Of a stretch of DNA of 7,334 bases, positions 1 through 7,334 are shown one piece after another (positions within the stretch are counted from its first letter, which is position 1; every line of letters begins with the position of its first letter). Origin of the DNA: a virus. Its lineage: Duplodnaviria; Heunggongvirae; Uroviricota; Caudoviricetes. The notes under the pieces were generated by a model. The model saw nothing but the letters and a program-made list of their open reading frames with translations. It did not search any database and was not told the origin of the DNA. The stretch lies in IMG/VR virus record IMGVR_UViG_2639762982_000003; one strand, given 5' to 3'. A program made the position numbers and the translations under genes.

Positions 1-175
1 TGGCGGGGTTTTCGGAGGTCCTGACATAATCGGTCTTACCTATCAATCGTTTGTTCACATTTCCAAAAAAAAGTTTTCGAACCTGCGGCGATGTGAGGAA
101 GGGTCAGGCGGCGGTACTGAGCAGCCAGGGCGGCAGAGATTTGCCCCGCCCCTCCCCTACAGATGAGAACTGTTA

Positions 176-526
176 TCAATTGATGCGTTCGCGCGCTGTT
201 TTTGCTTTATGGCAGGGCCAGCACAGACTCTGCAGGTTACTGTCTGCATCCGTGCCACCATGAGCTTTCGGAATGATGTGGTCCACAGTTCTGGCTTCAA
301 CAGCTCTCCCATTGCGCAGGCAGTTCTGACACAGATGATTATCACGCTTCAGTATGCGCGCACGTATGGCATCCCATTTCGAGCCATAGCCACGCTGGTG
401 GCGGCTCAGTCCGCGCTGGTGCTGCACCCAGCCTTCACCCCAATGTTTATCGCAGTAGCCCGAACTGTCTGTTGTTGTGCCTGCGCAGCCTCGCTTACGA
501 CATGCGCGGGGGATTCGTGATGGCAT
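176..526 (-). CDS. HNH endonuclease, phage terminase-associated (HK97 gp74-like)
   Basis: 116-aa ORF from the track with ATG at 524-526 and TGA at 176-178. Contains C-x2-C pairs (HLCQNC) and a D-H...N...C-W-P-C-H motif (DHIIPKAHGG...SNLQSLCWPCH) typical of zinc-binding HNH nucleases. It is the last gene of the minus-strand late operon, where lambdoid/HK97-like phages carry an HNH next to cos and terminase. Confidence 0.8.
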   Translation of the reverse strand: MPSRIPRACRKRGCAGTTTDSSGYCDKHWGEGWVQHQRGLSRHQRGYGSKWDAIRARILKRDNHLCQNCLRNGRAVEARTVDHIIPKAHGGTDADSNLQSLCWPCHKAKTARERIN

Positions 527-947
527 GGAACTTCGTTCTCCAGCGATTAAAACGTTTCTCTCTCGGGGATAACATGTATTGCATTCAGTCCCGCCGCCAC
601 AGCGTGCTGATTATGTTCATTGACAAGCTGCATTGTTTCATCAAGCAATTCACGACAGCGATTTGCATTCGTTTCGATGCTCAGCACCAGTGAATGACCC
701 CCACACAACCGCCCATCCAATAAAAATGGAGAGTCAGCAGAAACAATTTCCGATTTTATGGGGTCAGTTCAACGGAAGGGCTGCTGTAATGCTGTGGACA
801 ATACTCCTTTTGTCGCTTACTGGTTGAATATCCTGGTTTTTATGCGCTTTATCCATTGTTAAAATACAACCTCAGCCCTCCAGTGTTCGGACACTGTGTG
901 AACAATGAATAAGAGCCTTGGCTGACGGCTCCGCAAAAGGAATGACA

Positions 948-1157
948 ATGACAAGCTTTAATATAAATTTAAATGTAACAACAAAGGTTGAAACCATTTC
1001 TGACGTAGCTTTAGAAATTTCCCGTTTAAAAGTTACGATTGGAATATTATTGGCTAAACTACCTCCAGAACAGCGTGATTCATTCATTGCAGATCTAAAA
1101 GGCCTCGGGCTTAATGAAGAGGCCAGCTTATATAGTAATTTCAACCCAAAGATATAA
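948..1157 (+). CDS. hypothetical small protein, AT-rich moron-like gene opposite to the late operon (bor-like position)
   Basis: Plus-strand ORF (track 918..1157 starts at TTG). ATG at 948 is preceded by AAGGA at 937-941; alternative ATG at 942. Stop TAA at 1155-1157 is followed 25 nt later by a strong intrinsic terminator. AT-rich relative to neighbours. No recognisable family from sequence alone. Confidence 0.5.
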   Translation: MTSFNINLNVTTKVETISDVALEISRLKVTIGILLAKLPPEQRDSFIADLKGLGLNEEASLYSNFNPKI

Positions 1158-1181
1158 TCTGAATCCATCGTTTACAGGAGC

Positions 1182-1210
1182 GGGGAGGGAGCACCTCCCC
1201 CCTTTTCTTT
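1182..1210 (+). terminator. rho-independent terminator of the plus-strand small gene
   Basis: 7-bp stem GGGGAGG (1182-1188) / CCTCCCC (1194-1200) with a 5-nt loop, followed by CC TTTTCTTTATTT. The opposite strand has no T-run, so it is unidirectional. Confidence 0.6.
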
Positions 1211-1395
1211 ATTTGGTGTATGTAATATTTCCTTTTAAGTAAAACGCTCCCGTATTATCAAATGCGCCCTCAGGTTTTTTATTGAGAATTTTTAATAATT
1301 TTGACTTCATAGCAATATTAAAAATCTTTGGGAAAAGAAACATATTTCCTCCTGAATAAATATGCGAGGATGAATTGAGTTCACTTTATCTAACC

Positions 1396-1575
1396 TCACT
1401 GCATACACTGCCGGATGCCATCAATCAGTTGGCAGGCCTGAGAAGCAGCGTCAAAAAACTGGCGCGCCTTATCCAGGCTAACGCATCCCGCCAATAAAAA
1501 AGGCACCAGTATCGCTACCAGTGCCCATTTCGCCGCCGTTCGCGGCATTCTGTGTGTCCAGTGTTTTCTGCTCAT
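1396..1575 (-). CDS. small lipoprotein, lysis-associated (possible Rz1/o-spanin-like)
   Basis: ATG at 1573-1575, 14 nt after the endolysin stop, with AGGTG upstream. N-terminus MSRKHWTHRMPRTAAKWALVAILVPFLLAGC has a positively charged n-region, a hydrophobic core and lipobox L-A-G-C (signal peptidase II type). Only about 29 residues remain after the Cys. The track ORF 1396..1647 is an N-terminally extended version. Confidence 0.55.
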   Translation of the reverse strand: MSRKHWTHRMPRTAAKWALVAILVPFLLAGCVSLDKARQFFDAASQACQLIDGIRQCMQ

Positions 1576-1589
1576 AACACACCTGGTTA

Positions 1590-1967
1590 TCAGCGTTTCA
1601 ACTGAAAGTGAGGCCCGTCTTTCAGTGTTTTCCAGTCCCCGCCCCATTCGATGGCAGTTCCCAGCTCTGCGGCAGCCTGCTTAAATGCCTGCGCGATTTT
1701 CTCGTACAGAGGCCAGTCCCATGACACCTGGCTGCCAATGTAGGCCACAACATCCACCGCATCACCGGTCAGGTGGCGGCTGTTCATGGTCTGGCTTTTC
1801 CCTTCCGCGACCAGCTGTTTCTGGCGATACTTACTGCGCAGGCCTTCCGTAATACCGAAATCAACCTCCGTCAGTTCCAGCGCACGGCGAACGACAGCAA
1901 CCAGCTGTGGTTTGACGCCCTCCAGATTCTTTTCGCTGCGACGACTAAATCTGAATTTACCCGACAT
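1590..1967 (-). CDS. endolysin, peptidase M15 family (phage T5-type L-alanyl-D-glutamate endopeptidase)
   Basis: Track ORF 1590..1973 begins at GTG; ATG at 1965-1967 has GAGGTGA just upstream. N-terminus MSGKFRFSRRSEKNLEGVKPQLVAVVRRALEL and the SRHLTGDAVDV zinc-binding motif match T5-type M15 endolysins as recalled. No signal peptide. Its start overlaps the stop of the upstream membrane-protein gene. Confidence 0.85.
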   Translation of the reverse strand: MSGKFRFSRRSEKNLEGVKPQLVAVVRRALELTEVDFGITEGLRSKYRQKQLVAEGKSQTMNSRHLTGDAVDVVAYIGSQVSWDWPLYEKIAQAFKQAAAELGTAIEWGGDWKTLKDGPHFQLKR

Positions 1968-1969
1968 AC

Positions 1970-2245
1970 TCACCTCAACAATGGAAAAATTCTTGCGACG
2001 TTCCCGCGTGCGCGTATTACCAGCACGCAGAACAGCAGATTAAAAAACACTTCCAGCCAGCCCGTTGCTAATGGGCGACCACACAGATAGCTGAGGGGCG
2101 CAAAGGCATACAGCAGCATCAGCAGCCAGGCCAGCCATGACATCAGCGGTTTATGTCTGGAATCACGGCGACGATAAAAAAAGAGCGTCAGCACGATAAC
2201 CGTGCATAACGCCACATTCAGCAATCCGGGAAGGTTACTTAACAT
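1970..2245 (-). CDS. holin-like membrane protein (second of two; holin or antiholin)
   Basis: 91-aa product starting at ATG 2243-2245 (internal Met of track ORF 1970..2299) with GGAGGAGG 6 nt upstream. Three hydrophobic segments (LLNVALCTVIVLTLFFY, LMSWLAWLLMLLYAFAPLSYL, WLEVFFNLLFCVLVI) and a basic C-terminus. Stop TGA 1970-1972 overlaps the endolysin GTG 1971-1973. Confidence 0.55.
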   Translation of the reverse strand: MLSNLPGLLNVALCTVIVLTLFFYRRRDSRHKPLMSWLAWLLMLLYAFAPLSYLCGRPLATGWLEVFFNLLFCVLVIRARGNVARIFPLLR

Positions 2246-2627
2246 TGCCGCCTCCTCCACCCCGCAGGCGGGAGAACAGGCCGGACACCAGCGATGCAAT
2301 ATCCTGCTGGTGGATGAACGACAGAATCTTCACCGACACCACTGACACCAGCACTGCACACAATGCGTCGACAGGCGCTCCGTCAAACCCTGTATGCTTT
2401 ACCAGCCAGGATGCCAGAACCTCTGCGCCCAGCACACCGATAATGAACGACACCAGAAAATGCGCCGCCACACGCCAGGCTGAAAGCGCCTGCGGCATCG
2501 TTGCCACAAATAACGCCCCGGCGAACGCACCAAACACAATCCCGAAATCCGTTCCGGTAAACAACCCGTACACCGTCGCCCCGCCGAGCGCCGCAGCCGT
2601 GCCGGAACCGGATAAGGGTTCAGACAT
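2235..2627 (-). CDS. holin-like membrane protein (first lysis gene)
   Basis: 130-aa product starting at ATG 2625-2627 (internal Met of track ORF 2235..2693) with AGGAGA 6 nt upstream. Three predicted TM segments and a charged C-terminus (RLRGGGGGNVK). Overlaps the start of the next gene by 11 nt. The track's 5' extension runs through a terminator hairpin and is rejected. Confidence 0.6.
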   Translation of the reverse strand: MSEPLSGSGTAAALGGATVYGLFTGTDFGIVFGAFAGALFVATMPQALSAWRVAAHFLVSFIIGVLGAEVLASWLVKHTGFDGAPVDALCAVLVSVVSVKILSFIHQQDIASLVSGLFSRLRGGGGGNVK

Positions 2628-2640
2628 ACTTTTTCTCCTG

Positions 2641-2667
2641 TAAATAAAAAAGGGCCACCAGCGGCCC
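2641..2667 (-). terminator. rho-independent terminator immediately upstream of the lysis cassette
   Basis: Hairpin GGGCC (2652-2656) / GGCCC (2663-2667) with a 6-nt loop; on the minus strand it is followed by TTTTTTATTT (complement of 2641-2651). The plus strand has no T-run after the hairpin. Confidence 0.55.
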
Positions 2668-2877
2668 GTAAAAAAACACCCCATCAAAGACACCCGCAGA
2701 TGCCTTTTATGTGGTGTTATCTGATGTGATGTGCGCCTGACGTGGCTCGGAGAAAATGAAATAAAGCTTATCTGAAATTAAGGTTAATCCGGGGATTTAA
2801 ACCATTTTTAAAGCTTAGTAATATCAAATCGTCTCCTGGAGGAGACTGATGCTTATTCTTCTTCACGGACTTTGTCC

Positions 2878-2909
2878 CGCGGCGTTAATCCGACAGCCGC
2901 GCTTTTTTT
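2878..2909 (+). terminator. candidate plus-strand rho-independent terminator (antisense to late transcription)
   Basis: 6-bp all-GC stem CGCGGC (2878-2883) / GCCGCG (2896-2901) with a 12-nt loop, followed by C plus TTTTTTT (2903-2909). Confidence 0.4.
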
Positions 2910-2990
2910 GCGCTCAGTTCATTATTAGCTTTCATGGCCTTGCCACACGGGTAATATCAATGCCCGTGTATTCTTTTCTGAGTTCAGAAT

Positions 2991-3017
2991 AAAAAAAACC
3001 GCCCGATAGAGGCGGTT
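2991..3017 (-). terminator. rho-independent terminator downstream of the tRNA array
   Basis: Stem AACCGCC (2997-3003) / GGCGGTT (3011-3017) with a 7-nt loop. On the minus strand the hairpin is followed by eight Ts (complement of the A-run 2991-2998). Confidence 0.6.
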
Positions 3018-3284
3018 AAGGATGCATTTCCAGGTTTTGCTTAATATATGATTAATCTCAATGTCATGGTGTTATTTACAACACCAGAATGATGCATCAT
3101 CGGCCCCTGCCAGAAACATTGCAAATCTCTACCAATAATGCACCATTCCGGTGACGTAAAAAATGGCACTGGTGCTGCAAGCGATATCACTCCTTACAGT
3201 ACAGGGCGAGGTAAGGAGTCAGGAAAAACGCCCCACATAAAATGTGTCAGTGCCTAACACAACCTAGTATCAATCGTCCTCTGC

Positions 3285-3359
<75 letters not shown>

Positions 3360-3362
3360 ATA

Positions 3363-3438
<76 letters not shown>

Positions 3439-3440
3439 AC

Positions 3441-3517
3441 TGGACCGCCACCGGGGACTCGAACCTCGCACACTCAACTTAAAGGGTTGACGCTCTTTCC
3501 TGATGAGCTAGTGGCGG
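3441..3517 (-). tRNA. tRNA-like gene, anticodon loop CCUUUAA (UUU, Lys, in canonical register); non-canonical, possibly a pseudo-tRNA
   Basis: 77-nt cloverleaf: acceptor CCGCCAC/GTGGCGG, U8 A9, D-stem GCTC/GAGC, perfect 5-bp anticodon stem TCAAC/GTTGA, T-loop TTCGAGT, encoded CCA. Position 33 is C rather than the near-universal U, and the T-stem has an A-C mismatch. Confidence 0.5.
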
Positions 3518-3518
3518 C

Positions 3519-3594
3519 TGGTGGCCCTTGCTGGATTTGAACCAGCGACCTGGCGATTATGAGTCGCTCGCTCTCACCACTGAGCTAAAGGGCC
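3519..3594 (-). tRNA. tRNA with anticodon CAU, ileX/ileZ-like (tRNA-Ile2 read as AUA after lysidine modification, or elongator Met)
   Basis: 76-nt cloverleaf: acceptor GGCCCTT/AAGGGCC, D-stem GCTC/GAGC, anticodon loop CUCAUAA (CAU), T-stem GCTGG/CCAGC, T-loop TTCAAAT, discriminator A, encoded CCA. Closely resembles E. coli ileX as recalled. Separated from the next tRNA by 1 nt. Confidence 0.75.
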
Positions 3595-3603
3595 GGGCGC
3601 AGG

Positions 3604-3632
3604 ATAATAACGTTACGAAATCAATGTTGCAA
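3604..3632 (-). promoter_or_regulatory. candidate sigma70 promoter driving the tRNA array
   Basis: Minus-strand -35 TTGCAA (3632..3627), 17-nt spacer, -10 TATTAT (3609..3604). The predicted start falls 2-3 nt upstream of the first tRNA 5' end at 3594. Confidence 0.45.
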
Positions 3633-3699
3633 GCATTCAAAAATCACCCTTATCTCCTCCACCAGCGCATTCACCATGTCTATCCGAGATAAGTGGCAC

Positions 3700-3735
3700 A
3701 AAAAACCCGCTTGTGGGCGGGTTTTGTTTGCTTTT
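3700..3735. terminator. bidirectional rho-independent terminator, tR'-like for the minus-strand late transcript
   Basis: Hairpin CCCGC (3706-3710) / GCGGG (3717-3721) with a 6-nt loop, flanked by an A-run on one side (six Ts on the minus strand) and TTTTGTTTGCTTTT on the plus strand. Lies about 50 nt downstream of the predicted PR'-like start. Confidence 0.6.
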
Positions 3736-3776
3736 GCCATCACGTACAAAATCGGCAAAATATCAGATTTGCATGA

Positions 3777-3805
3777 AATATATGCCTTTCAATCTACTTT
3801 TGCAA
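3777..3805 (-). promoter_or_regulatory. candidate late promoter (PR'-like) overlapping the 3' end of the Q gene
   Basis: Minus-strand -35 TTGCAA (3805..3800), 17-nt spacer containing the Q stop codon, -10 TATATT (3782..3777). Predicted start near 3770; a -10-like TGaTATTTT element at about +6 to +14 resembles the sigma70-dependent pause element used for Q loading in lambdoid phages. Confidence 0.45.
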
Positions 3806-4478
3806 CACTTTGCTTTGAAAATGCCGCCTTTTGTTTTGAACGTGTTCTCATTACAAACAATAAAGCCTCACTATCAAGTCGGTGAAAAATGTGTTTCATT
3901 GCAACCCAGTGACGAGTAAATGTTTTGGACCAGTTTTTAGTTGTCACTCCCGCCAGTAATGCCAGCTCCTGGTATTCATAACCTTCCCCACCAAAAAGTT
4001 CTGCTTTTAATGCCTGCGCCGCCAGCCAGATTAATTTTTTCAGGCGTTCCTGCGTTTTCCCTGCAATTTTTCTGGTACCGGATTGAGTATTAAATTCATT
4101 CCACGCCCACTGTGTTATCGCGATCTGATATTCCCAACAAATACTCCCGCTGTAACACCACAACAACCAGGCTTTATGATGTTCTTCAAGAGACAGAACT
4201 GCCCGTCGCCATGATGATGTCGAAAACTCAACCTGACTTACCAGAGCAATTGATGAGCCTTTCGCCAGTGATTGTTTTCCCGGTATCGGTGGACTATCCC
4301 GCGTTATCATTCTTCCAGTCACTTCATCGCGGTACCGGATTTTTTTACGCCTGTAACGCCCTGTATCAAACATGGCATTCTCCTGCCAGGCTTCAAGCTG
4401 ACCTTTTGTTGCCCCACTCAAATCAGCGGTAGCGATAATGAGCTGCTCACGCACAAACTGTAAATACTGGTTATTCAT
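3789..4478 (-). CDS. putative late-gene antiterminator Q (Qin QuuQ/phage 82-like by position)
   Basis: 229-aa product from ATG 4476-4478 (track ORF starts 2 codons earlier at GTG) with GGAG upstream. Its ATG overlaps the rusA stop (ATGA). Sits immediately downstream of rusA and upstream of a PR'/tR'-like module, tRNAs and the lysis cassette, which is the canonical Q position. The family assignment rests on synteny; only two Cys are present. Confidence 0.6.
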   Translation of the reverse strand: MNNQYLQFVREQLIIATADLSGATKGQLEAWQENAMFDTGRYRRKKIRYRDEVTGRMITRDSPPIPGKQSLAKGSSIALVSQVEFSTSSWRRAVLSLEEHHKAWLLWCYSGSICWEYQIAITQWAWNEFNTQSGTRKIAGKTQERLKKLIWLAAQALKAELFGGEGYEYQELALLAGVTTKNWSKTFTRHWVAMKHIFHRLDSEALLFVMRTRSKQKAAFSKQSVAKVD

Positions 4479-4834
4479 GCGCACTCCAGTTCTGTGATTT
4501 TTATCCCCAGCCGACCACCAGGAACAGGCAGTCCGCGCACAATATTGATTTCATCAAACTGCTCGTCGTCTATGAGAAGTCCGGCATGCGTCAGCGCATC
4601 CAGTGGTGCCTTCAGGATATTGTCCAGGTCGCGGCGGCGCTTATCCGGTGGCTCTGCAATAATTTTTATTGCCAGCCTTCCGGACAGGTTTAATTTCAAC
4701 CGCTGCTGGCGAACAATTAGTGCCACATCACGGCGATAACGCTCACCGACTTTTGATACAAAATATGTGTTGCCACGACGTCGCCAGTAAGTATTCACCG
4801 TCGGCGGATAAGGCAAAACAAACTCTATACGCAT
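4475..4834 (-). CDS. rusA: crossover junction endodeoxyribonuclease RusA (Holliday junction resolvase)
   Basis: 119-aa ORF with ATG at 4832-4834 and AGAGG upstream. Protein aligns by eye with E. coli RusA, including the catalytic RRRDLDN motif and a GGRL C-terminal region. Confidence 0.85.
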   Translation of the reverse strand: MRIEFVLPYPPTVNTYWRRRGNTYFVSKVGERYRRDVALIVRQQRLKLNLSGRLAIKIIAEPPDKRRRDLDNILKAPLDALTHAGLLIDDEQFDEINIVRGLPVPGGRLGIKITELECA

Positions 4835-4846
4835 CAGTAACCTCTT

Positions 4847-5968
4847 TTACCCGAGCACGCCGGTTGCAAAGGCGTGATCAAGAAAACGAAAAATTAAATC
4901 AACCTGGGAACCATGCTTTTCTTCGAACGCCAGCGGATCCGCATGAAGTTCGTTGTGATGTTCCCGGCACAACGGTAGCGTGAAAATATCGTGGGCCTTT
5001 GTTCCCATCCCTCCCTGACCGTGACCAATCAGGTGATGGGGATCGTCGGCTGGCTGACCACAACACGCACACGGCTGTGTCTTCACCCAGCGCGTATATT
5101 TCTCATTTACCCAACGGCGACGTTTAGGTCGCCTCATGAAAGATTCCGGAGACTCCGGATCAACGGTGATGCATACCACCGTCTTTTCCTGTGGTGGGTT
5201 CTGTTGCTGGTGGGCATGAGGCAACGGCGCAAGATTTTTTGTGCGCTGCTTCAGTATGCTGGTGGCGGTCTGCTCTCCCGGTACGATGTCGCTTTCGCGG
5301 TACAAGGAGCGGATTTTTTCCGCACGTACCCCCAGAGAACGACGTAATACTGCCTCCGGAAGCGCGTCCGCCACCTGATTGCAGACCGCCCACCAAGATA
5401 ATTCAGCCAGCGACAATTCCCGCTCCTGCGTGCCATTCATTGCATGGCGTATGACGTCAATCATCCATGCTGACAGGTTTTGATGAGCAAGTTGCCCGAG
5501 TGATTCGGATGTCTGGTCACGCAACTGGTTGTCGCAGTGCCAGCACAACACCATCGCGCTGGTACCGTAACGATGTATGACGATTTCACTGTGATGATAG
5601 TCACCATGAGGCCACTGGCAGGATTTGACATGACGCAACAGCCAGTCAGACAGTGCCCCAGCGCCGCCAGCAGCACGAATCACCCGCTCATCGCTGAAAA
5701 ATGGCAGTAATGATTTATCCTCCGCCAGCGGCTGGCGAACGGCAGGGACGACTCCGGACGGCAGACCGCGCATGCTTTTCGGTTCAGGCTCCACCAGCAC
5801 TCGAGGGTTATGAAATACTTGCATGGATTCACGGCCCGGCCTAAGGACCACCAGCCCGAGTTCCGGTACCAGAACAGGTCGAAGTAATATCCGCACGTTA
5901 CCTCCAGATCCGTTGCTGGTATGTGCGGGATGGGTGCGGTGGGCGTTCGGAATAAGGGAGCCTGACAT
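4847..5968 (-). CDS. DUF968 family protein (Qin YdfU-like) with C-terminal HNH-like Cys/His motif; start codon uncertain
   Basis: 373-aa ORF with ATG at 5966-5968 but weak RBS; alternative ATG at 5822-5824 (Met49). C-terminal region QPCACCGQPADDPHHLIGHG...LCREHHNELH is Cys/His rich and resembles a His-Me finger nuclease. Same position relative to hokD and Q as ydfU in K-12 Qin. The first 71 nt overlap the upstream ORF in another frame. Confidence 0.7.
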   Translation of the reverse strand: MSGSLIPNAHRTHPAHTSNGSGGNVRILLRPVLVPELGLVVLRPGRESMQVFHNPRVLVEPEPKSMRGLPSGVVPAVRQPLAEDKSLLPFFSDERVIRAAGGAGALSDWLLRHVKSCQWPHGDYHHSEIVIHRYGTSAMVLCWHCDNQLRDQTSESLGQLAHQNLSAWMIDVIRHAMNGTQERELSLAELSWWAVCNQVADALPEAVLRRSLGVRAEKIRSLYRESDIVPGEQTATSILKQRTKNLAPLPHAHQQQNPPQEKTVVCITVDPESPESFMRRPKRRRWVNEKYTRWVKTQPCACCGQPADDPHHLIGHGQGGMGTKAHDIFTLPLCREHHNELHADPLAFEEKHGSQVDLIFRFLDHAFATGVLG

Positions 5969-6176
5969 AGATTATCCAGTGACGATAATCGAGGCTGAGG
6001 GCTTTCTTAATCTCGTATCCGCGTCTGCGATAGTTATGAATTAGCCATTCGGCCTGTTCTTCAGTACATGGGTCATGCTGGAACCAGTCAGATTTGAAAG
6101 TGCGGGAACGCCGCCCGTGCCTGCTGGCAAAGACGGCAGAATCATCAGAATTGTGTAATTTGGTATCGTGCGCCAT
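5898..6176 (-). CDS. hypothetical protein (possibly Rem-like by synteny only)
   Basis: 92-aa product from internal ATG 6174-6176 of track ORF 5898..6257; the annotated first codon of that ORF lies inside a terminator hairpin. GC-rich and coding-like, but the RBS is weak and the 3' end overlaps the DUF968 ORF. Confidence 0.4.
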   Translation of the reverse strand: MAHDTKLHNSDDSAVFASRHGRRSRTFKSDWFQHDPCTEEQAEWLIHNYRRRGYEIKKALSLDYRHWIIYVRLPYSERPPHPSRTYQQRIWR

Positions 6177-6250
6177 CGGTTGTCTCTGCTGGCGCAGCAG
6201 GTGCCAGTTGTTCAGGCTGGCGTGCGAATTGTAAACCAGAATGCCAGGAA

Positions 6251-6273
6251 AAAACAAAACCCGCCGAAGCGGG
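6251..6273 (-). terminator. rho-independent terminator downstream of the lipoprotein gene
   Basis: On the minus strand: CCCGC-UUCG-GCGGG (5-bp GC stem, UUCG tetraloop; plus coordinates 6260-6273) followed by TTTTGTTTT (complement of 6251-6259). Confidence 0.6.
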
Positions 6274-6472
6274 TATGCTAAAACAAACTGAAAGTAATAT
6301 ACCGGACTTGTAAAGGAACGATAGAATAATTATTGGATTAAACCCTGACTCAATCCAGATTTCATAGACAACAACTACGGACTAATCATCACAGTCATGT
6401 TTGATAGACTTAGTCCACATTGGGTGAGGGTTTACGGCGTTTTCACTAATAATTTATCGTCCAAGCTATACA

Positions 6473-6865
6473 CTACTGCCCTGTTTTAACGAAGTTTTTA
6501 AAGGAAACAACTGCCTGATAGGGGTTTGGTTGACAGCCAAACATATTATCGCAAAAAGGCTTGATGAAAATTCTTGAGGATCCATCTTCATTTGGCATTT
6601 TACTCACTTGATAAGCGAGGAATGGACTATTTGGAGAGGGATTATAAGTGGAAATTAGCGTGTCTGTCGCCGTTTGAATTTTCCATGAGGAATTATTAGC
6701 CAACCAGAATTGCGCTCGTTTCCAATAAAAGTCACATTGCTTTTCATCATTACATGTTAGTGGCTTCATTGCTTCTGCTTTCAACGCTGGATCGACCTTT
6801 GCTGCACACCCTCCCAACATTACTGTTGCAATCATTACACCTGCAACTAAAACAAGTTTCTTCAT
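6473..6865 (-). CDS. secreted lipoprotein, AT-rich moron-like cargo gene
   Basis: 130-aa ORF with ATG at 6863-6865 and GGGAG upstream. N-terminus MKKLVLVAGVMIATVMLGGC is a classic SPase II signal with lipobox LGGC. The mature part has four further Cys in two C-x5-C pairs. AT-rich relative to flanking genes and bracketed by two similar terminator hairpins. Confidence 0.7.
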   Translation of the reverse strand: MKKLVLVAGVMIATVMLGGCAAKVDPALKAEAMKPLTCNDEKQCDFYWKRAQFWLANNSSWKIQTATDTLISTYNPSPNSPFLAYQVSKMPNEDGSSRIFIKPFCDNMFGCQPNPYQAVVSFKNFVKTGQ

Positions 6866-6920
6866 CTCCCTGCCCCATCAATAAAAGTTCGGTTCTCTAA
6901 TAACTAGAGTTAATCAACGG

Positions 6921-6938
6921 AAAAAACGCCGAAGCGGG
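6921..6938 (-). terminator. weak terminator-like hairpin downstream of hokD (degenerate copy of the 6251-6273 element)
   Basis: On the minus strand: CCCGC-UUCG-GCG followed by six Ts. Only 3 bp can pair, so function is doubtful, but the sequence is nearly identical to the hairpin at 6260-6273. Confidence 0.3.
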
Positions 6939-7008
6939 TTAAGTGCGGGTGCGTTGAGGATGCCTGACACATCAGAGGTGGCGAGGGATTTCTCCCCCGC
7001 CAGGTCTC

Positions 7009-7164
7009 TTACTCCTCAGGTTCGTAAGCTGTGAAGACAGCGACCTCCGTCTGGCCGGTTCGGATTCGTACCTCGCAGAGGTCTTTCCTCGTTACCAGTA
7101 CCGTCACTATGACGGTTAAACAGATGACGATCAGGGCGATTAACATCGCCTTTTGCTGCTTCAT
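7009..7164 (-). CDS. hokD: Hok family type I toxin (HokD/RelF)
   Basis: 51-codon minus-strand ORF not in the track (below its length cutoff): ATG at 7162-7164, TAA at 7009-7011, AGGAGA 9 nt upstream. Translation MKQQKAMLIALIVICLTVIVTVLVTRKDLCEVRIRTGQTEVAVFTAYEPEE matches the Hok/Gef family and essentially E. coli HokD as recalled. Confidence 0.9.
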   Translation of the reverse strand: MKQQKAMLIALIVICLTVIVTVLVTRKDLCEVRIRTGQTEVAVFTAYEPEE

Positions 7165-7235
7165 AGCCTGCTTCTCCTGTCAACGCAAAGCAGAAGTGTC
7201 ACCTTCGGTGCGAAACAGAGATGTCATGCTTTGGT

Positions 7236-7334
7236 TCAGAGAATGCGTTTGACCGCCTCGCTATATACTTCCGAGCGTTCTCTTTTCCCAACAGAAATCA
7301 CGAAAACGACAACTTTCTCGTCTATAACCTGGTA
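7236..7334 (-). CDS. relE: RelE mRNA interferase toxin, 3' end only (gene continues beyond the window end)
   Basis: Minus-strand translation from the window edge gives YQVIDEKVVVFVISVGKRERSEVYSEAVKRIL followed by TGA at 7236-7238, matching the C-terminus of E. coli RelE as recalled. hokD follows 71 nt downstream, as in the relBE-hokD operon. Confidence 0.85.
   Translation of the reverse strand, partial: YQVIDEKVVVFVISVGKRERSEVYSEAVKRIL

Follow-up and report, generated by a model that had tools for sequence, protein, structure and literature searches.

A small antisense gene behind a conserved leader in the late region of an HK97-like lambdoid prophage

Why does a phage late region read on one strand carry a short AT-rich gene on the other? 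The question is posed by a 7,334-nt stretch of DNA (the window) that matches a prophage of E. coli CV839-06 with 100% identity, in which an earlier, sequence-only reading had picked out one convincing plus-strand gene (948..1157, 69 aa) and compared its place to that of bor in phage lambda. The bor gene lies just downstream of the lysis genes, on the strand opposite to the late operon, and is presumed to be expressed from the prophage; Bor itself is an outer-membrane lipoprotein. Temperate phages change their hosts mainly through morons; most small moron genes are uncharacterised, and their expression from the silent prophage is usually just assumed. In RefSeq the minus strand of the identical CV839-06 region is a lambdoid late region, and the features around the gene are as follows.

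Minus strand, late region gene order (RefSeq): hokD, DUF968, RusA, Q, four tRNAs, two holins, M15 endolysin, 59-aa hypothetical protein
Minus strand, beyond the 69-aa gene region (RefSeq): HNH, P27-type small terminase, large terminase, HK97-type head genes
1590-1967, minus strand: M15 endolysin gene (RefSeq)
1396-1575, minus strand: gene for a 59-aa predicted lipoprotein (phrog_7528), on the right flank of the island and downstream of the M15 endolysin gene
1209-1343, minus strand: unannotated 44-aa ORF, convergent with the 69-aa gene, with an SD (AGGAGG) 5 nt before its ATG
948-1157, plus strand: CDS for a 69-aa, 7.6-kDa protein of pI 5.2, of the HK022 gp23 ('Srb') / phrog_6806 family
760-1398 (approximate), no strand assigned: AT-rich inserted island (moron module), at a variable site between the lysis cassette and HNH/terS
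547-720, minus strand: 5'-truncated remnant of a late-strand phrog_4827 gene (profile positions 43-95 of 96), at the left island edge
176-526, minus strand: HNH gene (RefSeq)

The ORF at 948-1157 is a real, conserved gene under purifying selection. It is the only plus-strand CDS called by RefSeq/PGAP in the identical CV839-06 region (WP_042634360.1), its product matches phrog_6806 over its full length, and comparison with an 88%-identical copy gives a dN/dS of 0.106 (dS 0.65, dN 0.069). An SD, AAGGA at 937-941, stands 6 nt ahead of the ATG at 948 and makes this a better start than the upstream ATG at 942, which leaves no spacing to the SD and yields the 71-aa form present in some databases. 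The minus-strand ORF that overlaps the gene (872-1168, 98 aa) was rejected as a gene, as Pfam and PHROG scans found no family match for it. The sequence-only reading was likewise right about the setting: the gene lies between the lysis genes and the HNH/terminase region, all minus-strand in RefSeq, and runs against the late operon, and its 34% GC compares with about 52-58% in the flanks.

The gene sits in an island inserted into a variable site between the lysis cassette and HNH/terS. Homology to related prophages breaks on the left at 538 or, as in relative L005, at 759, and returns on the right at 1399. In another relative, L004, the site is empty, with 36 bp replacing window positions 539-1398, and in further relatives among the prophages of E. 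coli the site is occupied by other small genes, L005 having another plus-strand gene. Of 5426 complete E. coli genomes only 18 have the whole island, whereas more than 1200 have the flanking lysis or HNH genes, and the GC content of the island is 30-45% (30-42% in 200-nt windows over 800-1400) against about 52-58% outside. On the left, the phrog_4827 gene that is intact (98 aa) in L005, L006 and L008 is represented at 547-720 only by its C-terminal half, indicating that insertion or replacement took away its 5' end. On the right, the translated 59-aa protein has a lipobox, LLAGC.

The sequence-only reading could place the 69-aa product in no family, a statement that profile comparison overturns. 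Residues 1-69 align to the 70-position phrog_6806 profile with E = 4.8e-31, and HK022 gp23, which itself matches phrog_6806 (E = 3.9e-8), aligns to the protein with an hhalign probability of 96.6% (E = 6.5e-10, 31% identity over 59 columns). By these comparisons the protein is a distant homologue of HK022 gp23 within the phrog_6806 family. A HMMER search of 1.8 billion representatives returned eight clusters at 50% identity, all of 71-73 aa, and a profile search gave 47 homologous clusters at 90% identity, most of them 66-76 aa long, the remainder being a few proteins of 85-107 aa and two short fragments. All clusters with a named source are 'hypothetical' and come from Enterobacterales (Escherichia, Citrobacter, Salmonella, Enterobacter, Cronobacter, Raoultella, Pantoea, Xenorhabdus, Photorhabdus and others); a single-protein search of genome contigs added one doubtful actinomycete match. 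Length and hydrophobic pattern are kept across the family alignment at 35-55% identity, and E23, K28, G32, K37, R43, G54, F65 and P67 are invariant in a ten-sequence alignment (A1).

An AF2 model built on a nine-sequence alignment (pLDDT 86) predicts a three-helix bundle, with helices at residues 17-36, 40-52 and 56-63 preceded by an extended segment (residues 1-16) in which hydrophobic and polar residues alternate. The profile and structure check proposed for the product thus succeeded as far as placing the family, by hhalign and PHROG, and predicting a bundle, but no specific fold match to the model was found. Translation and hydropathy reveal no N-terminal hydrophobic segment, signal peptide or cysteine lipobox (the top 15-residue Kyte-Doolittle mean is 1.42), in agreement with the earlier remark that a signal peptide is absent. 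Pfam and NCBIfam scans gave only sub-threshold noise, and the top matches of a profile search of PDB sequences, DC-SIGNR and protein A, are summed weak matches to tandem repeats, not homology. None of nine family members matches any defence model in PADLOC-DB 2.0, a 2023 library that predates Tai, and a literature search found no published function for either the 69-aa protein or HK022 gp23. Most likely the lysogen makes the product as a small, soluble binding protein of the cytoplasm, and by architectural analogy its role would most likely be phage exclusion or defence.

The unit also has putative signals of its own for transcription, as the sequence-only reading had noticed in pointing to a strong terminator behind the gene and a -10-like TAAAAT before it, and between candidate promoter and gene it has a conserved leader, which first became visible when the DNA upstream of divergent 69-aa homologues was lined up.

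857-865, plus strand: candidate extended -10 element, TGTTAAAAT, with TAAAAT at 860-865 and TG before it
872-947, plus strand: conserved 5' leader of roughly 75 nt, comprising TCAGCC, P2, P3 and the SD; the whole module with the promoter spans about 857-947
872-877, plus strand: TCAGCC, complementary to GGCUGA at 920-925
879-898, plus strand: hairpin P2, with stem 881-885/892-896 and loop UUCGGA
913-917 paired with 927-931, plus strand: hairpin P3, whose loop carries GGCUGA (920-925)
1182-1211, plus strand: predicted intrinsic terminator, GGGGAGG-GAGCA-CCTCCCC and then a T-rich tract

The predicted terminator hairpin (1182-1200) has seven pairs, six of them G-C, is followed by CCTTTTCTTT, and folds with -18.6 kcal/mol (z = -2.1); read on the minus strand it is without a T tail. 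At the other end, 86 of 88 distinct related cassettes have a TAnnnT hexamer 6-7 nt ahead of TCAGCC. The subgroup to which the window belongs has the best version of this -10, TAAAAT with a preceding TG, while most cassettes agree with the consensus at only four of six positions. No canonical -35 is recognisable in the promoter region of the window or in the cassettes, and a generic promoter scan of the window did not report the site at 857-865; lacking a -35 and with a mostly weak -10, the promoter could need an activator. Many cassettes have, further upstream, a hairpin that reads as a late-strand terminator and is annotated as one in HK97 and ES18; it is absent in the window. Three other candidates in this upstream DNA were discarded on reading the alignment or the motif: a CAGGGT...ACCCTG repeat shows no compensatory changes that would make it an RNA hairpin, a LexA box over ACTG-N9-CAGG has the wrong spacing, and in an integron attC-like core GTTAAGG misfits GTTRRRY, with no integrase nearby.

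The leader was analysed in an alignment of 73 distinct sequences (A3), gathered by a DNA pattern that fixes part of the leader sequence. RNAalifold on this alignment predicts a long-range helix, P1, formed by TCAGCC and GGCUGA and enclosing hairpin P2. Counting the pairs of P1, P2 and P3 together, 93.8% of the cells are paired, a share that drops to 25-47% once the partners are displaced by 1-3 columns, and the observed covariation score was reached by none of 500 shuffles. In P2 there are 15 double changes from U-A to C-G, with six U-G intermediates, and another of its pairs occurs as U-G 45 times, as U-A 14 times and as C-G 11 times. Read from the opposite strand each G-U pair would become an A-C mismatch, which assigns the structure to the sense RNA. 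In P3 an SD-like arm (AGAGG or GGAGG) faces an anti-SD-like one (CCUCU), and four of the six pairs have changed on both sides. Its stem is AGCC/GGCU in the window, whose leader belongs to a diverged subgroup with the P3 register shifted by one column, and CAGCG/CGCUG in L015, a short contig that carries a homologue of the gene. P1 is a different case. Its strands were fixed by the search pattern, and a second scan that left both free found both sides almost invariant, with one-sided changes only (a change of C to U leaves a G-U pair in place, one of G to A or of A to U disrupts a terminal pair). Given that its 3' strand lies in the P3 loop, P1 and P3 would either form a pseudoknot or be alternatives; single-sequence folding gives P1 with P2 or P2 with P3, at an unexceptional stability (z = -0.3 to -1.9).

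A covariance model of the leader (R1) finds one copy only in the window, at 870-954 (49.7 bits, E = 2e-10), and also recovers the diverged leaders of L015 and L016, loci that had been found by protein similarity, independently of the DNA pattern. Rfam 15 gave nothing better than E = 0.69 over window positions 700-1450 and no leader match on four consensus loci, and E. coli and phage records have no RNA annotation at the leader. Literature searches for 'reverse moron' and for sequence strings, whose scope did not take in Juhala et al. 2000 or the ES18 genome paper, returned nothing relevant, and within that scope the leader appears to be undescribed as an RNA element. Two more familiar explanations of it were set aside. 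A conserved leader peptide starting at ATG-GCT-GA... in P3 ('MADYL') would lack its start codon in 11 of 88 cassettes, and its length would vary between 3 and about 80 codons; a leader of the CsrA type, marked by GGA motifs, would depend on a P2-loop GGA that the search patterns fixed and that is absent in L015 and L016.

The leader is not confined to the 69-aa gene. The pattern TCAGCCCNNCANNGNNNGGANNCTG-N8-38-GGCTGA, run on IMG/VR, matches at least 120 contigs; a scan of metagenomes with a loose pattern gave mostly chance matches and about ten true cassettes. The ORF behind the leader starts 20-26 nt downstream of the GGCTGA motif, after an AAGGA-type SD, and encodes one of 73 distinct proteins that fall into 20 BLAST-unrelated clusters, mostly of 65-100 aa, the 69-aa family being the largest. 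Only two clusters have Pfam matches (DUF1883 and a retropepsin-like domain), and hhalign probabilities, all below 6%, dismiss the other clusters as hidden relatives of the 69-aa family. These cargo genes are uniformly AT-rich (median GC 0.40). Beyond about 50-100 nt past the stop codon the flanks are common to cassettes with unrelated cargo, so essentially only the ORF is exchanged. Standing ahead of at least 20 small ORFs that are unrelated to one another, the module has the look of a portable expression cassette with swapped cargo. The large ORFs on either side of the cassette both run opposite to it in 92 of 104 cases; as read from their sequences, the commonest of these neighbours are tail genes similar to lambda L and M, or genes for tape measure proteins. 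The promoter/leader module is present in 28 reference phage records, where it is followed by HK97 gp23, HK022 gp23 and ES18 gp25, all antisense within tail genes and annotated by their depositors as 'reverse moron product', 'srb protein; moron gene product' and 'possible moron', respectively.

Homologues of the 69-aa gene are placed in the same manner, every one with a readable late-operon context lying antisense to the late operon; no phage genes are visible on L015.

Antisense, between lysis cassette and small terminase: homologues P0003, P0004 and P0005, in which endolysin and terminase types differ
Antisense, just downstream of Q: homologue P0008
Antisense, between the tape measure gene and the downstream tail gene: homologue in Salmonella phage SW-37

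The parallel drawn earlier to lambda bor therefore survives only in part. An antisense, AT-rich unit does occupy the bor-equivalent site, but nothing relates its product to Bor, neither a Pfam match nor a lipobox, and the bor position is not its characteristic home: the gene family and its leader lie mostly inside tail gene clusters.

Taking gene, island and signals together, we put at roughly 0.7 the probability that the region is a 'reverse moron' in the following sense, a self-contained transcription unit set antisense in the Q-dependent late operon of an HK97-like lambdoid prophage. Host sigma-70 RNA polymerase would transcribe the unit in the lysogen, and the base-paired 5' end and leader structure would stabilise the mRNA and give context-independent translation. 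Upon induction, convergent Q-antiterminated late transcription would lower expression of the 69-aa gene, an effect demonstrated by experiment for phi80 taiEcA. The product would be a small soluble protein of three helices, preceded by a strand-like segment at the N-terminus, that acts by binding a host or incoming-phage protein; its role would most likely be protection from other phages or another function in lysogen fitness. Expression in the lysogen is itself inferred. For the leader a wider proposal can be made, plausible but less likely than not: it would be a structured RNA element, acting in cis and not described before, that combines a paired 5' end with a possible TCAGCC/GGCUGA pseudoknot and an SD-like/anti-SD-like hairpin. 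As a portable 'moron leader' it would serve enterobacterial lambdoid prophages as a universal expression and regulation module for a rapidly changing pool of at least 20 unrelated small proteins. Recombination between the leader and the conserved late genes next to it would exchange the cargo, and the near-invariant loops would bind a single host or phage factor that co-regulates all of them.

The arrangement on both strands brings to mind a defence and self-immunity pair like phi80 TaiEcA/AtiEcA, in which the 69-aa protein would inhibit incoming phages in the lysogen and the 44-aa ORF would neutralise it during the phage's own lytic cycle. The geometry is that of phi80, with an antisense gene upstream of packaging and a small late-strand neighbour (PMC11364771), the SD of the 44-aa ORF is strong, and HK97, HK022 and ES18 too have a late-strand 'moron' convergent with the reverse moron. 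Yet the 44-aa ORF is not among the PGAP calls for the identical region and its sole family match, to phrog_36389, is weak (E = 0.06); it is possibly a late-strand companion gene, of uncertain status. More generally, the late-strand neighbours of family members (44, 57, 59, 79, 99, 103 and 488 aa) are mutually unrelated save for a single weak pair, which led us to reject a toxin-antitoxin system or any fixed partner gene. The 69-aa protein is moreover 7.6 kDa where TaiEcA is 26 kDa, has no sequence link to it and has no PADLOC match, and we think such a pair unlikely.

A different reading of the leader would make the gene one of the lytic or early phase, for instance an anti-defence or host-takeover factor, with a phage or host factor reading the leader as a regulatory switch, in place of a constitutive lysogenic unit. 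It would account for a promoter without a -35 and, in most cassettes, with a weak -10, for the two alternative folds predicted (P1 with P2, or P2 with P3), and for the near-invariant leader loops (GGGA in P2, GAUGGCUGAUUA in P3), whose conservation exceeds structural need and suggests a specific binding partner. Against it, convergent Q-driven transcription would oppose late expression, no candidate regulator co-occurs with the cassette, and AT-richness, an own terminator and antisense placement are the classic signature of a lysogenic moron; we consider it improbable, more so than the defence pair. The extended N-terminus of the model raises one further thought, a small ribbon-helix-helix-like DNA-binding protein that would regulate host or phage promoters and whose strand FNINLNV would pair with its counterpart in a dimer. 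FNINLNV recalls the FNLRW of Arc, residues 4-10 alternate between hydrophobic and polar in a pattern kept across the family, residues 1-16 are modelled as extended and at lower confidence, as expected of a strand formed only in the dimer, and there are weak sub-threshold matches to sigma-70 region 4. Ribbon-helix-helix, antitoxin and DNA-binding profiles in Pfam and NCBIfam gave no match to the protein, however, and the only match of ribbon-helix-helix or antitoxin type in the PDB sequence profile search was aRelB at E = 0.25. This is the least probable of the readings and very unlikely to be right.

The shared leader is a more interesting lead than the 69-aa gene itself. Its pattern and covariance model are a simple sequence handle for finding such small genes, and it is one concrete regulatory element open to testing. 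For the function of the 69-aa family, the HK022 and HK97 lysogens are genetically tractable systems.

Set beside known systems, the unit has in common with lambda bor its position relative to the lysis genes and late operon, while its product is without the signal peptide and lipobox of Bor and has no sequence similarity to it. The phi80 moron taiEcA is closer in arrangement: it interrupts the Q-controlled late operon in antisense, immediately ahead of the packaging module, is reported to be expressed in the lysogen and at a lower level when Q is expressed, and adjoins a late-strand counter-defence gene, AtiEcA, in a non-contiguous operon (He et al. 2024, PMC11364771). The 69-aa gene too is antisense just upstream of the packaging module, but Tai, a tail-assembly inhibitor of 26 kDa, has a defined partner gene (PMC11364771), and the 69-aa protein has no sequence relationship to Tai and no conserved partner. 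HK97 gp15, as described in PMC3594210 after Cumby et al. 2012, is a superinfection exclusion moron encoding an inner-membrane protein, has its own promoter and terminator and acts from the prophage. On that description the two are alike in being morons within the late operon (tail genes in the case of gp15) of the same phage group and differ in that the 69-aa product is without a predicted membrane segment. The same paper gives the marks of a moron after Juhala et al. 2000 as extra DNA between otherwise adjacent genes, deviating composition, an own promoter, an own terminator and prophage expression; the 69-aa unit is extra DNA relative to L004, deviates in GC and has a terminator predicted from its sequence.

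The closest counterparts share the leader. HK97 gp23 (86 aa) and ES18 gp25 (95 aa; phrog_10490) have the same promoter/leader cassette (R1 57 and 84 bits, respectively), antisense placement, a small AT-rich cargo and an own terminator, with proteins unrelated in sequence to the 69-aa protein. With HK022 gp23 (NP_037683.1; 73 aa, against 69 aa here) the protein family is shared as well as the upstream leader, which scores 93 bits with R1 against 49.7 in the window, and both genes are antisense to the late genes. They differ in place, gp23 lying between tail genes I and J, where it overlaps the convergent late-strand gp22, and the present gene between lysis and packaging genes; the window also has a diverged promoter region and a different P3 stem (AGCC/GGCU), and is without the upstream late-strand terminator hairpin. 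We take the 69-aa unit to be a genuine reverse moron, an already known type of prophage gene and not a Bor-like one.

The AT-rich island that carries the 69-aa gene is set among minus-strand genes, and further features of the window are as follows.

Features of the window around and beyond the 69-aa gene
547-720, minus strand: 5'-truncated remnant of a phrog_4827 gene, left boundary of the inserted island
1209-1343, minus strand: unannotated 44-aa ORF with a strong Shine-Dalgarno (SD) sequence, AGGAGG
1396-1575, minus strand: gene for a 59-aa predicted lipoprotein (phrog_7528, lipobox LLAGC), after the M15 endolysin
3285-3594, minus strand: four clustered tRNA genes, between Q and the holins
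6473-6865, minus strand: gene for a 130-aa predicted lipoprotein (phrog_16082), upstream of the Q region
7009-7164, minus strand: type I toxin gene, annotated by PGAP as hokD-type, upstream of the Q region

At the left edge of the island the phrog_4827 gene lacks its 5' part, whereas in related prophages it is complete (98 aa). The 44-aa ORF runs towards the 69-aa gene from the opposite strand and terminates at a hairpin common to both; its sole family match, to phrog_36389, is weak (E = 0.06), and the ORF may be either a companion gene on the late strand or spurious. The 59-aa predicted lipoprotein may be a spanin-like lysis component, and its gene contains, within the signal-peptide coding region, a terminator-like hairpin (1526-1501, minus strand). 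In three related prophages (L005, L007 and L008) extra insertions split this gene from the endolysin (region 1232-1841 in L005), and the interval between the two genes is therefore a second insertion hot spot. One such insertion is another plus-strand gene, of 89 aa, which is without the leader described by our covariance model R1.

The tRNA cluster has the anticodons Gly-UCC, Thr-UGU and Lys-UUU, reading GGA, ACA and AAA respectively, together with a CAU tRNA assigned to Ile by PGAP, which reads AUA if lysidine-modified. Because the AT-rich 69-aa gene uses these same codons (ACA, ATA and AAA three times each, GGA once), the prophage tRNAs may be a supply matched to AT-rich cargo. Our Rfam scans of the window gave no sok-like RNA for the hokD-type gene at the gathering score, and no counterpart at threshold of the sRNA family STnc100, to which a further locus, L009, has a partial match (2302-2396, minus strand; 39.5 bits vs a gathering score of 47). 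That match adjoins the last lysis-cassette ORF at the high-coordinate end of the locus and is interrupted by the contig end.

In the P3 loop of most leaders a mini-ORF opens at an invariant ATGGCTGA, immediately 3' of the SD-like arm of hairpin P3, and it often reads MADYL followed by a stop. Its start codon and length (3 to about 80 codons) vary among leaders; the codon at the corresponding place in the window is TTG-918 (region 918-947), which shares the reading frame of the main ORF and would yield a 79-aa alternative product.

In some prophages the leader cassette is present twice, at a distance of about 2 kb, and the two copies precede different cargo genes; the loci listed for such pairs are L033 (2242-2325 and 4294-4377) and L147 (3654-4052). 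The additional plus-strand 'possible moron' in the tail region of ES18, gp22, gave no R1 match. In many E. coli genomes (H110-H145), with LF82 (NC_011993.1, 1192298-1192350), NC101 and an O25:H4 isolate among them, the match is confined to the part of the cassette comprising the -10 element, TCAGCC and hairpin P2, over 53 nt at 88.7% identity. The site carries no annotation in these genomes, and this partial cassette could represent either a relic or a divergent type of leader.

Follow-up and report, generated by a model that had tools for sequence, protein, structure and literature searches.

The window analysed here, a 7,334-nt stretch of the IMG/VR virus record IMGVR_UViG_2639762982_000003, is a prophage of the phiP27 type, and its lysis cassette consists of late, temperate-phage genes. 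On the minus strand the cassette encodes, in order, a 130-aa Phage_holin_8 protein, a 91-aa Phage_holin_3_7 protein, a 125-aa M15C endopeptidase, and a 59-aa lipoprotein. A first-pass annotation had already described these four ORFs in that order, and both the ORF list and the PGAP annotation of a prophage in E. coli CV839-06 bear it out; the latter prophage is 100% identical to the window, carries the same four gene calls, and is complete, with terminase, portal, and capsid genes. The phage phiP27 (NC_003356; L28-L32) has the same two holins, M15 endolysin, and lipoprotein, with a DNA identity to the window of 94% over most of the cassette and a lipoprotein that is 80% identical. It differs in a roughly 480-nt insertion between endolysin and lipoprotein, which the window does not have, and its records leave the lipoprotein unannotated, L31 and L32 being other frames. 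The compact form, with 18 nt between endolysin and lipoprotein, was found in 48 of 83 surveyed related loci, and of 5426 complete E. coli genomes, 352 (about 6.5%) carry the lipoprotein gene, whose E. coli copies number roughly 550. This recurrence, along with the purifying selection described below, speaks against the earlier suggestion that the cassette may be incomplete. Directly downstream of the cassette, between the lysis and packaging genes, lies a low-GC segment.

Holin-family protein 1 (2235..2627, minus strand, 130 aa) matches phrog_198 (holin) and Pfam Phage_holin_8 (E 2.8e-22, 79.6 bits against a gathering cutoff of 26.4), and holin-family protein 2 (1970..2245, minus strand, 91 aa) matches phrog_217 (holin) and Phage_holin_3_7 (E 1.3e-22, 80 bits against a gathering cutoff of 25.4), both Pfam families being labelled "putative". 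Neither protein was assigned to a non-lysis family. The three transmembrane (TM) segments per protein and the 11-nt gene overlap (2235-2245) that had been described for the pair agree with the coordinates and with a simple hydropathy scan, which gave three hydrophobic peaks for each. The start ATG of holin 1 is preceded by CAGGAGAAAAAGT and that of holin 2 by the Shine-Dalgarno sequence GGAGGAGG; loop 1 and the C-terminus of holin 2 are positively charged, and its topology is class-I-like. Profile scores, small size with several TM segments, and a position directly upstream of the endolysin predict a holin function for both. Genetic evidence exists only for the 130-aa protein, and it comes from toxin release in a homologue: deletion of the 130-aa holin WP_032083190 abolished antibiotic-induced Stx2e release, and complementation restored it (PMC12571312). 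The primers of that study largely match the start region of holin 1, where the first 20 nt of the gene contain a single mismatch.

The endolysin, a soluble M15C L-alanyl-D-glutamate endopeptidase on the minus strand, begins either at an ATG (1590..1967, 125 aa), preceded by GAGGTGA, or at a GTG (1590..1973) that overlaps the holin 2 TGA stop as GTGA. The start-stop overlap noted earlier thus applies to the GTG at 1973, the ATG at 1967 being the other possible start. The protein matches Peptidase_M15_4 (E 1.6e-12, 48.2 bits against a cutoff of 25) and phrog_465 (E 1.9e-75), and the zinc-ligand motifs H-x6-D and a C-terminal H are seen in SRHLTGDAVD ... DGPHFQL. Its matches in the PDB include 23ri, 8q2g, and ChiX (5opz) at about 1e-43 and the T5 endolysin (2mxz) at E 1.5e-23, so that the earlier description as a T5-type M15 endolysin stands at the level of the family, whereas the nearer relatives are the ChiX/M15C enzymes. 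By profile, motifs, and relatives of solved structure, it is classed as an M15C L-Ala-D-Glu endopeptidase. No signal or SAR segment was found in the endolysin, which is therefore expected to depend on a holin.

The last gene of the cassette (1396..1575, minus strand) encodes an orphan, o-spanin-like mini-lipoprotein of 59 aa belonging to phrog_7528 (function unknown; E 2.2e-34). It consists of a long basic n-region (SRKHWTHRMPRTAAKW), an h-region, the lipobox LLAG|C, and 29 mature residues, in keeping with the very short mature part already remarked on. The residue at +2 is Val (LLAG|C-V-S, the motif being kept as L(V/A)GC in all homologues), and for this reason sorting to the outer membrane is expected; a lipobox followed by no Lol-avoidance residue is what is predicted of an o-spanin. 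The mature part is amphipathic (0.53-0.59), with a net charge of 0 in the window and -1 in the consensus. Counted from the lipid-modified Cys, the cysteines follow the pattern C-x16-C-x8-C, and the lipobox Cys, C48, and C57 are all invariant among homologues from E. coli, Salmonella, Citrobacter, Yersinia, Enterobacter, and Lelliottia. Conserved periplasmic cysteines such as C48 and C57 are also a feature of two-component spanins, and they are candidates for disulfide linkage. AF2 on the family alignment gave a single helix only (pLDDT 70). Searches with the lipoprotein of Pfam, NCBIfam, and PDB sequences returned nothing significant (DUF7442 at E 0.13; nothing below E 1.5 in the PDB).

An AGGTG Shine-Dalgarno sequence stands 4 nt upstream of the lipoprotein start, which falls 15 nt past the endolysin stop codon, and the GC content of the gene is that of the cassette, unlike the low-GC segment downstream. 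The dN/dS ratio is 0.21 overall, 0.19 in the mature part, and 0.16 over codons 1-9, compared with 0.95 and 2.4 in the alternative frames, and the variable sites of the mature part number 11, 4, and 21 at the three codon positions. All 50 unique gene copies entering this calculation have an intact reading frame; one sequence group (six loci, L037) gave no parsed ORF and lies outside that set. The lipoprotein gene is thus a genuine gene kept by selection, and the selection acting on codons 1-9 makes the 59/60-aa start preferable to a 51-aa one. An extended ORF of 83 aa was rejected, as its N-terminus is an alternative frame of the endolysin 3' end, is lost wherever an insertion intervenes, and is not conserved.

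Within codons 17-28 of the lipoprotein gene, a consensus scan detected a terminator-like RNA hairpin (1491..1526, minus strand), GGGCACUGGUA-GCGA-UACUGGUGCCU followed by UUUUUAUU, with a minimum free energy of -23.9 kcal/mol and a z-score of -4.5. Synonymous sites in the hairpin are frozen, with 0 of 9 variable versus 31 of 46 elsewhere (p 2e-4), and the rare substitutions preserve either pairing, via G-U, or the GNRA loop. It is retained in the Lelliottia homologue and in a pseudogene copy of the Stx phage GER2. A stable G+C-rich hairpin, a U-run, and conservation beyond coding needs are the marks of an intrinsic terminator, and termination is predicted here; the hairpin probably stops Q-unmodified transcripts at the end of the lysis module. 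An embedded terminator would mean a signal peptide constrained by RNA structure. The hairpin accounts for part of the sequence conservation without protein function. Just upstream of holin 1 the scan found another terminator-like hairpin (2652..2667, minus strand; GGGCCGCUGGUGGCCC and a U-run). Assessed by its position relative to the antitermination protein Q (3789..4484, minus strand; PGAP annotation of the identical prophage) and the tRNA block, it qualifies as a candidate terminator of the tR' type, through which Q-modified polymerase would pass. By analogy with lambdoid phage organisation, Q likely activates the late transcript carrying the cassette. The only hits of an Rfam search were four tRNAs.

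The first-pass annotation had found no recognisable Rz or i-spanin in or beside the cassette, and our searches agree. When each possible start codon of the window was examined in the six frames, no ORF near the cassette combined a TM segment at its N-terminus with a hydrophilic tail of 40 aa or more, the same scan of the whole 42.6-kb phiP27 genome gave no credible i-spanin, and tblastn with four Rz types against the 83 related loci gave zero hits, although a very unusual partner could escape a survey based on four reference i-spanins and an ORF/hydropathy scan. In the region 1396-1700, where an embedded Rz-like ORF had been proposed as worth seeking, the only alternatives were a 34-aa GTG ORF (1478-1582) and a 47-aa ORF within the endolysin, both rejected because they have no TM segment. 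The scan also flagged phiP27 L22 (409 aa; N-terminal TM, coiled coil, GIY-YIG), which was rejected because it is far too large, contains a cytoplasmic nuclease domain, is located ahead of stx, and does not occur in the window. A linked type II inner-membrane partner, as a two-component spanin would have, was accordingly found neither in the window nor in the phiP27 genome nor in the 83 related loci. In the gap region of 16 representative loci, the ORFs are just small TM ORFs of 37-75 aa. With 29 mature residues and no partner, the lipoprotein falls short of bridging the periplasm; the minimum bridging length of 62 residues given by Kongari et al. 2018 is that of phiP27 counted with a doubtful partner (PMC6139136). 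Pinto 2021 report Rz in 277 of 279 Stx phages and a metallopeptidase-endolysin pham (2 phages) that, together with a classical holin, is exclusive to cluster C; we infer that the two phages without Rz are those cluster C phages.

Throughout the surveyed loci, the lipoprotein gene invariably closes a cassette without Rz, following holin8, holin3_7, and an endolysin (M15 or GH108), a tight linkage that could partly be explained by close kinship of the sampled prophages, since the survey's 80 IMG/VR loci are the best matches to the window's protein. The packaging modules beside these cassettes vary (P27 terS/HNH, lambda Nu1/GpA, or Terminase_2), and in Lelliottia the genes ahead of the lipoprotein are those of a lambda-S-type holin and a GH108 endolysin. 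A small TM gene, phrog_4493, directly precedes Rz in GER2 and the lipoprotein gene in phiP27-like cassettes, and DNA homology between the two stops at a common ...TGGTGGTGATATGA start. Judged from this alignment, the lipoprotein occupies the exact Rz start position of Stx phages. The lambda-type Rz/Rz1 of GER2 thus has the slot in common, along with the small TM gene ahead of it and the ...TGGTGGTGATATG junction, but is a complete embedded two-component spanin, and the mini-lipoprotein is found in GER2 only as a pseudogene further downstream. This is the sole lineage found with both Rz/Rz1 and the lipoprotein gene, the latter broken by 3-4 stop codons, and its 12 near-identical loci represent one evolutionary event.

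The leader points to the origin of the gene. It aligns with the SfV-type Rz1 leader over columns 1-37 (hhalign probability 96.9%, E 2e-10) and is 49% identical to it by BLASTP. The Rz1 proteins of SfV, SfII, SfIV, and Klebsiella prophages (the "Mu" o-spanin family of Kongari) have in common with the window the leader M-x-x-SR-x-HW-x-HR-x-PR-x-x-x-KW, the h-region, and the lipobox, and both SfV-type Rz1 and the mini-lipoprotein end the lysis cassette ahead of an HNH/terminase module. In contrast, SfV-type Rz1 has a Pro-rich mature domain of about 74 residues and overlaps a 130-aa Rz, while in the window the mature domain is 29 residues long, helical, and without detectable relationship to it, and there is no Rz. 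A resemblance seen by eye to the Rz1 C-terminus (SLD...C...IR) was discarded, as Smith-Waterman alignment with 2000 shuffles gave p 0.23-0.98 and hhalign gave no alignment. Homology to SfV/Mu-type Rz1 therefore covers the leader and not the whole protein with its Pro-rich domain. With E allowed up to 1, the lipoprotein hit neither Pfam Rz1 nor NCBIfam LysC, and against phrog_6073 (Rz-like spanin) it reached only E 0.06. The sequence comparisons make derivation from an SfV/Mu-type Rz1 (o-spanin) gene most likely.

Known lysis systems offer partial parallels. The unimolecular spanin gp11 of phage T1 is, like the window's lipoprotein, encoded by one gene of a lysis cassette and supplied with an outer-membrane lipoprotein signal, but it also possesses a TM segment at the C-terminus and a domain that spans the periplasm. 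The mini-lipoprotein, which ends in ...GIRQCMQ, has neither; its signal peptide is the only hydrophobic segment, and the proposal of a unimolecular spanin-like role consequently fails. The disruptin gp28 of phage phiKT is not known to carry a lipoprotein signal. Its description (bioRxiv 10.1101/515445) presents gp28 as a short amphipathic helical peptide, cationic and antimicrobial, that takes over the outer-membrane step for an E. coli phage devoid of spanins. The mini-lipoprotein is likewise amphipathic, but it has a lipobox, is lipid-anchored by prediction, and has a net charge of 0 to -1, and so differs from a cationic, unanchored disruptin. The Serratia ChiWXYZ and type 10 secretion systems also combine a holin with an M15C module, and ChiX is a close relative of the endolysin (E 8e-43); ChiY and ChiZ, however, are conventional spanins, and the window's cassette resides instead within a complete prophage.

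The reading we prefer, with roughly even confidence, is that an Rz1-derived orphan lipoprotein would serve the outer-membrane step alone in this phiP27-type late lysis cassette. The earlier proposal of a non-canonical role would then hold for the lipoprotein, which stands without any Rz-like i-spanin; for the second membrane protein, a Phage_holin_3_7 match above the gathering score, a spanin-like role has no supporting evidence. Under Q-dependent late transcription, the four genes would be expressed together, one or both holins would make the inner membrane permeable at a fixed time, and the endopeptidase would escape and cleave peptidoglycan. The 29-residue lipid-anchored amphipathic peptide, already placed in the inner leaflet of the outer membrane, would then carry out the outer-membrane step without an inner-membrane partner. 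In evolutionary terms, an ancestral Rz1 gene would have kept its leader and lipobox, gained an unrelated short mature domain, and lost Rz. One may speculate that disulfide-linked oligomers of the amphipathic helix act on the inner leaflet after the wall has been removed. We would like to note, as a tentative extension that we hold to be less likely than not, that such a peptide, of about 29 residues, disulfide-closed or cross-linked, partnerless, and working without membrane fusion, would constitute a third kind of phage outer-membrane disruptor, arisen from an o-spanin by loss of Rz and the Pro-rich linker. Against a lone outer-membrane role, 29 residues are too short to span the periplasm, and the peptide is uncharged (net 0 to -1).

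It is improbable, in our view, that the lipoprotein belongs to a true two-component spanin with a small or unconventional inner-membrane partner, be it a 64-aa ORF of phiP27, a 37-60-aa TM protein, or a holin-family protein. In the catalogue of Kongari et al. 2018, PhiP27 is entered as a two-component spanin of the "separated" kind, whose i-spanin is placed at 20348-20542 and whose o-spanin is placed at 20706-20861, the latter being a 51-aa singleton family with a 30-residue mature part, 83% helical, and the shortest spanin in their set (PMC6139136). This o-spanin belongs to the mini-lipoprotein family of the window, which was thus already catalogued there, and the periplasmic Cys pair does resemble that of o-spanins such as T4 PseT.2. 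The listed 64-aa i-spanin, however, has a TTG start and no PHROG match, is unconserved, and runs antisense to a better-supported 90-aa ORF (phrog_36812, E 5e-20) in the roughly 480-nt insertion, which is absent from the window and from all but 2 surveyed loci; at one related locus (L077) 46% identity is retained in the antisense ORF, while the sense ORF is cut down to 36 aa. On these sequence grounds, the phiP27 i-spanin ORF is probably spurious. Small, coding-like TM ORFs (phrog_4493, phrog_1115, phrog_4906) do occupy the position just before the lipoprotein at about 40% of the surveyed loci and might be taken for hidden i-spanins, but they are absent from 48 of 83 loci, the window included, and their TM segment is C-terminal, with scarcely any periplasmic tail. 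Because the phrog_4493 gene is also found upstream of the complete Rz of GER2, its product is not an Rz substitute. A partnership with a holin-family protein is hard to reconcile with the different holin family beside the lipoprotein in Lelliottia.

Small disulfide-bearing outer-membrane lipoproteins are known to mask receptors, T5 Llp being an example. The mini-lipoprotein might similarly be an accessory envelope protein with no part in lysis, acting in superinfection exclusion or receptor masking like T5 Llp or Cor, or in Bor-like conversion, with the outer membrane ruptured mechanically. We regard this as unlikely, yet deserving of serious consideration: accessory genes are known to occur between lysis and packaging genes, where a low-GC segment lies here, spanin-less systems such as the Salmonella T10SS do function, and we know of no mechanism by which an anchored, uncharged peptide of 29 residues would break the outer membrane in place of a spanin. 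Spanins are dispensable under laboratory shaking, so phiP27-type phages may simply do without an outer-membrane step, with the lipoprotein otherwise employed. The gene, however, has no promoter of its own, sits close behind the endolysin stop with cassette-like GC, starts exactly where Rz does, carries a leader of o-spanin origin, and has decayed where Rz/Rz1 is present, and it remains linked to lysis in the company of at least three unrelated packaging and virion modules, which makes a receptor-specific role less plausible. That the gene is instead a decaying Rz1 remnant, conserved for its embedded terminator hairpin and not for its protein, seems to us very improbable. The Rz1-derived leader, the frozen synonymous sites of the hairpin, which is the most conserved stretch, and its survival in the GER2 pseudogene would fit such a remnant, but the purifying selection on the mature part lies outside the hairpin, the reading frames are intact, and the three cysteines remain invariant out to homologues of 56% identity.

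The final step of Gram-negative lysis is thought to require a spanin or, rarely, a cationic "disruptin". About 13% of phages have no recognisable spanin (Kongari et al. 2018, PMC6139136). The cassette described here offers a tractable E. coli case, with a 180-nt gene that is under selection and partnerless and sits in the Rz slot. If the lipoprotein works alone, it would be a minimal outer-membrane-active lipopeptide, and the published "shortest spanin" entry would be corrected. If it has no lysis role, a widespread temperate phage family would lyse E. coli without an outer-membrane function, which, because the family includes carriers of the Stx2e and LT-II toxins, would bear on toxin release.

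The lysis cassette was found to consist of four minus-strand genes, i.e., a 130-aa protein matching the Phage_holin_8 profile (2235-2627), a 91-aa protein matching Phage_holin_3_7 (1970-2245) whose gene overlaps the former by 11 nt, a 125-aa M15C endopeptidase (1590-1967) with an alternative GTG start at 1973 that overlaps the preceding stop codon, and a 59-aa prolipoprotein (1396-1575) that starts 15 nt past the endolysin stop. The first-pass annotation had described these genes, their order, and their overlaps, and since all were recovered at the same positions, that description is correct. A prophage found in E. coli CV839-06 and in several porcine ETEC strains matches the window at 100% identity, and the Stx2e phage phiP27 is 94% identical to it across most of the cassette. 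The genes of interest are all on the minus strand; the order of transcription is hokD-like toxin, DUF968, RusA, antiterminator Q (3789-4484, from the annotation of the identical prophage), four tRNA genes (3285-3594), lysis cassette, a short low-GC segment, and an HNH endonuclease (176-526); beyond the window, P27-type small terminase, large terminase, portal, and capsid follow in the same direction.

Several features of this region lie outside the cassette. The toxin is a 51-aa Hok-family type I toxin (7009-7164, minus strand), named hokD in the annotation of the identical E. coli record. A second, Cys-rich lipoprotein of 130 aa (6473-6865, minus strand; lipobox LGG|C), annotated as hypothetical and without a C-terminal TM segment, lies in the early (nin-like) region. 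The tRNAs are Gly-UCC, Thr-UGU, Lys-UUU, and one with a CAU anticodon, called Met by ARAGORN and Ile by PGAP, and terminator-like hairpins are found at 2997-3017 and 2652-2667. The low-GC segment (36-40%) resembles inserted accessory DNA and occupies the same position as L33 in phiP27. It contains an unannotated 44-aa ORF (1209-1343, minus strand) with a strong AGGAGG Shine-Dalgarno and, convergent with it, a 69-aa ORF (948-1157, plus strand) matching the function-unassigned family phrog_6806; a G+C-rich hairpin between them (1182-1200) is possibly a bidirectional terminator.

The endolysin had been called a T5-type M15 enzyme. The M15 (M15C) assignment stands, while T5 is not the nearest type: the protein falls in the L-Ala-D-Glu peptidase group, with Serratia ChiX, 23ri, and 8q2g as its closest relatives of solved structure (E about 1e-43), and the T5 endolysin is a more remote relative (E 1.5e-23). 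Because the sequence has neither a signal nor a SAR sequence, this endolysin needs a hole-forming holin. Both membrane proteins are holin-like, as had been proposed, with holin-family profile matches and three hydrophobic segments apiece in a hydropathy scan. In porcine STEC, deletion of a 130-aa homologue of the first holin-family protein abolished enrofloxacin-induced Stx2e release, which a plasmid copy restored (PMC12571312, 2025), and the primers of that study mostly match the start region of the window's 130-aa holin gene. In the SerU-LTIIb prophage (L007, 3133-5757), which shares the two-holin module, LT-IIb genes lie directly 3' of the endolysin, and in loci L102-L104 the holins are preceded by a pertussis-like toxin gene. 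Secreted toxins are thus often encoded next to this cassette.

To look for an i-spanin, we scanned all starts in the six frames for ORFs with one N-terminal TM segment and, after it, 40 or more residues of hydrophilic tail. No candidate was found near the cassette, in agreement with the earlier statement that no Rz/i-spanin was recognisable, and no spanin-like ORF was found in the entire 42.6-kb phiP27 genome. The alternative-frame ORFs at 1396-1700, considered as an embedded Rz, measure 34 and 47 aa and lack a TM segment. In profile searches the lipoprotein matched only the function-unassigned phrog_7528, with no hit in Pfam or NCBIfam. A search for four Rz types across the surveyed loci (80 from IMG/VR, with others from genomes and assemblies) returned zero matches.

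Kongari et al. 2018 entered phiP27 as a "separated" two-component spanin, both subunits being singleton families and the shortest of the data set, with 62 periplasmic residues combined. Their 51-aa o-spanin (20706-20861) is the homologue of the window lipoprotein. Their i-spanin is a 64-aa ORF (20348-20542; 5287-5481 in our phiP27 locus) within an insertion of about 480 nt that separates the phiP27 endolysin and lipoprotein and is missing from the window. This ORF has a TTG start and no PHROG match, and it lies antisense to a 90-aa ORF (5271-5543) that matches phrog_36812 (E 5e-20). A related insertion occurs in one other surveyed locus, L077, where the antisense ORF persists (46% identity) and the sense ORF is down to 36 aa. 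Since the i-spanin ORF is absent here, poorly supported, and not conserved in L077, the published call is probably spurious, and we conclude on sequence grounds that the lipoprotein is an orphan. Neither the GenBank nor the RefSeq record of phiP27 annotates the lipoprotein gene; L31 and L32 are placed in other frames there. Pinto et al. 2021 found Rz in 277 of 279 Stx phages and report that a metallopeptidase-endolysin pham of 2 phages, like the classical holin, is exclusive to cluster C; we infer, beyond what their text says, that the two Rz-less phages are this cluster C pair.

The lipoprotein gene is the last of the lysis cassette in every locus surveyed (the 80 best matches in IMG/VR and those from genomes and assemblies), following Phage_holin_8, Phage_holin_3_7, and an M15 or GH108/PG_binding_3 endolysin; in Lelliottia, a lambda-S-type holin and a GH108 endolysin precede it. 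At least three different packaging modules are joined to these cassettes. The compact arrangement of the window (18-nt gap in survey coordinates) is seen in 48 of 83 loci, and the others carry variable insertions with a 93-aa ORF (phrog_33497) and small TM proteins of 37-75 aa (phrog_4493, phrog_1115, phrog_4906). Those of the function-unassigned phrog_4493 and phrog_1115 (37-60 aa, C-terminal TM; for instance L004 1630-1782, L049 4826-4999, and L096 3859-3972) lie directly upstream of Rz in Stx phages and of the lipoprotein in many phiP27-like cassettes. Their substitutions look coding, and the family is missing from the window.

The phrog_4493 gene ends two bases short of the Rz start codon in Stx phage GER2 and two bases short of the lipoprotein start codon in phiP27-like cassettes, and the DNA of the two is colinear through ...TGGTGGTGATATGA and divergent beyond. 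Given this shared upstream gene and the alignment break at the start codons, the lipoprotein occupies the exact position of Rz. Its first ~35 residues, covering the n-region SRKHWTHRMPRTAAKW, h-region, and lipobox, are homologous to the Rz1 leader of the SfV/SfII/SfIV/Klebsiella-prophage family (BLASTP 49% identity; hhalign probability 96.9%, E 2e-10), whereas the mature part is not detectably related. The n-region motif R-K/R-H-W-T-H-R-x-P-R (codons 2-16, 1528-1572, minus strand) is kept in all subfamilies and is common to the SfV and Klebsiella Rz1 leaders (SRSHWxHREPR), where the Rz frame overlaps; no gene overlaps it in the window, and for the n-region of a signal peptide this degree of conservation is unusual.

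GER2, 12 related IMG/VR contigs (L106-L117), and O104:H4 strains carry a full S-R-Rz/Rz1 set and, further downstream and upstream of the terminase, a second lipoprotein copy (64-75% similar; L004 3001-3165 in GER2). When translated, the copy in GER2 and the 12 contigs is a pseudogene that has lost its start and has 3-4 in-frame stops, while that of O104:H4 (H190, H191) is known solely as an unannotated 75%-identical match. As the broken copies belong to one lineage, they represent one evolutionary event. A pseudogene beside Rz/Rz1 is what one would expect if the lipoprotein were redundant with a spanin.

The gene itself is under purifying selection, with a dN/dS of 0.21 (pairwise Nei-Gojobori, 50 unique gene sequences from 90 loci; one further group, L037 with six loci, yielded no parsed ORF) compared to 0.95 and 2.4 in the alternative frames. 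By region, dN/dS is 0.16 for codons 1-9, 0.29 for the signal peptide, and 0.19 for the mature part. The 59/60-aa form is better supported than the often-annotated 51-aa form, since codons 1-9 are under selection and an AGGTG precedes the first ATG. The lipobox Cys and two more (C-x16-C-x8-C) are invariant from E. coli through the Lelliottia and Enterobacter homologues (50-56% identity). A helix is predicted for the mature part (AF2 pLDDT 70; Jpred 83% for the phiP27 o-spanin in the table of Kongari et al. 2018), which is amphipathic (muH 0.53-0.59). Of 5426 complete E. coli genomes, 352 carry the gene.

Within its signal-peptide codons, a terminator scan detected a hairpin with a GNRA loop and U-run (1526-1501 in the scan, 1491-1526 for the element as a whole, minus strand; GGGCACUGGUA-GCGA-UACUGGUGCCU, then UUUUUAUU; -23.9 kcal/mol, z -4.5). 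Third positions of codons 17-26 are variable at 0 of 9 sites versus 31 of 46 elsewhere (50 unique sequences; Fisher p 2e-4), and dS is 0.10 in the signal peptide versus 0.24-0.29 in the rest of the gene; these frozen synonymous sites explain why the signal peptide is best conserved and has a low dS. The rare substitutions retain pairing via G-U or retain the GNRA loop, and the hairpin is intact in the 56%-identical Lelliottia homologue. We infer that it is an intrinsic terminator closing the lysis module, through which Q-modified polymerase would read. Reading and folding the DNA of the GER2 pseudogene showed that it retains both the ...GTGGTGATATGA junction and an intact hairpin, although its reading frame is destroyed. 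That the lipoprotein is a relic retained for the hairpin alone is nonetheless very improbable, and the least likely of the three alternatives considered, because the codon-level evidence opposes it.

We propose that late transcription of the cassette would be Q-dependent, that the holins would trigger, that the endopeptidase would be released, and that the lipopeptide would act at the outer membrane without a partner. The mature peptide cannot bridge the periplasm. It also differs from the phiKT disruptin, described as cationic, in that its net charge is 0 to -1. A partner that has escaped recognition is improbable. An accessory function unrelated to lysis is conceivable, though we consider it doubtful.

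The cassette as such is already known from phiP27. What is new is that the lipoprotein is an orphan with a leader of Rz1 ancestry, that it replaces Rz at precisely its position, and that its gene contains a terminator-like hairpin; these details cast doubt on the published spanin assignment for phiP27.

Follow-up and report, generated by a model that had tools for sequence, protein, structure and literature searches.

A conserved tRNA-holin interval of Escherichia prophages is a probable protein-free late-leader module with opposed transcription units on its two strands and a cargo junction

The window analyzed here is a 7,334-nucleotide stretch of a tailed virus (Caudoviricetes; IMG/VR record IMGVR_UViG_2639762982_000003), and the interval under study, positions 2641-3284, lies between a tRNA array and a holin gene. 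This interval was found to be no deletion scar but a mosaic module that is conserved among lambdoid/P27-like prophages of Escherichia. We consider it best explained, at a probability of about 0.6, as a conserved late-leader module free of protein genes, in which two opposed transcription units are combined with a cargo junction. The anatomy and conservation of the interval, strand-specific selection on pairing, cargo polymorphism and the mapped 3' end of a chromosomal paralog were established by the analysis. On the minus strand the gene order is Q, tRNAs, holin, holin and M15 endolysin. The patterns of G·U wobble divide the interval into three blocks, and their elements are designated A1, A2, B and D (late-sense, minus strand) and unit C (antisense, plus strand) in Table 1.

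Table 1. Features of the tRNA-holin interval and its surroundings, in window coordinates
Feature	Position	Strand	Description or basis
Q	3789-4484	-	upstream of tRNAs and lysis genes
pR'-like site	3805-3777		upstream of studied interval
tR' hairpin	3725-3702		upstream of studied interval
Four tRNAs	3594-3285	-	with own promoter-like site
Block 1	3284-2989	-	late-sense RNA structures: tRNA trailer, 35-bp hairpin, allelic body with strong terminator
A1	3155-3284	-	3' trailer of phage tRNA operon; fold
A2	3075-3160	-	long imperfect hairpin, 35 base pairs, 7-nt apical loop; fold and relatives
B, short allele	2989-3074	-	~60 nt, AU-rich and unstructured, followed by a strong intrinsic terminator
Block 2	~2796-2980	+	antisense unit: promoter-like block, hairpin, single-stranded stretch, two terminators
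Promoter-like block	2796-2824	+	TTTAAA 2796-2801, 17-nt spacer, TAATAT 2819-2824
C	2831-2910	+	candidate sRNA, ~80 nt, antisense to late transcript; RNAalifold
Second plus-strand terminator	2945-2980	+	intrinsic; 9-bp stem 2945-2969, U-rich tail
Block 3	2718-2646	-	two late-sense terminators abutting holin ribosome-binding site
Cargo (moron) junction	2713-2717		empty in window; alignment with L002
D	2646-2718	-	two tandem intrinsic terminators, D1 and D2
Holin	2627-2235	-	RefSeq start 2627
49-aa ORF	3041-3190	-	GTG start
47-aa ORF	2849-2992	+	

The whole window was found at 100% identity in 6 complete genomes and at 99.9% in a 7th, and the 650-bp module was detected with 75-93% identity among E. 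coli genomes, in 563 of 5426. Of the complete E. coli genomes, approximately 10% contained pieces of the module and approximately 5% the full antisense unit. The module is unannotated and is not in Rfam. Its neighbours vary, the holins being P27-type or EssD and the upstream genes Q, DUF1133 or methylase, while tRNA-Thr/Gly was a constant companion whatever the holin or the upstream gene. Mosaicism was sharp, with the A1, B and C alleles recombining independently among relatives. Duplicated modules were present in some relatives (L003, L053 and L144). When species-representative genomes were scanned for the C core, the only occurrence was in Escherichia ruysiae, besides five matches in unrelated metagenome-assembled genomes that were treated as chance; the range was narrow and no diversity was added.

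An earlier note on this DNA had claimed that the interval holds no open reading frame of 60 aa or more and no convincing short minus-strand frame. This was borne out, as the longest ORFs lying fully within 2641-3284 were 49, 47, 39 and 32 aa and none was conserved. The four short ORFs gave no match in PHROGs and no convincing match in Pfam. Among 48 unique relatives no conserved reading frame was found, the open stretch ranging from 6 to 80 codons with a start that was not fixed. Although the 47-aa ORF is preceded by a good Shine-Dalgarno sequence, most relatives have ATA in place of its ATG. The 49-aa ORF spans the two arms of hairpin A2 and lacks conservation; both were rejected as genes. 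The ORF at 2235-2693 is a mechanical upstream extension of the holin, whose RefSeq annotation begins at 2627. In short, neither a conserved frame nor the protein-family similarity expected of a gene or pseudogene was found in 2641-3284.

Terminators are strongly enriched in the interval, with 6 terminator-like sites in 2628-3284 compared to 0.6±0.9 in shuffled sequences, and a G+C-rich stem-loop directly before a U-run was present at five sites, three on the minus strand and two on the plus strand. Both minus-strand terminators proposed earlier, at 2991-3017 and 2641-2667, were recovered by the scan (3017-2997 with U8 and 2667-2652 with U6). The plus-strand terminator proposed at 2878-2909 was predicted by RNAfold and RNAalifold (stem 2878-2901, U7 at 2903-2909) but escaped the scan, which did not admit loops longer than 8 nt. 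Two sites went beyond those already proposed, one on the plus strand at 2945-2969 and one on the minus strand, D1, at approximately 2716-2677. The plus-strand terminators are part of a separate, putative antisense transcription unit that the earlier note had overlooked. The hairpins claimed at 3189-3219 (9-bp stem) and 3067-3086 (7-bp stem) were also present, and read from the sequence their stems pair 3189-3197 with 3211-3219, within A1, and 3067-3073 with 3080-3086.

In A1, a closing stem formed by 3254-3248 and 3171-3165 encloses hairpins 3246-3234 and 3219-3189, and the U6 run at 3163-3158 provides a terminator-like end of the tRNA transcript. Across the 48 unique relatives the closing stem comprised 289 Watson-Crick cells, 36 minus-only G·U cells and 1 plus-only cell; the inner hairpins are retained although each haplotype has its own sequence for them. 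The adjacent hairpin A2 has a minimum free energy of -43.5 kcal/mol (3160-3068), and the wider segment 2985-3160(-) folded with z=-4.42, none of 200 shuffles being as stable. A2 pairing cells in the same relatives were 1281 Watson-Crick, 339 minus-only G·U, 16 plus-only and 44 mismatches, with one fully compensatory pair (AT n=5, GC n=43) and GC/GU/AU series at many pairs. Lacking a U-run, A2 does not qualify as a terminator. As a guess, it is put forward as an element of RNase III-type processing or of stability, and its hairpin structure accounts for weak Rfam matches to miRNA precursors.

The terminator of B consists of a stem at 3017-2997 followed by U8 at 2996-2989. In most relatives the place of B is taken by an unrelated, highly structured allele of approximately 170 nt that ends in the same kind of terminator. 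Read directly from the alignment, this long allele carries the compensatory changes GAGGCG/CGCCTC vs GAGGTG/CACCTC and CGGG/CCCG vs CTGG/CCAG. The promoter scan gave no convincing sigma-70 promoter for B or A2, and for B neither a promoter nor a processing site was identified. In D, the long D1 stem is followed by U7 at 2676-2670 and the D2 stem (2667-2652) by U6 at 2651-2646. The holin Shine-Dalgarno sequence AGGAG (2639-2635) lies six bases past the D2 U-run, and the ATG is at 2627-2625. Folding of 2625-2760(-) gave z=-4.26, again with 0 of 200 shuffles as stable, and the D1 cells among relatives were 586 Watson-Crick, 168 minus-only G·U and 56 plus-only, with 2 compensatory pairs. The D segment is kept whether the holin that follows is P27-type or EssD-type, and also in phiP27.

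The antisense unit begins with the promoter-like block, which is near-invariant across all relatives and a chromosomal paralog (where the -10 is TATGAT). Upstream of it is a conserved AGGTTAAT, which forms an imperfect inverted repeat with ATTTAAACC. The promoter scan of the interval returned no promoter-like site, and this block went unflagged because only 8 of 12 consensus positions match. Unit C itself comprises a 5'-terminal hairpin at 2831-2846, a near-invariant 14-nt single-stranded CUUAUUCUUCUUCA stretch at approximately 2852-2865, a GGAC-UUU-GUCC hairpin at 2867-2877 and a terminator with a compensatory pair, CG in 16 and TA in 32. In C, 98.7% of cells were paired compared to 96.2±0.4 in shuffled controls, with 0 of 500 shuffles reaching the observed value, a significance that these controls overstate because the compensatory events are few and the sequences closely related. 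The 5' hairpin showed 248 Watson-Crick cells, 32 plus-only G·U and 2 minus-only. It occurred as 8 distinct sequences, each of which folds and each of which begins 7 nt past the -10; the most diverged members were folded one by one because their hairpins were offset by 1-2 columns in the MAFFT alignment. Folding z-scores of C were weak and alike on both strands (-1.76 and -1.97), and the strands of the opposed units were assigned from the G·U asymmetry.

At least 4 distinct seed regions were found behind one promoter and 3' domain in the C family, and a C covariance model detected one copy per relative plus the paralog in the yodB-serU spacer (49-50 bits). When the window was searched for trans targets of the C seed, the cis site alone matched. 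The second plus-strand terminator, with 351 Watson-Crick cells, 45 plus-only G·U, 1 minus-only and 2 compensatory pairs, backs up unit C and is convergent on the B terminator. Unit C thus has the structure and conservation of a small RNA gene, with a promoter that is consensus-like, and judged from these features it is probably a small regulatory RNA gene on the strand opposite to the lysis genes.

The paralog of unit C was present in the yodB-serU spacer of 5418 of 5426 E. coli genomes, where it is not prophage-borne, and its 3' domain was detected in 5369 of the 5426. It resembles C in the promoter block (TTTAAA, 17 nt, TATGAT), the 5'-terminal hairpin, the GGAC-UUU-GUCC hairpin and the CGCGGC...GCCGCG terminator, but differs in having its own 5' hairpin sequence and single-stranded region (UUCAACAACUCUUGG). 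Term-seq of MG1655 placed an 'orphan' 3' end at 2043181(+) in LB at OD 2.0 and in M63 (Adams et al. 2021, PMC7815308, Supplementary file 1), which coincides exactly with the predicted terminator base of the paralog. The signal was low, ~2,000 reads compared to ~6x10^7 for serU, and the end was absent in LB at OD 0.4 (PMC7815308). The paralog has no name and no annotation in RefSeq MG1655, and literature searches found no named sRNA at yodB-serU.

The earlier note had also placed the interval at a position where related phages carry toxin or cargo genes, and alignment of relatives showed that the slot between tRNAs and holin does vary in cargo. In CP025856 (L002), terB and DUF3927 (~675 bp) are inserted at approximately 2713-2717 between the same flanks, so that a cassette is present or absent at one junction in collinear relatives, as in a moron slot. 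IMG/VR relatives were retrieved by a pattern inside C, and the following frequencies are therefore conditional on having C: the junction was empty in 77 of 110, carried terB and DUF3927 in 9 of 110 and had another arrangement in 2. The spacing across the junction fell into classes of 212, ~887 and 1224 nt. The description of the site as emptied was not supported, since the cargo-free state is the majority and the junction is just one point within a conserved module, whereas the suggestion of an RNA-only site with a structured leader or small RNAs fits the structure, the covariation and the relatives. That the equivalent interval of Stx phages holds stxAB was true in part. In phiP27, which has the holin-upstream segment and the lysis cassette in common with the window, stx2eAB separates the tRNAs from a holin of the same family, but STEC306, of the Stx2 relatives examined the nearest one, has its stx outside this slot, upstream of the block of methylase and tRNAs.

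The module could work as follows. Late-sense RNA, started in the tRNA operon or at pR' under active Q, would traverse A1, A2 and B, whose sRNA-like body varies by allele, and, past the cargo junction, would meet the D terminators directly before the holin ribosome-binding site. In the lysogen, the 4-5 serial terminators would keep read-through from the tRNA promoter and pR' out of the lysis genes, and Q-modified polymerase would pass them. The strictly Q-dependent lysis proposed in the earlier note would be a reasonable inference from the serial late-sense terminators and the lambda paradigm. Unit C would be a self-contained sRNA gene with a sigma-70-type promoter, 5' stem-loop, single-stranded stretch and two terminators, converging on B. 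Judged from its sequence, C may be made in the lysogen and act by base-pairing, in trans on host or phage RNAs via the conserved stretch and possibly also in cis against leaky late transcripts.

Three other readings were weighed against this one. The interval might be an insulator only, in which hairpins merely separate the lysis cassette from a constitutive tRNA operon by halting transcription in both directions, and the RNA products have no function of their own. The 5-6 intrinsic-terminator-like sites (3-4 late-sense and 2 antisense) agree with this, as do the tandem terminators right before the holin ribosome-binding site, which are retained even where the holins are unrelated. However, it leaves unexplained a near-invariant promoter-like block placed 7 nt ahead of a covarying 5' hairpin, the near-invariant 14-nt single-stranded stretch, the seed-swapped members and the mapped 3' end of a chromosomal paralog, and A2 is a 35-bp hairpin that lacks the U-run of a terminator; we therefore regard an insulator as unlikely. 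A recombination module, in which the segment hitch-hikes between tRNA-Thr/Gly and holin as exchange homology and the structures are incidental, is quite improbable. DNA homology predicts neither a strand-asymmetric G·U tolerance that flips between blocks nor hairpins that survive complete sequence replacement, even though mosaic alleles, terB/DUF3927 present or absent at a single junction, duplicated modules and many nearly identical copies, suggesting recent spread, are what such a module would leave.

A third reading, decay of a toxin or some other moron gene that would have left the interval as a pseudogene, is very improbable. Related phages do have genes between tRNAs and holin, and the PGAP annotation of ATCC 8739 shows a 106-aa 'hypothetical protein' here. 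Against this stand the lack of any ORF of 50 aa or more within the interval, the ATCC 8739 frame, which is open for 6-80 codons in relatives without a fixed start, and the Pfam and PHROGs searches described above. Since cargo-bearing relatives have the entire 650 bp in addition to their cargo, nothing is missing from the window.

Prophage late leaders are hot spots for toxin genes and host-rewiring small RNAs in pathogenic E. coli. A wider reading of the late-leader module, tentative and on balance doubtful as a whole, is that unit C and the yodB-serU locus form an unnamed sRNA family with a chromosomal copy in all E. coli and seed-swapped prophage copies. The prophage copies would retain the host promoter/operator and an Hfq-type 3' domain and have the 5' hairpin and pairing region replaced, and processing of the constitutive tRNA transcript would set free A1, A2 and the B body as further lysogen-expressed RNAs. 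If this were true, the prophage would connect a regulatory input that the host already has to a different set of targets, or to a decoy. A core-genome paralog with a published K-12 transcript end gives easy access to what may be an overlooked sRNA family, and phage and host copies that are alike in promoter and 3' domain but unlike in the pairing region provide a natural experiment. The exact entry junction of terB-type cargo in these phages is now marked.

As the earlier note had proposed, an Rfam scan was made, covering the window and 18 related loci. It found the tRNAs; otherwise it gave sub-threshold noise (CyaR, isrK/isrJ and miRNA precursors) and a weak STnc100 match. The isrK/isrJ-like match was to the pR'-like site with the tR' hairpin, and CyaR (RF00112, threshold 47 bits) reached 23.5 bits at 2992-3061(-) with E=0.88, which is chance level. 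Lambda-type late control combines a short pR'-tR' transcript with Q antitermination, and Stx phages have StxS (PMC7547250). The window is like it in having Q upstream and several terminators between pR' and the lysis genes, but its units lie downstream of the tRNAs and are additional to the lambda layout. 3'ETS-leuZ is an sRNA derived from a tRNA trailer and ending in a U-run. A1 is likewise a structured trailer right after the last tRNA with a U-run end, although the sequences are unrelated; 3'ETS-leuZ is listed by name in an RNA-seq expression table (Table S2, PMC8550237).

PasA and PasC are prophage sRNAs of EPEC E2348/69 (Pearl Mizrahi et al. 2021, PMC8550237; Zhu, Shabalina & Storz 2026, bioRxiv 10.64898/2026.05.13.724894). 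Like C, they adjoin the holin/lysozyme operon antisense to late transcription, lie near TerB, RusA and tRNA genes, and occur as variants with a common 3' terminator domain, but their seed and structure are different. Comparison of the interval with the PasA/PasC spacers by blastn gave nothing significant (best E 0.04 over 49 nt).

The closest known systems, as far as sequence features can tell, are the convergent STnc100 vs AgvB/AsxR pairs, with which sequence homology is absent. AgvB (RF02702) and AsxR (RF02703) gave no window match at E<=1, while the AgvB control scored 96.5 bits in Sakai Sp10. For STnc100/PasD (RF02076, gathering 47 bits) the window gave no match and the long B allele of a relative reached 21.7 bits, compared to control scores of 145.8, 129.7 and 93.7 bits. 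Comparison by eye of the AgvB, AsxR and EcOnc03 sequences (Tree et al. supplement) with the window revealed no homology. A resemblance to GATAACAC(C/A)ACA at 2711-2700 is on the sense strand, inside the D1 stem, and was treated as coincidence.

At the moron sites of O157 Sakai lambdoid prophages downstream of pR', sense STnc100/EcOnc27 faces antisense AgvB, AsxR and EcOnc03, and expression and Hfq binding of these RNAs have been shown (Tree et al. 2014, PMC4104026), whereas phage C is a candidate RNA. In Sakai Sp10, Rfam places STnc100 at 2228-2420(+) abutting AgvB at 2421-2482(-), and terB precedes the pair, whereas the cargo junction follows it in the window. The O157 anti-sRNAs measure 51-60 nt, compared to the ~80 nt of candidate C with its 5' hairpin. 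The position is the same in both, past Q and tRNAs and before the holin, and in both a late-sense RNA with an intrinsic terminator meets an antisense unit with a promoter and terminator; in the window the opposed terminators that face each other are minus-strand 3017-2997 and plus-strand 2945-2969 and 2878-2901. Furthermore, C and the O157 anti-sRNA family are alike in combining a conserved 3' domain with variable 5' ends, and terB/DUF3927 cargo lies nearby both in the O157 pairs and in C-bearing relatives.

Every gene in the window is encoded on the minus strand, and 2641-3284 contains no complete ORF as long as 50 aa, so the earlier description of this gap as non-coding stood. A 106-aa coding frame annotated by PGAP in ATCC 8739 was rejected (relatives are open for 6-80 codons and the start is not fixed), as was a plus-strand ORF of 47 aa whose ATG is replaced by ATA in most relatives. 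A Pfam search of the gap ORFs gave nothing convincing, and PHROGs gave zero matches. The three terminators and two hairpins listed in the earlier note were all recovered, and two terminators were added, the second plus-strand one and D1. Six terminator-like sites were observed in the gap vs 0.6±0.9 in shuffles, and on folding two sub-regions were more stable than shuffles (z = -4.3 and -4.4).

Features of the window and pairing counts across relatives (WC, Watson-Crick pairs; G·U pairs valid on one strand only)
Feature	Position	Strand	Remarks
hokD, then DUF968 gene, then rusA		(-)	first in gene order
Q	3789-4484	(-)	after rusA
pR'-like site	3805-3777	(-)	TTGCAA, 17 nt, TATATT; downstream of Q
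Terminator hairpin	3725-3702	(-)	after pR'-like site
tRNA promoter-like site	3632-3604	(-)	precedes tRNA array
Four tRNAs (CAT, Lys, Thr, Gly)	3594-3285	(-)	
Gap between tRNAs and holin	2641-3284		644 bp, no genes
A1 (tRNA-operon 3' trailer), closing stem	3254-3248 with 3171-3165	(-)	WC 289; G·U minus-only 36, plus-only 1
Hairpin, 9 bp	3189-3219		
A2, 35-bp hairpin	3160-3075	(-)	WC 1281; G·U minus-only 339, plus-only 16
Hairpin, 7 bp	3067-3086		
Terminator	3017-2997	(-)	
Second plus-strand terminator	2945-2969	(+)	WC 351; G·U plus-only 45, minus-only 1
Unit C terminator	helix 2878-2901; terminator 2878-2909	(+)	WC 288; G·U plus-only 0, minus-only 0
Unit C 5' hairpin	2831-2846	(+)	WC 248; G·U plus-only 32, minus-only 2
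D1, long terminator, then U7	~2716-2677	(-)	WC 586; G·U minus-only 168, plus-only 56
Terminator	2667-2652	(-)	
Holin	start 2627	(-)	then second holin, M15 endolysin, HNH nuclease

The pR'-like site and the hairpin that follows it probably delimit a short pR'-tR' transcript of the window phage. Rfam matches to isrK/isrJ at 3700-3805 (-) were weak (22.7-24.5 bits, below threshold). The first tRNA, 3519-3594 (-), is Met(CAT) according to ARAGORN and tRNA-Ile in RefSeq for an identical gene; it is probably lysidine-modified and of the ileZ type, as in Stx phages.

For each predicted helix, Watson-Crick pairs and one-strand G·U pairs were counted across relatives. The one-strand counts indicate that selection on pairing switches strand at ~2985 and again at ~2720, the pattern expected of two predicted converging transcription units and a further late-sense segment, late-sense being the direction of the lysis genes. 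Compensatory pairs included a CG/TA pair in the first plus-strand terminator and two pairs in the second; independent compensatory events were few.

The antisense unit C (2831-2910) is a candidate plus-strand small RNA. Its 5' hairpin is preceded by a near-invariant block, TTTAAA (2796-2801), 17 nt and TAATAT (2819-2824), which as a promoter is consensus-like only; the distance from the -10 element to the hairpin start is 7 nt in every variant. Downstream of the hairpin are a near-invariant single-stranded stretch, CUUAUUCUUCUUCA, a GGAC-UUU-GUCC hairpin that does not vary, and the terminator and its U7 run. Among 36 distinct sequences the consensus structure had 98.7% of cells paired, compared with 96.2±0.4 in shuffles (0/500) and 38-51% when partners were slid. 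When IMG/VR was scanned again with the 3' domain as the key, three further members emerged (L133, L134 and L144), in the same leader and orientation; their 5' hairpins and single-stranded regions differ. Each of the eight versions of the hairpin forms where the 5' end is predicted. We estimate a probability of roughly 0.6-0.65 that the phage unit C gives rise to a transcript which would act by base-pairing.

With a covariance model of unit C, one match (50 bits) fell away from all late regions, in the yodB-serU spacer. Of 5426 E. coli genomes, 5418 have this locus. In MG1655 (NC_000913.3) it is at ~2,043,107-2,043,188(+) and the unit spans ~2,043,082-2,043,181(+), where the annotation is empty; the record of phage SerU-LTIIb (KU052038) has it at 9660-9510 (-), because this phage sits at serU and its record reaches the spacer. 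The paralog has in common with unit C the promoter block (TTTAAA, 17 nt, TATGAT), the GGAC hairpin and the terminator; a 5'-terminal hairpin is present with a sequence unlike that of C, and the pairing region is also different. Its 3' end, predicted here at 2,043,181, coincides with an orphan Term-seq 3' end carrying the paralog sequence at 2043181(+), of modest signal, present in LB at OD 2.0 and in M63 and absent in LB at OD 0.4 (Adams et al., PMC7815308, Supplementary file 1). The C-family terminator is thus functional in vivo, and in the orientation that was predicted. No named sRNA at yodB-serU was found in the literature, and the paralog is an unannotated sRNA-like gene in nearly all E. 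coli.

On the late-sense strand, the inner hairpins of A1 are retained although their sequence differs between haplotypes. In A2, 44 cells are mismatched, one pair is fully compensatory and many pairs form GC/GU/AU series; the hairpin is a rather doubtful candidate for a processing or stability element. The U-run ending A1 (3155-3163) is also the base of A2 (UUUACG pairs with UGUAAA), so the two compete for these bases, and this could be an alternative-structure switch. The body-and-terminator block B (2989-3074) is short in the window, ~60 nt of AU-rich RNA ahead of a strong terminator; in most relatives its place is taken by an unrelated ~170-nt allele with several compensatory helices. This long allele has the CGGGAGGCACCCG motif in common with STnc100 of Sakai Sp10 and matched the STnc100 covariance model weakly (21.7 bits). 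By analogy with the lambda paradigm, it is quite likely that the 4-5 late-sense terminators would silence the lysis genes in the lysogen and that Q-modified polymerase would override them.

Prophages 100% identical to the window occur in six complete E. coli genomes (99.9% in a seventh), with hosts including porcine ETEC and bovine isolates, e.g. CV839-06, and structural genes of the P27/HK97 type. Of 5426 complete E. coli genomes, 563 carry parts of the gap at 75-93% identity; among species-representative genomes the unit C core was found only in Escherichia ruysiae. The holin-upstream terminators (2641-2720) are 92.8% identical to PP818812 18166-18248, a phage record of Actinobacillus pleuropneumoniae, an unexpected host for an otherwise Escherichia-restricted module. 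tRNA-Thr/tRNA-Gly always precede the module, the adjoining holins vary (P27-type or EssD), as do the upstream genes (Q, DUF1133 or DNA methylase), and in alignments the blocks recombine independently. SerU-LTIIb carries the gap sequence in two copies: its tRNA-Gly-to-holin leader is doubled (1273-2031 and 3179-3743) together with holin1, and the second leader copy is without the entire unit C. Some relatives have a tandem second A2/B/C module (L053 ~1955-2050, L144) including a diverged unit C copy (58.5 bits).

An IMG/VR pattern scan gave 110 loci; together with BLAST-derived loci they comprise 54 full-length versions that are unique, and 48 of these are cargo-free; retrieval favoured loci containing unit C. 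L002 and others have terB+DUF3927 (~675 bp) as an insert at a single junction, ~2713-2717. Among the 110 IMG/VR loci this junction was empty in 77, held the cassette in 9 and a duplicated module in 2; the downstream anchor was absent in 14, at least one of which (L015) has the cassette, and 8 were truncated. In phiP27, which has segment D (the terminators before the holin) and the lysis cassette in common with the window, stx2eAB lies between ileZ/argO and the same holin. The cargo position proposed in the earlier note is borne out by terB+DUF3927 and by phiP27, and not by STEC306, in which the slot is occupied by terB/DUF3927 and stx2 is upstream of the methylase-tRNA block. In that P27-like prophage (CP091016, 5948-8213) an IS2 element separates stxA2 from stxB2, and stxB2 is followed by a 129.7-bit match to STnc100. 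Just upstream of the junction is a small hairpin, GCGCC...GGCGC (2733-2750, both strands); relatives carry compensatory CG to TA changes at two of its positions, and two mismatches weaken the window copy. In the late-sense MFE fold, a helix forms between UUUUCUCCG (~2756-2748) and the holin Shine-Dalgarno region CAGGAGAAAA (2745-2756 with 2631-2642, (-)); the common allele has a weaker version of this helix, and a cargo insertion would separate its two sides by ~675 nt.

For O157 prophages, Tree et al. (PMC4104026) described convergent sRNA pairs that occupy the moron site. In Sakai Sp10 (Rfam), antisense AgvB abuts sense STnc100 just downstream of a terB-like gene, and PasA and PasC of EPEC are antisense and adjoin the holin. 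Covariance models and BLAST gave zero matches between the window and these named sRNAs. The window has the same architecture as the O157 pairs and EPEC PasA/PasC, and its module, outside any named family, is of the same kind as these prophage sRNA arrangements.

What the first reader, a model, noticed from the sequence alone, without database searches (positions are those of the whole stretch)
2796..2909. Candidate antisense small transcription unit: promoter, perfect inverted repeat with embedded Shine-Dalgarno, ATG, and terminator
On the plus strand a TTTAAA-N17-TAATAT promoter-like sequence (2796-2824) precedes the inverted repeat GTCTCC-TGGA-GGAGAC (2831-2846), which embeds GGAGGAG 5 nt before an ATG at 2849. 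An intrinsic terminator follows at 2878-2909. The ATG opens a 47-codon hydrophobic frame (2849..2992), but the terminator lies inside it, so the likely product is an RNA of about 80 nt, or an attenuated leader peptide, antisense to the late transcript just upstream of the holin. This could be an antisense regulator of lysis timing.
Basis: inference. Interest (0 to 1): 0.5.

Follow-up and report, generated by a model that had tools for sequence, protein, structure and literature searches.

The report
Prophage small-RNA gene upstream of holin
The flagged stretch is most likely a self-contained gene for a ~79-nt regulatory small RNA in an E. coli prophage; it reads against the phage late operon just before the lysis genes and belongs to an apparently unnamed family of a kind of prophage RNA that is already well known.

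Summary
The window is the late region of a lambdoid/phiP27-like E. coli prophage, read on the minus strand: Q, four tRNAs, a 650-bp gap with no annotated gene, two holins, an endolysin. The finding lies in that gap on the plus strand.

Comparison with 139 related copies from E. coli prophages shows a conserved block. It begins about 55 nt before the promoter-like hexamers and ends at the terminator's U-run.

Its parts are TTTAAA-N17-TAnnnT, a hairpin at the predicted 5' end, a 20-nt unpaired CU-rich stretch, a small hairpin, and a terminator with U7. Five base pairs keep pairing through changes on both sides.

The ATG at 2849 is ATA in 94 of 126 copies, so no peptide is conserved. Four to five different 5' halves share the same promoter and 3' module.

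The element matches no Rfam family. It shows no similarity to AgvB, AsxR or PasA/C/D. PasA, however, occupies the same antisense slot before a holin.

Best reading: a new family of prophage, probably Hfq-type, trans-acting small RNA. A role in lysis timing is untested and not favoured. Expression has not been shown.

The parts
2776..2830 (+). Conserved promoter-like block. It holds an A/T-rich upstream part (AATTAAGGTTAAT), a -35-like TTTAAA (2796-2801), a 17-nt spacer, a -10-like TAATAT (2819-2824), and 6 nt up to the predicted start.
   Evidence: Sequence. The block is conserved in all relatives. A TTTAAA-N17-TAnnnT arrangement is kept in every 5'-type: TAATAT, TAGTAT, TATGAT, TATACT (read). 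In one relative, homology breaks just upstream of AATTAAGG (u45). Not listed by the consensus scan because it matches only 8 of 12 positions. No transcription start data exist.
2831..2909 (+). Predicted primary transcript: a small RNA of about 79 nt.
   Evidence: Inferred from the -10 position and the U-run. A covariance model built from 24 variants scores 2831-2912 at 102.9 bits. Homology to distant prophages ends at 2909 in 5 of 12 loci.
2831..2846 (+). 5'-terminal hairpin GUCUCC-UGGA-GGAGAC.
   Evidence: I2. Three of its 6 pairs change on both sides among relatives, for example U-A to C-G in 8 of 24 sequences. 97% of cells are paired. RNAalifold predicts it.
2847..2866 (+). Unpaired CU-rich stretch UGAUGCUUAUUCUUCUUCAC, the candidate seed for base pairing and U-rich Hfq contact.
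   Evidence: Unpaired in the consensus structure. The core CUUAU..UUCUUCA is nearly invariant within the main type but is replaced wholesale in other types. In this window's variant it can also pair with GGAGGAGA of hairpin 1, giving an MFE of -25.3 against -23.8 kcal/mol for the three-hairpin fold.
2867..2877 (+). Small hairpin GGAC-UUU-GUCC.
   Evidence: It is almost invariant, partly because the retrieval patterns fixed it. BLAST-derived relatives show GGAU/GUCC (a G.U pair) and AGAC/GUCC.
2878..2909 (+). Intrinsic terminator: stem CGCGGC(G)/(A)GCCGCG, a 10-12-nt loop, then C and U7 (2903-2909).
   Evidence: I12. Pair 53-66 is C-G in 18 sequences and U-A in 6. Pair 54-65 is U-A, C-G or unpaired. 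A further G-C to A-U change occurs in the L107 second copy. The T-run follows the stem on the plus strand only.
2936..2979 (+). Second, diverged 'small hairpin + terminator' module: GGCCUUGCC, ACACGGG..CCCGUGU, AUUCUUUUCU. It could be a back-up terminator or the end of a longer isoform.
   Evidence: One search lists a plus-strand terminator at 2945-2969. (I3). In other relatives the corresponding module is GGACNUUGUCC-CACGAG..CUCGUG-U7, a clear duplicate of the first. The model detects it weakly (L043 18.4 bits, L008 15.9 bits).
2989..3017 (-). Strong late-strand intrinsic terminator, AACCGCC..GGCGGUU plus U8. It converges on the small-RNA gene and probably ends tRNA-array transcripts in the lysogen.
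   Evidence: 8 pairs, 5 of them G-C, tail TTTTTTATTC. Conserved in most relatives.
2642..2667 (-). Second late-strand terminator-like hairpin, GGGCCGCUGGUGGCCC plus a U-run, directly before the holin ribosome-binding site. It closes the slot on the other side.
   Evidence: Conserved in L002, L003 and L010.
2235..2627 (-). First holin gene of the lysis cassette (context).
   Evidence: Pfam Phage_holin_8, E = 2.8e-22. RefSeq annotation 'putative holin' in the identical genome.
3285..3594 (-). Array of four tRNA genes downstream of Q (context).
2849..2992 (+). 47-codon ORF, judged not to be a gene.
   Evidence: No Pfam match. The start codon is missing in 96 of 126 relatives and the C-terminal part is not conserved.

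Best explanation
The interval holds a self-contained prophage gene for a trans-acting small RNA. A sigma-70-type promoter (TTTAAA-N17-TAATAT) would start transcription at about G2831. The transcript would end at the U7 run (2903-2909), giving about 79 nt.

The RNA has four parts. A 5'-terminal hairpin probably protects the 5' end. A 20-nt unpaired CU-rich stretch would act as the seed. A small hairpin and an intrinsic terminator with a U-tail follow. That layout, a U-rich stretch followed by a double hairpin and poly-U, is the one described for Hfq-binding modules.

In the lysogen the gene sits between two late-strand terminators, so it is not overlapped by sense transcription. The RNA would then be free to pair with host or phage RNAs elsewhere. 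After induction, Q-modified polymerase reads through the slot. That would occlude the promoter and produce a perfectly complementary late RNA, which would switch the sRNA off or use it up.

Shown here: conservation of the unit with sharp borders, covariation in two of the three hairpins, loss of the ORF, conserved synteny, and exchange of the 5' half between family members.

Inferred: transcription itself, the start site, Hfq dependence, action in trans, and the targets.
For: 1. Sharp borders. BLAST homology to distant prophages covers only window 2740/2754 to 2903-2915 and ends at 2909 in 5 of 12 loci. The element is 95.7% identical to L003, against 84.5% for the whole 651-bp gap.
2. Structure. 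RNAalifold predicts three hairpins without guidance. On 24 distinct variants, 95.6% of cells pair and 5 pairs change on both sides (21 cells). None of 500 shuffles reaches this, and slid controls pair only 40-54%. A sixth compensatory change appears in L107.
3. Strand. The U-run follows the stem on the plus strand only. G.U pairs outnumber A.C combinations 14 to 5. The -35/-10 hexamers and the 17-nt spacing are kept in all 5'-types.
4. Not coding.
5. Modular family. There are 139 copies in 136 loci, with 4-5 unrelated 5' halves on the same promoter and 3' module. Three prophages carry two copies.
6. Synteny. 112 of 136 copies have a minus-strand tRNA within 1.2 kb of the 3' side. A holin or TerB marker lies 200-300 nt from the 5' side on the opposite strand in 87 of 89 copies with enough flank.
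7. Precedent. PasA is an 85-nt sRNA validated by Northern blot. Its level falls in an hfq mutant under the activating growth condition, and it has RIL-seq partners. It lies antisense about 214 nt before a class II holin. AgvB and AsxR are also antisense sRNAs in the region after PR'.
Against: - There is no expression data of any kind.
- The promoter is weak by consensus (8 of 12) and is not reported by the scan.
- The folding z-score is the same on both strands, and the G.U bias rests on few independent events.
- The sequences are closely related, so the shuffle control overstates significance.
- The retrieval patterns fixed hairpin 2 and the loop, so their invariance carries no information.
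- The commonest relatives have an interrupted U-tract (CUACUUUU) at the first terminator. The transcript may be longer there.
- For this window's own variant the lowest-energy fold pairs the seed with GGAGGAGA.
- No convincing target was found in the window. The best non-self duplexes score -19.3 and -17.6 kcal/mol, and the holin ribosome-binding site is not among the 14 best-scoring duplex windows.
Confidence: 0.62

Rival explanations
1. A cis-antisense regulator of the late operon. The plus-strand RNA, or its convergent transcription, pairs with or collides with the late transcript upstream of the holin. It would set lysis timing through RNase III cleavage or transcriptional interference. 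This reading does not exclude the best explanation.
For: The RNA is fully complementary to the late transcript 204-282 nt before the holin start. Nearly all copies are convergent with the late operon and lie 200-300 nt from a holin or TerB gene. PasA and AsxR share this orientation.
Against: The distance to the holin, and what lies between, vary: TerB+DUF3927 in L002, a tRNA and STnc100 in L008. The L013-type paralogue keeps the promoter and 3' module next to an integrase, outside a late operon. Swapping of 5' halves is not expected for a pure cis-antisense RNA. The overlap does not reach the holin ribosome-binding site.
Confidence: 0.15
2. No functional RNA product. The hairpins and T-runs would be insulators or terminators that stop stray plus-strand transcription. 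Alternatively they are structures within the minus-strand late RNA, such as a processing or stability element.
For: The hairpins can form on either strand with the same z-score. The gap is crowded with terminators on both strands.
Against: This does not explain the conserved -35/-10 pair with fixed spacing and fixed distance to hairpin 1, the nearly invariant unpaired 20-nt stretch, the G.U excess on the plus strand, or the retention of the whole unit beside an integrase.
Confidence: 0.1
3. Conservation reflects recent horizontal spread or a recombination 'linker' between phage modules, not selection on an RNA.
For: Lambdoid phages are mosaics. Flank types change immediately after the U-run. 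The element is confined to Escherichia: outside E. coli, one other species representative, E. ruysiae.
Against: Identity runs from 78% to 100%, and substitutions are concentrated in loops or are compensated in stems. Mosaic joints fall at the gene's borders, as expected for a functional cassette.
Confidence: 0.08
4. A small protein or attenuating leader peptide starting at ATG 2849.
For: GGAGGAG lies 4 nt before an ATG, and a 47-codon ORF is open.
Against: The ATG is absent in 96 of 126 copies. The ORF length and tail depend on the flank. There is no Pfam match. GGAGGAG covaries as a stem arm.
Confidence: 0.02

Closest known systems
PasA / PasC, prophage sRNAs of EPEC E2348/69 (Pearl Mizrahi et al. 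2021, PMC8550237; Zhu, Shabalina and Storz 2026, bioRxiv 10.64898/2026.05.13.724894)
   Same: Same slot and orientation. PasA (85 nt) lies antisense between the moron gene and a class II holin, about 214 nt before the holin start. Both are 79-85 nt and end in an intrinsic terminator with a U-run. TerB, RusA and tRNAs are nearby. PasA and PasC were confirmed by Northern blot, have RIL-seq partners elsewhere in the genome, and fall in level in an hfq mutant under the activating growth condition.
   Different: No sequence similarity in the promoter, body or terminator (blastn, word size 7; best E = 0.17, a 10-nt match with one family variant) and no covariance-model hit. PasA has no 5'-terminal hairpin or second small hairpin, and its proposed seed overlaps the terminator stem.
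AgvB / AsxR / EcOnc03 anti-sRNAs of EHEC (Tree et al. 2014, PMC4104026; Rfam RF02702, RF02703)
   Same: Encoded after the Q-dependent PR' region of lambdoid prophages and antisense to the late transcript. Family members share a conserved 3' part of about 42 nt and differ in the 5' part. The window element has a 43-nt conserved 3' module and exchangeable 5' halves.
   Different: No Rfam match in the window at E up to 1, although the same models score 96.5 and 88.1 bits on Sakai. The predicted length is 79 nt, not 51-60 nt. The window has no STnc100 partner. The window element lies before the TerB/DUF3927 position, whereas AgvB1 lies after it. Sponge (anti-sRNA) activity was not tested.
Generic Hfq-dependent enterobacterial sRNAs (module defined by Ishikawa et al. 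2012, cited in PMC4104026)
   Same: A U-rich stretch, then a double hairpin, then a 3' poly-U tail. The conserved seed is unpaired and the gene has its own promoter.
   Different: Hfq binding is inferred from shape alone.

Membership tests
AgvB/AsxR anti-sRNA family (RF02702, RF02703) | Match to the family covariance models. | tested here: not met
   No hit in the window at E up to 1 or in four relatives. As a positive control, the models score 96.5 and 88.1 bits on Sakai Sp10 and Sp5. The model built here finds nothing in the Sakai loci beyond E = 2.2.
AgvB/AsxR anti-sRNA family (RF02702, RF02703) | Located after PR'/Q in a lambdoid prophage and antisense to the late transcript. | tested here: met
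   Q at 3789-4478 (-), tRNAs at 3285-3594 (-), holin at 2235-2627 (-), element on the plus strand. The arrangement is conserved in relatives.
AgvB/AsxR anti-sRNA family (RF02702, RF02703) | Convergent pairing with an STnc100-type sense sRNA. | tested here: not met
   No STnc100 in the window. In L008, STnc100 is back to back with the element, not convergent. In Sakai, STnc100 abuts AsxR and AgvB.
AgvB/AsxR anti-sRNA family (RF02702, RF02703) | Length of 51-60 nt with a variable 14-18-nt 5' end that mimics a target of a core sRNA. | tested here: not met
   The predicted length is 79 nt and the variable 5' part is about 36 nt. Mimicry was not testable.
Pas sRNAs (PasA, PasB, PasC, PasD) | Sequence or structural homology to the E2348/69 genes. 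| tested here: not met
   PasA, PasC and PasD2 were extracted from NC_011601 and compared by blastn and by model R1, with no significant match. The PasB probe sequence is unrelated on reading.
Pas sRNAs (PasA, PasB, PasC, PasD) | Intergenic position in a lambdoid prophage next to the holin/lysozyme genes (PasA/PasC). | tested here: met
Hfq-dependent trans-acting sRNA (the general kind) | Intrinsic terminator with a 3' U-tail, preceded by one or more hairpins and a U-rich stretch. | tested here: met
   The U7 run is intact in the window. It is interrupted in the commonest relatives, which carry a second module with U7.
Hfq-dependent trans-acting sRNA (the general kind) | Own promoter and a discrete transcript. 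| tested here: inconclusive
   The TTTAAA-N17-TAnnnT arrangement is conserved at a fixed distance from hairpin 1, but it matches only 8 of 12 consensus positions. No RNA data exist.
Hfq-dependent trans-acting sRNA (the general kind) | Conserved unpaired seed. | tested here: met
   Columns 17-36 are unpaired in the consensus, with a nearly invariant core. Caveat: this window's variant has an alternative fold that sequesters the seed.
Hfq-dependent trans-acting sRNA (the general kind) | Binding to Hfq, lower stability in an hfq mutant, identifiable targets. | not testable with these tools
   Needs Hfq co-immunoprecipitation, RIL-seq and Northern blots.

The most novel reading that the evidence does not exclude
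E. coli prophages may carry an unrecognised sRNA 'cassette'. It would combine a fixed promoter with a fixed double-hairpin 3' module, and different phages would re-arm it with unrelated 5' seeds. At least 4-5 seed types exist, and some prophages carry two copies. The cassette sits in a slot insulated by two late-strand terminators. It would reprogramme host RNAs, or sponge host sRNAs, during lysogeny. Q-antiterminated late transcription would then silence or titrate it automatically at induction, tying host control to the lysogeny-lysis switch.
Probability: 0.25. Interest if true: 0.6.

Novelty: new member of a known kind. Interest (0 to 1): 0.4.

Why it matters
Prophage small RNAs in the region after Q, such as AgvB, AsxR and the Pas RNAs, rewire host regulation in pathogenic E. 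coli. The known examples come from EHEC and EPEC.

This element would add a family found in about 5% of complete E. coli genomes as a full-length copy. About 9% have at least the 3' module. Carriers include porcine ETEC, avian pathogenic strains and laboratory or industrial strains such as KO11FL.

Its natural series of seed swaps on a constant scaffold offers a ready-made experiment on how sRNA specificity evolves. It also flags 'hypothetical protein' annotations laid over this region in several RefSeq and phage records as probably spurious.

Tried and rejected
- Coding reading of ORF 2849-2992. Rejected.
- Rfam identity. None for the window or for four relatives.
- Identity with PasA, PasC or PasD2, AgvB or AsxR, EcOnc22 or EcOnc33 of Sakai, or the E2348C_2757 5'UTR sRNA. 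No similarity in any case.
- A short resemblance between the L010 flank and Sakai ('GGTGCCTCCCG'). blastn finds nothing.
- The holin ribosome-binding site as a trans target. By hand, 9 of 10 pairs form with GGAGAAAAAG, but the site is not among the 14 best-scoring duplex windows in the window. CU-rich seeds fit any strong Shine-Dalgarno sequence.
- The seed-sequestering alternative fold as the conserved structure. Only 79% of cells pair and one pair covaries. It appears in the MFE fold of only some of the 8 (of 24) variants that lack the 5' hairpin there.
- A promoter-anchored scan with a spacing error found nothing. The corrected scan returned essentially the same loci, so no other 3' module uses this promoter.
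- Literal sequence searches of 8 million papers, both strands and both DNA and RNA spelling, found no relevant paper; the only match was a coincidental one in an unrelated human transcription-factor paper.
- A chimeric stx2A+element query, used to ask whether O157:H7 carries the element. Several O157:H7 genomes show a single place, the toxin gene, so they lack it. Sakai itself was not resolved.

Full report
CONTEXT

The window is the late-control and lysis region of a lambdoid/phiP27-like prophage of E. coli. The 651 bases around the finding are 100% identical in seven complete genomes, among them porcine ETEC, bovine and one clinical isolate, and 99.4% identical in UMNK88.

On the minus strand the order is as follows (RefSeq annotation of the identical genome; Pfam; tRNAs):
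- hokD, then a DUF968 gene
- RusA (4475-4834)
- antiterminator Q (3789-4478)
- four tRNA genes (3594-3285)
- about 650 bp with no annotated gene
- a Phage_holin_8 gene (2627-2235)
- a second holin
- an M15 endolysin
- an HNH endonuclease and terminase

The finding lies in the unannotated gap, on the plus strand, and so is antisense to the late operon.

THE OBSERVATION

The hexamers are TTTAAA (2796-2801) and TAATAT (2819-2824), 17 nt apart. The perfect inverted repeat is at 2831-2846. GGAGGAG lies 4 nt before ATG 2849. The ORF has 47 codons. The stem is CGCGGC/GCCGCG (2878-2901), followed by C and T7 (2903-2909).

Taken alone these features are weak. The promoter matches 8 of 12 consensus positions and the terminator loop is 12 nt, so the simple scan lists neither. 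Both strands fold equally well, with z-scores of -2.5 and -2.4. Whether the feature is real therefore had to be settled by comparison.

COMPARATIVE EVIDENCE

A 161-nt query finds matches in 477 of 5426 complete E. coli genomes. In 297 of them the match covers at least 80% of the query, at 78-100% identity. Only two deposited phages carry it. A pattern scan of IMG/VR returned at least 120 prophage stretches. Among one genome per bacterial species, only Escherichia ruysiae has it.

Homology to distant prophages is confined to the element itself. BLAST blocks start at window 2740-2754 and end at 2903-2915. In five of twelve loci they end exactly at 2909, the last T of the run. Downstream of the run the flanks fall into unrelated types. 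In one relative the upstream homology breaks just before AATTAAGGTTAAT. So the conserved unit runs from about 55 nt before the predicted start to the terminator, which are the borders of a small gene.

STRUCTURE

RNAalifold on 24 distinct variants predicts three hairpins, at 2831-2846, 2867-2877 and 2878-2901, with 2847-2866 unpaired.

Pair counting gives 95.6% standard pairs. Five pairs change on both sides, in 21 cells. None of 500 shuffles reaches this, and slid controls pair only 40-54%.
- In hairpin 1, U-A becomes C-G in 8 sequences, and two other pairs also covary.
- In the terminator, C-G becomes U-A in 6 sequences, and the innermost pair is U-A or C-G.
- A second copy in locus L107 adds a G-C to A-U change.

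Three caveats apply. The sequences are related, so the shuffle figure is not a probability. My retrieval patterns fixed hairpin 2 and the loop, so their invariance says nothing. The covarying columns, however, were free to vary.

An alternative fold that pairs the CU-rich stretch with GGAGGAGA is 1.5 kcal/mol better for this window's own variant. Across the family it is poorly supported: 79% of cells pair and one pair covaries.

STRAND AND PROMOTER

The T-run follows the stem only on the plus strand. G.U pairs outnumber A.C combinations 14 to 5. This favours the plus strand, though only modestly, because few independent events are involved.

In every 5'-type of the family, TTTAAA is followed after 17 nt by a TAnnnT hexamer. 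The hexamers are TAATAT, TAGTAT, TATGAT and TATACT. Six nucleotides later a hairpin begins (read). This is what one expects if transcription starts at the first base of the hairpin. It is inference, not measurement.

NOT A PEPTIDE

The ATG is ATA in 94 and AGG in 2 of 126 main-type copies. Where an ATG is kept, the ORF runs 23-71 aa and its tail is dictated by the flank. There is no Pfam match. The 'Shine-Dalgarno' sequence is the 3' arm of hairpin 1 and covaries to GGGGGC.

A FAMILY WITH EXCHANGEABLE 5' HALVES

Across 136 loci there are 139 copies. They fall into these types:
- Main type, about 125 copies and more than 20 variants: CUUAU..UUCUUCA.
- L013 type, 10 copies: an unrelated 5' half (GGCUUUCAAAAAAGC..UUCAACAACUCUUGG).
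- L107b type, 3 copies: each is a second copy about 1 kb from a main-type copy in the same prophage.
- L043 type, 1 copy.

All share the promoter block and the 43-nt 3' module. A covariance model built from the main type finds them at 50-76 bits.

The L013 type lies between the host gene zinT and a phage integrase, 1-1.8 kb from the prophage end, and so not in a late operon.

SYNTENY

Of 136 copies, 112 have a minus-strand tRNA within 1.2 kb of the 3' side. Of 89 copies with enough flank on the 5' side, 87 have a holin or TerB marker on the opposite strand. The nearest marker lies mostly 200-300 nt from the 5' side. The P27 holin marker was accidentally translated out of frame, so it works only as a DNA-level marker.

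What lies between the element and the holin varies. It is nothing in the window, TerB plus DUF3927 in L002, and STnc100 plus a tRNA in L008.

THE SLOT

On the late strand, a promoter-like site (3632-3604) precedes the tRNA array. A strong terminator (3017-2997 plus U8) follows the array. Another terminator-like hairpin (2667-2652) sits just before the holin ribosome-binding site. The plus-strand unit lies between these two.

It also has a second, diverged 'small hairpin + terminator' module at 2936-2979. In many relatives that second module is an obvious duplicate of the first (GGACNUUGUCC-CACGAG..CUCGUG-U7), and there the first U-tract is broken to CUACUUUU. A longer RNA of about 145 nt is therefore likely in those phages. 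In this window the first terminator is intact.

MECHANISM (best reading, confidence 0.62)

In the lysogen the late strand is terminated on both sides. The promoter would make a 79-nt RNA whose 5' hairpin stabilises it. Its U-rich stretch, double hairpin and U-tail have the shape of an Hfq-binding module. Its 20-nt CU-rich stretch would pair with purine-rich sites in other RNAs. On induction, Q-modified polymerase reads through the slot, which should both occlude the promoter and supply a perfect complement.

None of these steps has been measured. No target was identified. Within the window only the antisense site stands out.

It fits poorly with the variable distance to the holin, the integrase-side paralogue and the seed swapping.

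COMPARISON WITH KNOWN SYSTEMS

The kind is well known. Tree et al. (PMC4104026) described antisense 'anti-sRNAs' (AgvB, AsxR, EcOnc03) after PR' in EHEC prophages, with conserved 3' parts and variable 5' parts. PasA of EPEC is an 85-nt sRNA confirmed by Northern blot, with RIL-seq partners, whose level falls in an hfq mutant under the activating condition (PMC8550237). It lies antisense about 214 nt before a class II holin, which is the same slot.

Membership in either family fails.
- No Rfam hit appears at E up to 1, although the AgvB and AsxR models score 96.5 and 88.1 bits on Sakai.
- PasA, PasC and PasD2 show no similarity by blastn or by the new model.
- Literal sequence searches of the paper library found nothing relevant.
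- Several O157:H7 genomes lack the element, so it was probably not in the EHEC data sets.

I therefore file it as a new family of a known kind. The qualification is that supplementary lists of sRNA candidates from other strains could not be searched exhaustively.

VERDICT

Interest is moderate at 0.4. A specialist would not be surprised by a prophage sRNA in this position. The family does appear to be unnamed, it is fairly common, and it offers a natural series of seed swaps.

Noticed in passing
window 3700-3805 (-): Directly after Q there is a promoter-like site (3805-3777, TTGCAA-N17-TATATT). Weak Rfam similarity to IsrK and IsrJ follows at 3700-3773 (E = 0.12-0.33, below the gathering score), then a two-way terminator hairpin at 3702-3725. 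This looks like the PR' promoter with its short leader RNA and tR' terminator.
   Followed up: no
window 2989-3093 (-): A conserved minus-strand stretch (about 3068-2990) ends in the strong terminator 3017-2997 plus U8 and has a weak CyaR hit (23.5 bits, E = 0.88). Upstream, a hairpin at about 3074-3093 keeps pairing in L003 through a G-to-A and C-to-U change. It could be a 3' trailer RNA of the tRNA array that converges on the plus-strand sRNA. RefSeq places 'hypothetical protein' ORFs across it in L002 and L003.
   Followed up: partly
window 2936-2979 (+); L010 2676-2728; L043 6954-7016; L008 2658-2718: The sRNA 3' module (small hairpin + terminator) is duplicated in tandem. In the commonest relatives the first U-tract is broken (CUACUUUU), the second module has U7, and a conserved 26-nt spacer (CACCCTCTCGCAAATTGCTATCTAAA) lies between them. 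That suggests a longer RNA of about 145 nt with two seeds, or a second processed sRNA.
   Followed up: partly
L013 2389-2560; L014, L054, L067, L075, L082, L084: A paralogue with the same promoter and 3' module but an unrelated 5' half (..AAAUUCAACAACUCUUGG..) lies between host zinT and a phage integrase, near the prophage end. About 180 complete E. coli genomes match only the 3' part of the query and probably carry this type. From memory, the CA-rich stretch resembles GcvB target sites. This was not tested.
   Followed up: partly
L107 6806-6891 and 7736-7817; also L068, L131: Three prophages carry two family members about 1 kb apart, one on each side of the TerB/DUF3927 genes, with different 5' halves. 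The second copy has a terminator stem rebuilt by several compensatory changes (AGCGACC/GGTCGCG).
   Followed up: partly
window about 2724-2727, compared with L002 2575-3260: Relatives carry a roughly 690-bp insert with TerB-family and DUF3927 genes (minus strand) between the sRNA unit and the holin. The window lacks it. The joint lies just after TTATGTGGTGTTAT.
   Followed up: partly
window 3519-3594 (-) and 3441-3517 (-): ARAGORN calls the first tRNA Met(CAT), whereas RefSeq calls it tRNA-Ile, presumably the lysidine type. The second, Lys(UUU), scores only 44 bits against the tRNA model and is replaced by tRNA-Arg in related prophages.
   Followed up: no
window 2785-2803 (+): The conserved arms GGTTAAT and TTTAAACC flank a 7-nt spacer that varies freely among relatives (CCGGGGA, CTGAGGA, TTGATGA, TTTGGTG). 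The second arm contains the -35 hexamer. This could be a protein-binding site controlling the sRNA promoter, or simply an UP element plus the -35.
   Followed up: no
window 2750-2765 (+): GGAGAAAATGAAATAA, a Shine-Dalgarno-like sequence followed by a two-codon mini-ORF. The core GAAATGAAATAAG is conserved upstream of most main-type copies. In L010 and the phage record ON470595 a 41-aa 'hypothetical protein' is annotated ending here. It overlaps the late-strand terminator and looks spurious.
   Followed up: partly
L008 2102-2304 (-); L134 1923-2128; L135 1928-2120: STnc100 (RF02076) lies back to back with the element in L008, 270 bp away. In Sakai Sp5 and Sp10 its 3' end abuts AsxR and AgvB. 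EcOnc27 of Tree et al. falls inside the STnc100 match.
   Followed up: partly
window 7009-7164 (-): A Hok-family type I toxin ORF, annotated hokD in the identical genome. The Rfam scan reported no Sok antisense RNA at E up to 1.
   Followed up: no

Follow-up and report, generated by a model that had tools for sequence, protein, structure and literature searches.

The window is the 7,334-nt stretch of phage DNA that was analyzed here in its full length, and all features of the module described below lie on its minus strand (Table 1). The module begins with the gene for a Q antiterminator and continues through a predicted late promoter (pR') that overlaps the end of this gene, an element resembling a sigma70-dependent pause signal and an intrinsic terminator (tR'). 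Four tRNA genes follow, and beyond the tRNAs are two holin-family ORFs and an M15 peptidase endolysin. The whole window is 99-100% identical to E. coli prophages, namely PPompW of O157 strains and vB_EcoS-689R5, and the module was found in 911 of 5426 complete E. coli genomes (about 17%).

Table 1. Features of the Q/pR'/tR' region and of the genes downstream in the 7,334-nt window.
Feature	Position	Strand	Basis
Q antiterminator gene, 229 aa, phage 82 family	3789..4478	minus	Pfam profile and identity to 82 Q
pR' -35 hexamer, TTGCAA	3800..3805	minus	promoter scan; each position at least 95% conserved in 167 unique sequences
17-nt spacer with Q stop, candidate Q-binding element (QBE)	3783..3799	minus	location of the 82 QBE; conserved positions
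pR' -10 hexamer, TATATT	3777..3782	minus	promoter scan; A-11, T-10, A-9, T-8 and T-7 90-98% conserved
predicted +1, first A of AAA	3770	minus	7 nt past the -10 hexamer; AAA start as in 82 pR'
putative sigma70-dependent pause-inducing element, TGaTATTTT, extended -10-like, +6..+14	3757..3765	minus	conservation and the description of 82
GCC, +15..+17, discriminator-like GC-rich pause determinant	3754..3756	minus	same sequence and position as in 82 pR'
predicted pause site +25/+26 (U25, A26)	3745..3746	minus	pause position of 82 pR'; T25 conserved
probable leader hairpin 1, +11..+39 (UUUUGCC.AUU / GAU GGCAAAA)	3732..3760	minus	fold; folds of the family classes
tR' intrinsic terminator, hairpin +46..+69 (core CCCGC/GCGGG), U-run +66..+71	3700..3725	minus	fold z-score; stems in the family
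predicted terminated leader RNA, about 71 nt	3700..3770	minus	fold; full-length isrJ alignment
second promoter-like site, TTGCAA-N17-TATTAT	3604..3632	minus	promoter scan
four tRNA genes (CAU Met/Ile; Lys; Thr; Gly)	3285..3594	minus	ARAGORN, Rfam tRNA, PGAP annotation of the identical E. coli locus
terminator-like hairpins with T-runs between the tRNAs and the holin	3261-3243, 3017-2997, 2667-2652	minus	hairpins and T-runs in the sequence

The product of the Q gene matched the Pfam family PF06323 (E=2.2e-89, 299 bits against a cut-off of 25) over 217 of the 220 profile positions, and the same search returned no match to the lambda family PF03589 (E<=0.01) or to the 21 family PF06530. PF06323 represents the Q82 family, one of three families of Q proteins that have no sequence similarity to each other (PMC9388147). 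By tblastn, the window Q is 77.7% identical to Q of phage 82 (X92588) and 72.9% identical to Q of phage 434, which annotators have labelled Q82-like. The identification of this gene as Q, made earlier from the DNA alone, is therefore borne out. A sequence search of the PDB found no homologue of the window Q with a solved structure, and a scan of the genome contigs with the window Q protein found only four loci, which are near-identical. The Qin prophage of E. coli K-12 was considered as a reference and rejected; its YdfT/QuuQ protein is unrelated to the window Q (BLASTP E=29), so the transcript maps of K-12 are inapplicable here.

The promoter region was compared in 257 loci around Q82-family genes, taken from phage records and IMG/VR, in which the identity of Q to the window protein or to other anchors fell to about 50%; 167 unique sequences were anchored on +1. 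The phage 82 record (X92588) ends at the Q stop codon, so loci whose Q is 98% identical to 82 Q at the DNA level (L007, L088 and others) were used to stand in for phage 82.

The promoter scan placed TTGCAA-N17-TATATT at 3805-3777, with 9 of the 12 consensus positions and optimal spacing. The TGA stop codon of Q (3791-3789) lies inside the spacer, so both the site and its overlap with the Q stop are as the earlier note had described them, and only the term "near-consensus" was a little generous. The overlap is not obligatory, since eight IMG/VR E. coli loci (L062, L069, L072-L075, L079 and L082), in which the Q frame ends at a TAG about 20 nt earlier, before the -35 hexamer, have kept the promoter DNA. 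Seven bases past the -10 hexamer the sequence reads AAATCTGATATTTTGCCGATTTTGTACG, and the first A of its AAA is the predicted start site. The wild-type 82 pR' transcript also begins with AAA, which causes stuttering (PMC5001585). In addition, the Rfam alignments on the leader begin near the predicted +1 (isrJ at 3773, isrK at 3772). The QBE of phage 82 sits between the -35 and -10 elements (PMC4914094). Spacer positions A-29, A-28, A-23, T-21, A-19 and A-18 are each at least 92% conserved among the 167 unique sequences, and by its location we infer that the spacer of the window promoter is a candidate QBE.

The -35 region also carries a feature on the other strand. On the plus strand, opposite to Q, the sequence TTGCAACACTTTGC at 3800-3813 fits the CII-box consensus TTGC-N6-TTGC, and it has the palindromic TTGCAA in common with the pR' -35 hexamer. 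Phage 434 has an annotated CII site and a paQ -35 at the equivalent place. Of 112 unique family members, only 28 carry the CII-like box, and these all belong to the E. coli type.

The pause element of 82 pR' is -10-like with an extended -10 and is nearer to consensus than that of lambda (PMC5001585). The GCC at +15-17 of 82 pR' is needed for the pause, and its mutation shortens the pause about 5-fold; 82 pR' also has an AT-rich stretch, and its pause falls at +25/+26, where +25 is a U (PMC5001585). Counted from A3770 as +1, the TG of the window falls at +6/+7, TATTTT at +9..+14, GCC at +15..+17 and U at +25. All of the published 82 pause determinants (AAA, the extended -10-like element, GCC and U25) are thus present in the window at matching coordinates. 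In the 82-like loci L007 and L088, TTGCAA-N17-TATATT is followed by AAATCTGATATTTTGCCAATGTTGTACG, and the fuller reading, AAATCTGATATTTTGCCAATGTTGTACGCACTGG, agrees with all of the features described for 82 pR' (PMC5001585). Over the first 28 transcribed bases the window and these loci have 2 differences, and over the first 34 they have 5; the two are identical over +22..+28 (TTGTACG). Between -35 and -1 there are 6-7 differences, several of which are in the spacer, the candidate QBE. What these comparisons show directly is the elements and their register, conservation of both in the family and homology of the region to 82 pR'. The proposal that TGaTATTTT is a sigma70 pause element is also supported by this sequence comparison, as an 82-type element in the 82 register.

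The conservation of this region in the family is selective. Among the 167 unique sequences, T6, G7, A8, T9, A10, T11 and T14 are 95-100% conserved, as is T4; C17 is conserved in 96% and T25 in 91%, and +12 and +13 are free to vary. This pattern is the one expected if sigma70 regions 2 and 3 read TGnTATnnT, rather than the product of simple sequence inertia. These data also bear on whether the module could be strictly of the lambda type, with Q of the lambda family, pausing at +16/+17 and recognition of the QBE by the lambda-Q fold. Although the overall logic and the position in the genome are as in lambda pR', this reading is barely credible, because the window Q has no match to PF03589, the Q families are mutually dissimilar (PMC9388147) and the -10-like element of the window lies 9 bp further downstream than that of lambda (PMC5001585). 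The module had been described as lambda-like, which holds for its overall logic and not for its type, which is given by an 82-type Q (PF06323, not PF03589) and a predicted pause at +25/+26.

The promoter and pause motifs were also assessed as one composite pattern. The fixed-register pattern of -35, -10 and TGnTATnnTGCC had one match in the window and none in 200 shuffles of the window, even when 3 mismatches were allowed. In 218 of the 257 loci there is a single match to TTGCAA-N18-A-N3-T-N11-TGNTAT, and its distance from the Q stop is always the same. A second explanation to be weighed is that the hairpin at 3700-3725 is only the terminator of the early-right (Q) operon and that the promoter and pause motifs arose by chance. 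The hairpin does lie about 65-90 nt past the Q stop, a plausible place for an operon terminator, and promoter-like matches at 9 of 12 positions are common (6 found and 3 expected in 2 kb). However, chance would have to account for a composite motif that is absent from all shuffles, that keeps its offset in loci whose Q identity falls to about 50%, and that matches the characterized pR' of phage 82. In the Salmonella prophage Gifsy-1, moreover, the motif stays with the late region though an inserted module puts it about 0.9 kb from Q. We therefore regard an operon terminator with chance motifs as very improbable. The module is instead, with high confidence from these comparisons, taken to be the pR'/qut/tR' of a phage 82-type lambdoid E. 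coli prophage.

The tR' hairpin (3725-3702) has 9 pairs and a 6-nt loop and is followed by T6 at 3705-3700. Its folding energy alone is -13 kcal/mol (z = -3.1), with none of 200 shuffles as good, and that of the whole 72-nt leader is -20.9 kcal/mol (z = -2.9). Together, these z-scores and the absence of the composite pattern from the shuffles confirm the promoter, pause-like and terminator sequences at the coordinates in Table 1. In the family, 158 of 167 unique sequences have a terminator within +155, with stems that include CCCGC/GCGGG, GCCCGAGG/CCTTGGGC, GCCTCGC/GCGGGGC, CCTGTC/GGCAGG and GACCTCGC/GCGAGGTC. Several unrelated stems thus occupy the same place, and single compensatory changes are found as well (L088 compared with L007), a pattern that indicates functional conservation of the terminator through stem replacement. 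In one locus (L031) homology to the window stops directly past the U-run, which marks this point as a module boundary. Two other loci (L089 and L093, locus positions 1874-2111) combine an 82-type Q, the promoter and the pause element with a leader that diverges from about +28 onward and has no terminator-like site before about +200; they represent either a remnant of a rearrangement or a variant with a long leader.

The U-run is polymorphic. The window has T6 followed by G, T7 is the most frequent run among the IMG/VR loci, and the PPompW prophages of O157 strains have an interrupted run, TTTTGTTG (the U-run comparison included L001, L027 and L059). The PPompW terminator with this interrupted run might be leakier, and termination in the window, given its T6-G run and the existence of TTTTGTTG variants, may itself be leaky. 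The earlier note had claimed a strong bidirectional terminator at 3700-3735. A predicted terminator with a significant fold is found there. Bidirectionality holds formally, as the plus strand also folds and has a T-rich tail, and probably has no meaning, because no plus-strand gene converges on the terminator.

With the U-run at +66..+71, the leader RNA would be about 70-72 nt long, at the top of the 50-70 nt expected beforehand. Leader lengths in the family were estimated crudely, as the end of the hairpin plus 7 nt. The unique leaders fell into three classes, of 55-59 nt (n=12, the 434 type), 70-84 nt (n=132) and 100-104 nt (n=11), with for example about 78 nt in the 82-like loci and about 54 nt in phage 434. 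The 6S leader RNA of lambda is 194 nt. The predicted leader is indeed much shorter, as had been claimed, and this is not a special compaction of the window, since both the length estimates (55-104 nt) and the mapped 74-nt IsrJ RNA of Salmonella make a short leader the rule in the Q82 family. Termination in lambda has been placed at +193 (PMC4914094), and for phages 21, phi80, 82 and P22 short late-promoter RNAs regulated by antitermination have been noted before (PMC7547250).

Upstream of the terminator, the leader is predicted to form a first hairpin (-7.9 kcal/mol, z = -2.5), the 5' arm of which contains the GC-rich +14..+18. RNAalifold found no consensus structure in a MAFFT alignment of 113 leaders, because the arms of different leader classes are in different registers. 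Hairpin 1 was therefore assessed by folds of single sequences by class rather than by column-wise covariation. In these folds a hairpin closing near +13/+36 was predicted in nearly all of the 113 unique 70-84-nt leaders, with arms of distinct sequence (GUCG/CGAC, UGCC/GGCA, AUGCUGCC/GGCGGCAU and CGGCAA/UUGUUG) and with stabilities from -13.5 kcal/mol (z = -3.7) to -2.4 kcal/mol (z = +0.3, in Gifsy-1 IsrJ). It is included in the Rfam isrJ consensus and is missing from the short 434-type leaders. These folds are suggestive only, and hairpin 1 is a probable structural feature of the leader. A 45-aa ORF at 3758-3621 was considered as a leader peptide and rejected, as it crosses the terminator and the sequence beyond is not conserved (L031). 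A text search of the literature for the leader sequence gave no match.

Downstream of tR', the earlier note had put both the tRNAs and the lysis genes under the control of the switch. The tRNAs are probably not controlled by the Q switch alone, as they have a promoter-like site of their own at 3632-3604, whose end is 10 nt upstream of the first tRNA gene. Identity to the region upstream of ileZ in Stx2 phages begins exactly at the -35 of this site and is perfect from there onward, and thus the tRNA cassette has the appearance of a mobile unit that carries its promoter along. The tRNA at 3519-3594 (minus) was called Met (anticodon CAT) by ARAGORN and tRNA-Ile by PGAP in the identical E. coli locus; its homology to ileZ of the Stx phages makes a lysidine-modified tRNA-Ile2 probable. 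Between the tRNAs and the holin are three further terminator-like sites, which would fit a processive antiterminator. The last of these (2667-2652) lies just upstream of the likely true start codon of the holin.

The start site, pause, Q binding, termination efficiency and read-through of the window module are inferred by homology to phage 82. The proposed switch would operate as follows. Sigma70 RNA polymerase would start constitutively at A3770 from the promoter that overlaps the end of Q. Sigma70 would be retained and would rebind the non-template TGaTATTTT (+6..+14), and this contact, with the GCC at +15..+17, would give a scrunched pause at +25/+26. When Q is absent, the polymerase would escape and terminate at the hairpin and U-run at +46..+71, leaving an RNA of about 71 nt. 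Once Q had accumulated, it would bind the spacer (QBE) and board the paused complex with the help of NusA, converting the polymerase to a terminator-resistant form. The modified polymerase could then pass tR', the tRNA cluster and the three terminator-like sites beyond the tRNAs and so reach the holin and endolysin genes.

The leader was also compared with known small RNAs. The Rfam model isrJ (RF01393), which is built on the sRNA of Gifsy-1, aligned with the window at 3773-3701 with a score of 24.5 bits, below the gathering threshold of 37 bits. The alignment spans positions 1-75 of the 75 in the model, and the middle 24 nt are unaligned. The same model scored 30.4 bits in the 82-like locus L007, 62.6 in Enterobacter phage CobraSix (L009), 63.1 in a Klebsiella phage (L010) and 100.3 in Gifsy-1, and the above-threshold matches in Klebsiella and Enterobacter phages are immediately past the Q gene. 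Because the middle section does not align and the score is below the Rfam threshold, the window leader is best read as a divergent relative of IsrJ and not as a member of the family. Other matches were rejected. The isrK match in the window, also full-length (22.7 bits against 50), is not meaningful, and isrK of Gifsy-1 overlaps the c4-a1b1/C4 module, a different element. The remaining weak Rfam matches (amino-acid leaders, STnc370 and others) come from the terminator hairpin and from no other part of the leader. Another named sRNA in lambdoid late leader regions is STnc100, a gammaproteobacterial sRNA, which has a match downstream of tR' in the Klebsiella phage (L010 1564-1759, 104 bits) and scores 41 bits, just below threshold, in phage 434 (L002 3373-3577).

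In Gifsy-1, isrJ is preceded by TTGCAAAACTGGATTAAAACGGCTATATT, which is a Q82-type pR' with a relic of the last Q codons. The inserted module of this prophage (L096, NC_010392.1 31500-35100) occupies locus positions 1907-2830 (minus) and contains isrK, overlapping the c4-a1b1 targets, followed by the C4 antisense RNA, orf45 and anrP. The insert replaced the last codons of Q and left the relic AACTGGATTAA in the pR' spacer. It presumably resembles the immunity region of phage P1. IsrJ is a 74-nt RNA that was mapped by primer extension and affects invasion by Salmonella (PMC2330248), and in a lysogen it is reported to be highly transcribed in all conditions (bioRxiv 10.1101/787010). A mapped and highly transcribed IsrJ lends experimental support to such a transcript in a homologous module. 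In the accessible literature, IsrJ is treated as a virulence-associated sRNA and is not called a late-promoter leader or a loading site for AntQ. The identification of IsrJ as the leader of a Q82-type pR' is well supported and, being absent from this literature, is possibly new.

This relationship raises another reading of the RNA of about 71 nt, in which it is primarily a trans-acting (possibly Hfq-dependent) sRNA of the IsrJ lineage, retained because it acts on the host in lysogens, with a role in antitermination that is secondary or additional. This reading is compatible with the main explanation by antitermination. The isrJ model aligns with the window leader from end to end, the architecture is shared, and IsrJ has its effect on invasion. 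StxS shows that an RNA by-product of pR' can become a regulatory sRNA (PMC7547250). In addition, 824 E. coli records contain the leader at 99% conservation or more. A primarily trans-acting function is nevertheless doubtful for several reasons. First, conservation in the leader coincides exactly with the positions required for the DNA-level pause (+1..+17 and +25), and the rest is freely replaced between members, which argues against a conserved seed. Secondly, the 434-type leaders are without the middle section altogether. Lastly, the high identity among E. coli copies may be no more than a sign that the prophage has spread recently. A broader proposal, that the Rfam IsrJ family consists of terminated Q82-type leaders and that the window RNA is its divergent E. 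coli member, made constitutively in lysogens and acting in trans on mRNAs of the host or the phage like StxS, is likewise offered only as a tentative possibility.

For the antitermination module itself, the annotation settles where the late promoter, the Q-loading site and the first terminator lie in a very common type of E. coli prophage, which includes the ompW-integrated PPompW of O157 strains. Its tRNA and lysis genes would stand behind several terminators that need Q. The link between Salmonella IsrJ, with its Rfam family, and Q82-type leaders suggests that IsrJ expression reflects constitutive activity of pR', and it marks where AntQ of Gifsy-1 should load. The mechanism worked out on phage 82 is left unchanged, and the window module is a typical element of a known kind.

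Four known systems can be set beside this module. In lambda, as proposed for the window, a constitutive late promoter lies next to Q, sigma70 causes a promoter-proximal pause at which Q is loaded, and a short terminated RNA is made in the lysogen. However, lambda Q belongs to PF03589, which is unrelated to the window Q, and the lambda pause is at +16/+17; its -10-like element lies 9 bp nearer to the start than that of 82 (PMC5001585). StxS of the Stx phages is similar in that it arises as a by-product where an antiterminated late promoter precedes a tRNA cassette, and these phages have this cassette in common with the window. In contrast to the window, the Stx phages have a different Q, and the primary transcript of 258 nt is processed by RNase E to 74 nt (PMC7547250). 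The Stx and window leaders have no sequence similarity upstream of the tRNA promoter.

IsrJ of Gifsy-1 is closer. TTGCAA-N17-TATATT is followed there by AAATCTGATAT, and the promoter and +1..+11 are common to Gifsy-1, the window and the phage matches. Both leaders have a predicted single-stranded 5' end with the pause element, hairpin 1, an A-rich linker (GCAAACAAAA in the window and CCAAACAAAU in IsrJ) and a terminator, and isrJ is followed by a tRNA and, further on, a holin gene. Unlike in the window, the C4/isrK/anrP module separates Q (STM2617, AntQ) from the isrJ promoter. Phage 82 shares with the window the Q family, the -35 and -10 hexamers with their spacing, AAA, TGaTATTTT, GCC and U25. 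The window differs from phage 82 in the sequences of hairpin 1 and the terminator and at several positions in the spacer, and its leader of about 71 nt, compared with about 78 nt in the 82-like loci, is followed by four tRNA genes.

Follow-up and report, generated by a model that had tools for sequence, protein, structure and literature searches.

A YdfU-type DUF968 gene read from a GTG start and carrying a C-terminal HNH-like domain beside rusA in a lambdoid Escherichia coli prophage

The window analysed here, a single stretch of 7,334 nucleotides, is the early-right/late-regulatory (nin-like) region of a lambdoid E. coli prophage, with its genes on the minus strand throughout. Positions 4700-6400 are 100% identical in E. 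coli UMNK88 and four other genomes. A 1.7-kb query finds similar DNA in 4560 of 5426 complete E. coli genomes, with at least 80% query coverage in 3045 of them. Read 5' to 3' on the minus strand, the gene order is hokD, a lipoprotein-like gene, a hairpin, a 92-aa open reading frame, the DUF968 gene, rusA and Q, and past Q lie four tRNAs, holins and an M15 endolysin, and a small HNH gene beside terminase genes. The features placed by coordinate are as follows.

7009-7164, minus strand: hokD
6473-6865, minus strand: 130-aa predicted lipoprotein gene, signal peptide with an LGGC lipobox, phrog_16082
6249-6274, minus strand: terminator-like GC hairpin and T-run, from a consensus scan (ACCCGCTTCGGCGGGT then TTTGTTTTTT)
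5898-6176, minus strand: 92-aa gene (phrog_1212), PGAP hypothetical protein WP_032173433.1
4847-5896, minus strand: YdfU-type DUF968 coding sequence, 349 aa, GTG start 5896-5894, TAA stop 4849-4847
4475-4834, minus strand: rusA, Holliday-junction resolvase (Pfam RusA, E 1.8e-15)
3789-4478, minus strand: late-gene antiterminator Q (Pfam Phage_antiter_Q, E 2.2e-89; PGAP coordinates)
3285-3594, minus strand: four tRNA genes that separate Q from the lysis genes: Gly(TCC), Thr(TGT), Lys(TTT) and one with a CAT anticodon
176-526, minus strand: canonical 116-aa HNH endonuclease gene, directly beside a P27-family small terminase

Four of these genes, from the 92-aa gene through DUF968 and rusA to Q, form a tightly packed cluster of which Q is the last member. 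As first described, the DUF968 gene sits directly upstream of rusA, which starts 12 nt downstream of the DUF968 stop and carries its own AAGAGG. The terminator-like hairpin, a strong one, precedes the 92-aa gene by about 70 nt, and the cluster may therefore need read-through or antitermination for its expression, as the lambda nin region does. Between hokD and this nin-like cluster, the 130-aa lipoprotein gene may be a moron; its product has no NCBIfam or PADLOC match and shows a very weak similarity to the Cor superinfection-exclusion protein (E 0.007). At the other end of the window, the CAT-anticodon tRNA is called Met by ARAGORN and Ile by PGAP, and the 116-aa HNH gene is presumably packaging-associated and unrelated to the DUF968 gene.

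The DUF968 gene has been annotated correctly and belongs to a known family that is widespread and uncharacterised. Its product scores 257.9 bits against DUF968 (PF06147), far above the gathering cut-off of 27.8 and across profile positions 1-171 of 171, which bears out the family assignment of the preliminary description; phrog_96 matches at E 2.3e-174. No match was found in NCBIfam or PADLOC, PDB sequence searches with the protein and with a 35-sequence profile returned nothing even at E 10, and a literature search found no experimental data on YdfU-type proteins. Homologues occur in viable phages, including Stx-converting phages, SfIV, ST64B and Ayreon. The closest named relative, K-12 YdfU (b1560, Qin cryptic prophage), is itself uncharacterised and is 86% identical over all 349 aa. 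Its gene is likewise placed between the hokD region and Q, although Qin, unlike the window, has no rusA between ydfU and Q. Across genera, 47 of 80 Enterobacterales loci have a rusA homologue no more than 3 kb from DUF968, on either side. The proximity of DUF968 to RusA and Q had been pointed out earlier (PMC5714182), and the same work groups DUF968 with YbcO/DUF1364 in His-Me finger group 7.

Several records within the family are irregular. Five sequences at 49-86% identity (L086, L090, L098, L137, L142) are filed as Veillonella parvula, Geobacteraceae, Chryseobacterium, Vagococcus and an Actinomycetes MAG, a taxonomic oddity that likely reflects contamination or mis-binning of assemblies. 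Single-sequence variants P0001, P0002, P0003 and P0007 have stretches of 30-100 residues repeated in tandem within the protein, in some cases taking in the CxxC/RPK region; these may be assembly artefacts or recent duplications. Apparent fusions of the N-terminal domain to tail-fibre, J-protein and portal domains (P0266, P0311, P0312, P0245, P0369) were considered as a functional clue and set aside, as they look like prophage deletions or chimeric assemblies.

The open frame at 4847-5968 (minus strand) has 373 codons and begins at an ATG, just as first described, and the true gene is its last 349 codons, starting at GTG 5896. On the minus strand the junction reads GGAGG (5905-5901), TAA (5900-5898), C at 5897 and GTG (5896-5894). 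Two features at this site complete the gene model.

5901-5905, minus strand: Shine-Dalgarno GGAGG, 4 nt upstream of the GTG and inside the last codons of the upstream gene
5897-5968, minus strand: spurious 5' extension of the 373-codon frame, coding only in the upstream gene's frame

The preliminary description took ATG 5968 as the annotated start while remarking on its poor ribosome-binding site. The remark holds, since no Shine-Dalgarno sequence precedes that ATG; the start does not, since PGAP, on the identical RefSeq sequence of UMNK88, calls a 349-aa protein from GTG 5896, and K-12 ydfU is annotated from the same GTG behind the same GGAGG-TAA-C-GTG junction. The start missed at that stage is this GTG, with its strong GGAGG, beside the stop codon of the upstream gene. 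The ambiguity arose because the longest possible open frame had been taken. An open reading frame at 5898-6176 in another frame does exist, but the 71-nt gene overlap ascribed to it is a product of that choice: the real genes do not overlap, with 1 nt between TAA 5900-5898 and GTG 5896.

Comparison of the window with 80 related viral contigs (81 close loci) places the start at the same codon. A GTG stands at the homologous site in 81 of 81 loci, preceded by GGAGGTAA[C/T] in 79 and by GGAGATAAC in the other 2; the pattern TCTGGAGGTAA[C/T]GTG recurs in those 79, with GGAGA in 2. ATG 5968 is present in only 7 of the 81, the codon otherwise being CCG, ACG, CAG or CTG, and in 71 loci the frame has no in-frame start upstream of the GTG at all. 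Substitutions in the overlap (5968-5901) fall at codon positions one, two and three in the proportions 5/9/20 when read in the upstream frame and 9/20/5 when read in the DUF968 frame, giving Nei-Gojobori dN/dS values of 0.14 and 3.85, respectively. Over the 24 codons after the GTG the relation reverses, with dN/dS of 3.35 in the upstream frame and 0.31 in the DUF968 frame. The substitution patterns thus place the frame switch precisely at the GTG. Downstream of it the gene is intact in all 81 loci, at 348-350 codons, and is under strong purifying selection (whole-gene dN/dS 0.10).

More distant sequences agree. Position 1 of the phrog_96 profile aligns to the GTG residue, and 34 homologues of 25-85% identity align from residue 1 through a conserved MRxLLxP...LGxVxLKPG segment. 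The cross-genus set of 80 loci from different Enterobacterales species, gathered by a profile search of genome contigs with 17 closer sequences, has GTG (39), ATG (37) or TTG (3) at the homologous start in 79 loci, often with an in-frame stop 0-12 nt upstream. Against this, a 373-aa protein initiated at ATG 5968, with its first 71 nt overlapping the upstream frame out of register, has a very slim chance of being correct. It yields the longest frame, and automated gene calls of 375-377 aa do exist, nearly all in one-member clusters and one in a cluster of 19, but the lack of a Shine-Dalgarno sequence, the presence of the ATG in so few loci, the absence of coding selection in this frame ahead of the GTG and the agreement of family profiles and distant homologues on the GTG as first residue already refute it.

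Initiation at Met49 of the long frame (ATG 5824), which would give a 325-aa protein and which the preliminary description had offered as a possible true start, is equally improbable. That ATG occurs in 77 of the 81 close loci, but the codon is ATA (Ile) in the other 4 and in K-12 YdfU, other homologues carry Ile or Leu there, and no Shine-Dalgarno sequence stands ahead of it. The 24 codons it would exclude are those that show coding-type selection in the DUF968 frame only; their residues are conserved in distant homologues and form beta-strands in the structural model at pLDDT 91-94. Alignment with homologues, the check originally proposed for the N-terminus, has the conserved domain beginning at the GTG residue and not at Met49, and this candidate too is refuted. 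The gene model is therewith settled: the RefSeq 349-aa GTG form is right, and the 373-aa, Met49 and fusion forms should not be propagated.

The upstream frame at 5898-6176 is an independent 92-aa gene, which was one of the options first listed. The phrog_1212 profile matches its product through to the last residue, and its family comprises 152 clusters, all from Escherichia/Shigella and mostly 90-92 aa long; searches of NCBIfam and PADLOC gave no match. Weak homologues in Citrobacter, Enterobacter and Pluralibacter have rusA or about 360 nt between them and DUF968. A separate family, the lack of frame constraint and distant copies set apart from DUF968 together mean that the two frames are independent genes. 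In K-12 MG1655, an intact 92-aa homologue (MARNAKYYNSD...QQRIWR; NC_000913.3, complement(1644306..1644584)) lies between rem and ydfU, ends 1 nt before the ydfU GTG and is without annotation in the RefSeq record. BLASTP of the 92-aa and DUF968 proteins against the full set of lambda nin-region proteins (NinB to NinI, plus Q) returned nothing meaningful.

The preliminary description also entertained one gene joined across 5898-5968 by a programmed or mutational frameshift, and this has next to no chance of being right. A single 438-aa sequence (P0041) does read through the junction as ...TFQQR-MRVLLRP..., but it is unique and needs a deletion of about 13 nt removing IWR-stop and the spacer. The TAA and the +1 offset are kept in 81 of 81 close loci and in 7 Escherichia/Shigella genomes, the upstream family ends at that TAA, and in other genera the small gene stands apart from DUF968. 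The two frames are not both selected across 5968-5901, where the DUF968 frame is without coding constraint, and no Rfam element was found at the overlap. As a general mechanism, frameshift fusion is already refuted. The geometry of two genes with a 1-nt gap between stop and start suggests instead that they are translationally coupled.

An AlphaFold2 model of the DUF968 protein, built on 35 sequences with a mean pLDDT of 88, predicts two domains joined by a partly disordered linker. They map to the DNA as follows.

5327-5896, minus strand: N-terminal domain, aa 1-190, containing a beta-beta-alpha zinc module
5519-5620, minus strand: zinc/beta-beta-alpha core of the N-domain, aa 93-126 (C93, H101, C118-W-H-C121-D122-N123)
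5162-5326, minus strand: linker, aa 191-245, Gln/Pro-rich and partly disordered
4850-5161, minus strand: C-terminal His-Me finger (HNH) domain, aa 246-349, including a basic RPKRRRW segment
4943-5071, minus strand: catalytic and zinc motif, aa 276-318, identified by residue conservation and by its match to Gp16

The C-terminal Cys/His region was found as first described (C-A-C-C ... DPHH ... C-R-E-H-H-N-E-L-H), and its reading as a zinc-stabilised His-Me finger nuclease finds support in the sequence, the predicted fold, the conservation pattern and the way the family has been classified in print. The motif runs C276-x2-C279, D284-D-P-H287-H288, K300, D303 and C310-R-E-H313-H314-N-E-L-H318, and the CxxC ... 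Cxx[H/C] pattern is that of the zinc-finger HNH subclass. In the model, an alpha-helix comes after a beta-hairpin, and the fold resembles that of solved superfamily members; the putative general-base His ends strand 1, and putative metal-binding His/Asn/Asp residues sit on the helix. The catalytic His pattern that was to be checked in this domain is conserved. Among 114 distinct homologues, the zinc-site residues are kept in 114 (C276), 105 (C279), 107 (C310) and 104 (H or C at position 313), and the putative catalytic residues in 111 (H288), 114 (D303), 110 (H314) and 109 (H318). This domain has the lowest dN/dS in the gene, 0.046. The HNH reading is already published at family level.

Profile evidence for a narrower class is fainter. 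HNHc_6 (PF16784) scores 21.9-24.7 bits, under its cut-off of 26.6 and over only profile positions 123-174 of 204; some close homologues carry a precomputed PF16784 match, and the N-terminal Orf/NinB-like domain of HNHc_6 proteins is absent. RecA_dep_nuc (PF16786), the Pfam model of the P1 Ref family, gives a weak signal under the gathering cut-off. The best structural match of the C-terminal domain is phage P1 Ref, in a Foldseek comparison with the PDB where no match was significant (best E 0.6).

The closest studied relatives come from these two groups. The HNHc_6 protein Gp16 of the staphylococcal phage PhiNM1 has been shown to be a RecA-binding nickase whose activity RecA stimulates (Xu et al., NAR 2026, PMC12817073). 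Gp16 shares 37% identity with the C-terminal HNH of the window protein across 59 aligned aa (E 3e-9), exceeds the Pfam DUF968 cut-off, and has the identical CxxC-9-H spacing and CREHHNExH motif, with LCREHHNE(L/Q)HA common to both. Gp16 C145/C148/H157/C181/H184/H185/H189 match the window motif residue for residue, with H157, H185 and H189 aligned to H288, H314 and H318, and both PhiNM1 and the window prophage have rusA in the same early region. P1 Ref (PDB 3PLW) is an HNH endonuclease that depends on RecA, without a second zinc module, which PMC4330346 describes as a 186-aa protein with a disordered basic N-terminus.

Other phage proteins resemble the DUF968 protein in part. P1 PdcB (AF234172.1, 88955-89875) is a full-length YdfU homologue that matches aa 32-348 at 28% identity (E 3e-29). 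It is non-essential, and its gene comes immediately before the late activator lpa, much as the DUF968 gene precedes Q. P1 encodes both PdcB and Ref. YbcO/DUF1364 (DLP12, phage 82; PDB 3G27) is a bare His-Me finger of about 96 aa without detectable sequence match to the DUF968 protein, and is uncharacterised, its nuclease role being predicted only (PMC4999995). Lambda NinG (Rap), a branch-specific endonuclease of His-Me finger group 24 (PMC5714182), is encoded at the corresponding place, immediately upstream of Q; it has a different architecture and no BLASTP similarity, and is a plausible functional analogue.

A non-catalytic DNA-binding or regulatory factor, acting for example with Q and using the HNH fold only as a zinc finger, is an improbable reading. 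The gene always lies beside a late regulator, be it Q here or lpa for PdcB, several phage records label the protein 'antitermination protein Q', the catalytic His is lost in a few distant members, and zinc-site mutants of Gp16 have stronger phenotypes than catalytic-His mutants (PMC12817073). Weighing more heavily, 109-114 of 114 homologues retain H288, H314, H318 and D303, which lie within the most constrained domain of the gene, the homologous Gp16 domain cleaves DNA in vitro (PMC12817073), and the protein has no similarity to Q families. The 'Q' labels, found in LR597642 (Evi), KF030445 (1720a-02) and OR565852 (phiNP), look like annotation errors carried over from the neighbouring gene. The distant members in question (P0327, P0344, P0375; 26-29% identity) have lost DPHH and the helix histidines while keeping the N-domain zinc site, and may be catalytically dead derivatives.

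A nuclease directed at the host or at competitors, through host takeover, superinfection exclusion or anti-defence and not recombination, is about as doubtful. Gp16 arrests host growth and replication (PMC12817073), P1 Ref is reported to raise ciprofloxacin lethality (PMC4713147), and cryptic prophages such as Qin retain an intact copy of the gene. It nevertheless has no PADLOC match and belongs to the replication/recombination-to-Q module, not to a moron locus, with linkage to rusA across genera. Far less credible still is a terminase-associated HNH for cos cleavage and packaging: a packaging role is common among phage HNH proteins (background in PMC12817073), but it is the canonical 116-aa HNH gene that adjoins the small terminase, while DUF968 lies upstream of Q in the early region. 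The role most likely to apply is that of an accessory nickase or endonuclease of the zinc-HNH type, working alongside RusA on intermediates of recombination or replication.

The N-terminal domain, which no Pfam model covers, looks like a second HNH-like zinc module in the predicted structure. C93 and C118 are present in all 114 homologues, position 101 is H or C in 112, position 121 is C or H in 114 and D122 is kept in 109, while the model places strands at 105-110 and 113-118 and a helix at 119-125. H102, the counterpart of the general base, occurs in 53 of the 114 and is retained in the Escherichia lineage. The module is probably non-catalytic. A profile-profile comparison of the two domains set the cysteines in the expected register without reaching significance (E 0.053, probability 1%), so internal duplication stays a suggestion drawn from the predicted structure. 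The linker between the domains is the most relaxed segment (dN/dS 0.22), with pLDDT below 50 at aa 229-240.

Taken as a whole, the explanation that fits best, and that is held with good confidence, comprises two genes, a GTG 5896 start, a two-domain protein and a recombination-linked HNH nuclease. The 92-aa gene and the 349-aa DUF968 gene are separate genes read in succession, followed by rusA and Q. DUF968 initiation at GTG 5896 uses the GGAGG inside the last codons of the upstream gene, ribosomes ending at TAA 5900-5898 would probably re-initiate there, and the 24 codons upstream of the GTG, ATG 5968 included, go untranslated in the DUF968 frame. In the protein, a zinc site of C276, C279, C310 and H313 is predicted to hold the C-terminal domain, H288 is likely the general base, and H314, H318 and D303 would lie at the metal site. 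Since the catalytic His is not conserved in the N-terminal module, that module probably binds DNA or a partner protein. The enzyme would most likely nick or cut DNA that is branched or associated with recombination while the phage replicates and recombines, sharing a pathway with the RusA resolvase encoded next to it. By analogy with P1 Ref and PhiNM1 Gp16, it may be stimulated by RecA. The analysis establishes the gene boundaries, the start codon, the class of fold, the conservation of the catalytic residues, the purifying selection and the rusA linkage, and from these the nuclease activity, its substrate, a dependence on RecA and the coupling are inferred.

A more elaborate version is possible, if rather unlikely. 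YdfU-type DUF968 proteins would be tandem-HNH proteins whose N-terminal module works with the active C-terminal Ref/Gp16-type HNH, binding or cutting both DNA strands at D-loops formed by RecA or at stalled forks, then passing the products to RusA, with the translationally coupled 92-aa protein as a dedicated partner or regulator.

These results would hardly surprise a specialist, and their additions are modest: a rigorous proof of the start codon, the connection with Gp16 and Ref, and the HNH-like module of the N-terminal half, which is a minor new finding about structure. The Gp16 and P1 Ref connection gives an uncharacterised family a testable hypothesis, in which YdfU-type proteins would be zinc-HNH nickases, possibly stimulated by RecA, that act with RusA.

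Follow-up and report, generated by a model that had tools for sequence, protein, structure and literature searches.

The window, i.e., the whole stretch of 7,334 nt of DNA analyzed here, is the nin-to-lysis part of a lambda-like prophage. Positions 6200-7000 match, with 100% identity, a prophage of E. coli UMNK88 that combines an HK97-type head with lambda-type tail genes, among them J, Lom and a side tail fibre, and that adjoins potB. Within the intrinsic terminator 3′ of hokD lies a cassette of 665 bp (about 6275-6939). Along the minus strand, hokD is followed by a first repeat copy (6939..6921), a 61-nt leader, a lipoprotein gene, a 198-nt AT-rich tail and a second repeat copy, which coincides with a terminator. 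hokD (7009..7164, minus strand) encodes a type I toxin of the Hok/Gef type (Pfam HOK_GEF, E=2.1e-23), is named hokD by RefSeq in the identical locus and precedes the cassette in the direction of transcription. The first backbone gene past the cassette is a small Rem-like ORF of 92 aa (5898..6176, minus strand; a RefSeq CDS in the identical locus; PHROG 1212, E=5.8e-36), followed on the same strand by DUF968/YdfU, RusA, Q, four tRNA genes, two holins, an M15 endolysin and an HNH gene. The first-pass annotation of this DNA had placed the lipoprotein gene between hokD and hypothetical/DUF968 genes, which is correct (hokD at 7164..7009 on one side; the Rem-like ORF at 6176..5898 and then DUF968 on the other). 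However, it had called the genes on the far side replication-proximal, whereas the Rem-like ORF, DUF968/YdfU, RusA and Q are nin-region and late-control genes and the replication genes are found on the hokD side.

The two repeat copies (6256-6274 and 6921-6939) are direct repeats of 19 nt with 89% identity and share an exact 13-mer core, CGCCGAAGCGGGT, at 6262-6274 and 6927-6939. Two 13-mer matches occurred in 0 of 200 shuffles of the window and, therefore, the repeat is beyond chance. The downstream copy, which reads ACCCGCTTCGGCGGGTTTTGTTTTTTCC on the transcribed strand, belongs to an intact intrinsic terminator detected in a terminator scan (6249..6274, minus strand; stem 6274..6259, then TTTGTTTTTT). 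Its hairpin, in which a 6-bp stem with a TTCG loop precedes a U-run, has a dG of -13.1 kcal/mol, and it is identical to the single terminator of sites without the cassette (empty sites). The upstream copy on the hokD side (6921..6939, minus strand; assigned by repeat family D1 and the exact 13-mer) is a crippled remnant of the hokD terminator, in which ACCCGCTTCGGCG is directly followed by TTTTTT. On the transcribed strand this copy reads ACCCGCTTCGGCG-TTTTTTCC; it is devoid of 7 nt (GGTTTTG, minus strand), and its stem is down to 3 bp. Folding of the region gave -4.5 kcal/mol with z = -0.1, i.e., not better than shuffled sequence. This arrangement, crippled in front and intact behind, was present in all 55 of the 55 cassette copies examined in viral contigs. 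Initially, two near-identical hairpins had been proposed to bracket the cassette, the one at 6921-6938 being a degenerate copy of the other. The duplication is real and the 6921-6938 element is indeed a copy, but it does not fold as a terminator, and only the copy at 6274..6259 is one. We conclude that the cassette has a dead terminator copy in front and a live one behind, rather than two terminators.

The lipoprotein gene (6473..6865, minus strand) encodes 130 aa and is delimited by its ORF, a full-length PHROG match, the family alignments and an AlphaFold2 model. Residues 1-19 form the signal peptide, MKKLVLVAGVMIATVMLGG-C20-AAKVDP..., with the lipobox LGGC and Cys20 (codon 6808-6806) as the predicted acylation site. 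The lipobox matches the pattern [LVI][ASTVI][GAS]C, with Gly at position -2 as a slight deviation from the strict pattern. The mature protein of approximately 110 aa contains two C-x5-C pairs, C38-x5-C44 and C105-x5-C111; gene, lipobox and both pairs are as the first-pass annotation had read them. Conserved positions are C38, C44, C105, C111, W48 and W54. C20, C38, C44 and C105 do not vary in either family alignment (62 and 90 sequences). The same holds for W48 and C111 in the 90-sequence alignment and almost so in the 62-sequence one; W54 comes close to invariance in the smaller alignment only. Thus, the lipobox cysteine is kept in 62/62 and 90/90 members, most of which have LAGC or LSGC. Against five homologues from other genera, pN was 0.13-0.22 compared to a saturated pS of 0.78-0.91; the lipoprotein gene is real and under strong purifying selection.

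Sorting of lipoproteins by the Lol system in Enterobacterales depends on the residue following the acylated cysteine: Asp at +2 is the signal for inner-membrane retention, and lipoproteins without it are sorted to the outer membrane. The residue is Ala in the present protein, and over the 62 aligned members A (54), V (4), N (2), S (1) and I (1) were found at this position, with D in none. Since +2 is never Asp, the Enterobacterales rule predicts an outer-membrane lipoprotein. The first-pass annotation had suggested a profile search, a structure prediction and a comparison across related prophages as checks. In the structure prediction, AlphaFold2 with 90 sequences gave a confident alpha+beta fold with a pLDDT of 93.1 and a pTM of 0.81, all five models reaching at least 89.8. 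The predicted topology (helix, strand, long helix, four strands, helix) was the same in a model built from 12 sequences.

In the profile search, the protein matched PHROG 16082 (function not assigned) over its full length; the match covered residues 1-130 of 130 with E=2.6e-84; a homologue in a Pseudomonas prophage was matched with E=1.4e-28. No family above threshold was found for the protein among Pfam and NCBIfam profiles and, hence, it matches neither Bor nor Llp. With PADLOC-DB v2, the number of defence families matched at E<=0.1 was 0, so that no defence protein listed there is matched either. For 62 relatives, Pfam returned only PDZ domains, in fused members, and sequence profile searches of PDB found no relative of the domain but only PDZ or signal-peptide matches. 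Membership in the Cor family (phrog_1119) was considered and rejected, as the match (E=0.0071) was confined to residues 1-44, i.e., the signal peptide. A word-indexed search retrieved 16 close relatives, all from Enterobacterales. In a full HMM search, 1141 of 1.84 billion cluster representatives matched at E<=1e-3 and 532 matched at E<=1e-10, so that the family comprises more than 1100 clusters, counted at 50% identity. Its members are mostly lipoproteins of 125-135 aa, a few of them with a C-terminal PDZ fusion or a tandem duplication, and they are spread over Alpha-, Beta- and Gammaproteobacteria. A housekeeping homologue was not found: two pattern scans covering 185,579 species-representative genomes had 0 and 2 matches, which argues for a sporadic rather than a core family. 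RefSeq labels the protein hypothetical in every genome listed, and a literature search under its RefSeq or UniProt accession returned no paper. One PDZ-fused member is encoded on a 4-kb contig without phage marks and, because of this, the family may have a non-phage branch.

The boundaries of the cassette are fixed by an empty site in phage vB_EcoS-813R8. There, flanks with hokD and the Rem-like gene, 97-99% identical to the window, are joined by one intact terminator, and the alignment puts both junctions inside the hairpin. The cassette has 38.5% GC compared to 54.9% in the left and 52.0% in the right flank, in agreement with the AT-rich composition noted at first. Its 3′ untranslated region of 198 nt (6275..6472, minus strand) is AT-rich as well (35.9% GC) and contains nested inverted repeats, among them one of 16 nt (6339-6354 / 6419-6434). 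In a second cassette allele, approximately 68 bp between the inverted-repeat arms are missing. A structured RNA or a MITE in this region was considered and discarded: its fold is unremarkable compared to shuffled sequence (z = -0.87), and it never occurs apart from the gene. No Rfam family was found in the cassette; sub-threshold matches to rsmX and isrK (E of approximately 0.8-0.9) were attributed to chance.

The cassette is present in 255 of 5426 complete E. coli genomes, without exception on the chromosome and in the slot between hokD and the Rem-like gene; no plasmid copy was found. At least 2532 of the 5426 genomes have the slot uninterrupted, and 759 contain a third state, an unrelated AT-rich insert of approximately 0.3 kb. 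Hence, the proposed comparison across related prophages shows the segment between the repeats to be variable, the site being empty or occupied by either the cassette or the 0.3-kb insert. Carriers include porcine ETEC as well as avian and human clinical E. coli. The cassette is kept intact, with 97-100% identity, in many defective prophages, e.g., in the UMNK88 prophage, whose tape-measure and tail-fibre genes are frameshifted. In 56 E. coli-type IMG/VR loci (within L010-L069) and in loci L001 and L003, the cassette always adjoins the same Rem-like gene, and the 56 contigs have the same hokD flank wherever that contig end is readable. The E. coli backbones are mosaic, and across cassette loci the adjacent DUF968 gene shows identities between 82% and 100%. 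Constant Rem-like and hokD neighbours next to a variable DUF968 gene suggest a single ancestral insertion which spread by recombination among mosaic prophages.

The junctions by themselves do not give the direction of the event, since deletion between the repeats would also regenerate an empty site. The cassette would then be ancestral to the slot, and recombination in the shared 13-mer would recreate exactly the single intact terminator of the empty sites. We regard this as very unlikely. The GC content of the cassette is about 12-16 points below that of both flanks, the cassette is the minority state (255 against at least 2532 genomes), the same slot harbours an unrelated third insert, and homologues of the lipoprotein gene are present elsewhere in unrelated slots. 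Insertion is, therefore, favoured because of composition, frequency and the third state of the slot. The independent acquisition claimed in the first-pass annotation is borne out by the empty sites, the carriage in 255 of 5426 genomes, the deviant GC, the homologues in other accessory slots and the lack of a housekeeping homologue, and the reading of the cassette as independently acquired accessory cargo is supported. In our view, the overall anatomy, namely a cargo cassette encoding a phage-borne outer-membrane lipoprotein, is very probably correct.

The cassette leader (6866..6926, minus strand) has a GGGAG ribosome-binding site just before the ATG. A consensus scan of the minus strand from 7008 to 6866 detected no sigma-70-like promoter, nor did inspection of the leader by eye; such a scan could miss promoters that are weak or are used by other sigma factors. 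Since no promoter match was found and the hairpin on the hokD side is crippled, the gene is probably transcribed by read-through from hokD or from early phage transcripts. In a lysogen, read-through of hokD transcripts would supply the message; in lytic growth, N-antiterminated early transcripts would do so. Transcription would stop at the intact downstream terminator, before the Rem-like gene. In several phages, homologues occupy positions which are transcribed in lysogens, two of them directly behind cI-like repressors.

These features can be compared to morons, which in the sense of Juhala and Hendrix are extra transcription units between backbone genes of lambdoid phages. Like morons, the cassette is present or absent at one exact position between backbone genes, has a deviant GC and consists of a single cargo gene with an intrinsic terminator. 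Unlike morons, it has no detected promoter of its own and sits inside a pre-existing terminator, with the crippled copy upstream; because of both, borrowing of upstream transcription is probable. The moron reading is supported, with the exception of the own promoter. Consequently, the initial description as a moron expressed from the prophage stands with respect to acquired cargo having its own terminator, but not with respect to own expression signals, as a sigma-70 promoter was not found and the upstream terminator is crippled.

All 15 of the 15 readable genomic contexts of homologues are prophage accessory slots. Several of them are in tail gene clusters. The Pantoea homologue is found between tail genes I and J and that of a metagenomic siphophage between M and L. 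In two Enterobacterales viral contigs (L065 and L066), the homologue is located just before I-J and is followed by a second lipoprotein gene, the ORFs overlapping in L066. In the Pseudomonas prophage it lies between K and I and is followed by a lipoprotein of PHROG 890. Other homologues are associated with immunity functions. In Achromobacter and in an unrelated metagenomic prophage, the gene is directly 3′ of an S24 cI-like repressor, co-oriented with it, and followed by a lipoprotein of PHROG 14789. An alphaproteobacterial contig has it near an S24 repressor and an Imm_superinfect gene, and the Yersinia homologue is in an immunity region, adjoining ParDE and near SieB. The Plesiomonas homologue is situated between RusA with an unannotated 193-aa ORF and the lysis genes, the Phytobacter homologue is part of a prophage remnant, and of two further homologues one is in another prophage immunity region and one in an integrase-proximal slot. 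These contexts are of the kind where exclusion lipoproteins occur, which is suggestive.

Phage lipoproteins of this kind are known. Cor of phages phi80, N15 and HK022 blocks FhuA, cor genes adjoin the tail-tip gene J, and T1 has Cor as well. The present protein resembles Cor and T5 Llp in being a small, phage-encoded, predicted outer-membrane lipoprotein, and its homologues adjoin J, as cor genes do. In contrast to Cor and Llp, with which it has no homology, its mature part is approximately 110 aa instead of approximately 60 aa, four of its cysteines are conserved, and the alpha+beta fold predicted for it differs from theirs. With lambda Bor/Iss it shares being a prophage-encoded predicted outer-membrane lipoprotein that is accessory cargo of lambdoid phages; unlike these, it has no Pfam match, occupies a nin-region slot instead of a position 3′ of the lysis genes, and has homologues in non-pathogens. 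The closest known systems further include two lipoprotein domains of the helix-grip-like kind, namely Francisella Flpp3 (DUF3568) and the N-terminal domain of BamC. T5 Llp is described in a preprint as a lipoprotein of the outer-membrane inner leaflet which binds FhuA (bioRxiv 10.64898/2026.03.26.714494). Further, lipoproteins from mEp structural-gene clusters, found by their lipobox, suffice on their own, once expressed, to exclude phages that depend on OmpA or LamB (PMC11893012). Several homologues of the present protein are found in the same genomic setting as Lpp of mEp021 and mEp010, i.e., in structural-gene clusters (PMC11893012). A tblastn search of 50,697 phage records, which perhaps do not include the mEp genomes, returned only two E. 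coli prophage-derived records; we take this to mean that there is no detectable similarity to the mEp Lpp proteins. Taken together, the protein resembles Cor, Llp and mEp Lpp in kind and setting, but by tests of sequence and fold it is a member of none of them.

Our best guess for the function, made from context and precedent, is superinfection exclusion at the envelope, to which we would give somewhat less than even odds. Following export, acylation and Lol sorting, the protein would reside in the inner leaflet of the outer membrane, with its compact cysteine-containing alpha+beta domain facing the periplasm, and it would change the envelope in such a way that incoming phages are excluded. 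It might do so by binding a conserved component of the outer membrane or periplasm on which adsorption or DNA passage depends, similar to T5 Llp, phi80 Cor and mEp Lpp. For the whole explanation, comprising cargo cassette, read-through, outer-membrane lipoprotein and exclusion, we estimate a probability of roughly 0.45. Against exclusion, it can be said that no known exclusion or defence protein was recovered as a homologue in the Pfam, NCBIfam, PADLOC and PHROG searches and that, in view of the spread over three classes, the target of a strictly receptor-specific blocker would have to be highly conserved. For the same reason, namely that the family spans three proteobacterial classes, a conserved target can be argued. 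An extended form of the exclusion reading, which we consider doubtful, would have the family be a large, phage-restricted, new and widespread class of envelope exclusion factors directed at a conserved target (an outer-membrane or periplasmic component of DNA entry, or a peptidoglycan hydrolase) and often accompanied by a PHROG 890 or 14789 lipoprotein, the promoter-less E. coli gene disabling the terminator of hokD so as to be carried along by hok transcription.

Alternatively, the protein could be a lysogenic-conversion factor which helps the host apart from phages, e.g., by serum or complement resistance, stress tolerance or colonisation, as Bor/Iss do. Being a prophage-borne predicted outer-membrane lipoprotein would suit such a role, as would the porcine ETEC, avian and human clinical E. 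coli among its carriers and the presence of Lom in the same prophage. However, the missing Pfam match means that it is no relative of Bor/Iss, a host-serum role is unlikely for the homologues in prophages of Pantoea, Phytobacter, Achromobacter, Pseudomonas and uncultured Alphaproteobacteria, and the repeated siting by J and by cI or sie genes points to phage-phage interactions; a benefit to the host is, on this evidence, an unlikely primary function. That the gene acts mainly in the lytic cycle, either by stopping progeny from adsorbing to debris or by aiding tail or lysis functions, and is maybe silent in the lysogen, appears quite unlikely. It is true that an own promoter was not detected and that the gene is co-oriented with lytically transcribed operons, both in the window and in the tail-cluster homologues. 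Nevertheless, two homologues are directly 3′ of a cI-like repressor and others are in immunity regions, sites which are transcribed in lysogens, and the cassette stays intact at 97-100% identity in many defective prophages.

Only a slight chance is given to a periplasmic inhibitor or immunity protein, whose C-x5-C loops would face a peptidoglycan hydrolase or another periplasm-acting enzyme or toxin, and which would block incoming tail lysozymes, similar to T4 Spackle, or guard against lysis from without. Lysozyme inhibitors of the Ivy type use a disulfide-bonded loop, and a small periplasm-facing domain with invariant cysteines is reminiscent of this; also, a broadly conserved target would suit the wide taxonomic spread. 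On the other hand, neither the sequence nor the fold matched Ivy, MliC/PliC, PliG or Spackle. Among these readings, envelope-level superinfection exclusion is the one we prefer.

The protein is, as judged from its sequence, a phage accessory, predicted outer-membrane lipoprotein from a large uncharacterised family and a candidate for experiment. Its fold is predicted with confidence (pLDDT 93) and has no close solved relative, and the protein thus lends itself to structural and interaction work. Moreover, the locus is a clear example from nature of how lambdoid genomes take up cargo, with a three-state slot between hokD and the Rem-like gene, junctions in a shared terminator hairpin and a weakened terminator left upstream. 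If the family does exclude phages, it would represent a widespread envelope-level protection missed by current defence finders, as PADLOC gave no match. Given its carriage in approximately 5% of complete E. coli genomes and in prophages of many Proteobacteria, this would bear on the prediction of phage host ranges and on the choice of therapeutic phages.

Of 5426 E. coli genomes, 759 have a different, unannotated AT-rich insert of approximately 0.32 kb in the slot between hokD and the Rem-like ORF, which in the window carries the AT-rich lipoprotein cassette (6275-6939). In E. coli SCU-105 (locus L004), this insert extends from 1626 to 1950 and contains, on the opposite strand, an ORF for a hydrophobic peptide of 28 aa (MENNKSAHYAPFLSVILFVLCCVWALFL); the hokD terminator is intact at this locus. 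Since the same slot accommodates a second, different insert, we conclude that it is a cargo hotspot with three states.

The start codon chosen for the Rem-like ORF decides how the terminator at 6249-6274 is placed. A mechanical ORF list gives 5898-6257 with a TTG start at 6257, which would carry the ORF through the terminator, whereas RefSeq annotates 5898-6176 with an ATG at 6176 (92 aa), and with this start the terminator stays intergenic. At the 5′ edge of the cassette, IS elements were seen in two cassette-bearing viral contigs. In L024, an element of approximately 1.35 kb (approx. 4589-5940), presumably IS10-like, separates the hokD 3′ region from the crippled hairpin, i.e., the upstream copy of the hokD terminator repeat; in L010, positions 1-330 hold the end of what we take to be an IS3-family (IS629-like) element, a few bases 5′ of the lipoprotein ATG. 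Both names follow from recognition of the element ends by eye.

In its 3′ untranslated part, the cassette contains a 16-nt inverted repeat (6339-6354 and 6419-6434), nested with a second inverted repeat. This part also occurs as a second allele missing approximately 68 bp between the inverted-repeat arms, which was found in about 11 of 60 IMG/VR loci and in phage 606R7 (L003). Folding of the 3′ untranslated part was unremarkable (z = −0.87) and no Rfam family matched it.

Elsewhere in the window, Q and the lysis genes are separated by a row of four tRNA genes on the minus strand (3288-3594); the equivalent slot of the UMNK88 prophage is annotated with four tRNAs (Ile, Lys, Thr, Gly). The M15 endolysin gene overlaps at its end with an 83-aa ORF, also on the minus strand (1396-1647), that contains a lipobox-like LLAGC and matches PHROG 7528, a family of unknown function. 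This ORF may encode a spanin-type lipoprotein. The UMNK88 locus has no annotated CDS downstream of its M15 gene and diverges from the window leftward from about this point.

The 90%-identity database cluster of the cassette lipoprotein comprises 1137 members and is represented by an 87-aa fragment. Numerous Hok/Mok proteins of 70 aa are listed in it as well, which looks like a clustering artefact from the neighboring genes. Because of this clustering, the full-length protein is absent as its own match in a word-indexed search. Among its relatives, some have a C-terminal PDZ domain (P0034, P0101, P0103, P0133, P0155, P0257), and in P0117 the lipoprotein domain is present twice in tandem. The short contig bearing the PDZ-fused P0257 has no phage genes.

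In other prophages, the homolog is directly followed by a second lipoprotein gene. This gene belongs to PHROG 890 in L065 (6374-6784) and in the Pseudomonas prophage L151 (5409-5831) and to PHROG 914 in L066 (6332-6679), in each case within the tail cluster. In two Betaproteobacteria-type prophages, L073 (6434-6979) and L078 (6732-7238), it belongs to PHROG 14789, whose lipoprotein gives a weak transthyretin-like signal, and is located 3′ of cI-like repressors. The lipoprotein pairs of these other prophages may constitute a two-lipoprotein module. The E. coli cassette has a single gene only.

Follow-up and report, generated by a model that had tools for sequence, protein, structure and literature searches.

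hokD of a Qin-like prophage is probably a hok gene without its own control region, joined to relBE

The hokD gene of a Qin-like lambdoid prophage is probably a hok cassette without a 5′ control region that has become fused behind relBE, where it would be carried as a Sok-less and largely silent passenger, governed by the relB promoter and by the folding of its own mRNA. The gene lies near the right end of a DNA stretch of 7,334 nt (hereafter, the window) from the IMG/VR virus record IMGVR_UViG_2639762982_000003. Comparison of its sequence with that of intact relatives showed that the hok cassette is normal from the AGGAG motif at 7178 to the 3′ UTR, and that everything upstream of this point is a 57-nt tail of relBE.

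Identity and genomic context of hokD

The coding sequence of hokD (relF) was placed by Pfam, RefSeq and alignment at positions 7009–7164 of the minus strand (51 aa; ATG at 7164, TAA at 7011–7009). Its Shine–Dalgarno sequence, AGGAG (7174–7178, minus strand), is the point at which homology to canonical hok loci begins. The 3′ end of relE, which is truncated by the window edge (7236–7334, minus strand; stop codon TGA 7238–7236, taken from the RefSeq annotation of near-identical loci), lies directly upstream on the same strand, and the junction has the sequence of the relBEF operon of Escherichia coli K-12.

The predicted protein matched the Pfam family HOK_GEF (PF01848) over residues 6–47 (E = 2.1e-23; 82 bits, against a cutoff of 22). 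It also has the hallmarks of the Hok/Gef family, namely a length of about 50 aa, a hydrophobic N-terminal helix and the motifs TRK-LCE-R and EV-F-AYE, which are invariant columns of the alignment. A hokD gene of 51 codons behind relE had originally been predicted from the DNA letters, and the Pfam match and the RefSeq annotation of near-identical loci as relE plus hokD agreed with this prediction, all of whose coordinates were correct. The absence of hokD from the accompanying track of open reading frames (ORFs) was an effect of the 60-aa cutoff only; RefSeq annotates the gene there. The protein differs from that of K-12 (WP_000813254.1) by a single substitution, A23V, with GTA in place of GCA at window 7095–7097 (minus strand).

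Knowledge of hokD/relF and of its place in the relB operon dates back to the 1980s; Gerdes et al. are said to have noted the homology of Hok with the relF product in 1986. Reportedly, hokD is the hok locus that has been rearranged.

Positions 6850–7334 of the window matched E. coli chromosomes, and the surroundings of hokD are those of a Qin-like lambdoid prophage, with genes for the Q antiterminator, RusA, a DUF968 protein and lysis functions. The 101 bases spanning the junction (7150–7250) were found at an identity of at least 99 % in 1198 records, and 1172 of the 5426 complete E. coli genomes contained them. In the Qin prophage of K-12, which carries relB, relE and hokD/relF, these bases are 100 % identical; gene order and leader are shared as well, and identity to window 6921–7334 is 98.8 %. 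The two differ from 6921 leftward, where the sequences diverge, and in that the terminator of the window is shortened and a lipoprotein-like ORF of 130 aa takes the place of the K-12 rem.

The terminator that follows hokD (6921–6938, minus strand), at which similarity to K-12 stops, consists of CCCGCTTCGGCG and six T residues, compared with CCCGCTTCGGCGGG and five T residues in K-12. A terminator scan of the window gave no match on either strand, and the same scan detected the intact hairpin in the Escherichia ruysiae locus L014. With the terminator shortened and the scan empty, transcription may read through into the next gene. This is the 130-aa ORF (6473–6865, minus strand), which has a lipoprotein-like signal (…LGGC), matched no Pfam family and is labelled as hypothetical in RefSeq. 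Farther away, at 3285–3594 (minus strand), the late region of the prophage contains a row of four neighbouring tRNA genes (Gly-tcc, Thr-tgt, Lys-ttt and Met/Ile-cat); in the closest complete genome (L001) just two tRNA genes are annotated at the equivalent place.

Leader organization of canonical hok loci

A scan of one genome per species yielded 79 hok loci, and 41 distinct leaders from the canonical set were combined in a profile. Nearly all of the 79 loci followed the same leader plan, in which mok starts either 57 nt upstream of hok and in frame with it, or 58 nt upstream in the +1 frame, possesses its own GAGG Shine–Dalgarno sequence and is translated through the hok start. The original prediction was right that hok genes are normally under the control of mok, Sok and fold-back pairing. 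In plasmid R1 the mok ATG occupies positions 116–118 and the hok ATG positions 174–176, and translation of mok has to proceed at least as far as the hok Shine–Dalgarno sequence (PMC9841398).

Intact loci of the hokD type were among the relatives recovered. Those of E. ruysiae (L014), of E. coli/Shigella (L008 and L011) and of an IncY phage-plasmid (L005) encode Hok proteins 92–98 % identical to HokD, and have the same 3′ UTR and fold-back element. Two of the intact loci, L014 and L006, encode an in-frame Mok of 70 aa and also have the downstream flank towards rem that is found in K-12. The IncY locus L005 is complete, with the tac element GGTGCTTGAGGC, a GAGG Shine–Dalgarno sequence and a +1-frame mok whose ATG precedes that of hok by 58 nt. 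Unlike the window, the intact hokD-type loci have kept a promoter, the tac sequence GGGTGCTTGAGG, mok at one of the two canonical distances (57 nt in frame, 58 nt in the +1 frame) and a Sok promoter. At hokD in the window, an own hok promoter, tac and ucb were all absent, and the tac sequence GGGTGCTTGAGG was found only in the relatives.

The comparison with hok/sok/mok (parB) of R1 gave a similar picture. The likeness lies in the Hok-family toxin itself (HokD is 41 % identical to the close R1-Hok relatives L003 and L004), in the block from the Shine–Dalgarno sequence to the AUG, in the 3′ fold-back element and in a conserved helix that buries the hok start; the difference is that hokD in the window is without its own promoter, tac, ucb, mok and sok.

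The breakpoint between the relBE tail and the hok cassette

When the profile of the 41 canonical leaders (nhmmer, 175 positions) was aligned to the window, only its last 17 positions (AGGAGAAGCAGGCTATG) matched, and positions 1–158 had no counterpart. The relatives form a mosaic around the same point. The IncY phage-plasmid of E. fergusonii (L005) matches the window at ~92 % from AGGAG through hokD and its 3′ UTR and not at all upstream, whereas plasmids of Klebsiella and Enterobacter (L003 and others) match at 97–98 % over relE, the small ORF and the Shine–Dalgarno sequence and then continue into a different hok gene. The mosaic alignment and the 17-position profile match together place the breakpoint at 7178|7179.

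To the relE side of this breakpoint lies the 57-nt relBE-linked tail (7179–7235, minus strand), which runs from the relE stop to ...GCGTTGACA and whose right end is a recurrent breakpoint. Behind relE this tail is 97–100 % identical in E. coli prophages, in plasmids of Klebsiella, Enterobacter and Citrobacter, and in Kluyvera. It showed no homology to hok leaders: a short-word blastn comparison of the segment 7235–7179 with the canonical leaders gave no significant similarity, and in gapped pairwise alignments with 13 canonical leaders, evaluated against shuffles, the best p value was 0.04, uncorrected for the 13 tests. An apparent GCTTTGCG match of the small-ORF segment to R1 was not significant and was dropped.

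The 15-codon ORF between relE and hokD

A short ORF with its TGA just 5′ of the hokD Shine–Dalgarno sequence had been reported between the two genes, and its coordinates were confirmed (7180–7227, minus strand; ATG 7227–7225, TGA 7182–7180). Its 15 codons (ATG ACA TCT CTG TTT CGC ACC GAA GGT GAC ACT TCT GCT TTG CGT, then TGA) specify the peptide MTSLFRTEGDTSALR, for which a text search of papers found no match. The ORF starts 8 nt past the relE stop, shares the reading frame of hokD (the two start codons are 63 nt apart) and ends 15 nt ahead of the hokD ATG, short of the helix that contains this AUG. No Shine–Dalgarno sequence was found for it, there being no purine-rich stretch before its start (CUGAACCAAAGC-AUG), so that it would be translatable only by ribosomes re-initiating 8 nt past the relE stop.

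The original prediction had compared this arrangement to the mok–hok coupling of plasmid loci in truncated form. Taken as a statement about descent, the comparison found no support: homology to hok stops at AGGAG (7178), the segment that contains the ORF is unlike the canonical leaders and, given the breakpoint at 7178|7179, the ORF falls entirely on the relBE side. It is therefore very unlikely that the ORF is a mok by descent, in frame as in hokC and the intact hokD loci and closed by a premature TGA, although its position (63 nt before hok, where mok would lie at 57 or 58 nt) and its frame, which is that of the in-frame Mok of E. ruysiae, are what such a remnant would have. Pairwise alignment, the 41-leader profile and short-word blastn all failed to connect the 57-nt segment significantly with hok leaders, and the GAGG Shine–Dalgarno sequence of mok is missing. 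Moreover, the segment is linked to relE and not to hok, since the tail recurs in front of six different hok cassettes and at three non-hok junctions.

The frames also differ from those of R1, where mok lies in the +1 frame, begins 58 nt upstream and extends across hok, whereas the 15-codon ORF is in frame and stops before the Shine–Dalgarno sequence. The +1 frame over hokD in the window is open at 7016–7183 (minus strand), contains no ATG and is closed upstream by the TGA at 7201–7199; it corresponds to the mok frame of R1 and of the IncY-plasmid relative L005, in which mok is full. A mok was not found upstream of hokD, the ORF there being in non-homologous sequence, without a Shine–Dalgarno sequence and terminated 15 nt ahead of hok. 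Any analogy of the small ORF with mok is at most functional and not genealogical.

An ORF of this length is mildly unusual for its surroundings. When the 71-nt spacer was shuffled 20,000 times with its dinucleotides preserved, an ATG ORF lying wholly within it reached 15 codons or more in 2 % of the shuffles and 10 codons or more in 5 %, in a test that was run after the ORF had been noticed. In all of the relE–hok junctions collected the ORF was intact (ATG, 15 codons, TGA), but these sequences are 90–100 % identical, so that its conservation carries little weight and gives no evidence of selection. The peptide variants were E8D, F5S, A13V, MTSLFRTEDEASVLR in L028 and MTFLNSGKGATSALR in the free-standing copy L004. 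These last two copies differ from the window at 5 nt and at 11 of 48 nt, respectively, and both are open; for the diverged L004 copy the chance of staying open was estimated at ~0.2. An open frame with a drifting peptide is the pattern that a leader peptide would show.

Sok antisense RNA

The Rfam sok model (RF01794), which covers the hok leader, matched the canonical loci with 117 bits in L014, 115 bits in L005 and 89 bits in R1 (L075). In positions 6700–7334 of the window it gave no match even at E ≤ 10, and it gave none in L003 or L004. Other Rfam matches on the window (isrK, a viral CITE and Yfr1) were at chance level and were set aside.

In canonical loci the −35 hexamer of the Sok promoter is the reverse complement of a short hairpin plus AAGGAG (TTGCCT, TTGACC or TTGCGC), and the −10 hexamer is the reverse complement of AGGTTAGCC (TAACCT or TAATCT). 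The corresponding pattern, TTGNNN-N16-18-TANNNT, was found on the antisense strand near hok in 30 of the 41 canonical leaders. It did not occur on the plus strand of the window between 7100 and 7334, where the best approximation was CTGTCA-N17-CACCTT, preceded by TG (7177–7205). A sigma-70 scan of positions 6850–7334 was likewise empty; as a control, the scan was applied to canonical loci, where it found the hok promoter and also missed real Sok promoters, and its empty result in the window therefore carries no weight.

The weak CTGTCA-N17-CACCTT match is what speaks for continued plus-strand transcription of a Sok-like antisense RNA across the hokD leader, and such an RNA is extremely improbable. 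The sok model recognizes canonical loci and not the window, the canonical Sok promoter hexamers and the entire Sok-complementary region have been replaced, a terminator-like site was found on neither strand, and there is no mok start region left for an antisense RNA to block. For Sok RNAs made by other hok loci there would similarly be nothing to bind here, because their target, the mok start region, is gone. It had originally been left undecided whether hokD is controlled by a Sok-like RNA or through the relBE promoter alone. The first of these options fell away, with the Sok gene, its promoter and its target absent from the sequence, and the second is in line with the relBEF transcript seen on published northern blots. 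As far as the sequence goes, the Sok question can be regarded as settled in the negative.

Structure of the hokD mRNA

The RNA from the relE stop to the T run of the terminator (328 nt) folded far better than shuffled sequences (z = −3.5). In its minimum free energy (MFE) fold the start codon of hokD is contained in a helix between 7159–7169 (5′ arm, minus strand) and 7026–7036 (3′ arm, CUUCACAGCUU, minus strand, within hokD). RNAalifold gave no useful consensus for 36 hok cassettes, and the AUG helix was therefore tested as a named structure. Across the 36 diverse cassettes 88 % of cells were paired, compared with 31–53 % when one arm was slid; three pairs showed compensatory changes, and no shuffle attained the observed pairing. 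A TACG motif (7023–7026, minus strand), formed by the Tyr codon TAC at 7026–7024 and the following G, adjoins the 3′ arm of this helix. A-to-I editing at the TACG motif, which changes Tyr to Cys, has been reported for hokC, hokD and hokE (PMC5630033).

Two elements of the 3′ UTR are present as in intact loci, a strong stem-loop at 7001–6980 and the fold-back element fbi (UCCUCAACGCACCC, 6947–6960, minus strand; with CCTCAACGCACCC at 6959–6947). The fbi sequence is conserved in canonical hokD loci that have tac (GGGTGCTTGAGG), its usual partner, which is absent from the window. In the MFE folds of the window and of K-12, fbi is instead predicted to pair with UGCGUUGA (7187–7180, including the stop codon of the small ORF) and with 7177–7175, the GGA of the Shine–Dalgarno sequence. 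The same pairing was predicted for L035, but not for L003, L028 and L088, which have other 3′ UTRs, and this predicted interaction is thus not conserved among relE–hok loci. The body of the hok cassette has in any case retained its 3′ fold-back element and a structured mRNA, as indicated by the z score of −3.5 and the covariation of the AUG helix.

Transcription and translation of hokD behind relBE

Northern blots with relB, relE and relF probes have revealed one full-length relBEF transcript, and once the relB promoter was deleted, relBEF mRNA was no longer induced and its 3′ portion no longer accumulated, indicating that there is no internal inducible promoter (Kasari 2013, PMC3598666). The relF part was the most abundant fragment after cleavage by toxins (PMC3598666). 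The relB promoter lies outside the window, and co-transcription of hokD is taken from these published blots and the promoter deletion. According to this literature, hokD has no transcript other than the relBEF mRNA, in which it is the third cistron and which is made from the relB promoter, repressed by RelB/RelE.

Within this mRNA, cuts were mapped in vivo at positions 569 and 594 for MazF and at position 564 for MqsR (Kasari 2013, Table S3; PMC3598666). On the window these sites correspond to 7224 and 7199 (MazF) and to 7229 (MqsR), in or beside the small ORF. RelE cleaves only in the ribosomal A site. The RelE cuts listed are at 513–552, all of them within relE and none in the small ORF or hokD (PMC3598666). 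That RelE cuts are listed only inside relE points to little translation downstream of that gene, the absence of cuts farther on being a negative primer extension result under RelE overproduction and, as such, a weak one.

In the R1 system, one chromosomal copy of hok suffices to kill when Sok is missing (PMC9841398), from which we infer that hokD, carried without Sok by roughly one in five E. coli genomes, must be poorly translated. Its own mRNA structure would keep hokD nearly untranslated, because no ribosome would cross its start region in the way that mok ribosomes do in intact loci. Some observations go against this reading. The small ORF is intact in all variants, including L004 and L028, and is rarer than expected by chance (~2 %), and a hairpin that engages the hokD Shine–Dalgarno sequence would be opened if the small ORF were translated.

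In an alternative that we consider rather unlikely, the small ORF is a working leader peptide that ties HokD synthesis to the translation of relE, as an analogue and not a relative of mok. Ribosomes would re-initiate at the ATG at 7227 after translating relE, melt the hairpin formed by UCUCUG in codons 3–4 of the small ORF (7221–7216) and the Shine–Dalgarno segment CAGGAGA, stop at the TGA at 7182–7180 and be handed over to hokD. The geometry, in which the ATG is separated from the relE stop by 8 nt and the hokD ATG from the TGA by 15 nt, would suit such a course. The hairpin is the MFE structure of the 116-nt leader, but it was not significantly more stable than those of shuffled sequences (z = −1.24; 25/200 shuffles). 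In the diverged L004 copy the best preserved part is formed by the first 12 nt of the ORF, which include this UCUCUG (or UUUCUG), and the retention of 15 codons in all variants while the peptide drifts would fit a role for translation rather than for its product; sequence diversity is, however, too low to show selection on the ORF. The mok gene of R1, for its part, needs translation only up to the hok Shine–Dalgarno sequence (PMC9841398).

Coupling of this kind would nevertheless face several obstacles. The small ORF has no Shine–Dalgarno sequence. A ribosome stopped at the TGA at 7182 would, from the known size of the ribosome footprint, shield the mRNA to ~7170; it would thus fall short of the AUG helix (7169–7159) and leave it closed, so that coupling would be weaker than with a true mok. 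RelE cuts, as noted, are listed neither in the small ORF nor in hokD, and efficient coupling without Sok should be toxic. Most probably the small ORF is just an incidental part of the relBE tail; at most it would act as a weak termination–reinitiation relay, and hokD itself would remain a poorly translated gene restrained by the relB promoter and its own folding.

relBE–hok composites and free-standing copies

The relBE tail ended sharply at ...GCGTTGACA (window 7179–7187; TTGACA) and was followed by six hok cassettes with 33–78 % pairwise aa identity, namely hokD, two R1-like types, those of L028 and L035, and a pndA-like one. The tail also led into three non-hok junctions (the tail-junction loci were L003, L028, L035, L088, L141, L116, L086 and L122). 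Composites on enterobacterial plasmids (IncHI1B, IncHI2 and IncF) share with the window relE and the 57-nt tail with its 15-codon ORF, and in them, too, hok follows TTGACA immediately; they differ in the hok cassette, the Hok proteins of the plasmid types L003 and L088 being 33–40 % identical to HokD. The two commonest composites were present in 171 and 292 PLSDB plasmid records, and the cassette of each was also found, 100 % identical from the Shine–Dalgarno sequence onward, in plasmids without relE. These junctions suggest either a discrete relBE unit or a recombination hot spot.

In K-12 an imperfect inverted repeat of ~37 nt was detected between the left edge of the relBE unit, upstream of the relB promoter (L002, ~3940–3975), and the segment corresponding to window 7170–7206, which comprises part of the tail and the hokD Shine–Dalgarno sequence. 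Its score was reached by 0 of 2000 shuffles; the left arm lies outside the window and, in plasmid contexts, is itself a hairpin (GTCCGCT...AGCGGAC).

The composites can also be read in another way, which we put forward tentatively and hold to be unlikely: relBE would be a discrete travelling unit of ~0.7 kb, bounded by the imperfect inverted repeat, whose right end, always at the same nucleotide, has become attached to at least six different hok cassettes. Under this alternative relBE–hok would be a maintained hybrid module and not a decayed remnant, with RelB-controlled transcription, perhaps assisted by a relay from relE through the small ORF to hok, taking the place of Sok in restraining a type I toxin.

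Several copies carry changes at or near the hok start. In L148, a relative of relE–hokD, AGGAG is changed to GGGGA; in L035, GGA has been lost from the hok Shine–Dalgarno sequence; and in L122 a deletion extends from TTGACA to about codon 30 of hokD. These lesions are independent of each other. The same insertion sequence (end TGTATGGGTCCACC...) was found at two sites in the 57-nt leader, in L085 at ~1288 and in L087 at ~1273, one of them after CAGGAGA and the other within the small ORF. These insertions recall the insertion elements that adjoin hokA, hokC and hokE in K-12. The recurrence of such lesions, the insertions included, is a hint that hok behind relBE is not entirely silent and is expressed enough to be counter-selected.

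A free-standing R1-like hok accompanied by a diverged copy of the 15-codon ORF was found in pUUH239.2 (L004, 1423–1548), with neither relE nor a leader recognized by the sok model. This hok adjoins a divergent DUF1778/GNAT toxin–antitoxin pair, and the frame of its small ORF is open upstream to give a 41-aa ORF. Of the L004 query, which contains this leader, at least 80 % was matched by 95 plasmid records.

Implications for the hok family

Little is new about hokD as a gene, which has long been known and lies in a known operon. What the present comparison adds is the exact breakpoint at 7178|7179, the assignment of the small ORF to the relBE side, where it is not a mok, and the finding that the Sok gene is truly absent. 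Should it hold that a single relBE tail has been combined with many hok cassettes, across hundreds of plasmids and roughly one in five E. coli genomes, there would be reason to reconsider the usual picture of hokD as a dead remnant, and relBE–hok would offer a simple test system for how Hok can be restrained without an antisense RNA.
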